A stretch of 52,314 nucleotides of DNA from Savagea sp. Lineage in GTDB: Bacteria; Bacillota; Bacilli; Bacillales_A; Planococcaceae. The stretch is from NCBI GenBank assembly GCA_030146155.1, contig JASLCF010000106.1, positions 1-52,314 on the forward strand, read 5' to 3'. The notes beneath the pieces were generated by a model. That model made no database searches. It was given only the letters and a program-made list of their open reading frames with translations, and was not told the DNA's origin. The position numbers and the translations under genes were made by a program. The first letter of the stretch is position 1. Each line of letters begins with the position of its first letter. Of the stretch, positions 1-52,314 are shown piece by piece.

Positions 1-129
1 GGAACGTCAATCAACAACGCTTATGATTCATCGTAAAAGGAAGCCAACCTCATTATATTTTGAAGCGTTTTACCTGGATCAAATAATCACCCACAAAAAC
101 TTGACTCAATCAAATTTGATAAAAAAAGC

Positions 130-154
130 CGAAAGTCCGTTCGTATGTTATAAT
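130..154 (+). promoter_or_regulatory. LexA (Cheo/SOS) box and extended -10 of ruvA promoter
   Basis: CGAAAGTCCGTTCG at 130-143 vs Bacillus LexA consensus CGAACRNRYGTTCG (one core mismatch); TGtTATAAT at 146-154; ruvAB is a known SOS operon in B. subtilis. Confidence 0.65.
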
Positions 155-184
155 ATGACTGATGTTTAGAGGAAGGTGAAATCC

Positions 185-787
185 ATGTATGATTACATAA
201 AAGGAAATGTGACAGCGGTCCATCCTTATTATATTACAATTGAAAATGCAGGGATTGGCTATCAATTACAAACGCCAAACCCTTATGTTTTTCAAGTATC
301 TGACCAACCCATTAAAGTATATACGTATTTACATGTCAGAGAAGATACGCATAGCTTAATAGGCTTCCAACAATTAAATCAGCGTCATTTATTTGAGAAG
401 TTAATTACAGTATCAGGAATTGGTCCAAAAGGTGCTTTGGCTATTGTAGCGAATGGGGTGCCTGAGCAGGTCGTCCAGGCCATAGAAATGGAAGATGAGA
501 AATTTTTAGTGCAATTTCCTGGAGTAGGTAAGAAAACAGCTCGTCAAATGATTTTGGATTTAAAAGGAAAACTAACTGAGTTATTTGAACCCATTGCAAC
601 GGAAGAAGAGCCACATTTATTCTCAATGAGTGACAATCATCAATTAGATGAAGCGTTATTGGCACTAGAAGCACTCGGCTACTCTGCAAGAGAATTAGCA
701 AAAATTAAACAACAATTAGCAAAAGAAGATTGTTCAACGGAAGAATATATGAAACAGGCACTGCAATTATTAGTGAAACAAAGATAA
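185..787 (+). CDS. ruvA: Holliday junction branch migration protein RuvA
   Basis: MYDYIKG N-terminus, VSGIGPKGAL and FPGVGKKTA HhH motifs, ALEALGYS C-terminal domain; start moved to ATG 185 after GGAAGGTG RBS. Confidence 0.97.
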   Translation: MYDYIKGNVTAVHPYYITIENAGIGYQLQTPNPYVFQVSDQPIKVYTYLHVREDTHSLIGFQQLNQRHLFEKLITVSGIGPKGALAIVANGVPEQVVQAIEMEDEKFLVQFPGVGKKTARQMILDLKGKLTELFEPIATEEEPHLFSMSDNHQLDEALLALEALGYSARELAKIKQQLAKEDCSTEEYMKQALQLLVKQR

Positions 788-799
788 GGAGGAGTACTC

Positions 800-1807
800 G
801 TGGACGAACGGATTGTATCAGGAGAAGAACAATGGAATGAAGAAGGATTTGAAGAGTCGATTCGGCCAGAGACCCTCGAGCAATATGTAGGTCAAGACCA
901 AGTAAAAGAAAGTTTGACGATTTTCATTGAAGCAGCAAGAGCCCGTCAAGAAAGTTTAGATCATGTCCTCCTGTATGGACCACCAGGCCTAGGAAAAACA
1001 ACAATGGCACAAGTCATTGCGAATGAAATGGGTGTGAATGTAAAAACGACCAGTGGACCTGCTATTGAGAGACCAGGAGATTTAGCAGCAGTCGTGTCCT
1101 CACTTGAACCGGGTGATGTATTATTTATAGATGAAATCCATCGACTGCACCGGTCAATCGAAGAGGTTCTTTATCCTGCAATGGAAGACTTTTGTCTAGA
1201 TATCATGATTGGAAAAGGACCTGAAGCTCGTTCTGTTCGATTAGATTTACCCCCTTTCACATTGATAGGTGCTACGACTAGAGCAGGTTCATTATCTGCT
1301 CCTTTAAGAGATCGCTTCGGTGTGCCACTTCGTCTGCAATATTATGATTTAGAATCACTAAAAATTATTATTGAAAGAAGTGCCTCTGTGTTTAAAGTGC
1401 CAATAGAAGAAACAGCAGCTTTTGAAATTGCCAAACGTTCAAGAGGGACCCCGAGAATTGCAAATCGACTATTGAAACGTGTAAGAGACTTTGCACAAGT
1501 CCGTGGAAATGGTAAAATAACACTTTCAACTGCAAATGATGCACTTGAGTTATTACTTGTCGATCATTATGGATTAGATGAAATTGATCATAAACTAATG
1601 AAGCATATGATTACTCATTTCGGTGGCGGACCAGTCGGATTAGAAACGTTAGCAGCTACTATCGGTGAGGAAGCGGTCACCATTGAAGATGTGTATGAAC
1701 CCTATTTATTACAGATTGGTTTTATCCAACGAACCCCAAGAGGTAGAGTGGTCACTGCAACAGGGTATGCTCATTTTGGAGCACCCTATCCAGAACAAAA
1801 GAATTGA
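800..1807 (+). CDS. ruvB: Holliday junction DNA helicase RuvB
   Basis: GPPGLGKTT Walker [32 protein letters not shown] start after AAGGAGGAG. Confidence 0.98.
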
Positions 1808-1816
1808 GGAAGAAAG

Positions 1817-4005
<2,189 letters not shown>

Positions 4006-4040
4006 ATCTTGTATAATAGGAAAGGATTGGAGGGGAAAAC

Positions 4041-4307
4041 ATGGGTGGAGAACTAACGAGTACTTTACTAATGATCGCAATTATGTTCGGTATCATGTGG
4101 TTACTATTGATTCGTCCGGCACAAAAGCGTCAAAAGCAAACAAAAGCAATGCAAGATGCTTTACAACGTGGTGATGAAATCGTAACAATCGCAGGGATGC
4201 ATGGAACGATTGACGCAATTGAAGATACAGCGGTTCATGTAAAAATTGCAGACAACGTCATTATTAAACTAGAAAAACAAGCGATTGGTACTGTTGTAGG
4301 TAAGTAA
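4041..4307 (+). CDS. yajC: Preprotein translocase subunit YajC
   Basis: N-terminal TM helix, LIRPAQKRQK, LQRGDEIVTIAGMHG; follows tgt. Confidence 0.95.
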   Translation: MGGELTSTLLMIAIMFGIMWLLLIRPAQKRQKQTKAMQDALQRGDEIVTIAGMHGTIDAIEDTAVHVKIADNVIIKLEKQAIGTVVGK

Positions 4308-4337
4308 TCCTTGTCATTAGTTGACGACAAATCAATG

Positions 4338-4378
4338 AAGTCGGTTGTTATACAGTTGTACGACGCCGGCTTTTATTT
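4338..4378 (+). terminator. Intrinsic terminator after yajC
   Basis: aagtcgg-ttgt...acga-cgccggc hairpin followed by ttttattt. Confidence 0.6.
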
Positions 4379-4412
4379 ATTAATCGAATGATAAACGATA
4401 AGGGGTGTACCC

Positions 4413-4724
4413 ATGAAATATGAACTTCTATTCCAGGAAATACATCCAGCATTAGATAGTAAAGTGACTGAATTGCAATTGTACGACTATCAAGATATTA
4501 CGGATGAGAAATTATGGGAATTTTGTCTTCAGCATATTTGGAAAAATAAAGATGTCGAATCCCTTTCCTTACATAAAATTGTGAGTGATATATTGAAAAT
4601 AACAGGTGCTCAATACATGACAATGTCACATATTGAAACCCAAAAAGAAGAAGTAGATTGGTTCTCTGATTTAAATCAGGAAGAACTGCAAACCTTACTG
4701 GAACCGACTGCTAAAAAAGAGTAG
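4413..4724 (+). CDS. comN: Post-transcriptional regulator ComN (YrzD) family
   Basis: PALDSKVTELQLYDY...LWEFC...WK...LHKIVSDIL pattern; position just upstream of secDF as in B. subtilis. Confidence 0.8.
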   Translation: MKYELLFQEIHPALDSKVTELQLYDYQDITDEKLWEFCLQHIWKNKDVESLSLHKIVSDILKITGAQYMTMSHIETQKEEVDWFSDLNQEELQTLLEPTAKKE

Positions 4725-4751
4725 GTAACCGTATGAGGAGGAAAATGTAAA

Positions 4752-7022
4752 ATGAAAACTAGAGGAAGACTCGTCGCCTTTTTATTACTCATCGTCTTAT
4801 TTGCTTCGACGATTGGGCTCACATCAAAAGGAATTTTAAAAGATGTGAAATTAGGCTTAGATTTACAAGGTGGATTTGAAGTATTATATCAAGTTGAACC
4901 TTTAAAGGAAGGCGATAAAGTAGACGAGGCGTTACTTACAGATATATCTGATGCTTTAGGACGTCGTGTCAACGTACTTGGAGTAAGTGAGCCAAATATC
5001 CAAGTTGAATCAGGTAATCGTATTCGAGTACAGATTGCTGGAATTGATGATCAACAACAAGCGAGAGATTTATTATCTACACAAGCTAATTTAACGTTTC
5101 GAGATGTAGAAGATAATTTATTGCTTGATGGAAATGATTTAAAAGCTGGGCGTGCGAAAGCAGATTTCCACCCAGATACAAAAAAACCAGTCGTTACACT
5201 TGAATTAAAAAGTGCCGATAAATTTGGAGAAGTAACAACTGCGATTTCTCAGAAAAAACCAAACAACCAAATGGTGATTTGGTTAGATTTTGAAGAAGGG
5301 GTCGACTCTTTTGTTGAAGAAATTCAAAAAGAGAATCCTAAATTTATTTCTGCCCCTAACGTAGATCGTCCGATTTTATCTTCAAATGTTGAAATCTCTG
5401 GAAGCTTTACAATTGAAGAAACAAAAAATTTGGCAGGGATTTTAAATGCGGGAGCGTTACCTGTTAAATTAACAGAGATTTATTCTACTTCAGTAGGTGC
5501 TCAGTTTGGTGAACAAGCACTAGATAAGACAATCGTAGCAGGCGTAGTTGGTATTGGACTCATTTTTGTATTTATGATGTTATTTTACCGTGTCCCTGGT
5601 TTAGTTGCAGTAGCAACATTATCTATCTATGTTTACATTATCTTACTTGTCTTTACAAAAATTAATGGAGTCCTCACTCTACCAGGTATTGCAGCATTGA
5701 TGCTTGGAGTAGGGATGGCTGTCGATGCAAATATCTTAACTTATGAAAGAATTCGAGAAGAGTTAAGAGTAGGTAAATCGATTTCATCTGCATTTAAATC
5801 AGGTGCGAAAAGTTCTTTCACAGCGATTTTAGATGCGAACATCACGACTCTTTTAGCAGCAGTGGTTCTCTTTATTTATGGAACGAGTTCTGTTAAAGGG
5901 TTTGCGACAATGTTAATCATTAGTATTTTAGCTTCTTTCTTAACAGCTGTTTGGGGTTCAAGATTATTATTAGGTTTACTTGTCCAAAGTGGTGTACTCG
6001 ATAATAAGCCACAACTCTTCGGCATTAAGAAAAAAGATGTGCATAATATTGTAGAAGGTGTAGACACACTTGACCTTACGACAAAATTTGATCGCTTTGA
6101 TTTTGTTCACTCACGTAAGAAATACTATGTTTTTTCAAGTGTCTTAATTATCACTGGAATCATTATGTTATCGGTATTTAAGCTAAACCTTGGTATTGAC
6201 TTCTCAAGTGGTACACGTGTAGAAGTAATGGCGAAAGAACCGATTAACATTGAACAATTTGAAAAAGATTTAGCAGTTGTCGGTCATGATGTAAAAGACA
6301 TTGTGATTTCAGGTGACAATAAAGAAATCGGAGTGGCTCGATTCCAAGAAGAATTTACACAAGAGCAAGTCAATACATTTAAAAATGAATTAAAAGAAAT
6401 TTATGGTTCAGAACCAAACGTCTCTACTGTTTCTGATACAGTAGGAAAAGAATTGGCCAAAAATGCTTTATTTGCTTTAATGTATGCTGCATTAGGAATC
6501 ATTATCTATGTTGCCTTTAGATTTGAATGGCGCATGGGCGTTGCTTCAATTGTCGGCCTATTGCATGATGCATTCTTTATGATTGCGATGTTTAGTATTG
6601 TACGGATGGAAGTAGATATTACATTTATTGCGGCTGTCTTAACAATTGTCGGGTATTCAATTAACGATACGATCGTTACCTTTGACCGTATTCGTGAAAA
6701 CATGAACCGAGTAGGTAAAATTGCAACGGCAGATCAATTAGCGGATATGGTCAATAAATCATTGAGACAAACATTAGGGCGTTCTGTGAACACTGTCTTA
6801 ACAGTCATCTTCGTGGTTGTATCACTGATTGCATTAGGTGCAGATTCAATTAAACCATTCTCAGTTGCTTTATTAATTGGATTGTTAGCAGGGACGTATT
6901 CTTCAATTTTCATTTCAGCTCAAATCTGGTTTGATTTGAAGAAAAAAGAATTGGAAAAAACGGGTACAATTAAAATTGACAAAGACAAACCAAAGTGGGG
7001 TTCTGACGAGCCAGTTGTCTAA
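4752..7022 (+). CDS. secDF: Protein translocase subunit SecDF (fused)
   Basis: LGLDLQGG, GMAVDANIL, LGIDFSSG, GYSINDTIVTFDRIRE. Confidence 0.98.
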   Translation: MKTRGRLVAFLLLIVLFASTIGLTSKGILKDVKLGLDLQGGFEVLYQVEPLKEGDKVDEALLTDISDALGRRVNVLGVSEPNIQVESGNRIRVQIAGIDDQQQARDLLSTQANLTFRDVEDNLLLDGNDLKAGRAKADFHPDTKKPVVTLELKSADKFGEVTTAISQKKPNNQMVIWLDFEEGVDSFVEEIQKENPKFISAPNVDRPILSSNVEISGSFTIEETKNLAGILNAGALPVKLTEIYSTSVGAQFGEQALDKTIVAGVVGIGLIFVFMMLFYRVPGLVAVATLSIYVYIILLVFTKINGVLTLPGIAALMLGVGMAVDANILTYERIREELRVGKSISSAFKSGAKSSFTAILDANITTLLAAVVLFIYGTSSVKGFATMLIISILASFLTAVWGSRLLLGLLVQSGVLDNKPQLFGIKKKDVHNIVEGVDTLDLTTKFDRFDFVHSRKKYYVFSSVLIITGIIMLSVFKLNLGIDFSSGTRVEVMAKEPINIEQFEKDLAVVGHDVKDIVISGDNKEIGVARFQEEFTQEQVNTFKNELKEIYGSEPNVSTVSDTVGKELAKNALFALMYAALGIIIYVAFRFEWRMGVASIVGLLHDAFFMIAMFSIVRMEVDITFIAAVLTIVGYSINDTIVTFDRIRENMNRVGKIATADQLADMVNKSLRQTLGRSVNTVLTVIFVVVSLIALGADSIKPFSVALLIGLLAGTYSSIFISAQIWFDLKKKELEKTGTIKIDKDKPKWGSDEPVV

Positions 7023-7112
7023 TTGTTGAACATTGTCAAAGTAAGAAAAAACAGGGTATACTATGTGTATACGCTGTTTTTTTCTTGTATAGAAGAGTAG
7101 GGAGGGTATCAG

Positions 7113-7478
7113 ATGAAAAATCAATGGACTTTAATTATTGGATTATTATTTGCAATTCTAATTGCCGTATTTTCAGTTGTGAATGTGCGTCCTGTTTCAG
7201 TAAGCTTTTTATTCACTCAGGTGCAAATGCCACTTGTTCTTGTCATATTAGGTTCTGCGCTCATAGGTGCAATCATTAGTGGGTCAGTTGCTTTATTTAA
7301 AAGAATGGCTTATCAAAAGGAAATTAAAATGTTAAAAGCAGAAATTGCTGAAAAGGAAGAATTACTGCGTCAAGAACAATTAAGAATTATTCCTAGAGAA
7401 GAAGTGCAAGAAAGAGATATTGTAGAAGATGCTACATTCGTTTACCCAGTGATAGAGGAGTCTTCTGATAGACAATAA
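7113..7478 (+). CDS. LapA-domain membrane protein (YrvD-like)
   Basis: Two TM segments, AVFSVVNVRPVSVSFLF...PLVLVILGSALIG then coiled coil; located between secDF and recJ. Confidence 0.8.
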   Translation: MKNQWTLIIGLLFAILIAVFSVVNVRPVSVSFLFTQVQMPLVLVILGSALIGAIISGSVALFKRMAYQKEIKMLKAEIAEKEELLRQEQLRIIPREEVQERDIVEDATFVYPVIEESSDRQ

Positions 7479-7486
7479 GAAATAGG

Positions 7487-7541
7487 AGTCAGCACACTCA
7501 TCTAGTGAACAATACTCATTAGTTGAGTCTGCTGATTTTTT
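7487..7541 (+). terminator. Long-stem intrinsic terminator
   Basis: agtcagca-cactca...tgagt-c-tgctgatt followed by T run. Confidence 0.65.
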
Positions 7542-7668
7542 ATCTAAGCACAGAATTAGCAGCAGTTAAAAGTGAATCAATATCAACTTTCTCGAAGTCG
7601 AACTCGAAGTTAAGTAACAAAATAGTACGACTGAGGCTAAGTGCATTTAATGAAAAGAGGCATGTACA

Positions 7669-9972
7669 ATGATTGAATCAACAAAAGAATGGTTGATTGA
7701 ACAAGAGAATGAAAATCTAGTCAATCAAATCACAGAACAATTTAAGATTCCACGTTTATTAGCAAAAATAATTGCTGCTCGTTCAATTTCTTCAATGGAT
7801 GAAGTTGAACAGCTTTTACATCCTTCAAAAGAAATGATCAATGATTCTTTTTTATTTGATGGGATGGAAGAAGCAGTTGGCATTATTCAAGAAGCGATTG
7901 ACGCTCAAATCCCCATTCTAATTTATGGAGATTATGATGCTGATGGGGTAACGGGCACTACGATATTAATGAAAGCGATTCGGGAATTAGGCGGCCTCGT
8001 TGATTTTTGTATTCCTAACCGTTTTACTCACGGTTATGGTCCGAACACAGCCCTTTTTGAAGAGAAAATTACAGAAGGTTTTGAACTTATTATTACGGTT
8101 GATAATGGAATTGCTGGCATTGAAGCGATACATCATGCAAATTCCTTAGGGGCGACTGTGATTATTACAGATCACCATGATTTCGGTGAAGAATTACCCC
8201 AAGCTGATGCAATTATTCATCCAAACTTACCAGGTCAAACTTACCCTTATCCTCATTTAGCGGGTGTAGGGGTCGCTTATAAGTTGGCCACTGCATTGCT
8301 AGGCGAAGAACGTGAAGAATATTTGCAGTTTGTCGCAATCGGTACGATTGCCGATATGGTCCCTTTAACTTTAGAAAATCGATACTTTACGAAAATGGGT
8401 TTACAACAATTAAGACAAACTTCGAATGAAGGAATCAAAGCTTTAGCTCGCGTGGCCAATATCGAGCTTCAAGATGCGGATGAAATGACTGTGGGTTTTA
8501 GTTTTGGCCCAAGATTAAACGCCCCTGGACGTTTGCATTCTGCTGAAGTGGCAGTTCGCTTGTTATTATCAGAAACAAGAGAAGAAGCCGAACAACTTGC
8601 TGCAACGATTCAAGCGGATAATCAAACGAGACAAGGAATTGTGAATAGTATTATGGAACAAGCCAGTCAACTTTTAATTCAACAGTACGGCAATGAGTTA
8701 CCTCCAGTTATTGTCTTGTATCATCAAGACTGGAATCCTGGCGTCGTAGGGATTGTAGCTTCACGTTTAGTAGAAAAATACTATCGTCCAACTATTTTAT
8801 TCGGAGCAGACGATGTTGAAGGAATAGCAAAAGGTTCTGCAAGAAGTATTGAGGGCTTTCATTTATTTGAACATTTACAGCACCTGTCAGCCTATTTATT
8901 AAAATTCGGCGGTCATGAAATGGCAGCTGGGATGTCGATAGCCATTGAACAGATTGAATCTTTCACACAAGCCATCGGAGAACGAGCTATTCAATGTTTA
9001 ACAGCTGACCAGTGGATAGCAAAAGAACGAGTAGATGTGACTGTTGAAATAAGTGAGGTCACAGTTGATACGTTAGAACAACTTTCACAATTAAAGCCAT
9101 TTGGAATGGGTTTTGCTAAACCGAATATTAGAATTAAAGATGTAAAGATAAAGGATGCACGCAAAATTGGTGCCGACCGTAATCATTTTAAAGCAGTCCT
9201 TGAACAAGGAGCGTACACCTTAGATGCAGTAAGTTTTCATAAAGGGCAATGGGTGGACGAACTGACACCGGGTATCACTTGTTCAGTCCTGGGAGACTTG
9301 ACGATCAATGAATGGAATGGCAAAAAAAATCCTCAAATCATGTTGTCAGATTTGAAAAGCGAGGATTTCCAACTTTTTGATTATCGCGGAATTCAACAAC
9401 TTGAACGTTGGTTACCACTGATTCCATCAGATGCAGAATTAGTTGTATTTACTGATGCAGGGGAGCATTATTTTAAAGAAAAAATCCCACAATTGATTCG
9501 ATTTGAAGAAAAGAAGAGCTGGTCTTCAAATGTAGTTCTACTAGATTTACCTATACAATTTGAACAATTGACTAGCATTCTTCAATCGAAAAATGTACAC
9601 CGAATGTATACTGTTTTTTACCAAGCCAACCCCGTTTATTTAGAAACTTTACCTACTCGAGAAATGTTTGCTGAGCTATACAAAACATTGAAACAACGTG
9701 GTTTTCTCGATTATGAAAAAGAGTGGCAATTACTCGGCCAAGCAAAAGGTTGGAAAAAAGACACGATTATCTTCATGTTGAAAGTGTTTTTAGAGTTGAA
9801 ATTTGTTAAAATAGAAGATGGTGTCTTTCAGGTTAATAGTCAACCAAGCAAAAGTCCTTTAGAAGACGCGCCGAGTTATCAAGCGAGAATACAGCAATAT
9901 GCAATTGAAAAACAATTATTATTTAGCTCATATGCTGAGCTTCAGCAATTTGTGATTACGATGCGTTCGTAA
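7669..9972 (+). CDS. recJ: Single-stranded DNA exonuclease RecJ
   Basis: YGDYDADG, ITVDNGI, ITDHH, GSARS, FGGHEMAAG; Bacillales-type C-terminal extension. Confidence 0.97.
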   Translation: MIESTKEWLIEQENENLVNQITEQFKIPRLLAKIIAARSISSMDEVEQLLHPSKEMINDSFLFDGMEEAVGIIQEAIDAQIPILIYGDYDADGVTGTTILMKAIRELGGLVDFCIPNRFTHGYGPNTALFEEKITEGFELIITVDNGIAGIEAIHHANSLGATVIITDHHDFGEELPQADAIIHPNLPGQTYPYPHLAGVGVAYKLATALLGEEREEYLQFVAIGTIADMVPLTLENRYFTKMGLQQLRQTSNEGIKALARVANIELQDADEMTVGFSFGPRLNAPGRLHSAEVAVRLLLSETREEAEQLAATIQADNQTRQGIVNSIMEQASQLLIQQYGNELPPVIVLYHQDWNPGVVGIVASRLVEKYYRPTILFGADDVEGIAKGSARSIEGFHLFEHLQHLSAYLLKFGGHEMAAGMSIAIEQIESFTQAIGERAIQCLTADQWIAKERVDVTVEISEVTVDTLEQLSQLKPFGMGFAKPNIRIKDVKIKDARKIGADRNHFKAVLEQGAYTLDAVSFHKGQWVDELTPGITCSVLGDLTINEWNGKKNPQIMLSDLKSEDFQLFDYRGIQQLERWLPLIPSDAELVVFTDAGEHYFKEKIPQLIRFEEKKSWSSNVVLLDLPIQFEQLTSILQSKNVHRMYTVFYQANPVYLETLPTREMFAELYKTLKQRGFLDYEKEWQLLGQAKGWKKDTIIFMLKVFLELKFVKIEDGVFQVNSQPSKSPLEDAPSYQARIQQYAIEKQLLFSSYAELQQFVITMRS

Positions 9973-9994
9973 CACATGAGGAGGAAAACGGAAG

Positions 9995-10516
9995 ATGGAT
10001 TTAAAACAATATGTAACGATTGTAAAAGATTATCCGAAAGAAGGCATTAGCTTTAAAGATATTACAACTTTAATGGACCATGGACATGCTTATAAATATG
10101 CGACAGACGAAATTGTGAAATATGCTAAAGAAGTCAATGCTGAATTAATAGTCGGTCCTGAAGCACGTGGCTTTATTATTGGCTGTCCTGTTGCTTATGC
10201 ATTAGAAATTGGTTTTGCACCAGTTCGTAAACCAGGTAAACTACCAAGAGAAACAGTGGAAGTTGAATATGATTTGGAATATGGTACAGACCGGTTAACA
10301 ATTCACAAAGATGCAATTAAAAAAGGACAACGTGTGTTAATTGTCGATGATTTACTTGCAACTGGAGGCACTATCAAAGCATCCATCGAACTCGTTGAAC
10401 AATTGGGCGGTGTAGTAGCAGGTTGTGCATTCTTAATTGAATTAGATTATTTAGAAGGTCGTAAAAATATTGAAGGTTATGATATTCGAACATTAATTAA
10501 TTACGAAGCAGAATAG
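9995..10516 (+). CDS. apt: Adenine phosphoribosyltransferase
   Basis: [28 protein letters not shown]. Confidence 0.98.
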
Positions 10517-10529
10517 TCGTGTTTTAAGT

Positions 10530-10562
10530 GTCTCTTGATGATTTCATCGAGAGGCCTTTTTT
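10530..10562 (+). terminator. Intrinsic terminator after apt
   Basis: gtctcttgatga-tt-tcatcgagaggc followed by T run. Confidence 0.7.
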
Positions 10563-10697
10563 GTTTCCGTAGATTTCATTTGTCATGAAAGGCTTAGGCG
10601 TTTTACTCTAAAATGAGAAGAGGAAAGCTTTACAACTTACCCTTTTAACACGTACAATAGAAAGTATTACCTAAAACGAATAGAAAGGAGTATGAAG

Positions 10698-12908
10698 ATG
10701 GCTAAAAATCAAGATTTGACTGCTCAAGATGTGTTTGATTTAGTAGGCACGTATATGAATGAAGACAATGTAAACTTTATTAAAAAAGCCTATATTGCGG
10801 CCGAGCAATCACATGATGGTCAATTTAGAAAGTCGGGAGAACCTTATATTATTCACCCGATTCAAGTCGCTGGCATACTCGCAGAATTACAGATGGATCC
10901 TGCAACTGTAGCGGCAGGATTTTTACATGATGTGGTTGAAGATACAGAAGTGAGCCGAGAAGATATTGTGGAGGAATTTGGTGAAGAAGTAGCCGTTCTT
11001 GTAGATGGTGTAACAAAACTTGATAAATTAAAGTTTCGTTCAAATGAGGAAAAACAAGCAGAGAATCATCGAAAAATGTTTATTGCAATGGCGAGAGATA
11101 TCCGAGTCATTTTAATTAAATTGGCTGACCGCCTACATAATATGCGTACTTTAAAGCACGTACCTGAAGAGAAACAAAGAAGAATTTCTGCAGAAACATT
11201 AGATATCTTTGCCCCACTAGCCCATCGCTTGGGAATATCAACCATTAAATGGGAATTGGAAGATATTTCACTACGTTACCTGAATCCACAACAATATTAC
11301 CGAATCGTGAATATGATGAAAAAGAAGAGAGCCGAACGAGAGCAATATTTGGCAGAAGTAATGGAAATCATTCAGTATGAAGTTGATAATATGGGCATTG
11401 AAGCAGAAATATCAGGTAGACCTAAGCATCTGTACTCCATTTATCGTAAGATGGCCATCCAAAATAAAGAATTTAATGAAATTTATGATCTATTAGCTGT
11501 CAGAATATTGCTAAAAAGTATTAAAGATTGTTATGCAGTTCTCGGTATTATCCACACGTTATGGAAGCCGATGCCTGGCCGATTTAAAGACTATATTGCC
11601 ATGCCAAAACAAAATCTATATCAATCTATTCACACCACAGTAGTAGGTCCTGCAGGGGATCCGTTAGAAGTGCAAATCCGTACGGAAGAGATGCATAAAA
11701 TTTCTGAGTATGGGGTAGCTGCACACTGGGCATATAAAGAGGGCAAGGCAAAAGCCGATTTGAATGATAGCATTGACCAGAAGTTAACATGGTTTAGAGA
11801 AATTTTAGAATTACAAAATGACTCTACAAATGCAGAAGAATTTATGGAATCATTGAAGTTTGATTTGTTTTCAGACATGGTCTACGTATTTACTCCTGAT
11901 GGCGATGTCATTGAATTGCCAAAAGGCTCTGTTCCACTAGATTTTGCTTATCGAGTGCATTCAGAAGTAGGAAATCGAACAATTGGTGCGAAAGTCAATG
12001 GCAAAATGGTAGCCTTAGATGAACAGTTAGATACGGGAGATATTATTGAAATATTAACTTCGAAACAATCCTTTGGGCCAAGTAGAGATTGGCTAAAAAT
12101 AGCGAATACATCTCAAGCGCGAAGTAAAATTCGTCAATATTTTAAACGCCAATTAAAAGAAGATAATGTAGTGAAAGGCAAAGAAGCGATTGAAAAGGAA
12201 ATTAAAGATCAATTATTCGAAGTCAAAGATGTGATTACAAATGATAATATCCAACGAGCTTTAGATAAATTCAGCTTTGCTTCTGAAGAAGACATGTATG
12301 CAGGTGTCGGTTCAGGTGGTGTAACTGCTCAGCAAGTCGTCAATCGTTTAGCAGAAAAGTTAAGACGTGAACGTGAAAAGATTGAGACGATTGAAAAAAT
12401 AAAATCAGATATTGAAAAAACGAAAGAACAAGAACCGAAAAAGATTTCTGAATCGGGGGTCATCGTAGAAGGGATTGACAGTTTGCTAGTTCGCTTAGCG
12501 AAATGTTGTAATCCAGTGCCTGGGGATGAAATTATTGGCTTCATTACTAAAGGAAGAGGCGTATCTGTACACCGAACAGACTGTCCAAATACACATTTAC
12601 CAGAAGCTGAACAAAGTCGTTTGATTGAAGTGAGTTGGGCTGTCGGAGATACTGCGAAGTCTCAAAAAATGTTTGAGGTAGACATTGAAATTGTTGCTTT
12701 TGACCGTGCACATCTATTGAATGAAGTGATGATGGCTGTTTCAGAAATGAAAGTTCCAATTACTGCAGTTTCTGGCAAGGCCAATAAAGAAAAAGTAGCT
12801 AAAATATCGATGACAATCCAAATTACAAATATCAATCATCTGTATCAAATTGTAAAGAGAATTAAACAAATTCCAGATGTACATGCGGTACATCGAGTGA
12901 TTCATTAA
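10698..12908 (+). CDS. relA: Bifunctional (p)ppGpp synthetase/hydrolase Rel
   Basis: [17 protein letters not shown] hydrolase motif, [28 protein letters not shown] and ACT domains; ATG 10698 is best spaced from AAGGAG. Confidence 0.98.
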
Positions 12909-12921
12909 ATGGGGTGAAATC

Positions 12922-13362
12922 ATGCGCGTTATTCTTCAAAAAGTAAAAAAAGCAAAAGTCACAGTTGATCAACAAACAGTTGGCGAGATCGGCCGCGGTT
13001 TTTTATTATTGGTAGGAATTACACATACTGATACTGAGAAAGAAGTAGATGAAGTAGCTAAAAAAATAGCTGGCTTACGTTTATTTGAAGATGAACAAGA
13101 CAAAATGAACTGGTCGATTGATCAAGTAGAAGGAGCCATTTTATCTGTTTCTCAGTTTACACTGTATGGAGATACCTCAAGAGGACGTCGACCAAGTTTT
13201 ATTGATGCTGCAAGACCTGAACAGGCAAAGCCTTTATGGGACCGATTCAATGAACAGCTTAGAACTTATGACTTACAAGTAGAAACGGGAGTATTCGGAG
13301 CAATGATGGACGTAGAATTAATTAATGAGGGACCAGTAACTCTAGTCGTAGAATCAAAGTAA
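12922..13362 (+). CDS. dtd: D-aminoacyl-tRNA deacylase
   Basis: [29 protein letters not shown]. Confidence 0.97.
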
Positions 13363-13401
13363 AGTGAGTGGAAAAGAGCTGGCCACATCATTTTACGCAT
13401 T

Positions 13402-13442
13402 AAAAAAGAGCCTTTCTTTTGAAGTTGAAAGGCTCCTTTTTT
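13402..13442. terminator. Bidirectional intrinsic terminator between dtd and the amidase gene
   Basis: aaaaaa-gagcctttc...gaaaggctc-cttttt between convergent genes. Confidence 0.75.
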
Positions 13443-14991
13443 ATTCGTTGAAATAATTTAATAAACCACTGTAAATTGCTTGTGCTGTTCGTTCTTGGTA
13501 TTGAGAAGTTAAGATGAGTTGTTCTTCTGCACTATTCGTTAAAAAGCCAAGCTCTAGAAGAACAGTTTGATGACCTCCATCACGAACGATTTGGAAGTTT
13601 CCTTTTTGAACGCCGCGGTCAGTTGTAGGTAATCCAGCTAATTCTTGATTGATGGCTTGAGCTAACTGAAGTTGATCTTCATGATAGTAAAACGTGGTGT
13701 GGCCTCGAACACTTGAATCTAAATTAGCATCATAATGAAGACTAATCATTGCATCAGCACCATTTGTTAATTTTAATTGTGTACGATTTCTTAACGCGAC
13801 AAATTGATCACTTTCGCGTGTCATGATGACAGTTGCTCCTGCAGCTTCGAGTTTATCAACGAGTAAATGTGCAGTTCTTAAAGTTAAGTCTTTTTCGTCC
13901 GTTCCTCGTTGACTGCTTGTTCCTTTATCATGTCCGCCGTGCCCTGCATCGACTACGATAACAATATCTTGTAGTGTACCATCGATGGAAGCTTTTTTAT
14001 TCGGATTCACTTCAACGACTTCTTTTTCTTTTTCTTCTTCTCCTTCGATGGCGACTACCCAGCTGGCAACAAAGGCAGACCCTTCCTCAATTTCAACCTC
14101 TAGCCATTCTTCATGCACACCAATAACCTTATACACTTCTCCGATAGTAGCCCGTTTAACAATTGCAGAATGTGTAGTTGGTTCGGATCTAAAGTTAGTT
14201 CGGTCAGTGACGATTGAAATCGATTGAATCTCTTCTTGGTTGTCTGGTTGATTAGAAACAAGCTGCCCGTGATAGAGAGATAGCCATCCTGTCTTTTTTT
14301 CTGTATATTGAATTTCCACCCAGTTATGATTAATAGAAAGAATAGGGAATCGTTCTTCTGATTGAACAGTTCCAATGACCTTTCCTTTTAATCCTTTATT
14401 GGACCTTACATTTACTGAAGGAATGACTATTTTAAAATGATCTAAGTTTGCATTGATTTCGTCTTTGTCGTCACTGTCTTCTACGGGTGGAGGAGAAGCA
14501 TTGGTTGTAGAATAATTGGTTTCAACCTTTTGAACCCATCCAGATTGTTGATCGTAACGAACAAATAGCCAATCCTCTTTTTCTTGCAGGACCTCAACAG
14601 TTGTATCTTGTGCAAGGACGGCGAGTATATTGGATTTTTCAGAGGGTCCTAATCTGAAATCAACTTCATCAGCTGTGAGTTGTATTTCTTGAGAAGCCTC
14701 AATTGTACTTGAATCTGAGGTTGATTCGTTTGTTAACCATGAGGCAATCCACCCCTTTTTACCTTTATACTCGATTTTAAACCATTCTTGTTCTGTTTCT
14801 AACACTTGTAAAGTGTCCGTGGTTTCTAGACGTTCGATGATATCGTAAGTTAAACCAGGCCCACTACGGAGATTAACCCATGGCTCTGATAGTGTAACTT
14901 CTTTCGGGGCAGCAAACGCTTGACTGATTGGAATGATACTAAAGAGTACAACTAAACTAATCAAAAAACGTGTGAATGGGTGTTTCATCAT
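13441..14991 (-). CDS. N-acetylmuramoyl-L-alanine amidase with multiple SH3b domains (YrvJ-like)
   Basis: Signal peptide; about four SH3b repeats (VNLRSGPG...GWIASW); Amidase_3 motifs DAGHGG, EKDL, SLHYD, LLELGF. Confidence 0.9.
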   Translation of the reverse strand: MMKHPFTRFLISLVVLFSIIPISQAFAAPKEVTLSEPWVNLRSGPGLTYDIIERLETTDTLQVLETEQEWFKIEYKGKKGWIASWLTNESTSDSSTIEASQEIQLTADEVDFRLGPSEKSNILAVLAQDTTVEVLQEKEDWLFVRYDQQSGWVQKVETNYSTTNASPPPVEDSDDKDEINANLDHFKIVIPSVNVRSNKGLKGKVIGTVQSEERFPILSINHNWVEIQYTEKKTGWLSLYHGQLVSNQPDNQEEIQSISIVTDRTNFRSEPTTHSAIVKRATIGEVYKVIGVHEEWLEVEIEEGSAFVASWVVAIEGEEEKEKEVVEVNPNKKASIDGTLQDIVIVVDAGHGGHDKGTSSQRGTDEKDLTLRTAHLLVDKLEAAGATVIMTRESDQFVALRNRTQLKLTNGADAMISLHYDANLDSSVRGHTTFYYHEDQLQLAQAINQELAGLPTTDRGVQKGNFQIVRDGGHQTVLLELGFLTNSAEEQLILTSQYQERTAQAIYSGLLNYFNE

Positions 14992-15011
14992 TTCGCCTCC
15001 TTTGTTGTTCT

Positions 15012-15040
15012 ATTGTACGAAATATTTCACAAGTTGCCAA
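15012..15040 (-). promoter_or_regulatory. SigA promoter of the amidase gene
   Basis: Minus strand TTGGCA-17bp-TACAAT just upstream of AAGGAGG RBS. Confidence 0.6.
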
Positions 15041-15156
15041 TTGATTATCGGTTGTAGTGAAATCTTTGAGCAGATAAAAAGAGAAGAAATGAATTTGCAG
15101 TTGACTTGCTGTGAGAAAATGATTAATATGAATGATACAAACGAATTCAAAAAATA

Positions 15157-15413
15157 GCTAAGGATCCAAAAAGTAAAACGATTCACAAGATGTCTAAAGA
15201 GAAAGTGAACTGGGCTGAAATTCACTTGTCATCGAATGGTTTGAACAACAGTGGGGAGGCGTTCTATCGAAAGGCGAACAGGCTGATTAGGTAGAAACGG
15301 AACTGGCCGTTATCCAGTATCGAGTGGACTGCAATAAGGAGTCAATTTGGGTGGAACCGCGGAAGCTACAAAGCTCTCGTCCCTATTTTTTAATAGGGAT
15401 GAGGGCTTTTTTT
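15157..15413 (+). promoter_or_regulatory. T-box riboswitch leader of hisS-aspS
   Basis: AGTA/GAA loop-E, AGAGA bulge, GGGCTGAAA distal loop, GCCGTTA F-box, T-box GGGTGGAACCGCG (15349-15361), terminator 15373-15413. Confidence 0.93.
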
Positions 15414-15434
15414 ATATTTGAAGGAGGAATTGAA

Positions 15435-16709
15435 ATGAATTTTAAAGTACCTAGAGGAACACAAGATATTCTACCGTCTGAATCATGGAAATGGCAAAAG
15501 GTAGAAGCAATTATCCGTGATACATGTCGTGCTTATCGCTTTGAAGAGATCCGTACACCAATCTTTGAACAAACTGAATTATTTCAAAGAACAGTAGGGG
15601 ATACTACTGATATCGTACAAAAAGAAATGTACACGTTCACTGATCGAGGGAATCGCTCCATGACTTTACGACCTGAAGGAACTGCACCAGTTGTTCGTTC
15701 TTTTGTAGAAAATAAAATGTTTGGTTATCCAGATCAACCAGTGAAATTATTTTATGAAGGACCCATGTTCCGTTATGAAAGGCAACAAGCAGGAAGGTAT
15801 CGTCAGTTCGTTCAATTTGGAGTAGAAGTCATTGGCAGTGCATCACCGATGACAGATGCCGAAACAATCGCTCTTGCAATGGAAGTTTACCAAAAAGCAG
15901 GATTGAAGAATATTAAATTAGTGATTAATTCACTGGGCGACAGAGAAGCTCGTGCGAAACATCGAGAGGCACTAGTTGCTCATTTCTCGCCACATATAGA
16001 AGAGTTTTGTAGTGACTGTCAAATGCGTCTTGAAAAAAACCCGTTACGTATTTTAGATTGTAAAAAAGATCATGAACATCCATTAATGGCGTCTGCTCCA
16101 GCATTGACTGATTATTTAAGTGAAGATAATCTAGCTTATTACTCAGAAGTTAAATCGTATTTATCCGCGATTGATATTGCGTTCGAAGAAGATCCAAATT
16201 TAGTTCGTGGATTAGATTATTATAATCACACAGCCTTTGAAATTATGAGTACTGCTGAAGGGTTTGGTGCGATTACTACCTTATGTGGTGGAGGACGATA
16301 CGATGGGATGACTGCTGAGATTGGCGGACCTGATGCTGCTGGAATTGGCTTTGGAATGAGTATCGAACGTCTCTTACTTGCTTTAGAAAATGAACAAGTA
16401 GAGCTAGTGAATGAGAATGAACTGGATGTTTATCTTGTAACGTTAGGTGACGAAGCAACGAAATTAGGTTTTCAATTAACGCAACAACTGAGAAGAAATG
16501 GGATAGCAGCAGAAACTGATTTTCTAGACCGTAAAATGAAAGGGCAAATGAAATCAGCGGACCGTATGCATGCTAAGTATGTCATTATTATCGGTGAAGA
16601 TGAAGTGGCAGAGCAAGTCGTGCAAGTAAAAGAGATGTCTACTGGTGAGCAACAACAATTGCCGATTGCAGAGGTTGTCGAATACTTTTTAAAAGAGGAG
16701 AGAAAGTAA
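15435..16709 (+). CDS. hisS: Histidine--tRNA ligase
   Basis: [44 protein letters not shown]; start ATG 15435 after AAGGAGG (the longer ORF runs through the T-box leader). Confidence 0.98.
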
Positions 16710-18478
16710 TGAAACGAACACATTATTGTGGAGAAGTCACAGAAAAACAAATTGGTGAAACGATTACTATACAAGGCTGGGTTCAAAAACGAAGAGACTT
16801 GGGTGGCTTGATTTTTGTAGACGTCCGTGACCGCACAGGTATCGTTCAAACTGTATTCAATCCAGAAGCAAATGAAGCCGCTTGGAAAGTAGCGGATAAG
16901 TTTAGAAATGAATTCGTAGTAGAAATCAAAGGGAAAGTAATCGAAAGAGAAGAAGCGCAAAAAAACCCTAAATTACCTACAGGCAACATTGAAATCCAAG
17001 CAGAAGAAGTTGCAATTGTGAACGAAGCTAAGAATCCTCCATTTATGATTGAAGATGAAACAGATGTAAGTGAAGAACTGCGTTTAAAATATCGTTACCT
17101 TGACTTAAGAAGACCTAAATTAGCAAACGTCTTTAAAATGCGTTCAGATATTACACGTACGGTTCGAAATTTTTTAGCTGATGAAGGATTTTTTGAAGTA
17201 GAAACGCCAATTTTAACGAAGTCTACTCCTGAAGGCGCAAGAGATTACTTAGTGCCTTCACGTGTACATGGTGGTGAATTTTACGCGTTACCTCAGTCTC
17301 CACAGTTATTTAAACAGATGTTAATGGTATCTGGATTCGATCGATACTTCCAAATCGCACGCTGTTTCCGTGATGAAGATTTACGTGCAGACCGTCAACC
17401 CGAATTCACTCAAATTGATATGGAAATGAGTTTCATGTCTATGGATGATATTTTAGAGATGAATGAACGTTTAATGAAGCAAATCATGAAAGATGTAAAA
17501 GGAATAGATATTGAAACACCTTTCAAACGAATGCCTTATGACGAAGCGATGTCACGTTTTGGTTCAGACAAACCAGATACACGTTTTGGAATGGAGTTAC
17601 AAGATGTCTCTGCTTTAGTAAAAGACTCTGCATTCAAAGTATTTTCAGGAGCTGTTGAAGCAGGCGGGCAAGTGAAAGCAATCGTAGTCAAAGACGGGGC
17701 TGAAGATTATTCACGAAAAGATATTGACGCATTAGGAGAATATGCAGCTAGGTATGGAGCTAAAGGATTAGCGTGGTTGAAAGTGACAGATGAAGGATTG
17801 AATGGTCCCATTAAAAAATTCTTCGAAGGAGAACCAGGAGACACTCTTGTTTCTGAATTGGGAGCCGAAGCGGGAGACTTAATTCTATTTGTTGCAGCGA
17901 AAAAGTCAGTCGTTGCAGATAGTTTGGGGGCACTTCGTCTTAAACTAGGAAAAGAACGTCAATTAATTGATACGACACAATTTAACTTCCTCTGGGTAGT
18001 AGATTGGCCGTTATTTGAATATGATGAAGAAGCAGAGCGTTTTGTAGCTGCACACCATCCGTTTACGATGCCACAAGATGTTCAAGAGTTGAAAACATCA
18101 CCTGAAACTGTACGCGCACAAGCTTATGACTTGGTATTGAATGGTTATGAATTAGGTGGCGGAAGTTTACGTATTTACCAGAGAGAAGTTCAAGAAACGA
18201 TGTTCAAAGCTTTAGGATTCAGTGAAGAAGAAGCGAAAGAACAATTTGGATTCTTGATGGAAGCATTTGAATACGGAACACCTCCACATGGTGGGATTGC
18301 ATTTGGCTTGGACCGCATTGTGATGTTGCTTTCAGGCTCATCCAATTTAAGAGATACAATTGCTTTCCCTAAAACTGCAAGTGCAAGTTGTTTACTGACA
18401 CAAGCACCAGATGTTGTGAGCGAGGCACAACTGAAAGAATTAAATATTCAATTGCAGAATACGCTTAAAAGTGAATGA
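16709..18478 (+). CDS. aspS: Aspartate--tRNA ligase (possibly non-discriminating Asp/Asn)
   Basis: [51 protein letters not shown]. Confidence 0.98.
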
Positions 18479-18507
18479 TTGCAATCTAAAAAAGAGTATG
18501 ATAACTT
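18479..18507 (+). promoter_or_regulatory. SigA promoter of 6S RNA
   Basis: TTGCAA-17bp-TAACTT with extended TG at 18499-18500. Confidence 0.6.
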
Positions 18508-18517
18508 ATAAGTAGTA

Positions 18518-18704
18518 GCAAATCCTGAGGTGTACGTCAGAAACGATACAGTTTTGACCTACAATTATATCGTCAGGGAGCTTTACATTCATTTAGGGAT
18601 GACATGCCACGTCTAGTGGACGTCAAAAGTAAATGTGCGAGCACCCACCTGCTAAAATGCAGGCTCAAAACGATACAGTTTTCAACGGCACATTTGGGAT
18701 TTGT
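18518..18704 (+). ncRNA. ssrS: 6S RNA (6S-1/bsrA type)
   Basis: Terminal pairing gcaaatcc/ggatttgt; motifs TCCTGAGGTGT, GGGAGC, GCACCCACCTGC, AACGGCAC as in Bacillus 6S-1; conserved position between aspS and tcdA. Confidence 0.92.
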
Positions 18705-18729
18705 TTCTTTTATTACAGAATTAAATTCG

Positions 18730-18762
18730 ATCTCTCTCCATAGCGAGAGAGATTTTTATTTT
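18730..18762 (+). terminator. Intrinsic terminator after 6S RNA
   Basis: atctctctc-catagc-gagagagat followed by ttttatttt. Confidence 0.7.
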
Positions 18763-18777
18763 AAATGAGGTGAAGGC

Positions 18778-19542
18778 ATGCTACATCAATTTTCTAGAAA
18801 TGAATTAGCGATTGGACAAGAAGGCTTAGAACTCTTAAAAAATACAACAGTCTTGGTCTTAGGGATTGGAGGGGTAGGATCTTTTGCCGCTGAATCACTT
18901 GCTCGTTCTGGAATCGGTAAATTAGTATTAGTCGATAAAGATACAGTGGATATTACAAATGTAAATCGTCAACTGGTTGCTACATTATCGACAATTGGTC
19001 GAGAAAAAGTAGCAGTGATGGAAGAACGCGTCAAAGATGTTAACCCTGATTGTGAAGTGATCGCCATTCACCAATTCTATACAGAAGAAAACTATGAGGA
19101 AATATTTGCCCATCAACCGGATTATGTGATTGATGCTTCAGATACTTTACAGTATAAAATTCATATTGCAGAGGAATGCATTCAAAGAAACATACCGATT
19201 ATATCAAGTATGGGCGCAGCGAATAAAATGGATCCTACTCGTTTTAAAATTGCAGATATTTCTAAAACACATACGGATCCATTAGCTAAAATCATTCGCG
19301 TTCGTTTAAGAAAAAAAGGAATAAGAAAAGGATTGCCTGTTGTTTTTAGTGATGAAAGTCCAATTGTTCAGAAAGCAGAAGTAGTGAAACATGTTGGCAA
19401 TGACCAAGCTGCTATTCGAAAAGCGCAATTACCACCGTCATCTAATGCTTTCGTACCATCTGTCGTAGGGTTGATTTGTACGAGTTGGGTAGTCAATTCA
19501 ATCATTAAAAATGTGCCAATTGAAAGAATCAGTGATAGATAG
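18778..19542 (+). CDS. tcdA: tRNA threonylcarbamoyladenosine dehydratase (ThiF family, YrvM)
   Basis: MLHQFSRNEL, GIGGVGS, DITNVNRQ, SSMGAANKMDPT, THTDPLAK. Confidence 0.93.
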   Translation: MLHQFSRNELAIGQEGLELLKNTTVLVLGIGGVGSFAAESLARSGIGKLVLVDKDTVDITNVNRQLVATLSTIGREKVAVMEERVKDVNPDCEVIAIHQFYTEENYEEIFAHQPDYVIDASDTLQYKIHIAEECIQRNIPIISSMGAANKMDPTRFKIADISKTHTDPLAKIIRVRLRKKGIRKGLPVVFSDESPIVQKAEVVKHVGNDQAAIRKAQLPPSSNAFVPSVVGLICTSWVVNSIIKNVPIERISDR

Positions 19543-19637
19543 CCCTCTTGTCATATAGATTTGAAATTGCTACAATAGGTATAATTACACACTAAAGTAT
19601 TGGCAATCAATCGAACATTACAGGAGGATGAATGAAT

Positions 19638-20543
19638 GTGGCAATGAACCATGGCATTTTATTAGAAAGTGGTACGAACGAATTAGAGATTATTGAATTT
19701 GAGATGGGTTTAAATAGTTACGGGATTAACGTCATCAAAGTTCGAGAAATTATTATGCCTATGGAGGTGACGCCAATTCCTCATGCACACCCAGCTATTG
19801 AAGGGATAATTCAATTACGTGGAGAGGTACTTCCTGTGATTAATATGGAAAAAGTAATGGGGTTACAACAGACTTTTACAAGTGATCAAGGTAAGTATAT
19901 TGTTGCTGCATTTAATAAACAACACGTTGTCTTTCATGTCCATGATGTGACTCAGATCCACCGTATTTCATGGGATCAAATTGAAAAACCCTCTGATATT
20001 TATACTGTGGAAAATTCACATGTGATAGGCGTAATTAAGCGTGCAAATGAAATGTTGCTCTTATTAGATTTCGAAAAAATTATTTTAGATATTAATCCAG
20101 ATACTGGAATAAGTGTAGAGGCAGTAAAAAAACTAGGGGAACGAGAGCGATCATCAAAACGGATTGTGATTGCAGAAGATTCTCCATTGTTGCGCAAATT
20201 ATTACACGATACATTGAACGAGGCAGGTTACTTCAACTTAGAGTTTTTTGAAAATGGCCGGGATGCTTTAGCTTATTTAGAATCTACATTGAATCAAGTA
20301 GGCGATATTACGAAAATGGTGCAACTCGTGATTACTGATATTGAAATGCCACAGATGGATGGTCATCATTTTACGAAGCGTATTCGTGAAAACAAAGGAT
20401 TGTCCGAGTTACCTGTTATTATTTTCTCATCATTAATTACTGACGACTTGAAACATAAGGGTGAAAGTGTAGGGGCGAATGATCAGGTGAGTAAACCTGA
20501 AATTGCGGAATTGGTCTTAAAAATTGACGAGTATATTTTATAA
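19638..20543 (+). CDS. cheV: Chemotaxis protein CheV (CheW plus receiver domain)
   Basis: ILLESGTNELEIIEF, GINVIKVREI, AEDS, ITDIEMPQMDG, IFSSL; start uncertain (19632, 19638 or 19644). Confidence 0.95.
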   Translation: MAMNHGILLESGTNELEIIEFEMGLNSYGINVIKVREIIMPMEVTPIPHAHPAIEGIIQLRGEVLPVINMEKVMGLQQTFTSDQGKYIVAAFNKQHVVFHVHDVTQIHRISWDQIEKPSDIYTVENSHVIGVIKRANEMLLLLDFEKIILDINPDTGISVEAVKKLGERERSSKRIVIAEDSPLLRKLLHDTLNEAGYFNLEFFENGRDALAYLESTLNQVGDITKMVQLVITDIEMPQMDGHHFTKRIRENKGLSELPVIIFSSLITDDLKHKGESVGANDQVSKPEIAELVLKIDEYIL

Positions 20544-20549
20544 ACACTG

Positions 20550-20591
20550 AACGAGCCATCAGTTGAATTCATTTCGCTGATGGCTCGTTTT
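20550..20591 (+). terminator. Intrinsic terminator after cheV
   Basis: aacgagccatcag...ctgatggctcgtt followed by T run. Confidence 0.75.
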
Positions 20592-20626
20592 AATTTTCAT
20601 GTTATAAGGAAGTAAACAAGCTAATT

Positions 20627-20748
20627 GTATGGTGATTCCGTTCCAGTCGGACGAGTGAAAGCGACGGGCTATTTGGATACCTCTATCAAAAGAACCCGTT
20701 AATAAATCAGGTCTACCAACTTCCAAACGCGCCCTATAACCACCATAC
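20627..20748 (+). repeat. Degenerate interspersed repeat copy with terminal inverted repeats
   Basis: gtatggtgatt (20627-37) / aaccaccatac (20738-48) is a 10/11 inverted match; starts GATTCCGTTCCAGTCGGACG, similar to copies at 49049-49080(-) and 52254-end. Confidence 0.45.
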
Positions 20749-20794
20749 GCTCAAAAACTAAAATTCTTCCCCACCATTATTTGGCAAAGAACCT

Positions 20795-22075
20795 TTATTT
20801 CTTTGAATGTTTTAGATGTTCATAAATTTTGCTCATGCGTACTTCTTCACCGGCTTGCACGGCTTGATAAAATCGTTTTCCTTTGAGTTCCTTAGGCAAA
20901 TATTCTTGGTCCACCCATCCACCAAATGTCCCTATCGGTGTATCGTGAGGATAGAGATACCCTCCATGTCCAAGTTCAGCACTCCCTGCATAATGTGTAT
21001 CTTTTAAATGATTAGGGATGTCTCCTGTTTTACCTTGATGGATGGCTTTTGTTGCACGGTCAACTGCTAAGTAAGCTGAGTTTGACTTTTCGGCTAGACA
21101 CATCAGTGCAACTGCGTTAGCAAGAGGAATACGCGCTTCAGGTAAACCGAGTCGTACTGCAGCTTCAGTTGCGGCCAACACTTGAGGTCCAATTTGTGGA
21201 GCGGCTAGCCCAATATCTTCATATGCCATAACAAGTAACCGGCGATTCACTGCGATTAAATCCCCATTTTCAAGCAGATGTGCTAAGTAATACATCGCTG
21301 CATCAATGTCACTGCCACGAACTGATTTTTGAAGGGCAGACAATAGATTATAGAAATGACTGCCTTTTTTATCACCAAATAAACCAATTCGTCCAATTAA
21401 TGAATCCAGCAACATATCATCTACATGTATTACGTCATCTATCCGATCACTTGCTTGGACAACTGATTCTAACAAGGTTAACGCTTTTCTAGCATCCCCA
21501 TTCACACTTTCTGAAATTCGTGTGAGTTGCTCGGGTTCGATGTGGATCTTTTGTTTACCAAGGCCTCTTTTTTCATCCGTTAAGGCACGTTGGAGTAAGA
21601 TCATCAAGTCCTCACTTGTTAATCGCTTGAGTTGTTTGATTTCACCCATACGTGAGCGGATAGCGGGGTTTACATCGTGAAACGGGTTTTCTGTTGTAGC
21701 TCCAATTAAGACAATCGAGCCGTTTTCTACATGAGGAAGCAATGTATCTTGTTGTAATTTATTAAAGCGATGAATTTCATCGAGGAATAAAATCACTTTT
21801 CCTTGTAAACGAGCTTCACCGACGATTTGTTCAATATCTTTTTTACCTGAAGTTGTCGCATTTAATGGATAAAAGGGTAAGTCAGTTGTCCCAGCAATTG
21901 CTGAGGCAAAAGAGGTTTTACCTACACCAGGTGGTCCATAAAGTAAAAGTGAAGGGATATGTCCTTTTTTGATTAATTGATATAATGCAGAATCTTTTGC
22001 GAGAATATGAGATTGACCAACCAGTTCATCGATTGTTCGAGGTCTCATCCGATAAGCGAGAGGTTCTCTTGACAT
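20795..22075 (-). CDS. rarA: Replication-associated recombination protein A (AAA+ ATPase)
   Basis: EPLAYRMRPRT, GPPGVGKTS, LDEIHRFNKLQQD, SALQKSVRGSD, IPNHLKD; start ATG 22075 after AAGGAAGTG. Confidence 0.95.
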   Translation of the reverse strand: MSREPLAYRMRPRTIDELVGQSHILAKDSALYQLIKKGHIPSLLLYGPPGVGKTSFASAIAGTTDLPFYPLNATTSGKKDIEQIVGEARLQGKVILFLDEIHRFNKLQQDTLLPHVENGSIVLIGATTENPFHDVNPAIRSRMGEIKQLKRLTSEDLMILLQRALTDEKRGLGKQKIHIEPEQLTRISESVNGDARKALTLLESVVQASDRIDDVIHVDDMLLDSLIGRIGLFGDKKGSHFYNLLSALQKSVRGSDIDAAMYYLAHLLENGDLIAVNRRLLVMAYEDIGLAAPQIGPQVLAATEAAVRLGLPEARIPLANAVALMCLAEKSNSAYLAVDRATKAIHQGKTGDIPNHLKDTHYAGSAELGHGGYLYPHDTPIGTFGGWVDQEYLPKELKGKRFYQAVQAGEEVRMSKIYEHLKHSKK

Positions 22076-22210
22076 AGGCTCACTTCCTTTCTCAGCTAAG
22101 TATACATGAAAAAAAGACAGGAGACCATTGATTGAAGTCGAGTGAAAGCACAAGCAATTTGCAAGAAATATGCTATACTATGTGAAGAAAATACGTAAGG
22201 AATGATCGGA

Positions 22211-22627
22211 TTGAAAATTTCAACAAGAGGCAGATATGGCTTGACCATTATCGTCCAATTAGGGCGTCATTATGGAGAGGGACCTGTGCCGCTTCGACAA
22301 ATCGCAGAACAATATGAATTATCAGAGGCTTATTTAGAACAATTAGTGAGACCTTTGAGAAAAGCAGGCATTGTAAAGAGCGTTCGCGGAGCACAAGGTG
22401 GATACGAATTAAATCGTGCCCCTCATTTCATTACAGCAGGTGATGTGATACGAGAAGTAGAAGGTCCGATTACAGTGGTAGATGAAATTGACCAACATCC
22501 TGTTGAACAAAAGAAGTTATGGTTATCATTGAGTGAAGCCATTCGTAAAGTATTGGATGAAACAACAATTGACCATTTATTAATTGAAGACGAAGCTATT
22601 GAAGATGGCTATATGTTCTACATTTAG
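22211..22627 (+). CDS. cymR: Rrf2-family cysteine metabolism regulator CymR
   Basis: LKISTRGRYGL, YLEQL, VKSVRGAQGGY, diagnostic C-terminal GYMFYI; no Fe-S cysteines; TTG 22211 (alternative ATG 22202). Confidence 0.92.
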   Translation: MKISTRGRYGLTIIVQLGRHYGEGPVPLRQIAEQYELSEAYLEQLVRPLRKAGIVKSVRGAQGGYELNRAPHFITAGDVIREVEGPITVVDEIDQHPVEQKKLWLSLSEAIRKVLDETTIDHLLIEDEAIEDGYMFYI

Positions 22628-22638
22628 AAAGAAGGCAA

Positions 22639-24892
<2,254 letters not shown>

Positions 24893-24897
24893 AAAGA

Positions 24898-25560
24898 ATG
24901 AATGATAACGAAAAAGGAATCCAAGCACTGCAAGAAGAACGATTTGAAGAGGCGATCCAATCATTTATGCAGGCGATAGAAAAGCAACCGGAAGATCCTG
25001 TAGGATATATTAATCTGGGGAATGTTTTTGCAGCAGTAAATGATATTGAAAAAGCAGAGCAGTTTTTCCAACAAGCCATTGTGCTAGACGATAAAGCCGC
25101 AACTGCTTATTACAGCTTAGCTAATTTATATTATAATACAGAGCGTTTCGATGAAGCTGCACGCTTATATGAACAGTCGATTCAATTAGAAATGGACGGG
25201 GCTGACGCCTATTATATGTTAGCGAAATCTTTTGAGCATTTAGGGAAACTCCAATTAGCTCTCCCTTATAGTTTAAGAGCTTCTGAACTAGCAGAGGACG
25301 ATGTTCAAATTCAATTGACGTATGGTATCCATTTGGCACAATTGGAATTGTTTAATGAAGCATTGGTACAATTTAAAAAAGTACTTCAACTAGATGACGA
25401 GCAAGCAGATGCACATTATAACCTAGGGCTCGTATATGCCGTTTCTACAAATGAGAAGGAAAAAGCGATTGACCATCTAGAAAGAGCATTCACGATTGAA
25501 CCTAACCATATACAAGCACGTGAAATTCATACAATGATTACTAGTGCACTCAATCAGTAA
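24898..25560 (+). CDS. Tetratricopeptide repeat protein (YrrB-like)
   Basis: Multiple TPR repeats (YINLGNV, AYYSLANLYY, AHYNLGLVY); synteny between mnmA and recD2. Confidence 0.9.
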   Translation: MNDNEKGIQALQEERFEEAIQSFMQAIEKQPEDPVGYINLGNVFAAVNDIEKAEQFFQQAIVLDDKAATAYYSLANLYYNTERFDEAARLYEQSIQLEMDGADAYYMLAKSFEHLGKLQLALPYSLRASELAEDDVQIQLTYGIHLAQLELFNEALVQFKKVLQLDDEQADAHYNLGLVYAVSTNEKEKAIDHLERAFTIEPNHIQAREIHTMITSALNQ

Positions 25561-25572
25561 GGAGGGACCGTT

Positions 25573-27951
25573 ATGGAAGAAGTGATTTATGTTACAGGAA
25601 AACCAATCATTCAAATTTTTCATAATCCAACCAACTTTTTCACGATTCTCAAAATTAAAGTGAAAGAGACCAATGGAGATTGGAATGAAAAAGAATTGAC
25701 TGTAACAGGTAGCTTTCCGCAATTAACATTAGAGGAAAGTTATCGTTTTACAGGTCACTTCTCTAAGCACCCTAAATTTGGGCATCAATTTAATGCAGCC
25801 ACTTTTGAGAAGGAAATGCCTTCAACTGAAAGTGGCTTAGTTCATTATTTATCAGGCGAACTATTTCCAGGGATTGGAAAGAAAACAGCTCAAACCGTCA
25901 TTGATACGCTAGGGAAAAATGCCATTCAAAAAATTGTAAAGGACCCCAGTGTTTTAGATCAAGTTCCTCGCCTATCTGAAGAGCGAAAAACAGTTTTACA
26001 AACAGTTCTTCAAGAGCATTTGGGAATGGAGAAAACAATTGTTCAATTATCGGAATGGGGATTTGGTCCACAGTTAGCGATGCGAATCTATCAACGCTAT
26101 AAGGATGAAACAATCACAATTATTGAAGAGAATCCCTATCAATTAGTGTTAGAAGTAAAAGGAGTAGGCTTTCAAACTGCTGATGAATTAGGTAGACGTT
26201 TAGGGATTGAAGAGGATCATTTATCTAGGTTACAGGCGGCAATTCATATTTTATTAAATGAATATTCGATGGGGGAAGGTCATGTATACTTACCTCAAGA
26301 ACACTTATTATTTTTAACTTATGAATTGATTAGCAAACATTCCTCTGTCACTATACCAAGCGAACGATTTGTAGAAGCACTAGAACAACTCATTCAACTA
26401 GGGACCGTTATACAAGAAAATGACCGGATTTACTTACCGAGTTTATATGCCTCTGAGGTAGGGATTGCAACACATTTTGAACGAGCACTATCCGGAGAAG
26501 TGAAAGAAGTTTTCCCGCAAGCAGCAGTCACGAGTGCGATTGGAAAAGTAGAGGAGCGATTAGGTGTCAATTATGCCCGTTCACAAATTGAAGCGATAGA
26601 ACAAGCCATTCATTCTCCGTTAATGATACTAACAGGCGGTCCAGGGACAGGGAAAACAACAGTGATTCAAGGGATTGTTGAAGTATTTGCTGAATTAAGG
26701 GGTTACTCACTAGACCCTTCTACTTATGTTGGTAAAGATGAAGGGTTTCCGATTGTGCTAGCCGCACCCACAGGAAGAGCTGCTAAAAGAATGAATGAAT
26801 CCACTGGTTTACCTGCAATGACCATCCATCGCTTGCTTGGTTTTACAGGTCAGGAAGAGGAAGATGATTTTGAAGGCCGTGAAGTATCCGGAGAGTTGAT
26901 CATCATTGATGAAATGTCAATGGTTGATAATTGGCTGGCCTATCAATTAATGAAAGCCATCCCGAAAGATGCTCAGCTATTGTTGGTTGGAGACGAAGAC
27001 CAGTTACCTTCTGTAGGGCCTGGGCAAGTGTTAAAGGATTTAATTGCATCCCGAGAACTTCCAGTGATTGAGTTGACTGAAATCTTTAGGCAAAGTGAAG
27101 ACTCGAGCATCATTCAACTCGCGCATCAAATGAAGACAGATCGTCCCATTCTTGATTTAACCGCTAAAAAGAAAGACCGCTCCTTTATTCCTGCAGAGTC
27201 TTATCAAGTACCCAAAGTAGTAGAACAAATTGTTACAAGTGCGATTGAAAAAGGATTTTCGATTCAGGAAATCCAAGTATTAGCACCGATGTATCGAGGG
27301 GAAGCGGGTATTAACCGATTGAATCAACAAATCCAAGACGCAGTAAATCCAAAGTCTGAACGTGCAAGAGAACTTCAATTTGGAGAGACTGTTTATCGTG
27401 TAGGTGATAAAGTTCTTCAACTAGTGAATCAACCAGAATCAAATGTATTCAATGGAGATATTGGAGAAATCGTAGCCATTTTTTATGCCAATGAAAATGT
27501 AGATAAAAAAGATCAACTTGTTGTTCAATTTGATCAAAATGAAGTGGTTTATGAAAAAAGAGATTTGAATCAACTCACTTTAGCCTATTGCACTTCCATA
27601 CATAAAGCACAAGGAAGTGAATTTTCACTTGTCATCATGCCCATTGTAAGAGGCTTTCAAAAAATGTTGCGAAAAAATTTATTATACACTGGGATTACGC
27701 GTGCAAAACGATTTTTAATCATGGTAGGAGAAGAGTATGCATGGACGACAGGATTGACTCGTTCGGATGAATTAAATCGGTATACGACCTTAAAAGAGCG
27801 GCTAGCAGGCACGCTTTATGACGATATGCCAACTGTCTCCAATGAGGGCGAGGAAGAGACGTCCTTTGTTTTACAAATGAATCAACTCTATACAATCGAC
27901 CCAATGATAGGAATGGAAGGTGTCACTCCTTTTGATTTTTTGGAAAAGTGA
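25573..27951 (+). CDS. recD2: ATP-dependent RecD2 DNA helicase
   Basis: GIGKKTA HhH, TGGPGTGKTT, APTGRAAKR, IDEMSMVD, SIHKAQGSEF, YTGITRAK. Confidence 0.96.
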   Translation: MEEVIYVTGKPIIQIFHNPTNFFTILKIKVKETNGDWNEKELTVTGSFPQLTLEESYRFTGHFSKHPKFGHQFNAATFEKEMPSTESGLVHYLSGELFPGIGKKTAQTVIDTLGKNAIQKIVKDPSVLDQVPRLSEERKTVLQTVLQEHLGMEKTIVQLSEWGFGPQLAMRIYQRYKDETITIIEENPYQLVLEVKGVGFQTADELGRRLGIEEDHLSRLQAAIHILLNEYSMGEGHVYLPQEHLLFLTYELISKHSSVTIPSERFVEALEQLIQLGTVIQENDRIYLPSLYASEVGIATHFERALSGEVKEVFPQAAVTSAIGKVEERLGVNYARSQIEAIEQAIHSPLMILTGGPGTGKTTVIQGIVEVFAELRGYSLDPSTYVGKDEGFPIVLAAPTGRAAKRMNESTGLPAMTIHRLLGFTGQEEEDDFEGREVSGELIIIDEMSMVDNWLAYQLMKAIPKDAQLLLVGDEDQLPSVGPGQVLKDLIASRELPVIELTEIFRQSEDSSIIQLAHQMKTDRPILDLTAKKKDRSFIPAESYQVPKVVEQIVTSAIEKGFSIQEIQVLAPMYRGEAGINRLNQQIQDAVNPKSERARELQFGETVYRVGDKVLQLVNQPESNVFNGDIGEIVAIFYANENVDKKDQLVVQFDQNEVVYEKRDLNQLTLAYCTSIHKAQGSEFSLVIMPIVRGFQKMLRKNLLYTGITRAKRFLIMVGEEYAWTTGLTRSDELNRYTTLKERLAGTLYDDMPTVSNEGEEETSFVLQMNQLYTIDPMIGMEGVTPFDFLEK

Positions 27952-27952
27952 G

Positions 27953-27981
27953 TTGACACATTCTTGTTCATCTTCTATAAT
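27953..27981 (+). promoter_or_regulatory. Consensus SigA promoter of alaS leader
   Basis: TTGACA-17bp-TATAAT. Confidence 0.85.
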
Positions 27982-27998
27982 CAATTGCAAGTTCATAA

Positions 27999-28215
27999 GT
28001 TAACAAGAAGAGCCAAGTATTTAGAAAGATGTGCGTACAGAAAGAGATTGCATGGCTGAAACAATCTCCGAAACTTTTCTAAAGAAGCTACTCTCAACAA
28101 TTTGTCGGTTGTGCCGTTATCACTACTCAGAGAAATAAAAGTTGTCTTTTATTTGAATGAGGGTGGTACCACGAAATGTCTTCGTCCCTTACGTTAGAGG
28201 GAGAGGGCTTTTTTT
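27999..28215 (+). promoter_or_regulatory. T-box riboswitch (Ala) leader of alaS
   Basis: AGTA, AGAAAG, GGCTGAAA; specifier GAA-GCT-A (GCT Ala at 28087-89); GCCGTTA; T-box GGGTGGTACCACG; terminator ending about 28215. Confidence 0.93.
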
Positions 28216-28256
28216 GTTGAAAAAATCTCTAAAGAAAATAGAAAAGAGGAAGAATC

Positions 28257-30890
28257 ATGAAAAAATTAACAGCTTCAGAAATTCGTTCAATGTTTTTAAC
28301 TTATTTTAAAGAACAGCATCAACATGCGATCGAACCATCAGCACCACTTGTGCCAATCAATGATGACTCATTACTGTGGATCAATAGTGGGGTGGCAACA
28401 TTAAAGAAATATTTTGACGGTCGAGTTGTGCCAGATAACCCGAGAATTGTAAATGCCCAAAAATCAATTCGTACAAATGATATTGAGAATGTTGGAAAGA
28501 CTGCACGTCACCATACATTCTTTGAAATGTTAGGTAACTTTTCAATTGGAGATTATTTTAAAAAAGAAGCGATTATTTATGCGTGGGACTTTTTAACAAA
28601 TAAAGAGTGGATTGGCTTTGATCCTGACTTGTTGTATGTCACTATACACCCAGAAGATGATGAAGCTTACCGCATTTGGATTGAAGAAGTAGGCTTATCC
28701 AAAGAGCGTATTATCCGATTAGAAGGTAACTTCTGGGATATTGGAGAAGGTCCAAGTGGTCCTAACTCTGAAATCTTTTACGACCGTGGTCCAACTTATG
28801 GAGATGATTTCTCTGACCCAGAATTATATCCAGGTGGAGAAAACGAACGTTATTTAGAGATTTGGAATTTAGTTTTCTCTGAGTTTAACCATAATCCAGA
28901 TGGAACGTACACGCCACTTCCAAAACAAAATATTGATACAGGTATGGGATTAGAACGTATGGCATCGGTCATTCAAGATGTACCAACGAATTTTGAAACG
29001 GATTTGTTTATGCCAATTATTCAAGAAGTTGAAAAGATGTCAGGTGTTCAATATGGTCAAAATGAAGCACATGATATTGCATTTAAAGTCATTGCGGATC
29101 ATATTCGTACGGTTGCGTTTGCAATCGGTGACGGTGCTTTGCCATCGAATGAGGGTCGTGGATATGTATTACGTCGTTTGCTACGAAGAGCTGTCCGTTT
29201 TGCTAAACAAATTCAATTAAACGAAGCATTTATGTATCGTTTAGTGCCAACAGTTGGCGAGATAATGAAAGACTTTTACCCAACCGTTAGTGAGAAAGAA
29301 GCATTTATTCAAAAAGTGGTTAAAAATGAAGAGGATCGTTTCCACGAAACATTGAACGATGGCTTGGCTATTTTGGAACAAATCATTGAAAAAGAAAAGA
29401 ATACCGAGCATCCGACGGTTTCGGGTAAAGATGCGTTTACTTTATATGATACGTACGGCTTCCCATTTGAATTGACTGAGGAATATGCAGAAGAGGCAGG
29501 GTTAGCAATCGATTTAAAAGGTTTCCAAGAAGAAATGGAAGCACAAAGAAATCGAGCGAGAGCAGCGCGTCAAGATGTAGATTCTATGCATGTTCAATCT
29601 GAGGTACTTAATCGTTTAACAGAAGACAGCACGTTTGTAGGGTATGATACTTTGCAGACAGAAACACAGCTGGTCGCGATGATTGCAGAAGGAGTTCGTG
29701 TGGAACGCATTGAAGAAGGAATGGAAGCGCAAGTTTTATTAGCGGAAACACCATTCTATGCGGAAAGTGGTGGACAAATTGCAGACCGTGGTGTGATTCA
29801 GTCTGTGAATGGTACAGCTGAAGTTATCGATGTTCAGAAAGCTCCAAATGGTCAACATTTGCATCGCGTAAAAGTAGTGGCAGGAGAATTGGTTGTTTCG
29901 GAAAATGTGAAGGCAGAAGTAGACCGTTCTAACCGAAAAGCAATTGTGAAGAATCATACAGCAACTCACTTATTACACAAAGCATTAAAAGAAGTACTCG
30001 GTGAACATGTAAATCAAGCTGGTTCTTATGTTGGACCTGATCGTCTCCGTTTTGACTTTTCTCATTTTGGACAAGTCACGAAAGAAGAGTTAGCGATTAT
30101 TGAACAAAAAGTAAATGATCAAATCTGGAATGATTTATCTGTAACGATTGGAAGTCATTCAATTGACGAAGCGAAAGCAATGGGAGCAATGGCATTATTT
30201 GGCGAAAAATATGGTGACGTTGTACGTGTTGTTTCAGTAGGAGATTATTCATTAGAACTTTGTGGGGGTGTGCACGTTTCAACTACGAGTGAAATTGGCT
30301 TATTCATTTTAGAAAGTGAAGGTGGAATTGGTGCTGGTACACGTCGTATCGAAGCTATCACAGGTGAGAAAGCATTCAATTACTTAAAAGAACAACAACA
30401 AACACTTCGTCAAGTTGCACAAACCATTAAATCAAATGAAAACAATGTGATTCAAAAAGCAGAGCAACTGCTTGGTGAATTAAAAGAATTGAAGAAAGAA
30501 AATGAATCTTTACAAGCTAAATTAGGTAACAGCCAAGTAGATGAGCTTCTTCAACAAGCTGAGGAAATCGATGGCATGAAAGTCATTGCGGCAAAAGTAG
30601 AGGCGAAAGATAATGGAGCATTACGTCAAATGATTGACGAATTAAAACAAAAAGAAGAAGGCTTAGTCATTGTTTTAGGTGCTGTTCATGAAGGAAAAGT
30701 CATGTTGGCGGCAGGTGTGTCTAAAGAATTAACAAAGCAAGTTCAAGCGGGTAAAGTTGTGAACCACGTCGCGACACAGTGTGATGGCCGTGGTGGTGGT
30801 CGCCCAGACCTCGCAATGGCAGGAGCAAAAGACCCTTCACAATTGGATGCAGCATTAGAATCTGTCATTCCATACGTCAAATCTATTTAA
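28257..30890 (+). CDS. alaS: Alanine--tRNA ligase
   Basis: [51 protein letters not shown]. Confidence 0.98.
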
Positions 30891-30967
30891 CTCTTGTGTC
30901 TTTTCAGTTATACTAGGGAAGAGAAAAGAATTCTTTCGTAGAATGATTTGAAAGTGAGGTGTTCACT

Positions 30968-31240
30968 ATGAATTCACATGATCAAACAATGAAATATAAT
31001 TTTCCAGATGATTCAAAAGGTGTAGAAGTTGAGCGAGTGCTCCTTCAGGTGAATAATGCATTAACGGATCGTGGCTATAATCCAATCAATCAAATTGTTG
31101 GTTACTTATTGTCAGGAGACCCTGCCTATATCCCTCGAAATGACGATGCAAGAACATTGATGCGGAAGTTAGAGAGAGATGAAATCATTGAAGAGCTCGT
31201 GAAGTTTTATATTCGAGAACACGGAGGCAAGATGTCTTGA
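30968..31240 (+). CDS. reoM: IreB/ReoM-family regulatory phosphoprotein (YrzL)
   Basis: DQTM with Thr7, [25 protein letters not shown] 30968 after GAGGTG. Confidence 0.93.
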
Positions 31241-31653
31241 AAATAATGGGACTCGATGTCGGTTCGAAGACAGTTGGCGTTGCAATTAGTGACGCTTTCG
31301 GTTGGACGGCTCAAGGCATTGAAACGATTCAAGTGGATGAGGCAGCTGAAGACTTTGGTTTAGACCGGATTGAAGAGCTTGTAAAAGAGTATCAAGTGAC
31401 TTCATTTGTCGTAGGCTATCCTAAAAATATGAATAACTCGATTGGACCGAGGGGCGAAGCGAGCGAGAGATACGCACGCATGTTGGAGGAACATTTCCAC
31501 AAAGAAGTCGTCCTTTGGGATGAACGATTATCCACAATGGCTGCAGAACGCTTATTAATCGAAGCGGATGTAAGTCGAAGTAAGCGAAAAAAAGTAATCG
31601 ATAAAATGGCTGCAGTAATGATATTACAAGGCTATCTCGATTCGAAAAACTAA
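31237..31653 (+). CDS. ruvX: YqgF/RuvX RNase H-like nuclease (pre-16S rRNA nuclease)
   Basis: [37 protein letters not shown]. Confidence 0.95.
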
Positions 31654-31665
31654 GAGGTGACCGTA

Positions 31666-31965
31666 ATGGAACACGGAGAAAAAACAATGACAATCGTAGA
31701 CGAACACGGTAATGAACATGTATGTGAAGTAATTTTAACTTTTGATTCACCACAACCAGAGAAATTTGACCGTTCATACGTGGTTTACCATGTACTAAGT
31801 GACGATAAAGAACAAAACGATGATGATCAAATTGAAATTCATGCATCAGCATTTATTCCTTCTGAAACAGGCGATGGTGATTTACTACCAATCGAATCTG
31901 ATGAAGAATGGGATATGGTTGAAGAAGTAGTCGGTGCATTTTTAGACGAAGAAGACGAAGAATAA
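31666..31965 (+). CDS. DUF1292 protein (YrzB-like)
   Basis: [23 protein letters not shown]; synteny after ruvX. Confidence 0.88.
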
Positions 31966-31973
31966 TAATTCGT

Positions 31974-32008
31974 AAGGACGGAACGGATTCTCGTTCCGTC
32001 TTTCATTT
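31974..32008 (+). terminator. Intrinsic terminator
   Basis: aaggacggaacg-gattct-cgttccgtcttt. Confidence 0.7.
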
Positions 32009-32029
32009 ATGAATGAGGTGAACCAATAC

Positions 32030-33154
32030 ATGAGTGAAAAGAAAAACATTCCTACCGAAACAATTGAGTTTGAATTGAAAAAGAAAGATGCGCGATTAGT
32101 GAGAAGAGTTGTTTTACTCATTGTACTTATCGTATTGTTGGTTGGTTCAATTGTAGGGTTGATCGGTTATAATTATGTTTCAAAAGGATTAAAACCATTA
32201 GATGAAAAAAGTGAAGAAAAAATTGAGGTTGAAGTGCCTATTGGGTCTGGACTGACGCTGATTGCTAATTTATTAGAGGAAAAGAAAGTGATTAAAGATG
32301 CACGAATCTTTAAGTATTATGCGAAGTTTAACAACGAATCAAGTTTCCAAGCAGGAACCTATACGTTATCTCCTGCTATGACACATGACGAACTCATTGA
32401 AAGTTTAAAAACAGGAAAAGTCTATAGAGAGCCTGTCTTTAAAGTAACGATTCCTGAGGGACTTAAAATTGAGGAAATTGCTCGCATCATCGAAAAGAAT
32501 ACGACCATTTCAGAGCAGGAATTTGTTTCTTATGTGAACAATCCAGAAGTGATTCAACAACTAATGACCGACTATCCGACTCTTTTAACTGAAGCTATTT
32601 TGAATGAACAAGTTAGAACACCATTAGAAGGTTACCTATTCCCAGCAACATATCCATTTTATGAAGAGGAACCAACGATTGAAACTGTCGTACATACGAT
32701 GTTAGACGCCACTTTAGAAAATGTAACGCCTTATATGAACTATTTGGAAGAAAACGATAAAACGGTTCACTGGTTGCTTACCTTCTCTTCACTACTTGAA
32801 AAGGAAGCTACACAAAAAGCAGACCGTAAGAAAATTGCAAGTGTGTTTTATAACCGTATGAAAGTTGATATGCCACTTCAAACCGATCCAACGGTTCTGT
32901 ATGCATTAGGCGAGCATAAGGATAAAGTACTGTTAAAAGATTTAGAAGTGCAAAATCCTTATAACACGTATCAAAATAAGGGATTACCACCAGGGCCGAT
33001 TGCAAATGCGGGAGCTTCTTCAATTGAGGCAGTAGTGAGTCCTGATGAAACAGATTATATTTATTTCCTTGCTGATAAAACAGGTGAAAACCATTTTACC
33101 AATTCTTATGAACAACATCTTTTAAACAAAAAGAAATATATTGATTCGGAGTAA
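32030..33154 (+). CDS. mltG: Endolytic transglycosylase MltG
   Basis: N-terminal TM, TIPEG, LEGYLFPATY, SLLEKEA, LQTDPTV, YNTY...GLPPGPI. Confidence 0.95.
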   Translation: MSEKKNIPTETIEFELKKKDARLVRRVVLLIVLIVLLVGSIVGLIGYNYVSKGLKPLDEKSEEKIEVEVPIGSGLTLIANLLEEKKVIKDARIFKYYAKFNNESSFQAGTYTLSPAMTHDELIESLKTGKVYREPVFKVTIPEGLKIEEIARIIEKNTTISEQEFVSYVNNPEVIQQLMTDYPTLLTEAILNEQVRTPLEGYLFPATYPFYEEEPTIETVVHTMLDATLENVTPYMNYLEENDKTVHWLLTFSSLLEKEATQKADRKKIASVFYNRMKVDMPLQTDPTVLYALGEHKDKVLLKDLEVQNPYNTYQNKGLPPGPIANAGASSIEAVVSPDETDYIYFLADKTGENHFTNSYEQHLLNKKKYIDSE

Positions 33155-33163
33155 GTGATAGCT

Positions 33164-33802
33164 ATGAAAAAAGCAATAACTGCTCCTGTAGAAAAGTCTC
33201 CATTGATTCAATCAATGGAGACTTATGCAGTGGAGCATCATATACCGATTATGGATGAAGAAGGGTTAAGAACACTAGTCACCTTGTTAAGCGTTCAAAA
33301 GCCAACTCATTTATTTGAAATTGGTACTGCAATCGGCTATTCAGCAATTCGTTTAGCAGTTGCATTTCCAAATTTAAAAATCACAACGATTGAACGGGAT
33401 GAAGTCCGTTATCTTGAAGCTATAAATAATATTCAAAAAGCAGGACTTGCACATCGTATTACTTGTATTCATCAAGATGCCCTTACGCTTGATATCGAGC
33501 CGTATAAACACCAGTATGACGCCCTGTTTATTGATGCTGCTAAAGGTCAATATCACAACTTCTTTCAACATTATGAAGAAGTGATTCATCAAGAAGGGGT
33601 TATTTATTGTGATAATATTTTGATGAGTGGTCAAACAGAGTTACCATTAGACCAAATTCCTCGAAGAAACCGAACGATGATTCGCAATTTACAACAATTT
33701 ATTTTGGAGATGCACGACCACCCACGCTTTGACTGTTCCATCCTATACGCGGGTGATGGCGTATTGGTCGCTGTTAAAAAGACGGGAGAGAACAAAGCAT
33801 GA
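33164..33802 (+). CDS. trmR: O-methyltransferase, tRNA 5-hydroxyuridine methyltransferase (YrrM/TrmR)
   Basis: [26 protein letters not shown]; synteny between mltG and udk. Confidence 0.85.
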
Positions 33803-34431
33803 CAAATAAAAAACCACTCGTAATAGGGATTGCTGGAGGGTCTGGTTCGGGTAAAACAACAGTAACTAAAAAGGTATTTGAAGTATTTAGAAAACATTCT
33901 GTTGTTGTGATTGAACAAGATTATTACTATAAGGATCAATCACATTTACCTTTCGAAAAACGTCTAGAGACGAATTATGATCATCCATTTGCATTCGATA
34001 ATGATTTATTTATTGAACAAATTGAACAACTATTACGTTATGAAGCAGTAGAAACACCTACTTATGACTACTCACAACATACACGTGCACAAGAAACAAG
34101 ATTAATTGAACCACGTGATGTGTTAATATTAGAAGGTATGCTTATTTTAGATGACCCTCGCATTCGCGAACTAATGGATATTAAAATATATGTGGATACG
34201 GATGCTGATTTAAGAATTTTGAGAAGAATTACGAGAGATATGAAAGAAAGAGATCGTAGTTTACAATCAATTATTGATCAGTATGTAGACGTTGTACGCC
34301 CAATGCATAATCAATTTATTGAACCAACGAAAAGATATGCTGATATTATTGTTCCTGAGGGAGGACAAAATGAGGTCGCAATTGACCTGATTGTAACAAA
34401 AATCAAATCTATTGTTGAAATTGACAAGTAG
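33799..34431 (+). CDS. udk: Uridine kinase
   Basis: [33 protein letters not shown]. Confidence 0.97.
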
Positions 34432-34443
34432 TTGTACTATGAT
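34415..34443 (+). promoter_or_regulatory. Putative SigA promoter of greA
   Basis: TTGAAA-17bp-TATGAT overlapping the end of udk. Confidence 0.55.
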
Positions 34444-34475
34444 GTTGTCATTATATGAAAATAAAATAGCGTGAG

Positions 34476-34519
34476 ACACTATGTCGCCTTCTTGTTATCA
34501 GGAGCGGCATAGTGTTTTT
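34476..34519 (+). terminator. Terminator-like hairpin in the greA leader
   Basis: acactatgtcgc...gcggcatagtgt followed by tttt. Confidence 0.65.
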
Positions 34520-34544
34520 ATGAATAACTTTAGGAGGAAACAAG

Positions 34545-35021
34545 ATGTCACAAGAAAAAACATTCCCAATGACAGAAGCGGGAAAACAGAAATTAGAAGA
34601 AGAATTAGAATATTTAAAAACAGTGAAGAGAAAAGAAGTAGTAGAGCGTATTAAAATTGCAAGAAGTTATGGCGATCTTTCAGAGAACTCTGAGTATGAT
34701 TCAGCTAAAGAAGATCAAGCTTTCGTCGAAGGGAAGATTTCATCAATTGAATCCATGATTCGAAATGCTGTTATTATTAATGAATCTGAGCTACAAGAAG
34801 GCGAAATTGGCTTAGGGAAAACAGTGATTTTTAAAGAATTGCCAGATGGTTTTGAAGAAGAGTACACAATCGTTGGTTCAGCAGAAGCAGACCCACTAGA
34901 AGGATTAATTTCTAATGACTCGCCAATCGCGAAAGCATTAATTGGTCATAAAAAAGGTGATGAAGTGAAGATAAATACACCAGGCGGTATTATGAATGTA
35001 GTCATCCTAGACGTAAAATAA
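34545..35021 (+). CDS. greA: Transcription elongation factor GreA
   Basis: [37 protein letters not shown]. Confidence 0.98.
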
Positions 35022-35073
35022 GTCCTCTCCATGTACAAGGCAGAAAGTAACTCGTCAAAAAGGTGTGAGACAC

Positions 35074-35655
35074 ATGAGCGAACATAATTCTCGGAGCGAG
35101 CAACGAAGAAAGAGACAAAATAAGAAGTTAAATGTATTGATTACCCTCGTAGTTGTTGCTTTACTCATTGCGATAACCATTGTGATTAAAATTGATTTAG
35201 GTGTCCCTGAACAAGCGACTCCACCTGAAAAAGAAACGACTGATTCAACCACCTCAGAAAATCAAATAAAAGAGGATGAACCCTCTGTTGAGACACAACC
35301 TGGTGTTGTTTCTCAGAAAAATGAAGATGAGAACAGTGTTGTGATTGAGACCATTGTCGATGCAGGATGGGAACCGATAGGCACAGTTCAGACTGGCCCA
35401 CATGAATCGAAATATGATGGTGTTTCAGATGATTGGAAAGAGAAAAAGAAAGCGATTGCTTATGCAACAATGATTGACGAGGATGACCTCATTTATTGGA
35501 AAATCAAAAATGGGGGAAGTATTCACCATTCAATTGGGATTGTATCGACTTTCGATGAGAGTAAGATGTATCAAGTTTACCTTGAGTGGGTAGATAATGA
35601 AGGTTGGAAACCAGTAAAATTAGAAGTATTGAGAACATTGGCATTTGATTATTAA
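35074..35655 (+). CDS. yrrS: YrrS/DUF1510 family membrane-anchored protein
   Basis: Basic N-terminus and TM, WEPIGTVQTG, YQVYLEWVDNEGWKPVK. Confidence 0.85.
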   Translation: MSEHNSRSEQRRKRQNKKLNVLITLVVVALLIAITIVIKIDLGVPEQATPPEKETTDSTTSENQIKEDEPSVETQPGVVSQKNEDENSVVIETIVDAGWEPIGTVQTGPHESKYDGVSDDWKEKKKAIAYATMIDEDDLIYWKIKNGGSIHHSIGIVSTFDESKMYQVYLEWVDNEGWKPVKLEVLRTLAFDY

Positions 35656-35669
35656 GTAGGAGGAAAACA

Positions 35670-36362
35670 ATGAAAATAGGTATCATCGGCGCTATGGAAC
35701 AAGAAGTTGAAATCCTACGTGCAGCAATTGAGCACCCAACAGTTCAAACGATTGCAAATTGTGAGTTTGTTTCTGGGAAATTGGGTGCACATGAAGTGAT
35801 TTTAGTTAAAAGTGGCATTGGTAAAGTAAATGCGGCTTTATCTACTGCGATTCTTTTACAACAGTTCGCACCAGAAATCGTCCTGAATACTGGTTCTGCA
35901 GGTGGATTTAAAAAAGGCCTCGCTGTAGGAACGGTAGTCATTTCTGATGAAGTCATTCATCATGACGTAGATGCCACAGTGTTTGGTTATGCAATAGGTC
36001 AGGTGCCTCAAATGCCTGCAACTTACCAATCAGATCAAAAACTGATTGAATTATCTAAACAAGCGGTCAATGAAATCGGTCAACATGCCTATGAAGTAGG
36101 GCAAATTGCAACAGGTGACTCTTTCATGTCTGATCCTATCAGAGTGAATCGTGTGAAAGAACAATTTCCTAAGATGATTGCAGCTGAAATGGAAGCAGCA
36201 GCAATTGCACAAGTCTGCCATCAGTTTGGGACACGTTTTGTTGTCATTCGTGCACTATCAGATATCGCTGGAGAACAATCAGAAATCAGCTTTGATGAAT
36301 TTTTACCTGTTGCTGCGAAACATTCGTCGGCAATCGTATTGAATGTTCTCTCGAAATTGTAA
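35670..36362 (+). CDS. mtnN: 5'-methylthioadenosine/S-adenosylhomocysteine nucleosidase
   Basis: IGIIGAMEQEV, SGIGKVNAA, TGDSF, EMEAAAIAQ, RALSDIAG. Confidence 0.97.
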   Translation: MKIGIIGAMEQEVEILRAAIEHPTVQTIANCEFVSGKLGAHEVILVKSGIGKVNAALSTAILLQQFAPEIVLNTGSAGGFKKGLAVGTVVISDEVIHHDVDATVFGYAIGQVPQMPATYQSDQKLIELSKQAVNEIGQHAYEVGQIATGDSFMSDPIRVNRVKEQFPKMIAAEMEAAAIAQVCHQFGTRFVVIRALSDIAGEQSEISFDEFLPVAAKHSSAIVLNVLSKL

Positions 36363-36379
36363 TCATTTCATGGTAGACT
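36351..36379 (+). promoter_or_regulatory. Putative SigA promoter of the 26-aa small ORF
   Basis: TCGAAA-17bp-TAGACT with extended TG at 36371-72. Confidence 0.45.
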
Positions 36380-36410
36380 AGGTATAAGATATTGATCAGG
36401 AGGGATAGCT

Positions 36411-36491
36411 GTGGTCTATTTATTAACAGGAATCTTTTTATTCTCTACACTTTTGACAACTATTATTGCTGTTCAAAACAGAGAAGCTTAA
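36411..36491 (+). CDS. Unannotated 26-aa single-pass membrane microprotein MVYLLTGIFLFSTLLTTIIAVQNREA
   Basis: Translated by hand: AGGAGGG RBS 36398-404, GTG start, TAA stop, about 20 hydrophobic residues; flanked by promoter and terminator; below the ORF-track size cutoff. Confidence 0.65.
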   Translation: MVYLLTGIFLFSTLLTTIIAVQNREA

Positions 36492-36499
36492 TGATGTTT

Positions 36500-36550
36500 G
36501 GGGACGTTTCCGTCAATGAGGCTAGCCTCACTACGGGACGTCTTTTTCTC
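36500..36550 (+). terminator. Intrinsic terminator after the small ORF
   Basis: gggacgtttccgt..tgaggc-ta-gcctca..acgggacgtct followed by T run. Confidence 0.7.
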
Positions 36551-36588
36551 TTTTATACGAACATTTAACGAATAGAGAATGATGGAGG

Positions 36589-37125
36589 ATGAATGGATTG
36601 AAACTATTTACACCAACTACTTATGTAAAAGATGTATTTGAAGTGACCCCTTCACGACTACGTGAAAAAGGAATTCAAGCAGTCATTACTGATTTAGATA
36701 ATACATTAATTGAATGGAATCGCTCATTTGCAACAGATGCCATTAATGAGTGGATTCGTACATTGCAACAAGAAGGTTTTCAAGTCGTCATTATGTCTAA
36801 TAACAATGAAGAGCGGGTACAGAAGTTCTGTGAACCCTTAGGACTTACTTATTTCGCTCGTGCAAATAAACCCCTTCAATCAGCTTACAAAGAGGCAAGA
36901 AAATTGTTCAATGTGCCTGATGAAGCGATTGTTTGTATTGGTGATCAAATAATGACGGATATCATCGGTGCTAATCGTGCAGGACTACAATCTATTTTGG
37001 TATTACCTGTCACCCAATCAGATGCAAAAGCCACAAAATTTAACCGTTTTGTGGAGTCTAAAATTATGGCAAGGTTAAAGAAAAAAGGACTACAAGTGAA
37101 AGAAGGTTCATTATGGAACAATTAA
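36589..37125 (+). CDS. yqeG: HAD IIIA-type phosphatase YqeG
   Basis: ITDLDNTLIEW, SNNNEERV, ANKP, IGDQIMTDIIGANRAG. Confidence 0.95.
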   Translation: MNGLKLFTPTTYVKDVFEVTPSRLREKGIQAVITDLDNTLIEWNRSFATDAINEWIRTLQQEGFQVVIMSNNNEERVQKFCEPLGLTYFARANKPLQSAYKEARKLFNVPDEAIVCIGDQIMTDIIGANRAGLQSILVLPVTQSDAKATKFNRFVESKIMARLKKKGLQVKEGSLWNN

Positions 37126-38213
37126 TATGTATAGGTTGTGGCGTTGCGATTCAAACAACAGATAAAAAAGCAGAAGGTTATGCTCCTCCTGCATCACTTG
37201 AAAAAGAAGATGCCATTTGTCAACGTTGTTTTCGTTTAAGAAATTATAATGAAATTGCTCCTGTCTCTTTAACAGGCGATGACTTTTTAAATATCTTACA
37301 TGGAATTGGAGAGCGTTCGGGGATGGTTGTTAAAATCGTAGACATCTTTGATTTCAACGGCAGTTGGATTAATGGATTGCAACGATTTGTAGGAAAGAAG
37401 AAAATCCTCTTAATTGCCAATAAAGTAGATCTTCTACCCAAGATAGTTAATCGAAAACGATTAGTTCATTGGATGAAAGAAGAGAGTAGTAAACTAGGCT
37501 TAAAACCAGTGGATGTATTACTGATTTCTGCTGCGTCTGGTGAAGGTGTAGCAGAAGCGATGGAAACGATTGAAGCGATTCGACAACAAGAAGATGTTTT
37601 CGTTGTTGGAACGACAAATGTCGGTAAATCAACGTTTATTAATCGAATTATTCACCAAGCGACAGGAGAAGGCAATGTGGTAACTACATCTCATTTCCCA
37701 GGTACCACACTAGGGTTAGTCGAGATTCCTTTAGCAGATGGCCATGCAATTATCGATACACCAGGTGTAATCAATGAACATCAAATTGTACATGGGCTGA
37801 GTGCACAGGATTTAAAATGCGTTTTACCTAAAAAAGAAGTGAAACCTAAAACATATCAATTGAATGCAGAGCAAACTATTTTTATAGGTGGACTGGCTCG
37901 TTTTGACTTTGTGCGTGGTGATCGTTCAGCCTTCACATTTTATGTCTCCAATCGAATTGAGTTGCACCGTACTAAATTAAGTAATGCAGATCAGTTGTAT
38001 ACCCAACATGTTGGAGAAATGCTATCTCCTCCATCTAAAGAATCTTTAGAACAATTACCGCCATTTGTCAAACATCAATTTTCGATTAAAGAAGCGAATA
38101 CGGATATTGTCATATCAGGCTTAGGATGGGTCACTTGTCAACATGCTCAAGTAATGATTGAAGTACATGCACCAAAAGGGGTGCAGGTATTTACTCGTAA
38201 ATCATTAATTTAA
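37113..38213 (+). CDS. yqeH: Ribosome biogenesis GTPase YqeH
   Basis: CIGCG/CQRC zinc finger, circularly permuted NKVD...GTTNVGKST...DTPG. Confidence 0.97.
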   Translation: MEQLICIGCGVAIQTTDKKAEGYAPPASLEKEDAICQRCFRLRNYNEIAPVSLTGDDFLNILHGIGERSGMVVKIVDIFDFNGSWINGLQRFVGKKKILLIANKVDLLPKIVNRKRLVHWMKEESSKLGLKPVDVLLISAASGEGVAEAMETIEAIRQQEDVFVVGTTNVGKSTFINRIIHQATGEGNVVTTSHFPGTTLGLVEIPLADGHAIIDTPGVINEHQIVHGLSAQDLKCVLPKKEVKPKTYQLNAEQTIFIGGLARFDFVRGDRSAFTFYVSNRIELHRTKLSNADQLYTQHVGEMLSPPSKESLEQLPPFVKHQFSIKEANTDIVISGLGWVTCQHAQVMIEVHAPKGVQVFTRKSLI

Positions 38214-38229
38214 AAGGGGATGAAGGTAC

Positions 38230-39060
38230 ATGAAGAAATGGTATGCGGTAATCGGTGATCCTATTGCCCAATCGATGTCACCAACTATGCACAATGAATG
38301 GTTTCAACAATTAAACATCGATGCTACTTATATTCCAATTCATGTGAGAGAAAATGAGTTGAGTGAAGCAATTCGTTCACTACGTCTACTCGGTTGTAGT
38401 GGATTTAATGTCACCGTCCCTCATAAAGAAGCCATCATTCCACTGTTAGATGACATTGATACGACAGCTTCTAAAATGGGGGCTGTCAATACGGTGGTTG
38501 TCGAAGAAGGACGTTTGATTGGTTACAATACAGATGGCTTAGGGTTTGTTGCTTCTTTAGAAGAAAATGAACCCCATTTACAAAAAGATGTGTCCTTGTT
38601 AATGATTGGAGCAGGGGGGGCAGCAAAAGGCATCGCTCATGCATTACAAGCATCAGGTTATCAACAACTTACGATTGCTAATCGAACGATCGAACGAGCG
38701 GAACAATTAGCAAAGACAATTGGAGTCCAAAGTTGTACAATAGCAGAAGCGGAAAAACAATTAGCAAATTTTGATGTAATTGTTCAGACCACTTCAGTTG
38801 GAATGAATTTTGGCATTGCTGGTTCACCGTTAGCATTAACACAGCTTAAACCAGGTACGGTGATTGCAGATATTATATATAATCCTTTAACAACTGTTTG
38901 TATGGCAGAAGGGCAAAGGATGGGTGCAAGAACAATGAATGGTGTAGGGATGTTTGTGCATCAAGGAGCGATTGCTTTTGAGTATTGGACTGGAAAGCAA
39001 CCCCCGACAGAACAAACTGTTCAGCGGATTGTTGAACAATTAGGAGGAAAAACATGTTAA
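38230..39060 (+). CDS. aroE: Shikimate dehydrogenase
   Basis: SMSPTMH, GFNVTVPHK, GAVNTV, NTDGLGF, GAGGAA. Confidence 0.97.
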   Translation: MKKWYAVIGDPIAQSMSPTMHNEWFQQLNIDATYIPIHVRENELSEAIRSLRLLGCSGFNVTVPHKEAIIPLLDDIDTTASKMGAVNTVVVEEGRLIGYNTDGLGFVASLEENEPHLQKDVSLLMIGAGGAAKGIAHALQASGYQQLTIANRTIERAEQLAKTIGVQSCTIAEAEKQLANFDVIVQTTSVGMNFGIAGSPLALTQLKPGTVIADIIYNPLTTVCMAEGQRMGARTMNGVGMFVHQGAIAFEYWTGKQPPTEQTVQRIVEQLGGKTC

Positions 39061-39344
39061 CAGGTAAGCAAAAAAGATTTTTAAGAAGTAAGGCTCATCA
39101 TTTAAATCCTATTTTTCAAATTGGTAAAAATGGTGTAACGCCAGAAGTACTTCATCAAATCACGGAAGCATTAGAAGCTAGAGAATTGATTAAGGTGAAC
39201 GTTTTACAAAACTGTGAGCAAACAAAAGAAGAAATCGAAGCTATTTTTGAGCAGCAACCCTTTGAAATCGTTCAAAAAATTGGTCATATTTTTGTTCTTT
39301 ATGCAGAATCTGTTGATCAGAAGAAGTTACATCTTCCAGAGTAA
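39054..39344 (+). CDS. yhbY: Ribosome assembly RNA-binding protein YhbY (CRM domain)
   Basis: MLTGKQKRFLRSKAHHLNPIFQIGKNG, ELIKV. Confidence 0.96.
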   Translation: MLTGKQKRFLRSKAHHLNPIFQIGKNGVTPEVLHQITEALEARELIKVNVLQNCEQTKEEIEAIFEQQPFEIVQKIGHIFVLYAESVDQKKLHLPE

Positions 39345-39916
39345 TGAAAAAGAAGATTGGATTACTGGGGGGCACATTTAACCCACCGCATAAAGGTCAT
39401 TTGAAAATGGCTCAGTTGGCATTGAAAGAAGCTCAGTTAGATGCTGTTTACTTCTTACCAAATGCGGTACCCCCCCATAAACAGCAAGATATAGAAGTAA
39501 CAGATGACCAACGATTGATGATGCTAGCTCAATTAGTTAAAGGACAATCTTCTCTATATGTCTGTCCTTTTGAAATCGAAAAGGGTGGGGTTTCTTATAC
39601 CTACGAAACCATTAGACAATTAAAAAAACAATATACTGAAGTGGATTTTTATTTTATCATTGGTGGAGATATGATTGAAAGTTTGCATACGTGGGTGAAC
39701 ATTGATGAATTAATGAACAATGTGACTTTCATAGGCTTTGATCGAGATCGTCGTGGTATAATTTCACCTTATCCAATCCAACGAATAAATGCACCACTCG
39801 TTCCTATTTCTTCGACATTGATTCGAAACAAAGTAAGAGCAGGCGAAAATATTTTAAATGAAGTACCCGAAGAAGTGGCTACATTTATTCAGAAAGAGGG
39901 ATTATATGTCGATTGA
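39344..39916 (+). CDS. nadD: Nicotinate-nucleotide adenylyltransferase
   Basis: GGTFNPPHKGH, PPHK, FIIGGD, ISSTLIR. Confidence 0.96.
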   Translation: MKKKIGLLGGTFNPPHKGHLKMAQLALKEAQLDAVYFLPNAVPPHKQQDIEVTDDQRLMMLAQLVKGQSSLYVCPFEIEKGGVSYTYETIRQLKKQYTEVDFYFIIGGDMIESLHTWVNIDELMNNVTFIGFDRDRRGIISPYPIQRINAPLVPISSTLIRNKVRAGENILNEVPEEVATFIQKEGLYVD

Positions 39917-40478
39917 ACACATTCAACATTATCTCGAACAATATGTGAGTGGAGAACGTTTAAAACATGTGTATCGCGTAACAGACATGGCGATTAGATT
40001 AGCAGAACAACATGGGATATCCGTAGAAAAGGCTCAGGTAGCTGCTCTACTTCACGATATTGCTAAGCAATTATCATCTGAAGAATTAAAGGCTTGGATT
40101 GAAAAAGGAGGTCAAGACGAAGCTGTTTTGACTTACCATAAGGAACTATGGCATGCAAAAGCAGGTGCTGTCATGGTAGAACAAGACTTATCTATTACAG
40201 ATGCAACGATTCTACAAGCTATTCGTTACCATACAACAGGTAGAGAAGGTATGACTTGTTTAGAACAGATTATTTATATTGCAGATTTAATCGAAGAGGG
40301 GCGAACATTTCCAGGGGTTGAAAGACTTCGCTCTATTGCGATGAATCGTTCGCTAGAAGAAACAATGGCGGCATGTATTCATCATTCTGTTAGTTATTTA
40401 ATTCAACAACAAACTGTGATTCATCCAGATTCATTTGCTTGTTATAATGATTGGATGAAGAAAAATGAAGGGAAGTAA
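39906..40478 (+). CDS. yqeK: Ap4A hydrolase YqeK (HD domain)
   Basis: RLKHVYRV, LLHDIAK, LWHAKAGA, RYHTTG, IADLIEEGR; ATG 39906 overlaps the end of nadD. Confidence 0.93.
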   Translation: MSIEHIQHYLEQYVSGERLKHVYRVTDMAIRLAEQHGISVEKAQVAALLHDIAKQLSSEELKAWIEKGGQDEAVLTYHKELWHAKAGAVMVEQDLSITDATILQAIRYHTTGREGMTCLEQIIYIADLIEEGRTFPGVERLRSIAMNRSLEETMAACIHHSVSYLIQQQTVIHPDSFACYNDWMKKNEGK

Positions 40479-40483
40479 AAAGA

Positions 40484-40828
40484 TTGACAACATTATTACA
40501 AACAACTTATAAAGCGATTGAAGATAAATTAGGTTCTGATATCGTCGTGTTAAATTTAGAAGGGATCTCTTCTATCGCTGATCAATTCATCATCACGCAT
40601 GCTAATTCAGAACGCCAAGTACAAGCAATCGCTAGAGAAATTGTAGACCAAGCTGGAAAAGCAGGTTTTCATTCGAAGAAATTAGAAGGTTTTGACGGAG
40701 GACGTTGGATTTTAGTAGATTTAGGCGATGTAATTGTTCACGTATTCCATGTGGATGAGCGTTCACATTATAATCTTGAAAAGTTATGGAGAGATGCGCC
40801 TCTAATGGACGTGGAAATTGCAGAATGA
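40484..40828 (+). CDS. rsfS: Ribosome silencing factor
   Basis: DKLGSDI, SERQVQAIA, WILVDLGDVIVHVF, YNLEKLW. Confidence 0.96.
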   Translation: MTTLLQTTYKAIEDKLGSDIVVLNLEGISSIADQFIITHANSERQVQAIAREIVDQAGKAGFHSKKLEGFDGGRWILVDLGDVIVHVFHVDERSHYNLEKLWRDAPLMDVEIAE

Positions 40829-41550
40829 TTGCCTATCAACAATTTGCACAAATCTATGACCGATTGATGCAAGATATTCCATACGATGCTTATGTGGAAT
40901 GGGTAGAACAGTCAGTAGGTGACTTGAAGCAACTAAAAGTATTGGACTTAGGCTGTGGCACTGGAACCTTAAGTCATGCTATGGCTGAACGAGGAGCGAT
41001 TGTTTCAGGTGTAGATCTTTCTCCTCAAATGATTGAAGTCGCTAAAGAACGTTATCCTTCTATTCAATTTTCCGAGGGAGCGATGCAAGATTTAAAACTA
41101 GGTGACACGTATGATGTGATTGTTTGTGCAATCGATGCTTTAAATTATGTGACAAACTGGGAAGAAGTCATCATGACTTTTCAGAAAGTGTATCAACATT
41201 TAAAGCCAGAGGGACGCTTTTTGTTTGATGTGCATAGTCTTGAGAAAATGGCGATTCTTTATGAGGAAAGTCCATTTACTTATGATGATGGAGATGTGAC
41301 TTATATATGGGAAACCGACGCTGGGTCACAAACCTATGAAATTATCTCTCGTTTATTATTTTATGTAAAATCAAAAGAAGGACAGTTTGAACGTTTTGAA
41401 GAAGAACATATCCAACGCACACATGAAGTTGCAAATTATGCAAGAGCGTTGCAAGAAACAGGTTTTACAATTGAAACGATTACTGCAGATTTTGAATGGG
41501 AGAGTCCACATGAAGAAAGCGAAAGAATTTTTTTCCATGTGAAAAAATAA
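40825..41550 (+). CDS. yqeM: Class I SAM-dependent methyltransferase (YqeM-like)
   Basis: YQQFAQIYDRLM, VLDLGCGTG, DALNY, FLFDV; last gene of the yqe operon. Confidence 0.88.
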   Translation: MIAYQQFAQIYDRLMQDIPYDAYVEWVEQSVGDLKQLKVLDLGCGTGTLSHAMAERGAIVSGVDLSPQMIEVAKERYPSIQFSEGAMQDLKLGDTYDVIVCAIDALNYVTNWEEVIMTFQKVYQHLKPEGRFLFDVHSLEKMAILYEESPFTYDDGDVTYIWETDAGSQTYEIISRLLFYVKSKEGQFERFEEEHIQRTHEVANYARALQETGFTIETITADFEWESPHEESERIFFHVKK

Positions 41551-41616
41551 GTGGTAATTTAAAATTGAATCAGTTATATTAATAATGACTCCATGCAGAT
41601 TTAAAGGAGGATGACT

Positions 41617-42246
41617 ATGTTATCTACCATTAAAAATGAATGGCGTCATTATTTACCTTATGCTTTACTTCTACTTATTATCCTCATTTTTGGTTACCGC
41701 TTTTTATTCACGCCCACCGCTTCACCCATTTTTGAAATTCCTGAAGAAGAAATAGAAGAAATAGACACAGTTGTGATGGAACAACCCAGTAGTATTGAAA
41801 CGAATGTGGTCTTTGTAGATGTTAAAGGCGCTGTTCAACGACCTGGCGTTTACGAATTACAAAAGAATGACCGTGTTCAACAAGCTATAGCACTAGCAGG
41901 CGGTTTGACAAGTGATGCTGCCTCAGGGGCGATTAATCTCGCGTTGAAAGTCCAAGATGAAATGGTCGTTCATGTGCCTACTGTCGATGAATTTCAACCC
42001 GATGACCAACAATGGGAAGAATCGGTTCAGACGCCAACATCTCTTGCTGCTGATTTAATTGATATCAATACTGCAACGGTGGAACAATTTGTGACATTAC
42101 CAGGCATTGGCCCTAAAAAAGCTGAAGCAATCGTTCGTCACCGAGAAGAAGTAGGAAAGTTTCAATCGATTGAAGAACTCGTTAACGTGCCTGGGATAGG
42201 AGCAAAAACAGTTGAAAATATAGCTGCACATTTATTTGTAAAATAA
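41617..42246 (+). CDS. comEA: Competence DNA receptor ComEA
   Basis: TM anchor, VDVKGAVQRPGVY SLBB domain, DINTAT, LPGIGPKKA and VPGIGAKT HhH motifs. Confidence 0.95.
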   Translation: MLSTIKNEWRHYLPYALLLLIILIFGYRFLFTPTASPIFEIPEEEIEEIDTVVMEQPSSIETNVVFVDVKGAVQRPGVYELQKNDRVQQAIALAGGLTSDAASGAINLALKVQDEMVVHVPTVDEFQPDDQQWEESVQTPTSLAADLIDINTATVEQFVTLPGIGPKKAEAIVRHREEVGKFQSIEELVNVPGIGAKTVENIAAHLFVK

Positions 42247-42258
42247 AGGAGAATCTGT

Positions 42259-42819
42259 ATGGAGAGAATTACTTGGGATCAATTTTTTATGGCACAAAGT
42301 CATTTATTAGCGTTTCGCAGTACTTGTACGAGACTTTCTGTGGGAGCAACCATTGTACGAGAAAATCGAATCATTGCAGGTGGCTACAATGGGTCAATTA
42401 CAGGTGGAACACATTGTATTGATGAAGGATGTTATGTTGTAGGGAATCATTGTGTAAGAACGATTCACGCTGAAATCAATGCGTTACTCCAATGTGCGAA
42501 ATACGGAAGTCCAGTTGCTGGCTCAACCTTGTATGTTACACATTTTCCTTGTTTGCAGTGTACAAAAGCGATTATTCAGGCAGGCATCCAACAAGTAAAT
42601 TATGCAACGGATTATAAAAATGATGATTATGCGATTCATTTATTTGAACAAGCAGGGATTCAAGTAAACCAAATTCCGTTTGACCGAACAGCTGTCGATT
42701 TCCTACAAGATGAAAAAGAAGATTTAGTGATGGAATTACTTCAAGAATTACGCCAGTATAAACAGGAGCCTCTTACTCAACTAGAAGAGAGGGTGAATGC
42801 ATTATTTGGAAAGAAATAA
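42259..42819 (+). CDS. comEB: ComE operon protein 2 (dCMP deaminase family)
   Basis: MERITWDQFFMAQSHLL, HAEINA, FPCLQC. Confidence 0.96.
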   Translation: MERITWDQFFMAQSHLLAFRSTCTRLSVGATIVRENRIIAGGYNGSITGGTHCIDEGCYVVGNHCVRTIHAEINALLQCAKYGSPVAGSTLYVTHFPCLQCTKAIIQAGIQQVNYATDYKNDDYAIHLFEQAGIQVNQIPFDRTAVDFLQDEKEDLVMELLQELRQYKQEPLTQLEERVNALFGKK

Positions 42820-45065
42820 GAAGTCTTGATTTAGCGATTGTTGTTGGCGGAGCAGGAGTCGCATTTTTAAATATACACGCAGTATTTTGGGTATTCTTCG
42901 CCACCTTTGTCGTTTTATGTAGTCGGATTAAAATGAAGTGGACAGTTTTAGGCATATACACAGTAGTCTTTCTCTGTATTTTGAGTTACTTCAGCCTTCG
43001 TTTTACACCAGAAGTGAGTGAGGTTGAAGATGGGCAACGTGTTTTATTAACCAACGCATCTTCCGTTGCAATCGATGGAGATCGACTCGCAGGTTTTATT
43101 CGCATTAAAAATGAACGCTTTTACTTTACCTCGCTGATTCAGACAGCAGAAGAGCAAGAAAAGTTAGCTGCGTCCCTTTTAGAAGGAGCTTCTGTCTTCG
43201 CTACAATTCATTTCAAAGAAATTGCACCTCCCCCACATCAATATGCCTTTGATTTCAAAAACTATTTGAAAAATAAAGGTGTTCAACGCCAAATTGAATT
43301 GACCTCTCTTTCTGACTGGCAAGAAAGTCAGCAACCCCTAGCCAAATTACTAAAAATTCGTCAACGTATACAAAAGAATATCGAAATGTATTTTCCACCT
43401 CTACTCGCTAAAGAAATGAAAGCGTTATTAATTGGCGAGCGATCTGATACGGTGATTGAAGAGCAAGAGATGTTTCAACGACTAGGGATTTCGCATTTAC
43501 TTGCGATTTCAGGCCTTCATATTGGATTACTTACTTTTTTAATGCGTGCGATTGGTTTGAGGTTAGGTTTTACAAAAGAGAAAGTCGATTTAGTTTTATT
43601 TATATGCTTACCGTTATATGCGATTCTTGCAGGTTTAAGTCCATCGGTAATGCGGGCTTGTCTGATGACGATGTTTCTCATTCTAGCGCTTCGTTTTCCG
43701 CAGTGGTTGAAACCAATGGATGCGATTGCTTTTAGTTTTATTGGTTTAGTCCTTTATCATCCTTATTTGATGGCGATGCCAGGGTTTCAATTTTCTTTCG
43801 GTGCAGCTTTCACGATTATTATGAGCCGCCAACTATTACAGCAACAGTCTTCTTTCAAACAATTATTTTTAATCAGTCTCCTCACACAAATTACCCTTTA
43901 TCCGCTCTTGCTTTTTCACTTCTATGAATTATCACTTTCTTCAATAGTGGTTAACATACTGTATGTCCCGATTTATAGTTTTGTGTTATTACCTCTCTAT
44001 TTGATCCTACTCTTCCTCTCTTTCACTACACCCTTTCTTTTAACAGTAGTCCTTCCTGTGCTTTATCCAATTCGCGAATTATTTCAATTGTTTACAGAAG
44101 GGTTAGCGAGCTTGCCTTATCAAATGTGGGTAGGCGGTGCATTATCAAAAATAGTTACATTTTTATTAACGATGAGTGTCGCTCTTTCCCTGTATCTTTA
44201 CGAAATGAAAAGAAAAAAGACTGCTTTATTACTGATCAGTTTGCCTCTTATGATTATTGTCAGCAAACCTTATCTAGATAGTCAAATCAAATTGAGTTTT
44301 ATTGATGTAGGGCAAGGCGATAGTTTATTAATTGAATTGCCTCACCGAGAAGCAGTTATTCTGGTAGATACAGGAGGATATCTTCCCTATGAAAAAGAAG
44401 AATGGCAAGAGAGAAAAAATCCATATGATGTGGGGAGACAAGTCATAGTTCCTTATTTAAAAGGCAAGGGGATTTATCGAATTGATGCTTTGCTCATTAC
44501 GCATGGACATCATGATCATATGCAAGGAGCATTTCAATTGATCGATCGGATTCAAGTGAATAAAGTAGTTTATTCTAAAGGGAGTGAAAGGGAGGAAGTA
44601 ATGCAACAATTTTTAGAAAGAGTAGAAGACAAAGGCATCTCAGCACATCCGATTCAACAAGGAGATAAATGGCAGTTCAAAACGACATTGATTCGTTTTC
44701 TTTGGCCAAAAGGTGATTCAGTGATGTGGCAAGAGAATGACCGTTCAATTAGTTTTGAACTGACACACCCGAAAGTACAATTGATTGCTACAGGCGATTT
44801 AGAACAATTCGGTGAGCAACAACTCATCAAGCATCAACAATTGATTCCACATGCTTTACGACTATTAAAAGCCGGACATCATGGCAGTAGAACGTCTACC
44901 ACTGCTGATTTTTTAGATTTTATTCAACCTGATCAAATCATTATCAGTGTGGGACGAAACAACAGGTATCAGCATCCCCATGAAGAAGTCATTGAACGAA
45001 TCACACAGTATGGCATTCCTTATCGGACGACTGCTGACGAACAGACCATTGAATTAAAGTATTAA
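42801..45065 (+). CDS. comEC: DNA internalization channel ComEC (start uncertain: ATT 42801 proposed, first ATG 42933)
   Basis: GISHLLAISGLHIG, SPSVMRA, GFQFSF, FIDVGQGDS, THGHHDH, GHHGS metallo-beta-lactamase domain. Confidence 0.93.
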   Translation: MIWKEIRSLDLAIVVGGAGVAFLNIHAVFWVFFATFVVLCSRIKMKWTVLGIYTVVFLCILSYFSLRFTPEVSEVEDGQRVLLTNASSVAIDGDRLAGFIRIKNERFYFTSLIQTAEEQEKLAASLLEGASVFATIHFKEIAPPPHQYAFDFKNYLKNKGVQRQIELTSLSDWQESQQPLAKLLKIRQRIQKNIEMYFPPLLAKEMKALLIGERSDTVIEEQEMFQRLGISHLLAISGLHIGLLTFLMRAIGLRLGFTKEKVDLVLFICLPLYAILAGLSPSVMRACLMTMFLILALRFPQWLKPMDAIAFSFIGLVLYHPYLMAMPGFQFSFGAAFTIIMSRQLLQQQSSFKQLFLISLLTQITLYPLLLFHFYELSLSSIVVNILYVPIYSFVLLPLYLILLFLSFTTPFLLTVVLPVLYPIRELFQLFTEGLASLPYQMWVGGALSKIVTFLLTMSVALSLYLYEMKRKKTALLLISLPLMIIVSKPYLDSQIKLSFIDVGQGDSLLIELPHREAVILVDTGGYLPYEKEEWQERKNPYDVGRQVIVPYLKGKGIYRIDALLITHGHHDHMQGAFQLIDRIQVNKVVYSKGSEREEVMQQFLERVEDKGISAHPIQQGDKWQFKTTLIRFLWPKGDSVMWQENDRSISFELTHPKVQLIATGDLEQFGEQQLIKHQQLIPHALRLLKAGHHGSRTSTTADFLDFIQPDQIIISVGRNNRYQHPHEEVIERITQYGIPYRTTADEQTIELKY

Positions 45066-45105
45066 AAAAACACTCCCTCTTTCCAAAGAAAGGGGAGTGC
45101 ATTTT
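45064..45105. terminator. Bidirectional terminator between comEC and yqzM
   Basis: aaaaaaa-cactccct-ctttc...gaa-aggggagtg-catttt. Confidence 0.7.
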
Positions 45106-45130
45106 GATTTCAATGTAACTTAAGGACCGA

Positions 45131-45262
45131 TTAGCTAACTAAGTCGATAATTGTAGCAACTACAAAAATAGATGAAAATGCTAAGAAAGGCACAATAAAT
45201 CCGACTACTGCGTCACTAAAGTCATTACGTTTACATTGAACTTCTTTTTCGAACTCATTCAT
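45131..45262 (-). CDS. yqzM: YqzM family small membrane protein, 43 aa (MNEFEKEVQCKRNDFSDAVVGFIVPFLAFSSIFVVATIIDLVS)
   Basis: Translated by hand; AGGAGGTG RBS on minus strand; MNEFEK..Q.KRND..D..VGF signature; conserved position between comEC and holA. Confidence 0.92.
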   Translation of the reverse strand: MNEFEKEVQCKRNDFSDAVVGFIVPFLAFSSIFVVATIIDLVS

Positions 45263-45409
45263 TGCTACACCTCCTATTTCATAACTCATTATATCGGAAA
45301 TGAGAAGAGAAAGCTATTCATTTTATTGGTTTGTGACAAGTTGGTAAAATACGTCACAAATTGTTCAAACGTTGGCGAAGATGAACTATACTAGAGGAGA
45401 GGTGAAAAG

Positions 45410-46402
45410 ATGAGAAAAGTTTGGCAATCGATTGATAAAGGTGAACTCGCCCCTGTTTATTTAATATATGGAGAAGAAGAGGCTTTAATCCAAGAGACAT
45501 TACGAAAGATTGAAATGGCGTTATCGACTACCGCCTATGAAAAAATCTCTTTTGATTTAGAACAACAACCTGTTGAACAATTGTTAGAAGAAGCCGATAC
45601 ATTTCCTTTTTTAGTTGATAAAAAATTAATTATTGGTCATTCCGCTGCATTTTTGCAAGGAACAGAACAAAAAATAAGCCATGCACTGGATTACACGATG
45701 GAGTGGTTAAAAAATCCATCGCCTACAGCAATTGTTGTCTTTATTGTTTATTCCGAGAAACTGGACAAGCGTAAAAAAATTACGAAAGCGATGCTGAAAG
45801 ATACGGTTGTAGTAGAAGCCTTACCTTTAACAGGAAAAGATTTACTCGTGACGTTGCAACAACATGCTTCAAAAAATAGTTATGAATTAACGAGAGAAGC
45901 TGGCATCCTTCTCATTCAAAAGATAGGGGAACATCTACAGCAATTGCTGAATGATTTAGATAAAGTGATGACCTATTGTGGGGAAGAAGATGTGATTACT
46001 CCGCAACATATTGAAGAAGTCATTACAGAAAGTAAGGAAGAGGATGTCTTTGAATTGACGAATGCCTTTGTCAAAGGAGATGTACAAAAAGCTCTTCAAA
46101 TCTATCAAGACTTATTGAGTTTTGGCAACGACCCTATCATGTTGACCTCATTGATTGCAGGCCAAATAAGGCTAACACTCTATGCAAGAGGTTATATGAA
46201 AAAAGGGTTACGTGATCAAGAAATTGCACGAGAAATGGGTGTGCACCCGTATCGAATCAAACTAGCAAGTGGCGCATTTCGTGGGGTTTCTGAGACGCAG
46301 TTATTAGAGAAACTCAGTTTGTTAGCAGAAGTCGACTATCAATTGAAATCAAGTAGTATTAAACGTGATCAAATTTTAGAATTATTTTTATTAAAACAAT
46401 AG
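45410..46402 (+). CDS. holA: DNA polymerase III subunit delta
   Basis: PVYLIYGEE, EEADTFPF, EKLDKRKK, GVHPYRIKLA. Confidence 0.95.
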   Translation: MRKVWQSIDKGELAPVYLIYGEEEALIQETLRKIEMALSTTAYEKISFDLEQQPVEQLLEEADTFPFLVDKKLIIGHSAAFLQGTEQKISHALDYTMEWLKNPSPTAIVVFIVYSEKLDKRKKITKAMLKDTVVVEALPLTGKDLLVTLQQHASKNSYELTREAGILLIQKIGEHLQQLLNDLDKVMTYCGEEDVITPQHIEEVITESKEEDVFELTNAFVKGDVQKALQIYQDLLSFGNDPIMLTSLIAGQIRLTLYARGYMKKGLRDQEIAREMGVHPYRIKLASGAFRGVSETQLLEKLSLLAEVDYQLKSSSIKRDQILELFLLKQ

Positions 46403-46465
46403 AAAGAGCCTGCCTCTTTCTTTTTTTTGTACAAAAAAAGGATCACCCGTGAGGATCATCCTTTT
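46401..46465. terminator. Back-to-back terminators of holA (+) and rpsT (-)
   Basis: agaaagag-cctgc-ctctttct plus T run; aaaaaaaggat...atcctttt. Confidence 0.65.
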
Positions 46466-46471
46466 ACGCAA

Positions 46472-46720
46472 TTATGCTTTTTTCATAAGACGTGATTTTT
46501 GACGAGCTGCAGTGTTTTTGTGGATTAATCCTTTACCTGCTGCAGTGTCTAAACGTTTAACAGCGTCTTTAAGTAATGCAGTAGCGTTTTCGTCATTCGC
46601 TGCTACAGCTGCTTCTGCTTTACGCATTGCTGTACGCATCGCTGCTTTGTAATTTGAGTTTTGTTCGTTAACTTTTGCACTTTTACGAACGCGTTTAATA
46701 GCACCTTTAATGTTTGGCAT
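46472..46720 (-). CDS. rpsT: 30S ribosomal protein S20
   Basis: MPNIKGAIKRV...KGLIHKNTAARQKSRL; GGAGGTG RBS. Confidence 0.98.
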   Translation of the reverse strand: MPNIKGAIKRVRKSAKVNEQNSNYKAAMRTAMRKAEAAVAANDENATALLKDAVKRLDTAAGKGLIHKNTAARQKSRLMKKA

Positions 46721-46883
46721 TTCATTCACCTCCAACTTATGAGTAAGAAGAGTGTGTCCTCAATCGTAATTTCAGATTCTCTTTACAACAAGCATTATTT
46801 TATCAAAGAAATGAACAAAGTGCAATGCTAATCTACACGAGAAAAAAATAACTTATAATCTATCAAATTGTATTCAGTCAACA

Positions 46884-46912
46884 TTGAAGTGTTGAAGATG
46901 TACTGTTATACT
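46884..46912 (+). promoter_or_regulatory. SigA promoter of lepA
   Basis: TTGAAG-17bp-TATACT with extended TG. Confidence 0.65.
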
Positions 46913-46942
46913 ACTATTAGCATATTTAGGAGTGAACAGCGA

Positions 46943-48766
46943 ATGAATACTAAAGATAGATTAGAACGTCAAAAAAATATTCGGAACTTTTCAATTATCG
47001 CGCATATTGACCATGGAAAAAGTACATTAGCCGATCGAATATTAGAAAAGACGAATACTGTAACTGCACGTGAAATGAAGACTCGTACATTGGATTCAAT
47101 GGAGTTAGAACAAGAACGTGGCATTACGATTAAATTAAATGCCGTACAATTGCAATATCAAGCCAGAAATGGTGAAGAGTATACTTTTCATTTAATTGAT
47201 ACACCTGGTCACGTCGATTTCACTTATGAAGTGTCTAGAAGTTTAGCAGCTTGTGAAGGGGCTATCCTGGTGGTCGATGCCGCACAAGGAATCGAAGCCC
47301 AAACATTAGCAAACGTTTATTTAGCATTGGACAATGATTTAGAAATCTTACCTGTTATTAATAAAATAGATTTACCCGCAGCTGATCCGGAACGTGTCAG
47401 AGGAGAGGTAGAAGATGTAATCGGTATTGATGCATCTGAAGCTGTACTTGCCTCTGCTAAAGCGGGAATCGGAATTGAAGACATTTTAGAGCAAATTGTT
47501 GAGAAAGTTCCCGCACCACAAGGCGATCCAACAGCTCCCTTACAAGCTTTAATTTTCGACTCCCACTATGACCAGTATAAAGGGGTTATAGTCAACATTC
47601 GTATTATCGAAGGTACGGTGAAGCCAGGTGATCAAATTCGCATGATGGCAACTGGGAAAGAATTCGAAGTAATCGAAGTAGGGGTATTTACACCACATGC
47701 AAAAAATACGGAAGAATTAACAGTCGGGGATGTAGGTTTCCTTTCTGCATCCATTAAAAATGTTGGGGATACACAAGTAGGGGATACGGTTACACATGTT
47801 GAACGTCCGGCATCTGAACCACTGCCAGGGTATCGTCGAATGAATCCGATGGTGTTCTGTGGGCTTTACCCGATTGATACGTCGAAATACGTTGATTTAC
47901 GTGAGGCTTTAGAAAAATTAGAGTTGAATGACTCAGCCTTAGAATATGAAGCTGAAACTTCACAAGCTTTAGGTTTTGGTTATCGCTGTGGATTTTTAGG
48001 TTTATTGCATATGGAAATTATTCAAGAACGAATTGAACGTGAGTTTGGTATTGATTTGATTACGACTGCACCATCTGTTATTTACAATGTCGTACAAACA
48101 GACGGTACTGCAACTAAAGTAGATAACCCGTCATTCATGCCAGATCCTCAAAAGATTGATTATGTAGAAGAACCTTATGTCAAGGCATCAATTATGGTTC
48201 CAGAAACATATGTAGGGGCAGTGATGGAGCTGTGTCAGAAGAAACGTGGGAATTTTATGACGATGGATTATTTAGATTCAACACGTGTCAACGTCATTTA
48301 TGAATTACCACTTGCTGAAATTGTTTACGACTTCTTCGACCAATTGAAATCACAAACTAAAGGATATGCTTCTTTAGATTATGAGATTATTGGGTATAAA
48401 CAATCTAAATTAGTGAAAATGGATATTTTATTAAATGGTGAGAAAGTAGATGCGTTGAGCTTCATTGTTCACCGTGATTTCAGTTATGAACGCGGAAAAG
48501 CCATTGTCGATAAGTTACGTGATTTAATTCCGAGACAGCAATTTGAGGTTCCTGTGCAAGCCGCTGTGGGTCAAAAAATTGTAGCTCGTTCAACGATTAA
48601 ATCATTAGGAAAGAACGTCTTGGCTAAATGTTACGGCGGAGATATTTCTCGTAAACGTAAATTGTTGGATAAACAAAAAGAAGGTAAAAAACGGATGAAG
48701 CAAGTCGGTTCCGTTGAGATACCTCAAGAAGCCTTTATGGCGGTACTGAAGATGGATGAGGACTAA
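46943..48766 (+). CDS. lepA: Translation elongation factor 4 (LepA)
   Basis: [45 protein letters not shown] 46943 after AGGAGTG. Confidence 0.98.
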
Positions 48767-48783
48767 AGAGTTCTATCATTGAT

Positions 48784-48852
48784 AACGTTGGTGAAAAAAT
48801 CATCTTCTCTTGAACTTAAGAGAAGGTGGTGGAATTTCACTAACGTTTTTTT
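48784..48852 (+). terminator. Long intrinsic terminator after lepA
   Basis: aacgttggtgaaa..atcatcttctctt-gaactt-aagagaaggtggt..tttcactaacgtt followed by T run. Confidence 0.75.
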
Positions 48853-49048
48853 ATTTTAAATAGAAAACAGGTGAATCTCTGTTGAATTAAAATCAAAGAA
48901 AATCATCAGCTTGGAAGGAACTCACTTATCAAATAATCAATTAAACTGAATTCTTGACGCTATCTTGGTATGAAAAAATATTTATAGGTGAAAAAAAGTC
49001 AGTCTGTCCTATCCCATTGATTTATGTTGCACCTTTTGATGCTCTCTA

Positions 49049-49080
49049 CAGGAAAGGGCCGCCTAGAACGGAAAGCAACG
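49049..49080 (-). repeat. Truncated interspersed repeat copy
   Basis: Minus strand reads CGTTGCTTTCCGTTCTAGGCGGCCCTTTCCTG, similar to 20627 and 52254 copies. Confidence 0.4.
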
Positions 49081-49148
49081 TTTTTTTGTATTCACTTTAT
49101 GACAAAGACAACCACGAAAACTTGACTCAATCGCTATCATGAAGAAAA

Positions 49149-49177
49149 TTGACAACGGATTAATTCATTGTTAAAAT
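49149..49177 (+). promoter_or_regulatory. SigA promoter upstream of the SAM riboswitch
   Basis: TTGACA-17bp-TAAAAT with extended TG. Confidence 0.8.
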
Positions 49178-49196
49178 GATGACCAATTCAATAGAT

Positions 49197-49304
49197 TTCC
49201 TTATCGAGAGCAAGGGAGGCATCTGGGCTGATGATCTTGCGGCAACCATCCATTTATGGAACGGTGCTAAATCCAGCAGGGGATTGTCCCTGAAAGATGA
49301 GGAA
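49197..49304 (+). promoter_or_regulatory. SAM-I (S-box) riboswitch aptamer
   Basis: P1 TTCCTTATC/GATGAGGAA, ATCGAGAG, kink-turn GA..GATGA, GGCAACC...GGTGCTAAATCC, pseudoknot CTGG/CCAG. Confidence 0.95.
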
Positions 49305-49323
49305 GAGTGACTCTTTTACATCG

Positions 49324-49352
49324 ACCTCTTCCTATCATGGAAAGGTTTTTTT
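49324..49352 (+). terminator. SAM riboswitch regulatory terminator
   Basis: acct-c-ttcc-tatcat-ggaa-aggt plus T run; its 5' arm ctcttcct can pair alternatively with aggaagag (49300-07) as an antiterminator. Confidence 0.8.
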
Positions 49353-49373
49353 ATTTGTAAAGGAGAGAGAAAA

Positions 49374-49643
49374 ATGGTCATTTTAAAAACAACGTGGATT
49401 AAAGGTTACACCCCAATTGCAGTAGAAGCGGTTCGTATTCATTTATTTAACTTTAGAGTAGACGTATTAGCAGGAGAAGCCATCGAAGCATTTTTTACTG
49501 CTGTCCAGACGGATGAGGCTTGGTTAGAAGTGAGAGTGAATGAGAGCGCTATTCATTATTACAAACGTGAAATGATTGCTAAAATCGAATGTATAGTGAC
49601 AGATGAGCCGAATCCATTTTTGTTGTATGAGAATAAAGACTAG
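49374..49643 (+). CDS. Hypothetical 89-aa protein under SAM-I riboswitch control
   Basis: AAGGAG RBS, clean ORF directly after the riboswitch terminator; no family recognised. Confidence 0.8.
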   Translation: MVILKTTWIKGYTPIAVEAVRIHLFNFRVDVLAGEAIEAFFTAVQTDEAWLEVRVNESAIHYYKREMIAKIECIVTDEPNPFLLYENKD

Positions 49644-49665
49644 TACCACTTCTTAAGACAAGGGC

Positions 49666-49694
49666 TTGACAATAAAGTGTAAAGAATATAGATT
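49666..49694 (+). promoter_or_regulatory. SigA promoter upstream of the TPP riboswitch
   Basis: TTGACA-17bp-TAGATT. Confidence 0.75.
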
Positions 49695-49714
49695 GAAGAT
49701 AACTTAAATAGTTT

Positions 49715-49796
49715 CACTAGGGGTGTCTAACGACTGAGATGAGCATACGCTCGAACCCTTTGAACCTGAACTAGTTCATACTAGCGTAGGAAAGTG
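49715..49796 (+). promoter_or_regulatory. TPP (THI-box) riboswitch aptamer
   Basis: CACTAGGGGTG...CTGAGA...CCCTTTGAACCTGAACTAGTTCATACTAGCGTAGGAAAGTG matches the TPP consensus. Confidence 0.96.
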
Positions 49797-49870
49797 CAGC
49801 AATCGGATACATAAAATAGGCAAATCATCAATCAATGGTGATTGTTTATTGATGTTTGCCGTTTATTCAT

Positions 49871-49901
49871 GCAACTTTCTGAAAAGAGAGTTGCTTTTTT
49901 T
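49871..49901 (+). terminator. TPP riboswitch regulatory terminator
   Basis: gcaactttct-gaaa-agagagttgc plus T7; 5' arm tgcaacttt can pair with aptamer 3' end aaagtgca as an antiterminator. Confidence 0.85.
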
Positions 49902-49953
49902 ATGGCATCCTTCACTTTCATTATTTAAGTAAAAAATATTGAGGAGTGGAAAA

Positions 49954-50706
49954 ATGAGTAGAACAGTATTAGTCACAGGAAGTAGTCAAGGACTAGGTGC
50001 AGAAATTGTAAGGACTTTAGCAAGACAAGGAAACAAAGTCATTATTAACTATTATAAAAGTAAAGAAGCTGCGGAAGCTCTGGTCAAAGAAATTGGAGAA
50101 GAACAAGCAGTTGCTTACTATGCAGATGTCACGAATCGTGAAGACGTTGATCAAATGGTAGCAAAAGCTACGTCTCATTTCGGACAAATCGATGTAGTCG
50201 TCAATAACGCATTAGTGGGCTTTAAATTTGATCCTGTGAAACAAAAACCATTTGCAGAATTAGCATGGGCAGATTATCAACAACAAATTGATGGAACTTT
50301 GCAAGCGGCTTTCCATATCGCACAAAGCGTAGTGCCTCAGTTTAAAGAACGCCAACAAGGAACAATCATTAGCATTGGGACTAATTTATATCAAAACCCT
50401 GTCGTTCCGTATCACGAATATACAACTGCCAAGGCTGCATTGATTGGATTTACGAGAAACATCGCAGCGGAGCTTGGGCAATATGGTATCCGTGCAAATA
50501 TGGTATCGGGTGGACTACTCAGAACGACAAATGCAAGTGCTGTTACAACGCCAGAAGTGTTTGATTTAATTGCTTCTTCGACACCTATTCGAAAAGTAAC
50601 GACACCACAAGATGTAGCCAATATGGTAGCTTACCTCGCTTCTGAACAAGCCGATGGAATTACTGGACAAAATATTACAGTAGATGGCGGTTTAACGATG
50701 AATTAA
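49954..50706 (+). CDS. SDR family oxidoreductase (FabG-like, thiamine-regulon OarX-type)
   Basis: TGSSQGLG, VNNA, IGTNLYQNPVVPYHEYTTAK (YxxxK), ITGQNITVDGG; ATG 49954 after GAGGAG. Confidence 0.9.
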   Translation: MSRTVLVTGSSQGLGAEIVRTLARQGNKVIINYYKSKEAAEALVKEIGEEQAVAYYADVTNREDVDQMVAKATSHFGQIDVVVNNALVGFKFDPVKQKPFAELAWADYQQQIDGTLQAAFHIAQSVVPQFKERQQGTIISIGTNLYQNPVVPYHEYTTAKAALIGFTRNIAAELGQYGIRANMVSGGLLRTTNASAVTTPEVFDLIASSTPIRKVTTPQDVANMVAYLASEQADGITGQNITVDGGLTMN

Positions 50707-50758
50707 CCTTTCGAACTCATTTCTTAACAAGATGAAAGGAGAAAGGGGATGTGGCATC

Positions 50759-52054
50759 ATGTCAAATAAAAAAATGCATCTAGGTGTTTTATTATATGGA
50801 TGCGGGCATCATCAAGCAGCGTGGATGATGTCCAACTCATCTATTGAAAAAATAGGTGAGATTACTTATTATCAATCACTTGCTCAACTTGCTGAACGAG
50901 GAAAGTTAGATGCGGTATTTTTTGCGGATAATCATTCGTTTACAGCACAAAGTGACAGTGAAATGCCAGCCTTCTGGTTTGATCCAATTGTCAATTTAAC
51001 TGCAATTTCACAAGTGACCACCCATGTGGGACTGGTTTGCACGATTTCAAGTACGTTTTCTAATCCATTTACAGCAGCAAGACAGTTGCTTAGTCTTGAT
51101 CATTTGTCAAAAGGGCGTGTAGGTTGGAATTTGGTCACTTCTATGAGAGATTGGGAAGCACAAAATCATAGTATGGAGGCATTACCCAAGCACGAGTTAC
51201 GTTATGAAAAAGCAACTGAATTTGCAGAAGTGATGGAGAAGCTTTTTCAATCTTGGTCCTCAGCTGACTTTATTCATCAAAAAGAAGAGGGGCGTCTGAT
51301 TGAATCGGAAAATATTCAGCCTATCCATCATCAAGGCAAGTATTTTGAAGTCAAGGGCCCCCTGACGACGCCGATCAGTCCACAAGGTCGCCCTGTAGCC
51401 ATGCAAGCAGGTGCATCAGAACCTGGTGTCCGTTTAGCGGCACAGTTTGCAGAAGTCGTATATGCAGTGGCTTGGAATAAGAAACAGGCTAAACGGTTCA
51501 GAGAGAGAGTTCAGCAAGCGATTGCACAATCGAATCAACCGGAACGTTCTGTAAAAATATTACCTGGACTTGTCACTTATGTGGGCAGCACAAGAGAAGA
51601 AGCTTATGCGAAGAAAAGGAAACTAGACGAACAATTACCCGTTGAAACAGCGTTGGCACAATTGAGTTTCTTTATCCAGCAAGATTGTTCAACATGGGAG
51701 TTAGACGAGTTAGTTCCTGATTTGCCACCTTTAGAAGAGTTCGAAGGTCCAGCTGGTCGATATGAGACGATTTTAGAAATCATTGAAGATAAAAAACCGA
51801 CTGTTAGAGAGCTGCTAGGCTATCTCAATGCAGGAGGCGGTCATCTCACTTTAATCGGTACACCTGAAGAAGTTGTAGATGAAATGGAGACTTGGTTAAA
51901 AGAGGGTGTTGCGGATGGCTTTAATTTAATGCCGCCAGAACTCCCGGCAAGTTTAGATGATTTTGTTACCTTGATTGTTCCTGAATTACAACGGAGAGGC
52001 CTTTTTAGAACAGAATATGAGGGGCAAACATTTCGCTCTCACCTCGGAATATAA
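50759..52054 (+). CDS. LLM-class FMNH2-dependent monooxygenase (NtaA/DmoA/DszA family)
   Basis: AERGKLDAVFFAD, ARQLLSLDHLSKGRVGWNLVTS, SPQGRPVAMQAGAS, ADGFNLMP, VPELQRRGLFRTEYEGQTFR; ATG 50759 after AAAGGGGA. Confidence 0.93.
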   Translation: MSNKKMHLGVLLYGCGHHQAAWMMSNSSIEKIGEITYYQSLAQLAERGKLDAVFFADNHSFTAQSDSEMPAFWFDPIVNLTAISQVTTHVGLVCTISSTFSNPFTAARQLLSLDHLSKGRVGWNLVTSMRDWEAQNHSMEALPKHELRYEKATEFAEVMEKLFQSWSSADFIHQKEEGRLIESENIQPIHHQGKYFEVKGPLTTPISPQGRPVAMQAGASEPGVRLAAQFAEVVYAVAWNKKQAKRFRERVQQAIAQSNQPERSVKILPGLVTYVGSTREEAYAKKRKLDEQLPVETALAQLSFFIQQDCSTWELDELVPDLPPLEEFEGPAGRYETILEIIEDKKPTVRELLGYLNAGGGHLTLIGTPEEVVDEMETWLKEGVADGFNLMPPELPASLDDFVTLIVPELQRRGLFRTEYEGQTFRSHLGI

Positions 52055-52088
52055 ATGCAGTAGCCAGTTTTTGGCTCTGCATTTTTTT
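52053..52088 (+). terminator. Intrinsic terminator ending the TPP-regulated operon
   Basis: aaatgcag-t-agcca-gtttt-tggct-ctgcattt plus T run. Confidence 0.8.
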
Positions 52089-52253
52089 ATCCTATCACAA
52101 GCGTTGGTAAAGAGTTTTACTTCCATTTGAAATCGCCTTTATTGTGTTTGATTTGTAAACGTTTATAGTGTACTGATGAAAAATGTAGCACACCTATCAG
52201 CTTGTATGAGTAAAATGTTTGTGGATGGAAAAATAATAAATCTATAACATACC

Positions 52254-52314
52254 ATTGATTTCCGCTCCACCTTTTTATGCTTTCCGCGGGCACATCTCCA
52301 AAATCCTCGTCGCA
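52254..52314 (+). repeat. Start of an interspersed Bacillales GC-rich repeat, truncated by the window end
   Basis: GATTTCCGCTCCA...GCTTTCCGCGGGCAC...TCCTCGTCGC; shares its start with 20627 and 49080(-) copies and resembles intergenic repeats I recall from Bacillaceae/Planococcaceae. Confidence 0.5.

Follow-up and report, generated by a model that had tools for sequence, protein, structure and literature searches.

A TPP riboswitch-controlled oarX-fmnO operon in Savagea sp. and a possible aldehyde route in salvage of the thiamine pyrimidine

Why should an SDR and a flavin monooxygenase be encoded together behind a TPP riboswitch? The question is raised by a two-gene locus in a 52,314-nucleotide stretch of DNA from Savagea sp. 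(contig JASLCF010000106.1 of assembly GCA_030146155.1) – referred to here as the window – which a first-pass annotation had read as a candidate for an undescribed thiamine or thiazole salvage or repair pathway. The SDR, OarX, was reportedly first flagged by Rodionov et al. in 2002. The system is not undescribed, however: the region is a clear copy of an operon for which Oliveira-Filho, Rodionov and Hanson (ACS Omega 2024; PMC11223231) named the gene pair oarX-fmnO, described TPP control, and put forward a salvage hypothesis. The same study dates the link between oarX and thiamine to 2002, and finds that 22 of 87 genomes with oarX also have fmnO, in every case adjoining oarX (PMC11223231). The window copy shares with the published operon the gene pair, the gene order, the upstream TPP riboswitch and the phyla, and differs in nothing essential, being a stand-alone two-gene unit that has a riboswitch and a terminator to itself (Table 1). 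That the parts are correctly identified and belong to the published kind is close to certain, and the locus is a textbook-quality example of a known pair whose function is an orphan.

Table 1. Features of the oarX-fmnO locus; positions are those of the window.
Feature	Position	Strand	Basis and remarks
Sigma-70-like promoter, TTGACA-17 nt-TAGATT	49666..49694	+	10/12 consensus matches; plausible only
TPP riboswitch aptamer (RF00059)	49709..49809	+	Rfam covariance-model match
Antiterminator strand GGAAAGUGCA	49789..49798	+	Predicted; common to 3′ side of aptamer stem P1
Hairpin between aptamer and terminator	49820..49861	+	Present in minimum-free-energy folds
Intrinsic terminator, riboswitch expression platform	49871..49901	+	Terminator scan; 10-bp stem, 4-nt loop, seven U
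oarX, SDR of NF006393/PRK08642 family, 250 aa	49954..50706	+	Profile matches
Intergenic spacer, 52 nt	50707..50758	+	Purine-rich RBS-like stretch AAAGGAGAAAGGGG before fmnO ATG
fmnO, NtaA/DmoA-family FMN-dependent luciferase-like (LLM) monooxygenase, 431 aa	50759..52054	+	PF00296, TIGR03860
Intrinsic terminator closing the operon	52053..52092	+	Terminator scan: core 52062-52076 plus T run

The aptamer matches the RF00059 model over its full length (positions 1-105 of 105) with 76.2 bits and an E-value of 2.5e-13, relative to a gathering score of 54.3 bits, and a whole-genome search recovered the same match as one of four TPP aptamers. It ends 144 nt before the oarX start codon, and within that interval a hairpin at 49871-49894 (predicted at -14.2 kcal/mol) is followed by seven T. 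The 5′ arm of this predicted terminator, at 49870-49880, can also form a predicted duplex with 49789-49798 (-10.6 kcal/mol); because 49794-49801 lie within P1 in the minimum-free-energy fold, the P1 and antiterminator pairings are mutually exclusive. The leader fold is more stable than those of 200 of 200 shuffled sequences (z = -4.56), and a predicted terminator with a competing antiterminator is the expression platform expected of a TPP riboswitch. Promoter, aptamer, terminator and antiterminator, both genes and the end terminator were all recovered within a few bases of where they had been annotated, with promoter, terminator and antiterminator being predictions. A site matching the proposed promoter is indeed present, but matches of the 10/12 class number 9 in the region versus 7.8 +/- 2.7 in shuffles – no enrichment – and the promoter is plausible only.

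When TPP is abundant, P1 would be closed, leaving the terminator free to form, and transcription would halt ahead of oarX; under TPP scarcity, the terminator's 5′ arm would be taken up in pairing with the P1 3′ strand, giving read-through of oarX and fmnO. The read-through transcript would end at about 52053-52092, where the extended stem of the closing terminator (52053-52085) is predicted at -16.9 kcal/mol. Judged from these modelled folds, the element is very probably a TPP off-switch acting by transcription attenuation.

The evidence supports oarX and fmnO forming a single unit controlled by the riboswitch. A scan of the 52-nt spacer found no promoter-like or terminator-like sites, in agreement with the earlier remark that no obvious terminator separates the genes. 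In a census of 151 genomes of the window's family, FmnO orthologues are encoded in 18, and in all 18 OarX is encoded directly before FmnO on the same strand (72-84% identity, the matched parts being some 30-100 nt apart); the 17 besides the window genome all have a same-strand TPP aptamer upstream. The aptamer lies 112-350 nt from oarX in 11 of these 17 and 3.1-4.0 kb away in the other six, of which the two inspected have intervening genes: tenI-thiO-thiS-thiG-thiF in Planococcus halotolerans (L059), whose genes are 79% (OarX) and 68% (FmnO) identical to those of the window, or thiM-thiD-thiE-thiW.

Co-occurrence of the two genes behind TPP riboswitches extends across Bacillota, Actinomycetota and Pseudomonadota. 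Confirmed fmnO loci number 466, and of the best 80, 78 have oarX directly upstream of fmnO and 77 a same-strand TPP aptamer; Rfam confirmed the aptamers in all 14 loci checked. In two Jeotgalibacillus loci a further aptamer separates fmnO from oarX, and in Bacillus dakarensis the genes are unlinked with an aptamer each, so fmnO is itself under TPP control. Of the three findings that the first-pass annotation had said would refute it, none emerged.

Identification of the SDR as OarX, distinct from the housekeeping FabG, is likewise supported. Its match to NF006393 (389.7 bits, cut-off 292) is the only one in the genome above the cut-off, OarX proteins from three phyla score 401-430 bits with the same model, and the gene lies behind a TPP riboswitch, in line with the annotation's mention of this subfamily as the OarX of thiamine regulons; PF13561 is matched with 198.5 bits. 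OarX resembles FabG in its classical SDR fold, its length, a TGxxxGxG-type cofactor motif and a YxxxK motif, and matches FabG structures with an overall E-value of 1e-35. However, it scores only 171 bits with the FabG equivalog model TIGR01830 (cut-off 297.75), is riboswitch-controlled, has Thr in place of Ser, and is not within a fab cluster; a true FabG (342.5 bits with TIGR01830) is encoded elsewhere, in a plsX-fabD-fabG-acpP cluster on contig C75. The non-FabG role that had been suggested is borne out by the scores and by this separate cluster.

The replacement of the usual catalytic Ser by Thr (IGTNL), also noticed earlier, is confirmed by alignment to Staphylococcus aureus FabG (PDB 3osu), in which T143 of 'SIGT' falls on the second S of 'NLSS', which we take to be the catalytic serine; Y156 and K160 are intact. 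Thr occupies this position in all 79 of the fmnO-linked OarX proteins examined. This signature is defined in the present analysis and lies outside the published OarX definition. Seven of seven other OarX-like sequences also have Thr at the Ser position.

FmnO gives a full-length match to the NtaA/DmoA model TIGR03860 (486.7 bits, cut-off 279.7). The nearest solved structures are YtnJ/MoxC (E 1e-84), NtaA, EmoA, DszA, DmoA, LadA and riboflavin lyase, and the family members compared (YtnJ/MoxC, 1yw1 and 6ask; NtaA, 3sdo; EmoA, 5dqp; DszA, 5tlc; DmoA, 6ak1; RcaE, 5w48) span E-values from 1e-84 to 6e-48. NtaA, EmoA, DmoA and riboflavin lyase hydroxylate a carbon adjoining N or S, with release of a carbonyl compound, and FmnO, judged from its sequence, probably oxygenates a carbon or sulfur adjoining a heteroatom at the expense of FMNH2 and O2. 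Unlike its characterised relatives, it forms an orthologous group of its own, in which orthologues are 66-72% identical among the family genomes and 52-72% overall, whereas paralogues, which come next in the same genomes, do not exceed 40%; the published analysis also places FmnO in a separate clade, with no more than about 45% identity to characterised family members (PMC11223231). FmnO has no reductase partner encoded next to it, and no flavin reductase conserved beside the operon was found in a neighbourhood survey of fmnO loci.

The small window genome has a riboswitch-controlled thiM-thiD-thiE-thiW operon, in which thiW encodes a thiazole transporter, and the same TPP regulon includes ABC and ECF importers of the ThiY and yko types, respectively; ThiC, ThiG and TenA were not found in the assembly, which is 90% complete, and the organism looks like a salvager. 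The absence of ThiC may reflect an assembly gap, because two other genomes of the genus encode it and the assembly is incomplete, and it is not distinctive of fmnO genomes, since ThiC is absent from 16 of the 18 and also from 112 of all 151. TenA was found in none of the three genomes of the window's genus. It is present in 13 of 18 fmnO genomes versus 107 of 151 overall, so a role for FmnO in replacing TenA has no phyletic support, and because the two coexist in those 13 genomes FmnO is not a simple TenA replacement.

Two observations bear on the substrate, the first being a difference between two salvage kinases among the 50 of the 80 fmnO genomes that were searched for them. ThiD is found above cut-off in all 50, and ThiM (hydroxyethylthiazole kinase) in 33 – 20 of 20 in Bacillota, 6 of 14 in Pseudomonadota (one being a 51-residue fragment) and 7 of 16 in Actinomycetota – with the absence of ThiM being judged by a single Pfam model in genomes of unreported completeness. 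A gap in ThiM in about a third of the genomes, with ThiD in all, points to the pyrimidine half of thiamine and makes the pyrimidine alcohol HMP a likelier product than the thiazole. The first-pass annotation's general idea of salvage from damaged thiamine agrees with that in PMC11223231; its lean towards the thiazole is weakened by these counts.

The second observation comes from clusters in other genomes, outside the window. LuxC homologues number 3 in 151 and 4 in 401 genomes of Bacillota, and every one found lies in the arrangement TPP aptamer, luxE-luxC-(ABC ATPase-permease-NMT1 binding protein) and OarX-like SDR, with the SDR adjacent in seven of seven clusters and the aptamer present in all six that were assessable; in one genome the cluster continues into a ThiL-ThiN fusion and faces a TPP-controlled thiD-thiM. 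The encoded proteins share PF05893 and PF04443 domains with LuxC and LuxE of bioluminescence operons (PDB 7xc6), but are distant from them (E 5e-16 to 7xc6), are encoded with neither LuxAB nor LuxD, and sit among thiamine genes behind a TPP aptamer. In the Lux fatty-acid reductase, LuxE and LuxC convert a carboxylic acid to an aldehyde. Because LuxE and LuxC make an aldehyde from an acid, the SDR that follows them is best read as an aldehyde reductase, which by analogy suggests the same activity for OarX. The LuxCE-linked SDRs form a sister group of OarX proper, being 39-48% identical to it and scoring 238-300 bits with NF006393 (cut-off 292), and three of the seven retain Ser; the binding protein of the cluster has a distant likeness to ThiY (E 1.5e-10). 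Neither the LuxE-LuxC link nor the ThiM/ThiD contrast appears in the main text of PMC11223231.

How might the two enzymes act in concert? In the reading that we prefer, FmnO, supplied with FMNH2 by an unlinked reductase, would hydroxylate a heteroatom-adjoining carbon of an imported thiamine breakdown product, most likely at the C5-methylene-N bond of the pyrimidine moiety; candidate substrates are aminomethylpyrimidine, its N-formyl form, and damaged whole thiamine. The hydroxylated product would collapse to an aldehyde, which OarX with NAD(P)H would reduce to the alcohol HMP for use by ThiD and ThiE. This biochemical role, which we infer, is tentative and somewhat unlikely when taken by itself; as a whole explanation, a two-gene TPP-attenuated oarX-fmnO operon with the proposed pyrimidine-aldehyde-to-HMP route falls a little short of an even call. 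There is a likeness to salvage of base-degraded thiamine, for which Jenkins et al. in 2007 are said to have described import of N-formyl-aminomethylpyrimidine by ThiXYZ, followed by the deformylase YlmB and the hydrolase TenA. That system, too, belongs to the TPP regulon and supplies the proposed end product HMP for ThiD, and the TPP-controlled binding protein of the window genome resembles the N-formyl-aminomethylpyrimidine-binding ThiY (PDB 3ix1; E 1.7e-36); the proposed FmnO-OarX route, in contrast, would be oxidative and reductive, not hydrolytic.

A more specific form of this reading takes FmnO to be a TenA-independent oxidative C-N lyase for the thiamine pyrimidine that would release 4-amino-2-methylpyrimidine-5-carbaldehyde by hydroxylating the C5-methylene carbon in aminomethylpyrimidine-type compounds or damaged whole thiamine, an aldehyde which OarX, as its dedicated reductase, would turn into HMP, with LuxE-LuxC elsewhere supplying the same kind of aldehyde, from the corresponding acid, to an OarX-like reductase. 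So specified, it is unlikely; if true, it would add to vitamin B1 salvage a new redox branch with an aldehyde hub, and end the orphan status that oarX has had since 2002. The obvious substrates of the pair have now been excluded (PMC11223231), and the LuxE-LuxC link speaks for an aldehyde, a class of substrate outside the published genetic tests. Together with the ThiM/ThiD contrast it narrows the search for the substrate, and both leads are open to ordinary assays.

In the published tests in Corynebacterium glutamicum, salvage of five thiamine oxidation products was ruled out, and deletion of oarX-fmnO left growth on thiamin, HMP and hydroxyethylthiazole (HET) unchanged (PMC11223231). The reading favoured there makes OarX, together with FmnO in genomes that have it, responsible for restoring HET from an altered thiazole, for instance through reduction of 4-methylthiazole-5-acetaldehyde; clustering with thiOSGF, tenI and thiM was read as a sign of a thiazole or whole-thiamine substrate, with P. 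halotolerans named as having oarX beside tenI-thiOSGF (PMC11223231). That arrangement was found here too, and, in keeping with the reported clustering, oarX stands last in tenI-thiO-thiS-thiG-thiF operons in Planococcus; in other genera it closes thiM-thiD-thiE(-thiW) operons. A TPP aptamer precedes thiM and thiW in the window genome, and all 20 Bacillota fmnO genomes searched have ThiM. However, free HET would be useless in the 17 of 50 fmnO genomes in which ThiM was not found, all of which have ThiD, MTA and oxo-HET do not rescue a C. glutamicum thiG mutant (PMC11223231), and a natural precursor that would yield a thiazole acetaldehyde through an NtaA-type enzyme is hard to name, and we consider thiazole regeneration quite unlikely. 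Absence of ThiM from many hosts is compatible with repair or detoxification of whole thiamine, by which damaged or antimetabolite thiamine or TPP would be turned into usable thiamine or a harmless product and neither free HMP nor free HET would arise. The TPP-controlled sodium:solute-symporter (ThiV-like) genes beside the operon in Pseudomonadota (15 of the best 80 of 466 loci) would fit such a role, as would the yko-type ECF transporter in the TPP regulon of the window genome; but in C. glutamicum oxo-thiamin and thiamin acetic acid neither rescue as a thiazole source nor are toxic at up to 1 uM, and a triple mutant grows like its parent on thiamin (PMC11223231). The LuxE-LuxC link, moreover, points to conversion of a small carboxylic acid to an alcohol, and whole-thiamine repair seems rather improbable.

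The pair could also leave thiamine chemistry untouched and handle a metabolite that accumulates or becomes scarce when TPP-dependent enzymes fail, by analogy with the B12-independent isozymes that lie behind B12 riboswitches. Such sparing of the cofactor predicts the absent thiamine phenotype in C. glutamicum (PMC11223231), and riboswitch control alone cannot tell it from salvage; yet oarX recurs within operons for thiamine synthesis, for salvage kinases and for thiamine-type transporters, which goes beyond shared regulation with them, and ThiE is encoded in all 87 genomes with oarX (PMC11223231); we regard sparing as very unlikely. As for a FabG isozyme lying by chance beside an unrelated monooxygenase, the likeness to FabG structures and the NCBIfam label of NF006393, '3-oxoacyl-ACP reductase', speak for it, but the sub-cut-off TIGR01830 score and the separate true FabG argue against it; it is vanishingly improbable, being refuted for practical purposes by the conservation of adjacency, TPP control and Thr. 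The label itself is probably misleading, and has been propagated into many genome annotations.

The oarX-fmnO unit spans 49666-52092 on the + strand, and the parts that the first-pass annotation read there (a promoter-like site, a TPP aptamer with terminator/antiterminator, an SDR gene, an LLM monooxygenase gene and an end terminator) are present as it listed them (see table). The leader fold is more stable than all 200 shuffles (z = -4.56), and an alternative pairing (-10.6 kcal/mol) is predicted between 49789-49798, a segment that takes in P1's 3' strand in the aptamer, and the leader terminator's 5' arm at 49870-49880. As modelled, this is how a transcriptional off-switch is typically laid out. 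Scanning of the gap between oarX and fmnO yielded neither a promoter-like nor a terminator-like site, in agreement with the earlier reading that no obvious terminator separates the two genes. Contigs assembled from RNA libraries (three runs from two studies, at a low depth of about 3-14, with DNA carry-over possible) cover oarX, fmnO and also the upstream ORF, and one (X15, record 4), spanning 50529-51159, bridges the oarX-fmnO junction. An assembled contig does not demonstrate a single transcript; we give these contigs no weight for co-transcription or regulation.

Features of the oarX-fmnO unit, and the additional aptamer found in two Jeotgalibacillus loci (L045, L046)
Feature	Position	Strand	Remark
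Promoter-like site TTGACA-17-TAGATT	operon 5' end, from 49666	+	putative
TPP aptamer, full-length	49709-49809	+	Rfam 76.2 bits, gathering score 54.3
Small hairpin	between aptamer and terminator	+	predicted fold
Leader terminator hairpin, 10 bp, then seven T	49871-49894	+	predicted
SDR gene oarX	49954-50706	+	
Spacer, 52 nt	oarX/fmnO gap	+	purine run resembling a ribosome-binding site
Luciferase-like monooxygenase gene fmnO	50759-52054	+	
Strong terminator closing the operon	52053-52092	+	predicted
Second Jeotgalibacillus aptamer	L045 5667-5767; L046 5669-5769		Rfam 83.5 bits for L046

Oliveira-Filho, Rodionov and Hanson (ACS Omega 2024; PMC11223231) used the names OarX for the SDR and FmnO for the monooxygenase, and described an operonic pair long flagged in the SEED database. 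Of the 87 genomes in which they reported oarX, 46 are from Firmicutes, 22 from Actinobacteria and 19 from Proteobacteria; 22 of the 87 also encode fmnO, adjoining oarX every time and frequently with a TPP riboswitch upstream. They proposed that the pair salvages or detoxifies a product of thiamine breakdown; acyl-CoA synthetase neighbours were only occasional, and OarX was suggested as a possible thioester reductase. Planococcus halotolerans was cited for oarX adjoining tenI-thiOSGF, and that locus matches the paper, with the order TPP aptamer-tenI-thiO-thiS-thiG-thiF-oarX-fmnO; its OarX and FmnO are 79% and 68% identical to those of the window. The window operon is an orthologue of the published pair and so of a known kind. 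The first-pass claim of an undescribed pathway therefore fails, this operon being already in PMC11223231; its placing of the genes in the thiamine regulon, its enzyme family and its direction of thought stand.

What we add to the published account is a wider census of the association, a Thr signature in OarX, and two cases of fmnO with its own aptamer. A cross-phylum scan using one genome per species gave 466 confirmed FmnO relatives. We retained the best 80, 38 of them in Bacillota (62-72% identity) and the other 42 in Actinomycetota and Pseudomonadota (52-56%). The suggested search for a TPP riboswitch and SDR beside LLM homologues found both almost throughout these best 80 loci, with oarX directly upstream of fmnO in 78 and a same-strand upstream aptamer, detected with a covariance model based on 19 aptamers, in 77. 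One locus, L029, has no adjoining oarX, and L028 begins 55 nt before fmnO, so that oarX presence is not judgeable there. The aptamer exceptions are L028 and L041, which have no upstream sequence, and L091 (Achromobacter aestuarii), the one assessable fmnO locus without an aptamer of its own; its sole TPP aptamer (4957-5062, confirmed by Rfam) points in the opposite direction, toward a sodium:solute-symporter gene. Rfam's own model places an aptamer in 14/14 loci given to it, 11 of which had fed the covariance model, so that independence is limited to the others. Clustering of the 918 ORFs of the 80 loci, which is rough owing to shadow ORFs in high-GC loci, showed no third conserved gene beside oarX-fmnO and no recurring reductase; the sole recurrent extra neighbour is a sodium:solute-symporter gene (15/80 loci), each on the opposite strand with its own aptamer.

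Two arrangements show that fmnO is itself TPP-controlled. In each of the two Jeotgalibacillus loci the oarX-fmnO gap, 458-460 nt long, contains a second aptamer, and in Bacillus dakarensis a solitary fmnO stands behind an aptamer (L029, 5729-7290) with oarX absent within 6 kb. The oarX of B. dakarensis (57% identical; L110) lies elsewhere, with its own aptamer, adjoining thiM and thiD.

The association also holds among close relatives. In 151 genomes of a single family from the GTDB order of the window, FmnO orthologues occur in 18 including the window (66-72% identity, E at most 5e-202), cleanly split from paralogues of at most 40% identity, and OarX (72-84% identity) is encoded in the same 18 genomes, on the same strand and directly upstream of fmnO. 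A same-strand TPP aptamer lies upstream in 17/17 fmnO genomes apart from the window, at 112-350 nt from oarX in 11 and at 3.1-4.0 kb in six, all of one genus; in both of the six that were examined, the genes between aptamer and oarX are thiamine genes. A second OarX group, without fmnO, is present in 12 genomes (46-57% identity, all those tested above the NF006393 cut-off). In 11 of these an aptamer on the same strand lies upstream, at a distance of 173 nt to 5.2 kb, and in seven genomes it is a tandem pair.

Several further arrangements were seen. Tandem TPP aptamers about 55-60 nt apart precede oarX-terminated operons in seven genomes (G125:C5, G148:C1, G086:C37, G084:C83, G120:C52, G124:C1 and G069:C5), the operons being thiM-thiD-thiE-oarX where examined (L010, L011). 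One genome has a second oarX-fmnO copy with fmnO broken into two pieces (G099:C47:3885-5894), and another an fmnO with a single in-frame TAA (G027:C29:19546-20832). At a further locus (L016; G015:C1:637991-640799), the gene for another NtaA-family monooxygenase (34% identity to FmnO) adjoins a TPP-controlled oarX-like gene in divergent orientation, and no aptamer of its own was detected.

The window SDR scores 389.7 bits against NF006393 (PRK08642), the NCBIfam model of the OarX family (cut-off 292), and is the sole protein of its genome above that cut-off; against the FabG equivalog TIGR01830 it scores 171 bits, under the cut-off of 297.75. The canonical FabG of the genome (342.5 bits on TIGR01830) is encoded in a plsX-fabD-fabG-acpP cluster on a different contig, and the earlier assignment of the SDR to a role other than FabG is upheld. 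Moreover, NF006393 gives OarX proteins of three phyla 390-430 bits and excludes the true FabG of the window genome (161 bits); its equivalog name, '3-oxoacyl-ACP reductase', is probably a mis-annotation which, if wrong, propagates via automatic genome annotation. The proposed Ser-to-Thr change is confirmed by alignment to Staphylococcus aureus FabG, in which Thr143 of the window SDR falls opposite the second Ser of 'NLSS' – which we take to be the catalytic Ser – and Tyr156 and Lys160 are retained. Thr occupies this position in all 79 fmnO-linked OarX proteins and in 7/7 other OarX-like sequences.

The monooxygenase scores 486.7 bits against the NtaA/DmoA family model TIGR03860, and its closest solved relatives are YtnJ/MoxC, NtaA, EmoA, DszA, DmoA, LadA and riboflavin lyase. 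Of these, NtaA, EmoA, DmoA and riboflavin lyase act by hydroxylating a carbon adjacent to N or S, with release of a carbonyl compound. An aldehyde-forming monooxygenase and an aldehyde reductase would make a coherent pair, and this pairing fits the deduction in PMC11223231 that OarX can work without FmnO and that the converse is perhaps not so.

A third arrangement, among loci with an OarX-type SDR only, bears on the substrate of the reductase. Here a TPP aptamer is followed by genes for a LuxE-like acyl-protein synthetase, a LuxC-like acyl reductase, an ABC ATPase, a permease, an NMT1/THI5-family binding protein and an OarX-like SDR. LuxC homologues are rare (3/151 family genomes and 4/401 genomes of the phylum sample), and every one found, all in Bacillota (L012, L013, L014, L106, L107, L108 and L109), lies in such a cluster with the SDR adjoining; a TPP aptamer is present in all six that can be judged. 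The ABC transporter and NMT1-family binding protein occur in five of the seven clusters; in one of the two genomes where the transporter is missing, a ThiL-ThiN fusion comes after the SDR in an operon that faces a TPP-controlled thiD-thiM. Among the seven is a genome of the window's genus, which also carries oarX-fmnO. Identity of the LuxCE-linked SDRs to the window OarX is 39-48%, NF006393 is their best model (238-300 bits), and the only solved relative of the Lux-type proteins in these clusters is 7xc6. Since Lux proteins make an aldehyde from a carboxylic acid and the SDR comes after them, the SDR would most simply be an aldehyde reductase, completing a path from acid through aldehyde to alcohol. 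Our literature searches found no mention of TPP-controlled luxE-luxC-SDR operons and no paper joining acyl-protein synthetase, thiamin and riboswitch, and 'TPP riboswitch' was not found in the top-ranked LuxC/LuxE matches listed. The term 'Lux' is absent from the main text of PMC11223231, whose supplementary tables may list such clusters under another label.

Which moiety of thiamine is handled can be approached through the kinases that would receive the product. We infer that FmnO would convert an aminomethylpyrimidine-type or damaged-thiamine substrate to 4-amino-2-methylpyrimidine-5-carbaldehyde, which OarX would reduce to the pyrimidine alcohol HMP. The pyrimidine C5-methylene is bonded to nitrogen in thiamine and in known pyrimidine breakdown products, a bond type attacked by NtaA-type enzymes. 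A free hydroxyethylthiazole (HET) product would need ThiM in the host. We looked for ThiM in 50 of the 80 fmnO genomes, picked to cover a spread of genera, and found it in 33 (Bacillota 20/20; Pseudomonadota 6/14, one as a fragment only; Actinomycetota 7/16), absence being judged by a single Pfam model and genome completeness being unreported. ThiD is above cut-off in 50/50, so that HMP, its substrate for phosphorylation, fits every host and thiazole does not. Against the pyrimidine proposal, the clustering of oarX with thiazole genes is real. Also counted against it, the LuxCE-linked SDRs form a sister group beside, not within, the OarX groups (in a quick tree with outgroups on very long branches), three of the seven keep the Ser, and the binding protein of their clusters is only remotely ThiY-like. 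A literature search on pyrimidine or thiazole aldehydes by name found nothing relevant.

The published genetics, from Corynebacterium glutamicum ATCC 14067, a strain without thiC that therefore depends on HMP, can be accommodated by an HMP product. There, HMP was not replaceable by PCA, a thiG mutant was not rescued by MTA, by oxo-HET, by oxo-thiamin or by thiamin acetic acid, and a thiG oarX-fmnO triple mutant grew as the thiG mutant did on thiamin or on HMP plus HET (PMC11223231). As far as can be told from the main text of that paper, the oxidation products of whole thiamine were assayed as thiazole sources and not as pyrimidine sources, so that these negatives are compatible with the proposal; PCA, the sole compound assayed there as a pyrimidine source, would, on the same text, need activation beyond the operon of C. 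glutamicum, and that result is compatible as well. Two other candidates were set aside: FmnO as a TenA replacement, as TenA shows no anticorrelation (13/18 fmnO genomes, 107/151 overall), and ThiC absence as an fmnO signature (16/18 fmnO genomes and 112/151 overall are without ThiC, and the genomes are related). The operon is of interest for the OarX-FmnO reaction rather than for the window instance, with two testable leads: the LuxE-LuxC clusters suggest an aldehyde intermediate, and the comparison of ThiM with ThiD a pyrimidine rather than thiazole product.

The window assembly (2.23 Mb in 222 contigs, 90% complete; closest named relative Savagea serpentis) contains four TPP aptamers, the other three preceding thiM-thiD-thiE-thiW, an ABC importer, and a yko-type ECF transporter. 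The binding protein of the TPP-controlled importer matches the N-formyl-aminomethylpyrimidine-binding protein ThiY (3ix1, E 1.7e-36). Neither ThiC, a real ThiG nor TenA was found in this 90% complete genome; both complete genomes of the genus carry ThiC, so that a gap in the assembly may explain why it is missing here. The organism, on present evidence, depends mostly on salvage.

Upstream of the unit lies a SAM riboswitch (RF00162, 84.1 bits), which has a promoter-like site at 49149-49177. It is followed by an 89-aa ORF (49374-49643; feature span 49198-49643) for which Pfam and NCBIfam gave no match and the protein atlas only sub-threshold leads. The stretch from this ORF to the TPP leader contains no terminator-like site, so that read-through from the SAM promoter into the leader is conceivable. 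Rfam detected no SAM riboswitch in three related loci (L022, of Savagea serpentis, L053 and L025), with several kb upstream of oarX covered. The genes holA, rpsT and lepA (45410-48766) lie just upstream of the oarX-fmnO region, and the window also contains a T-box leader at 15152-15387 (96.6 bits) and a 6S RNA at 18519-18704 (106.1 bits).
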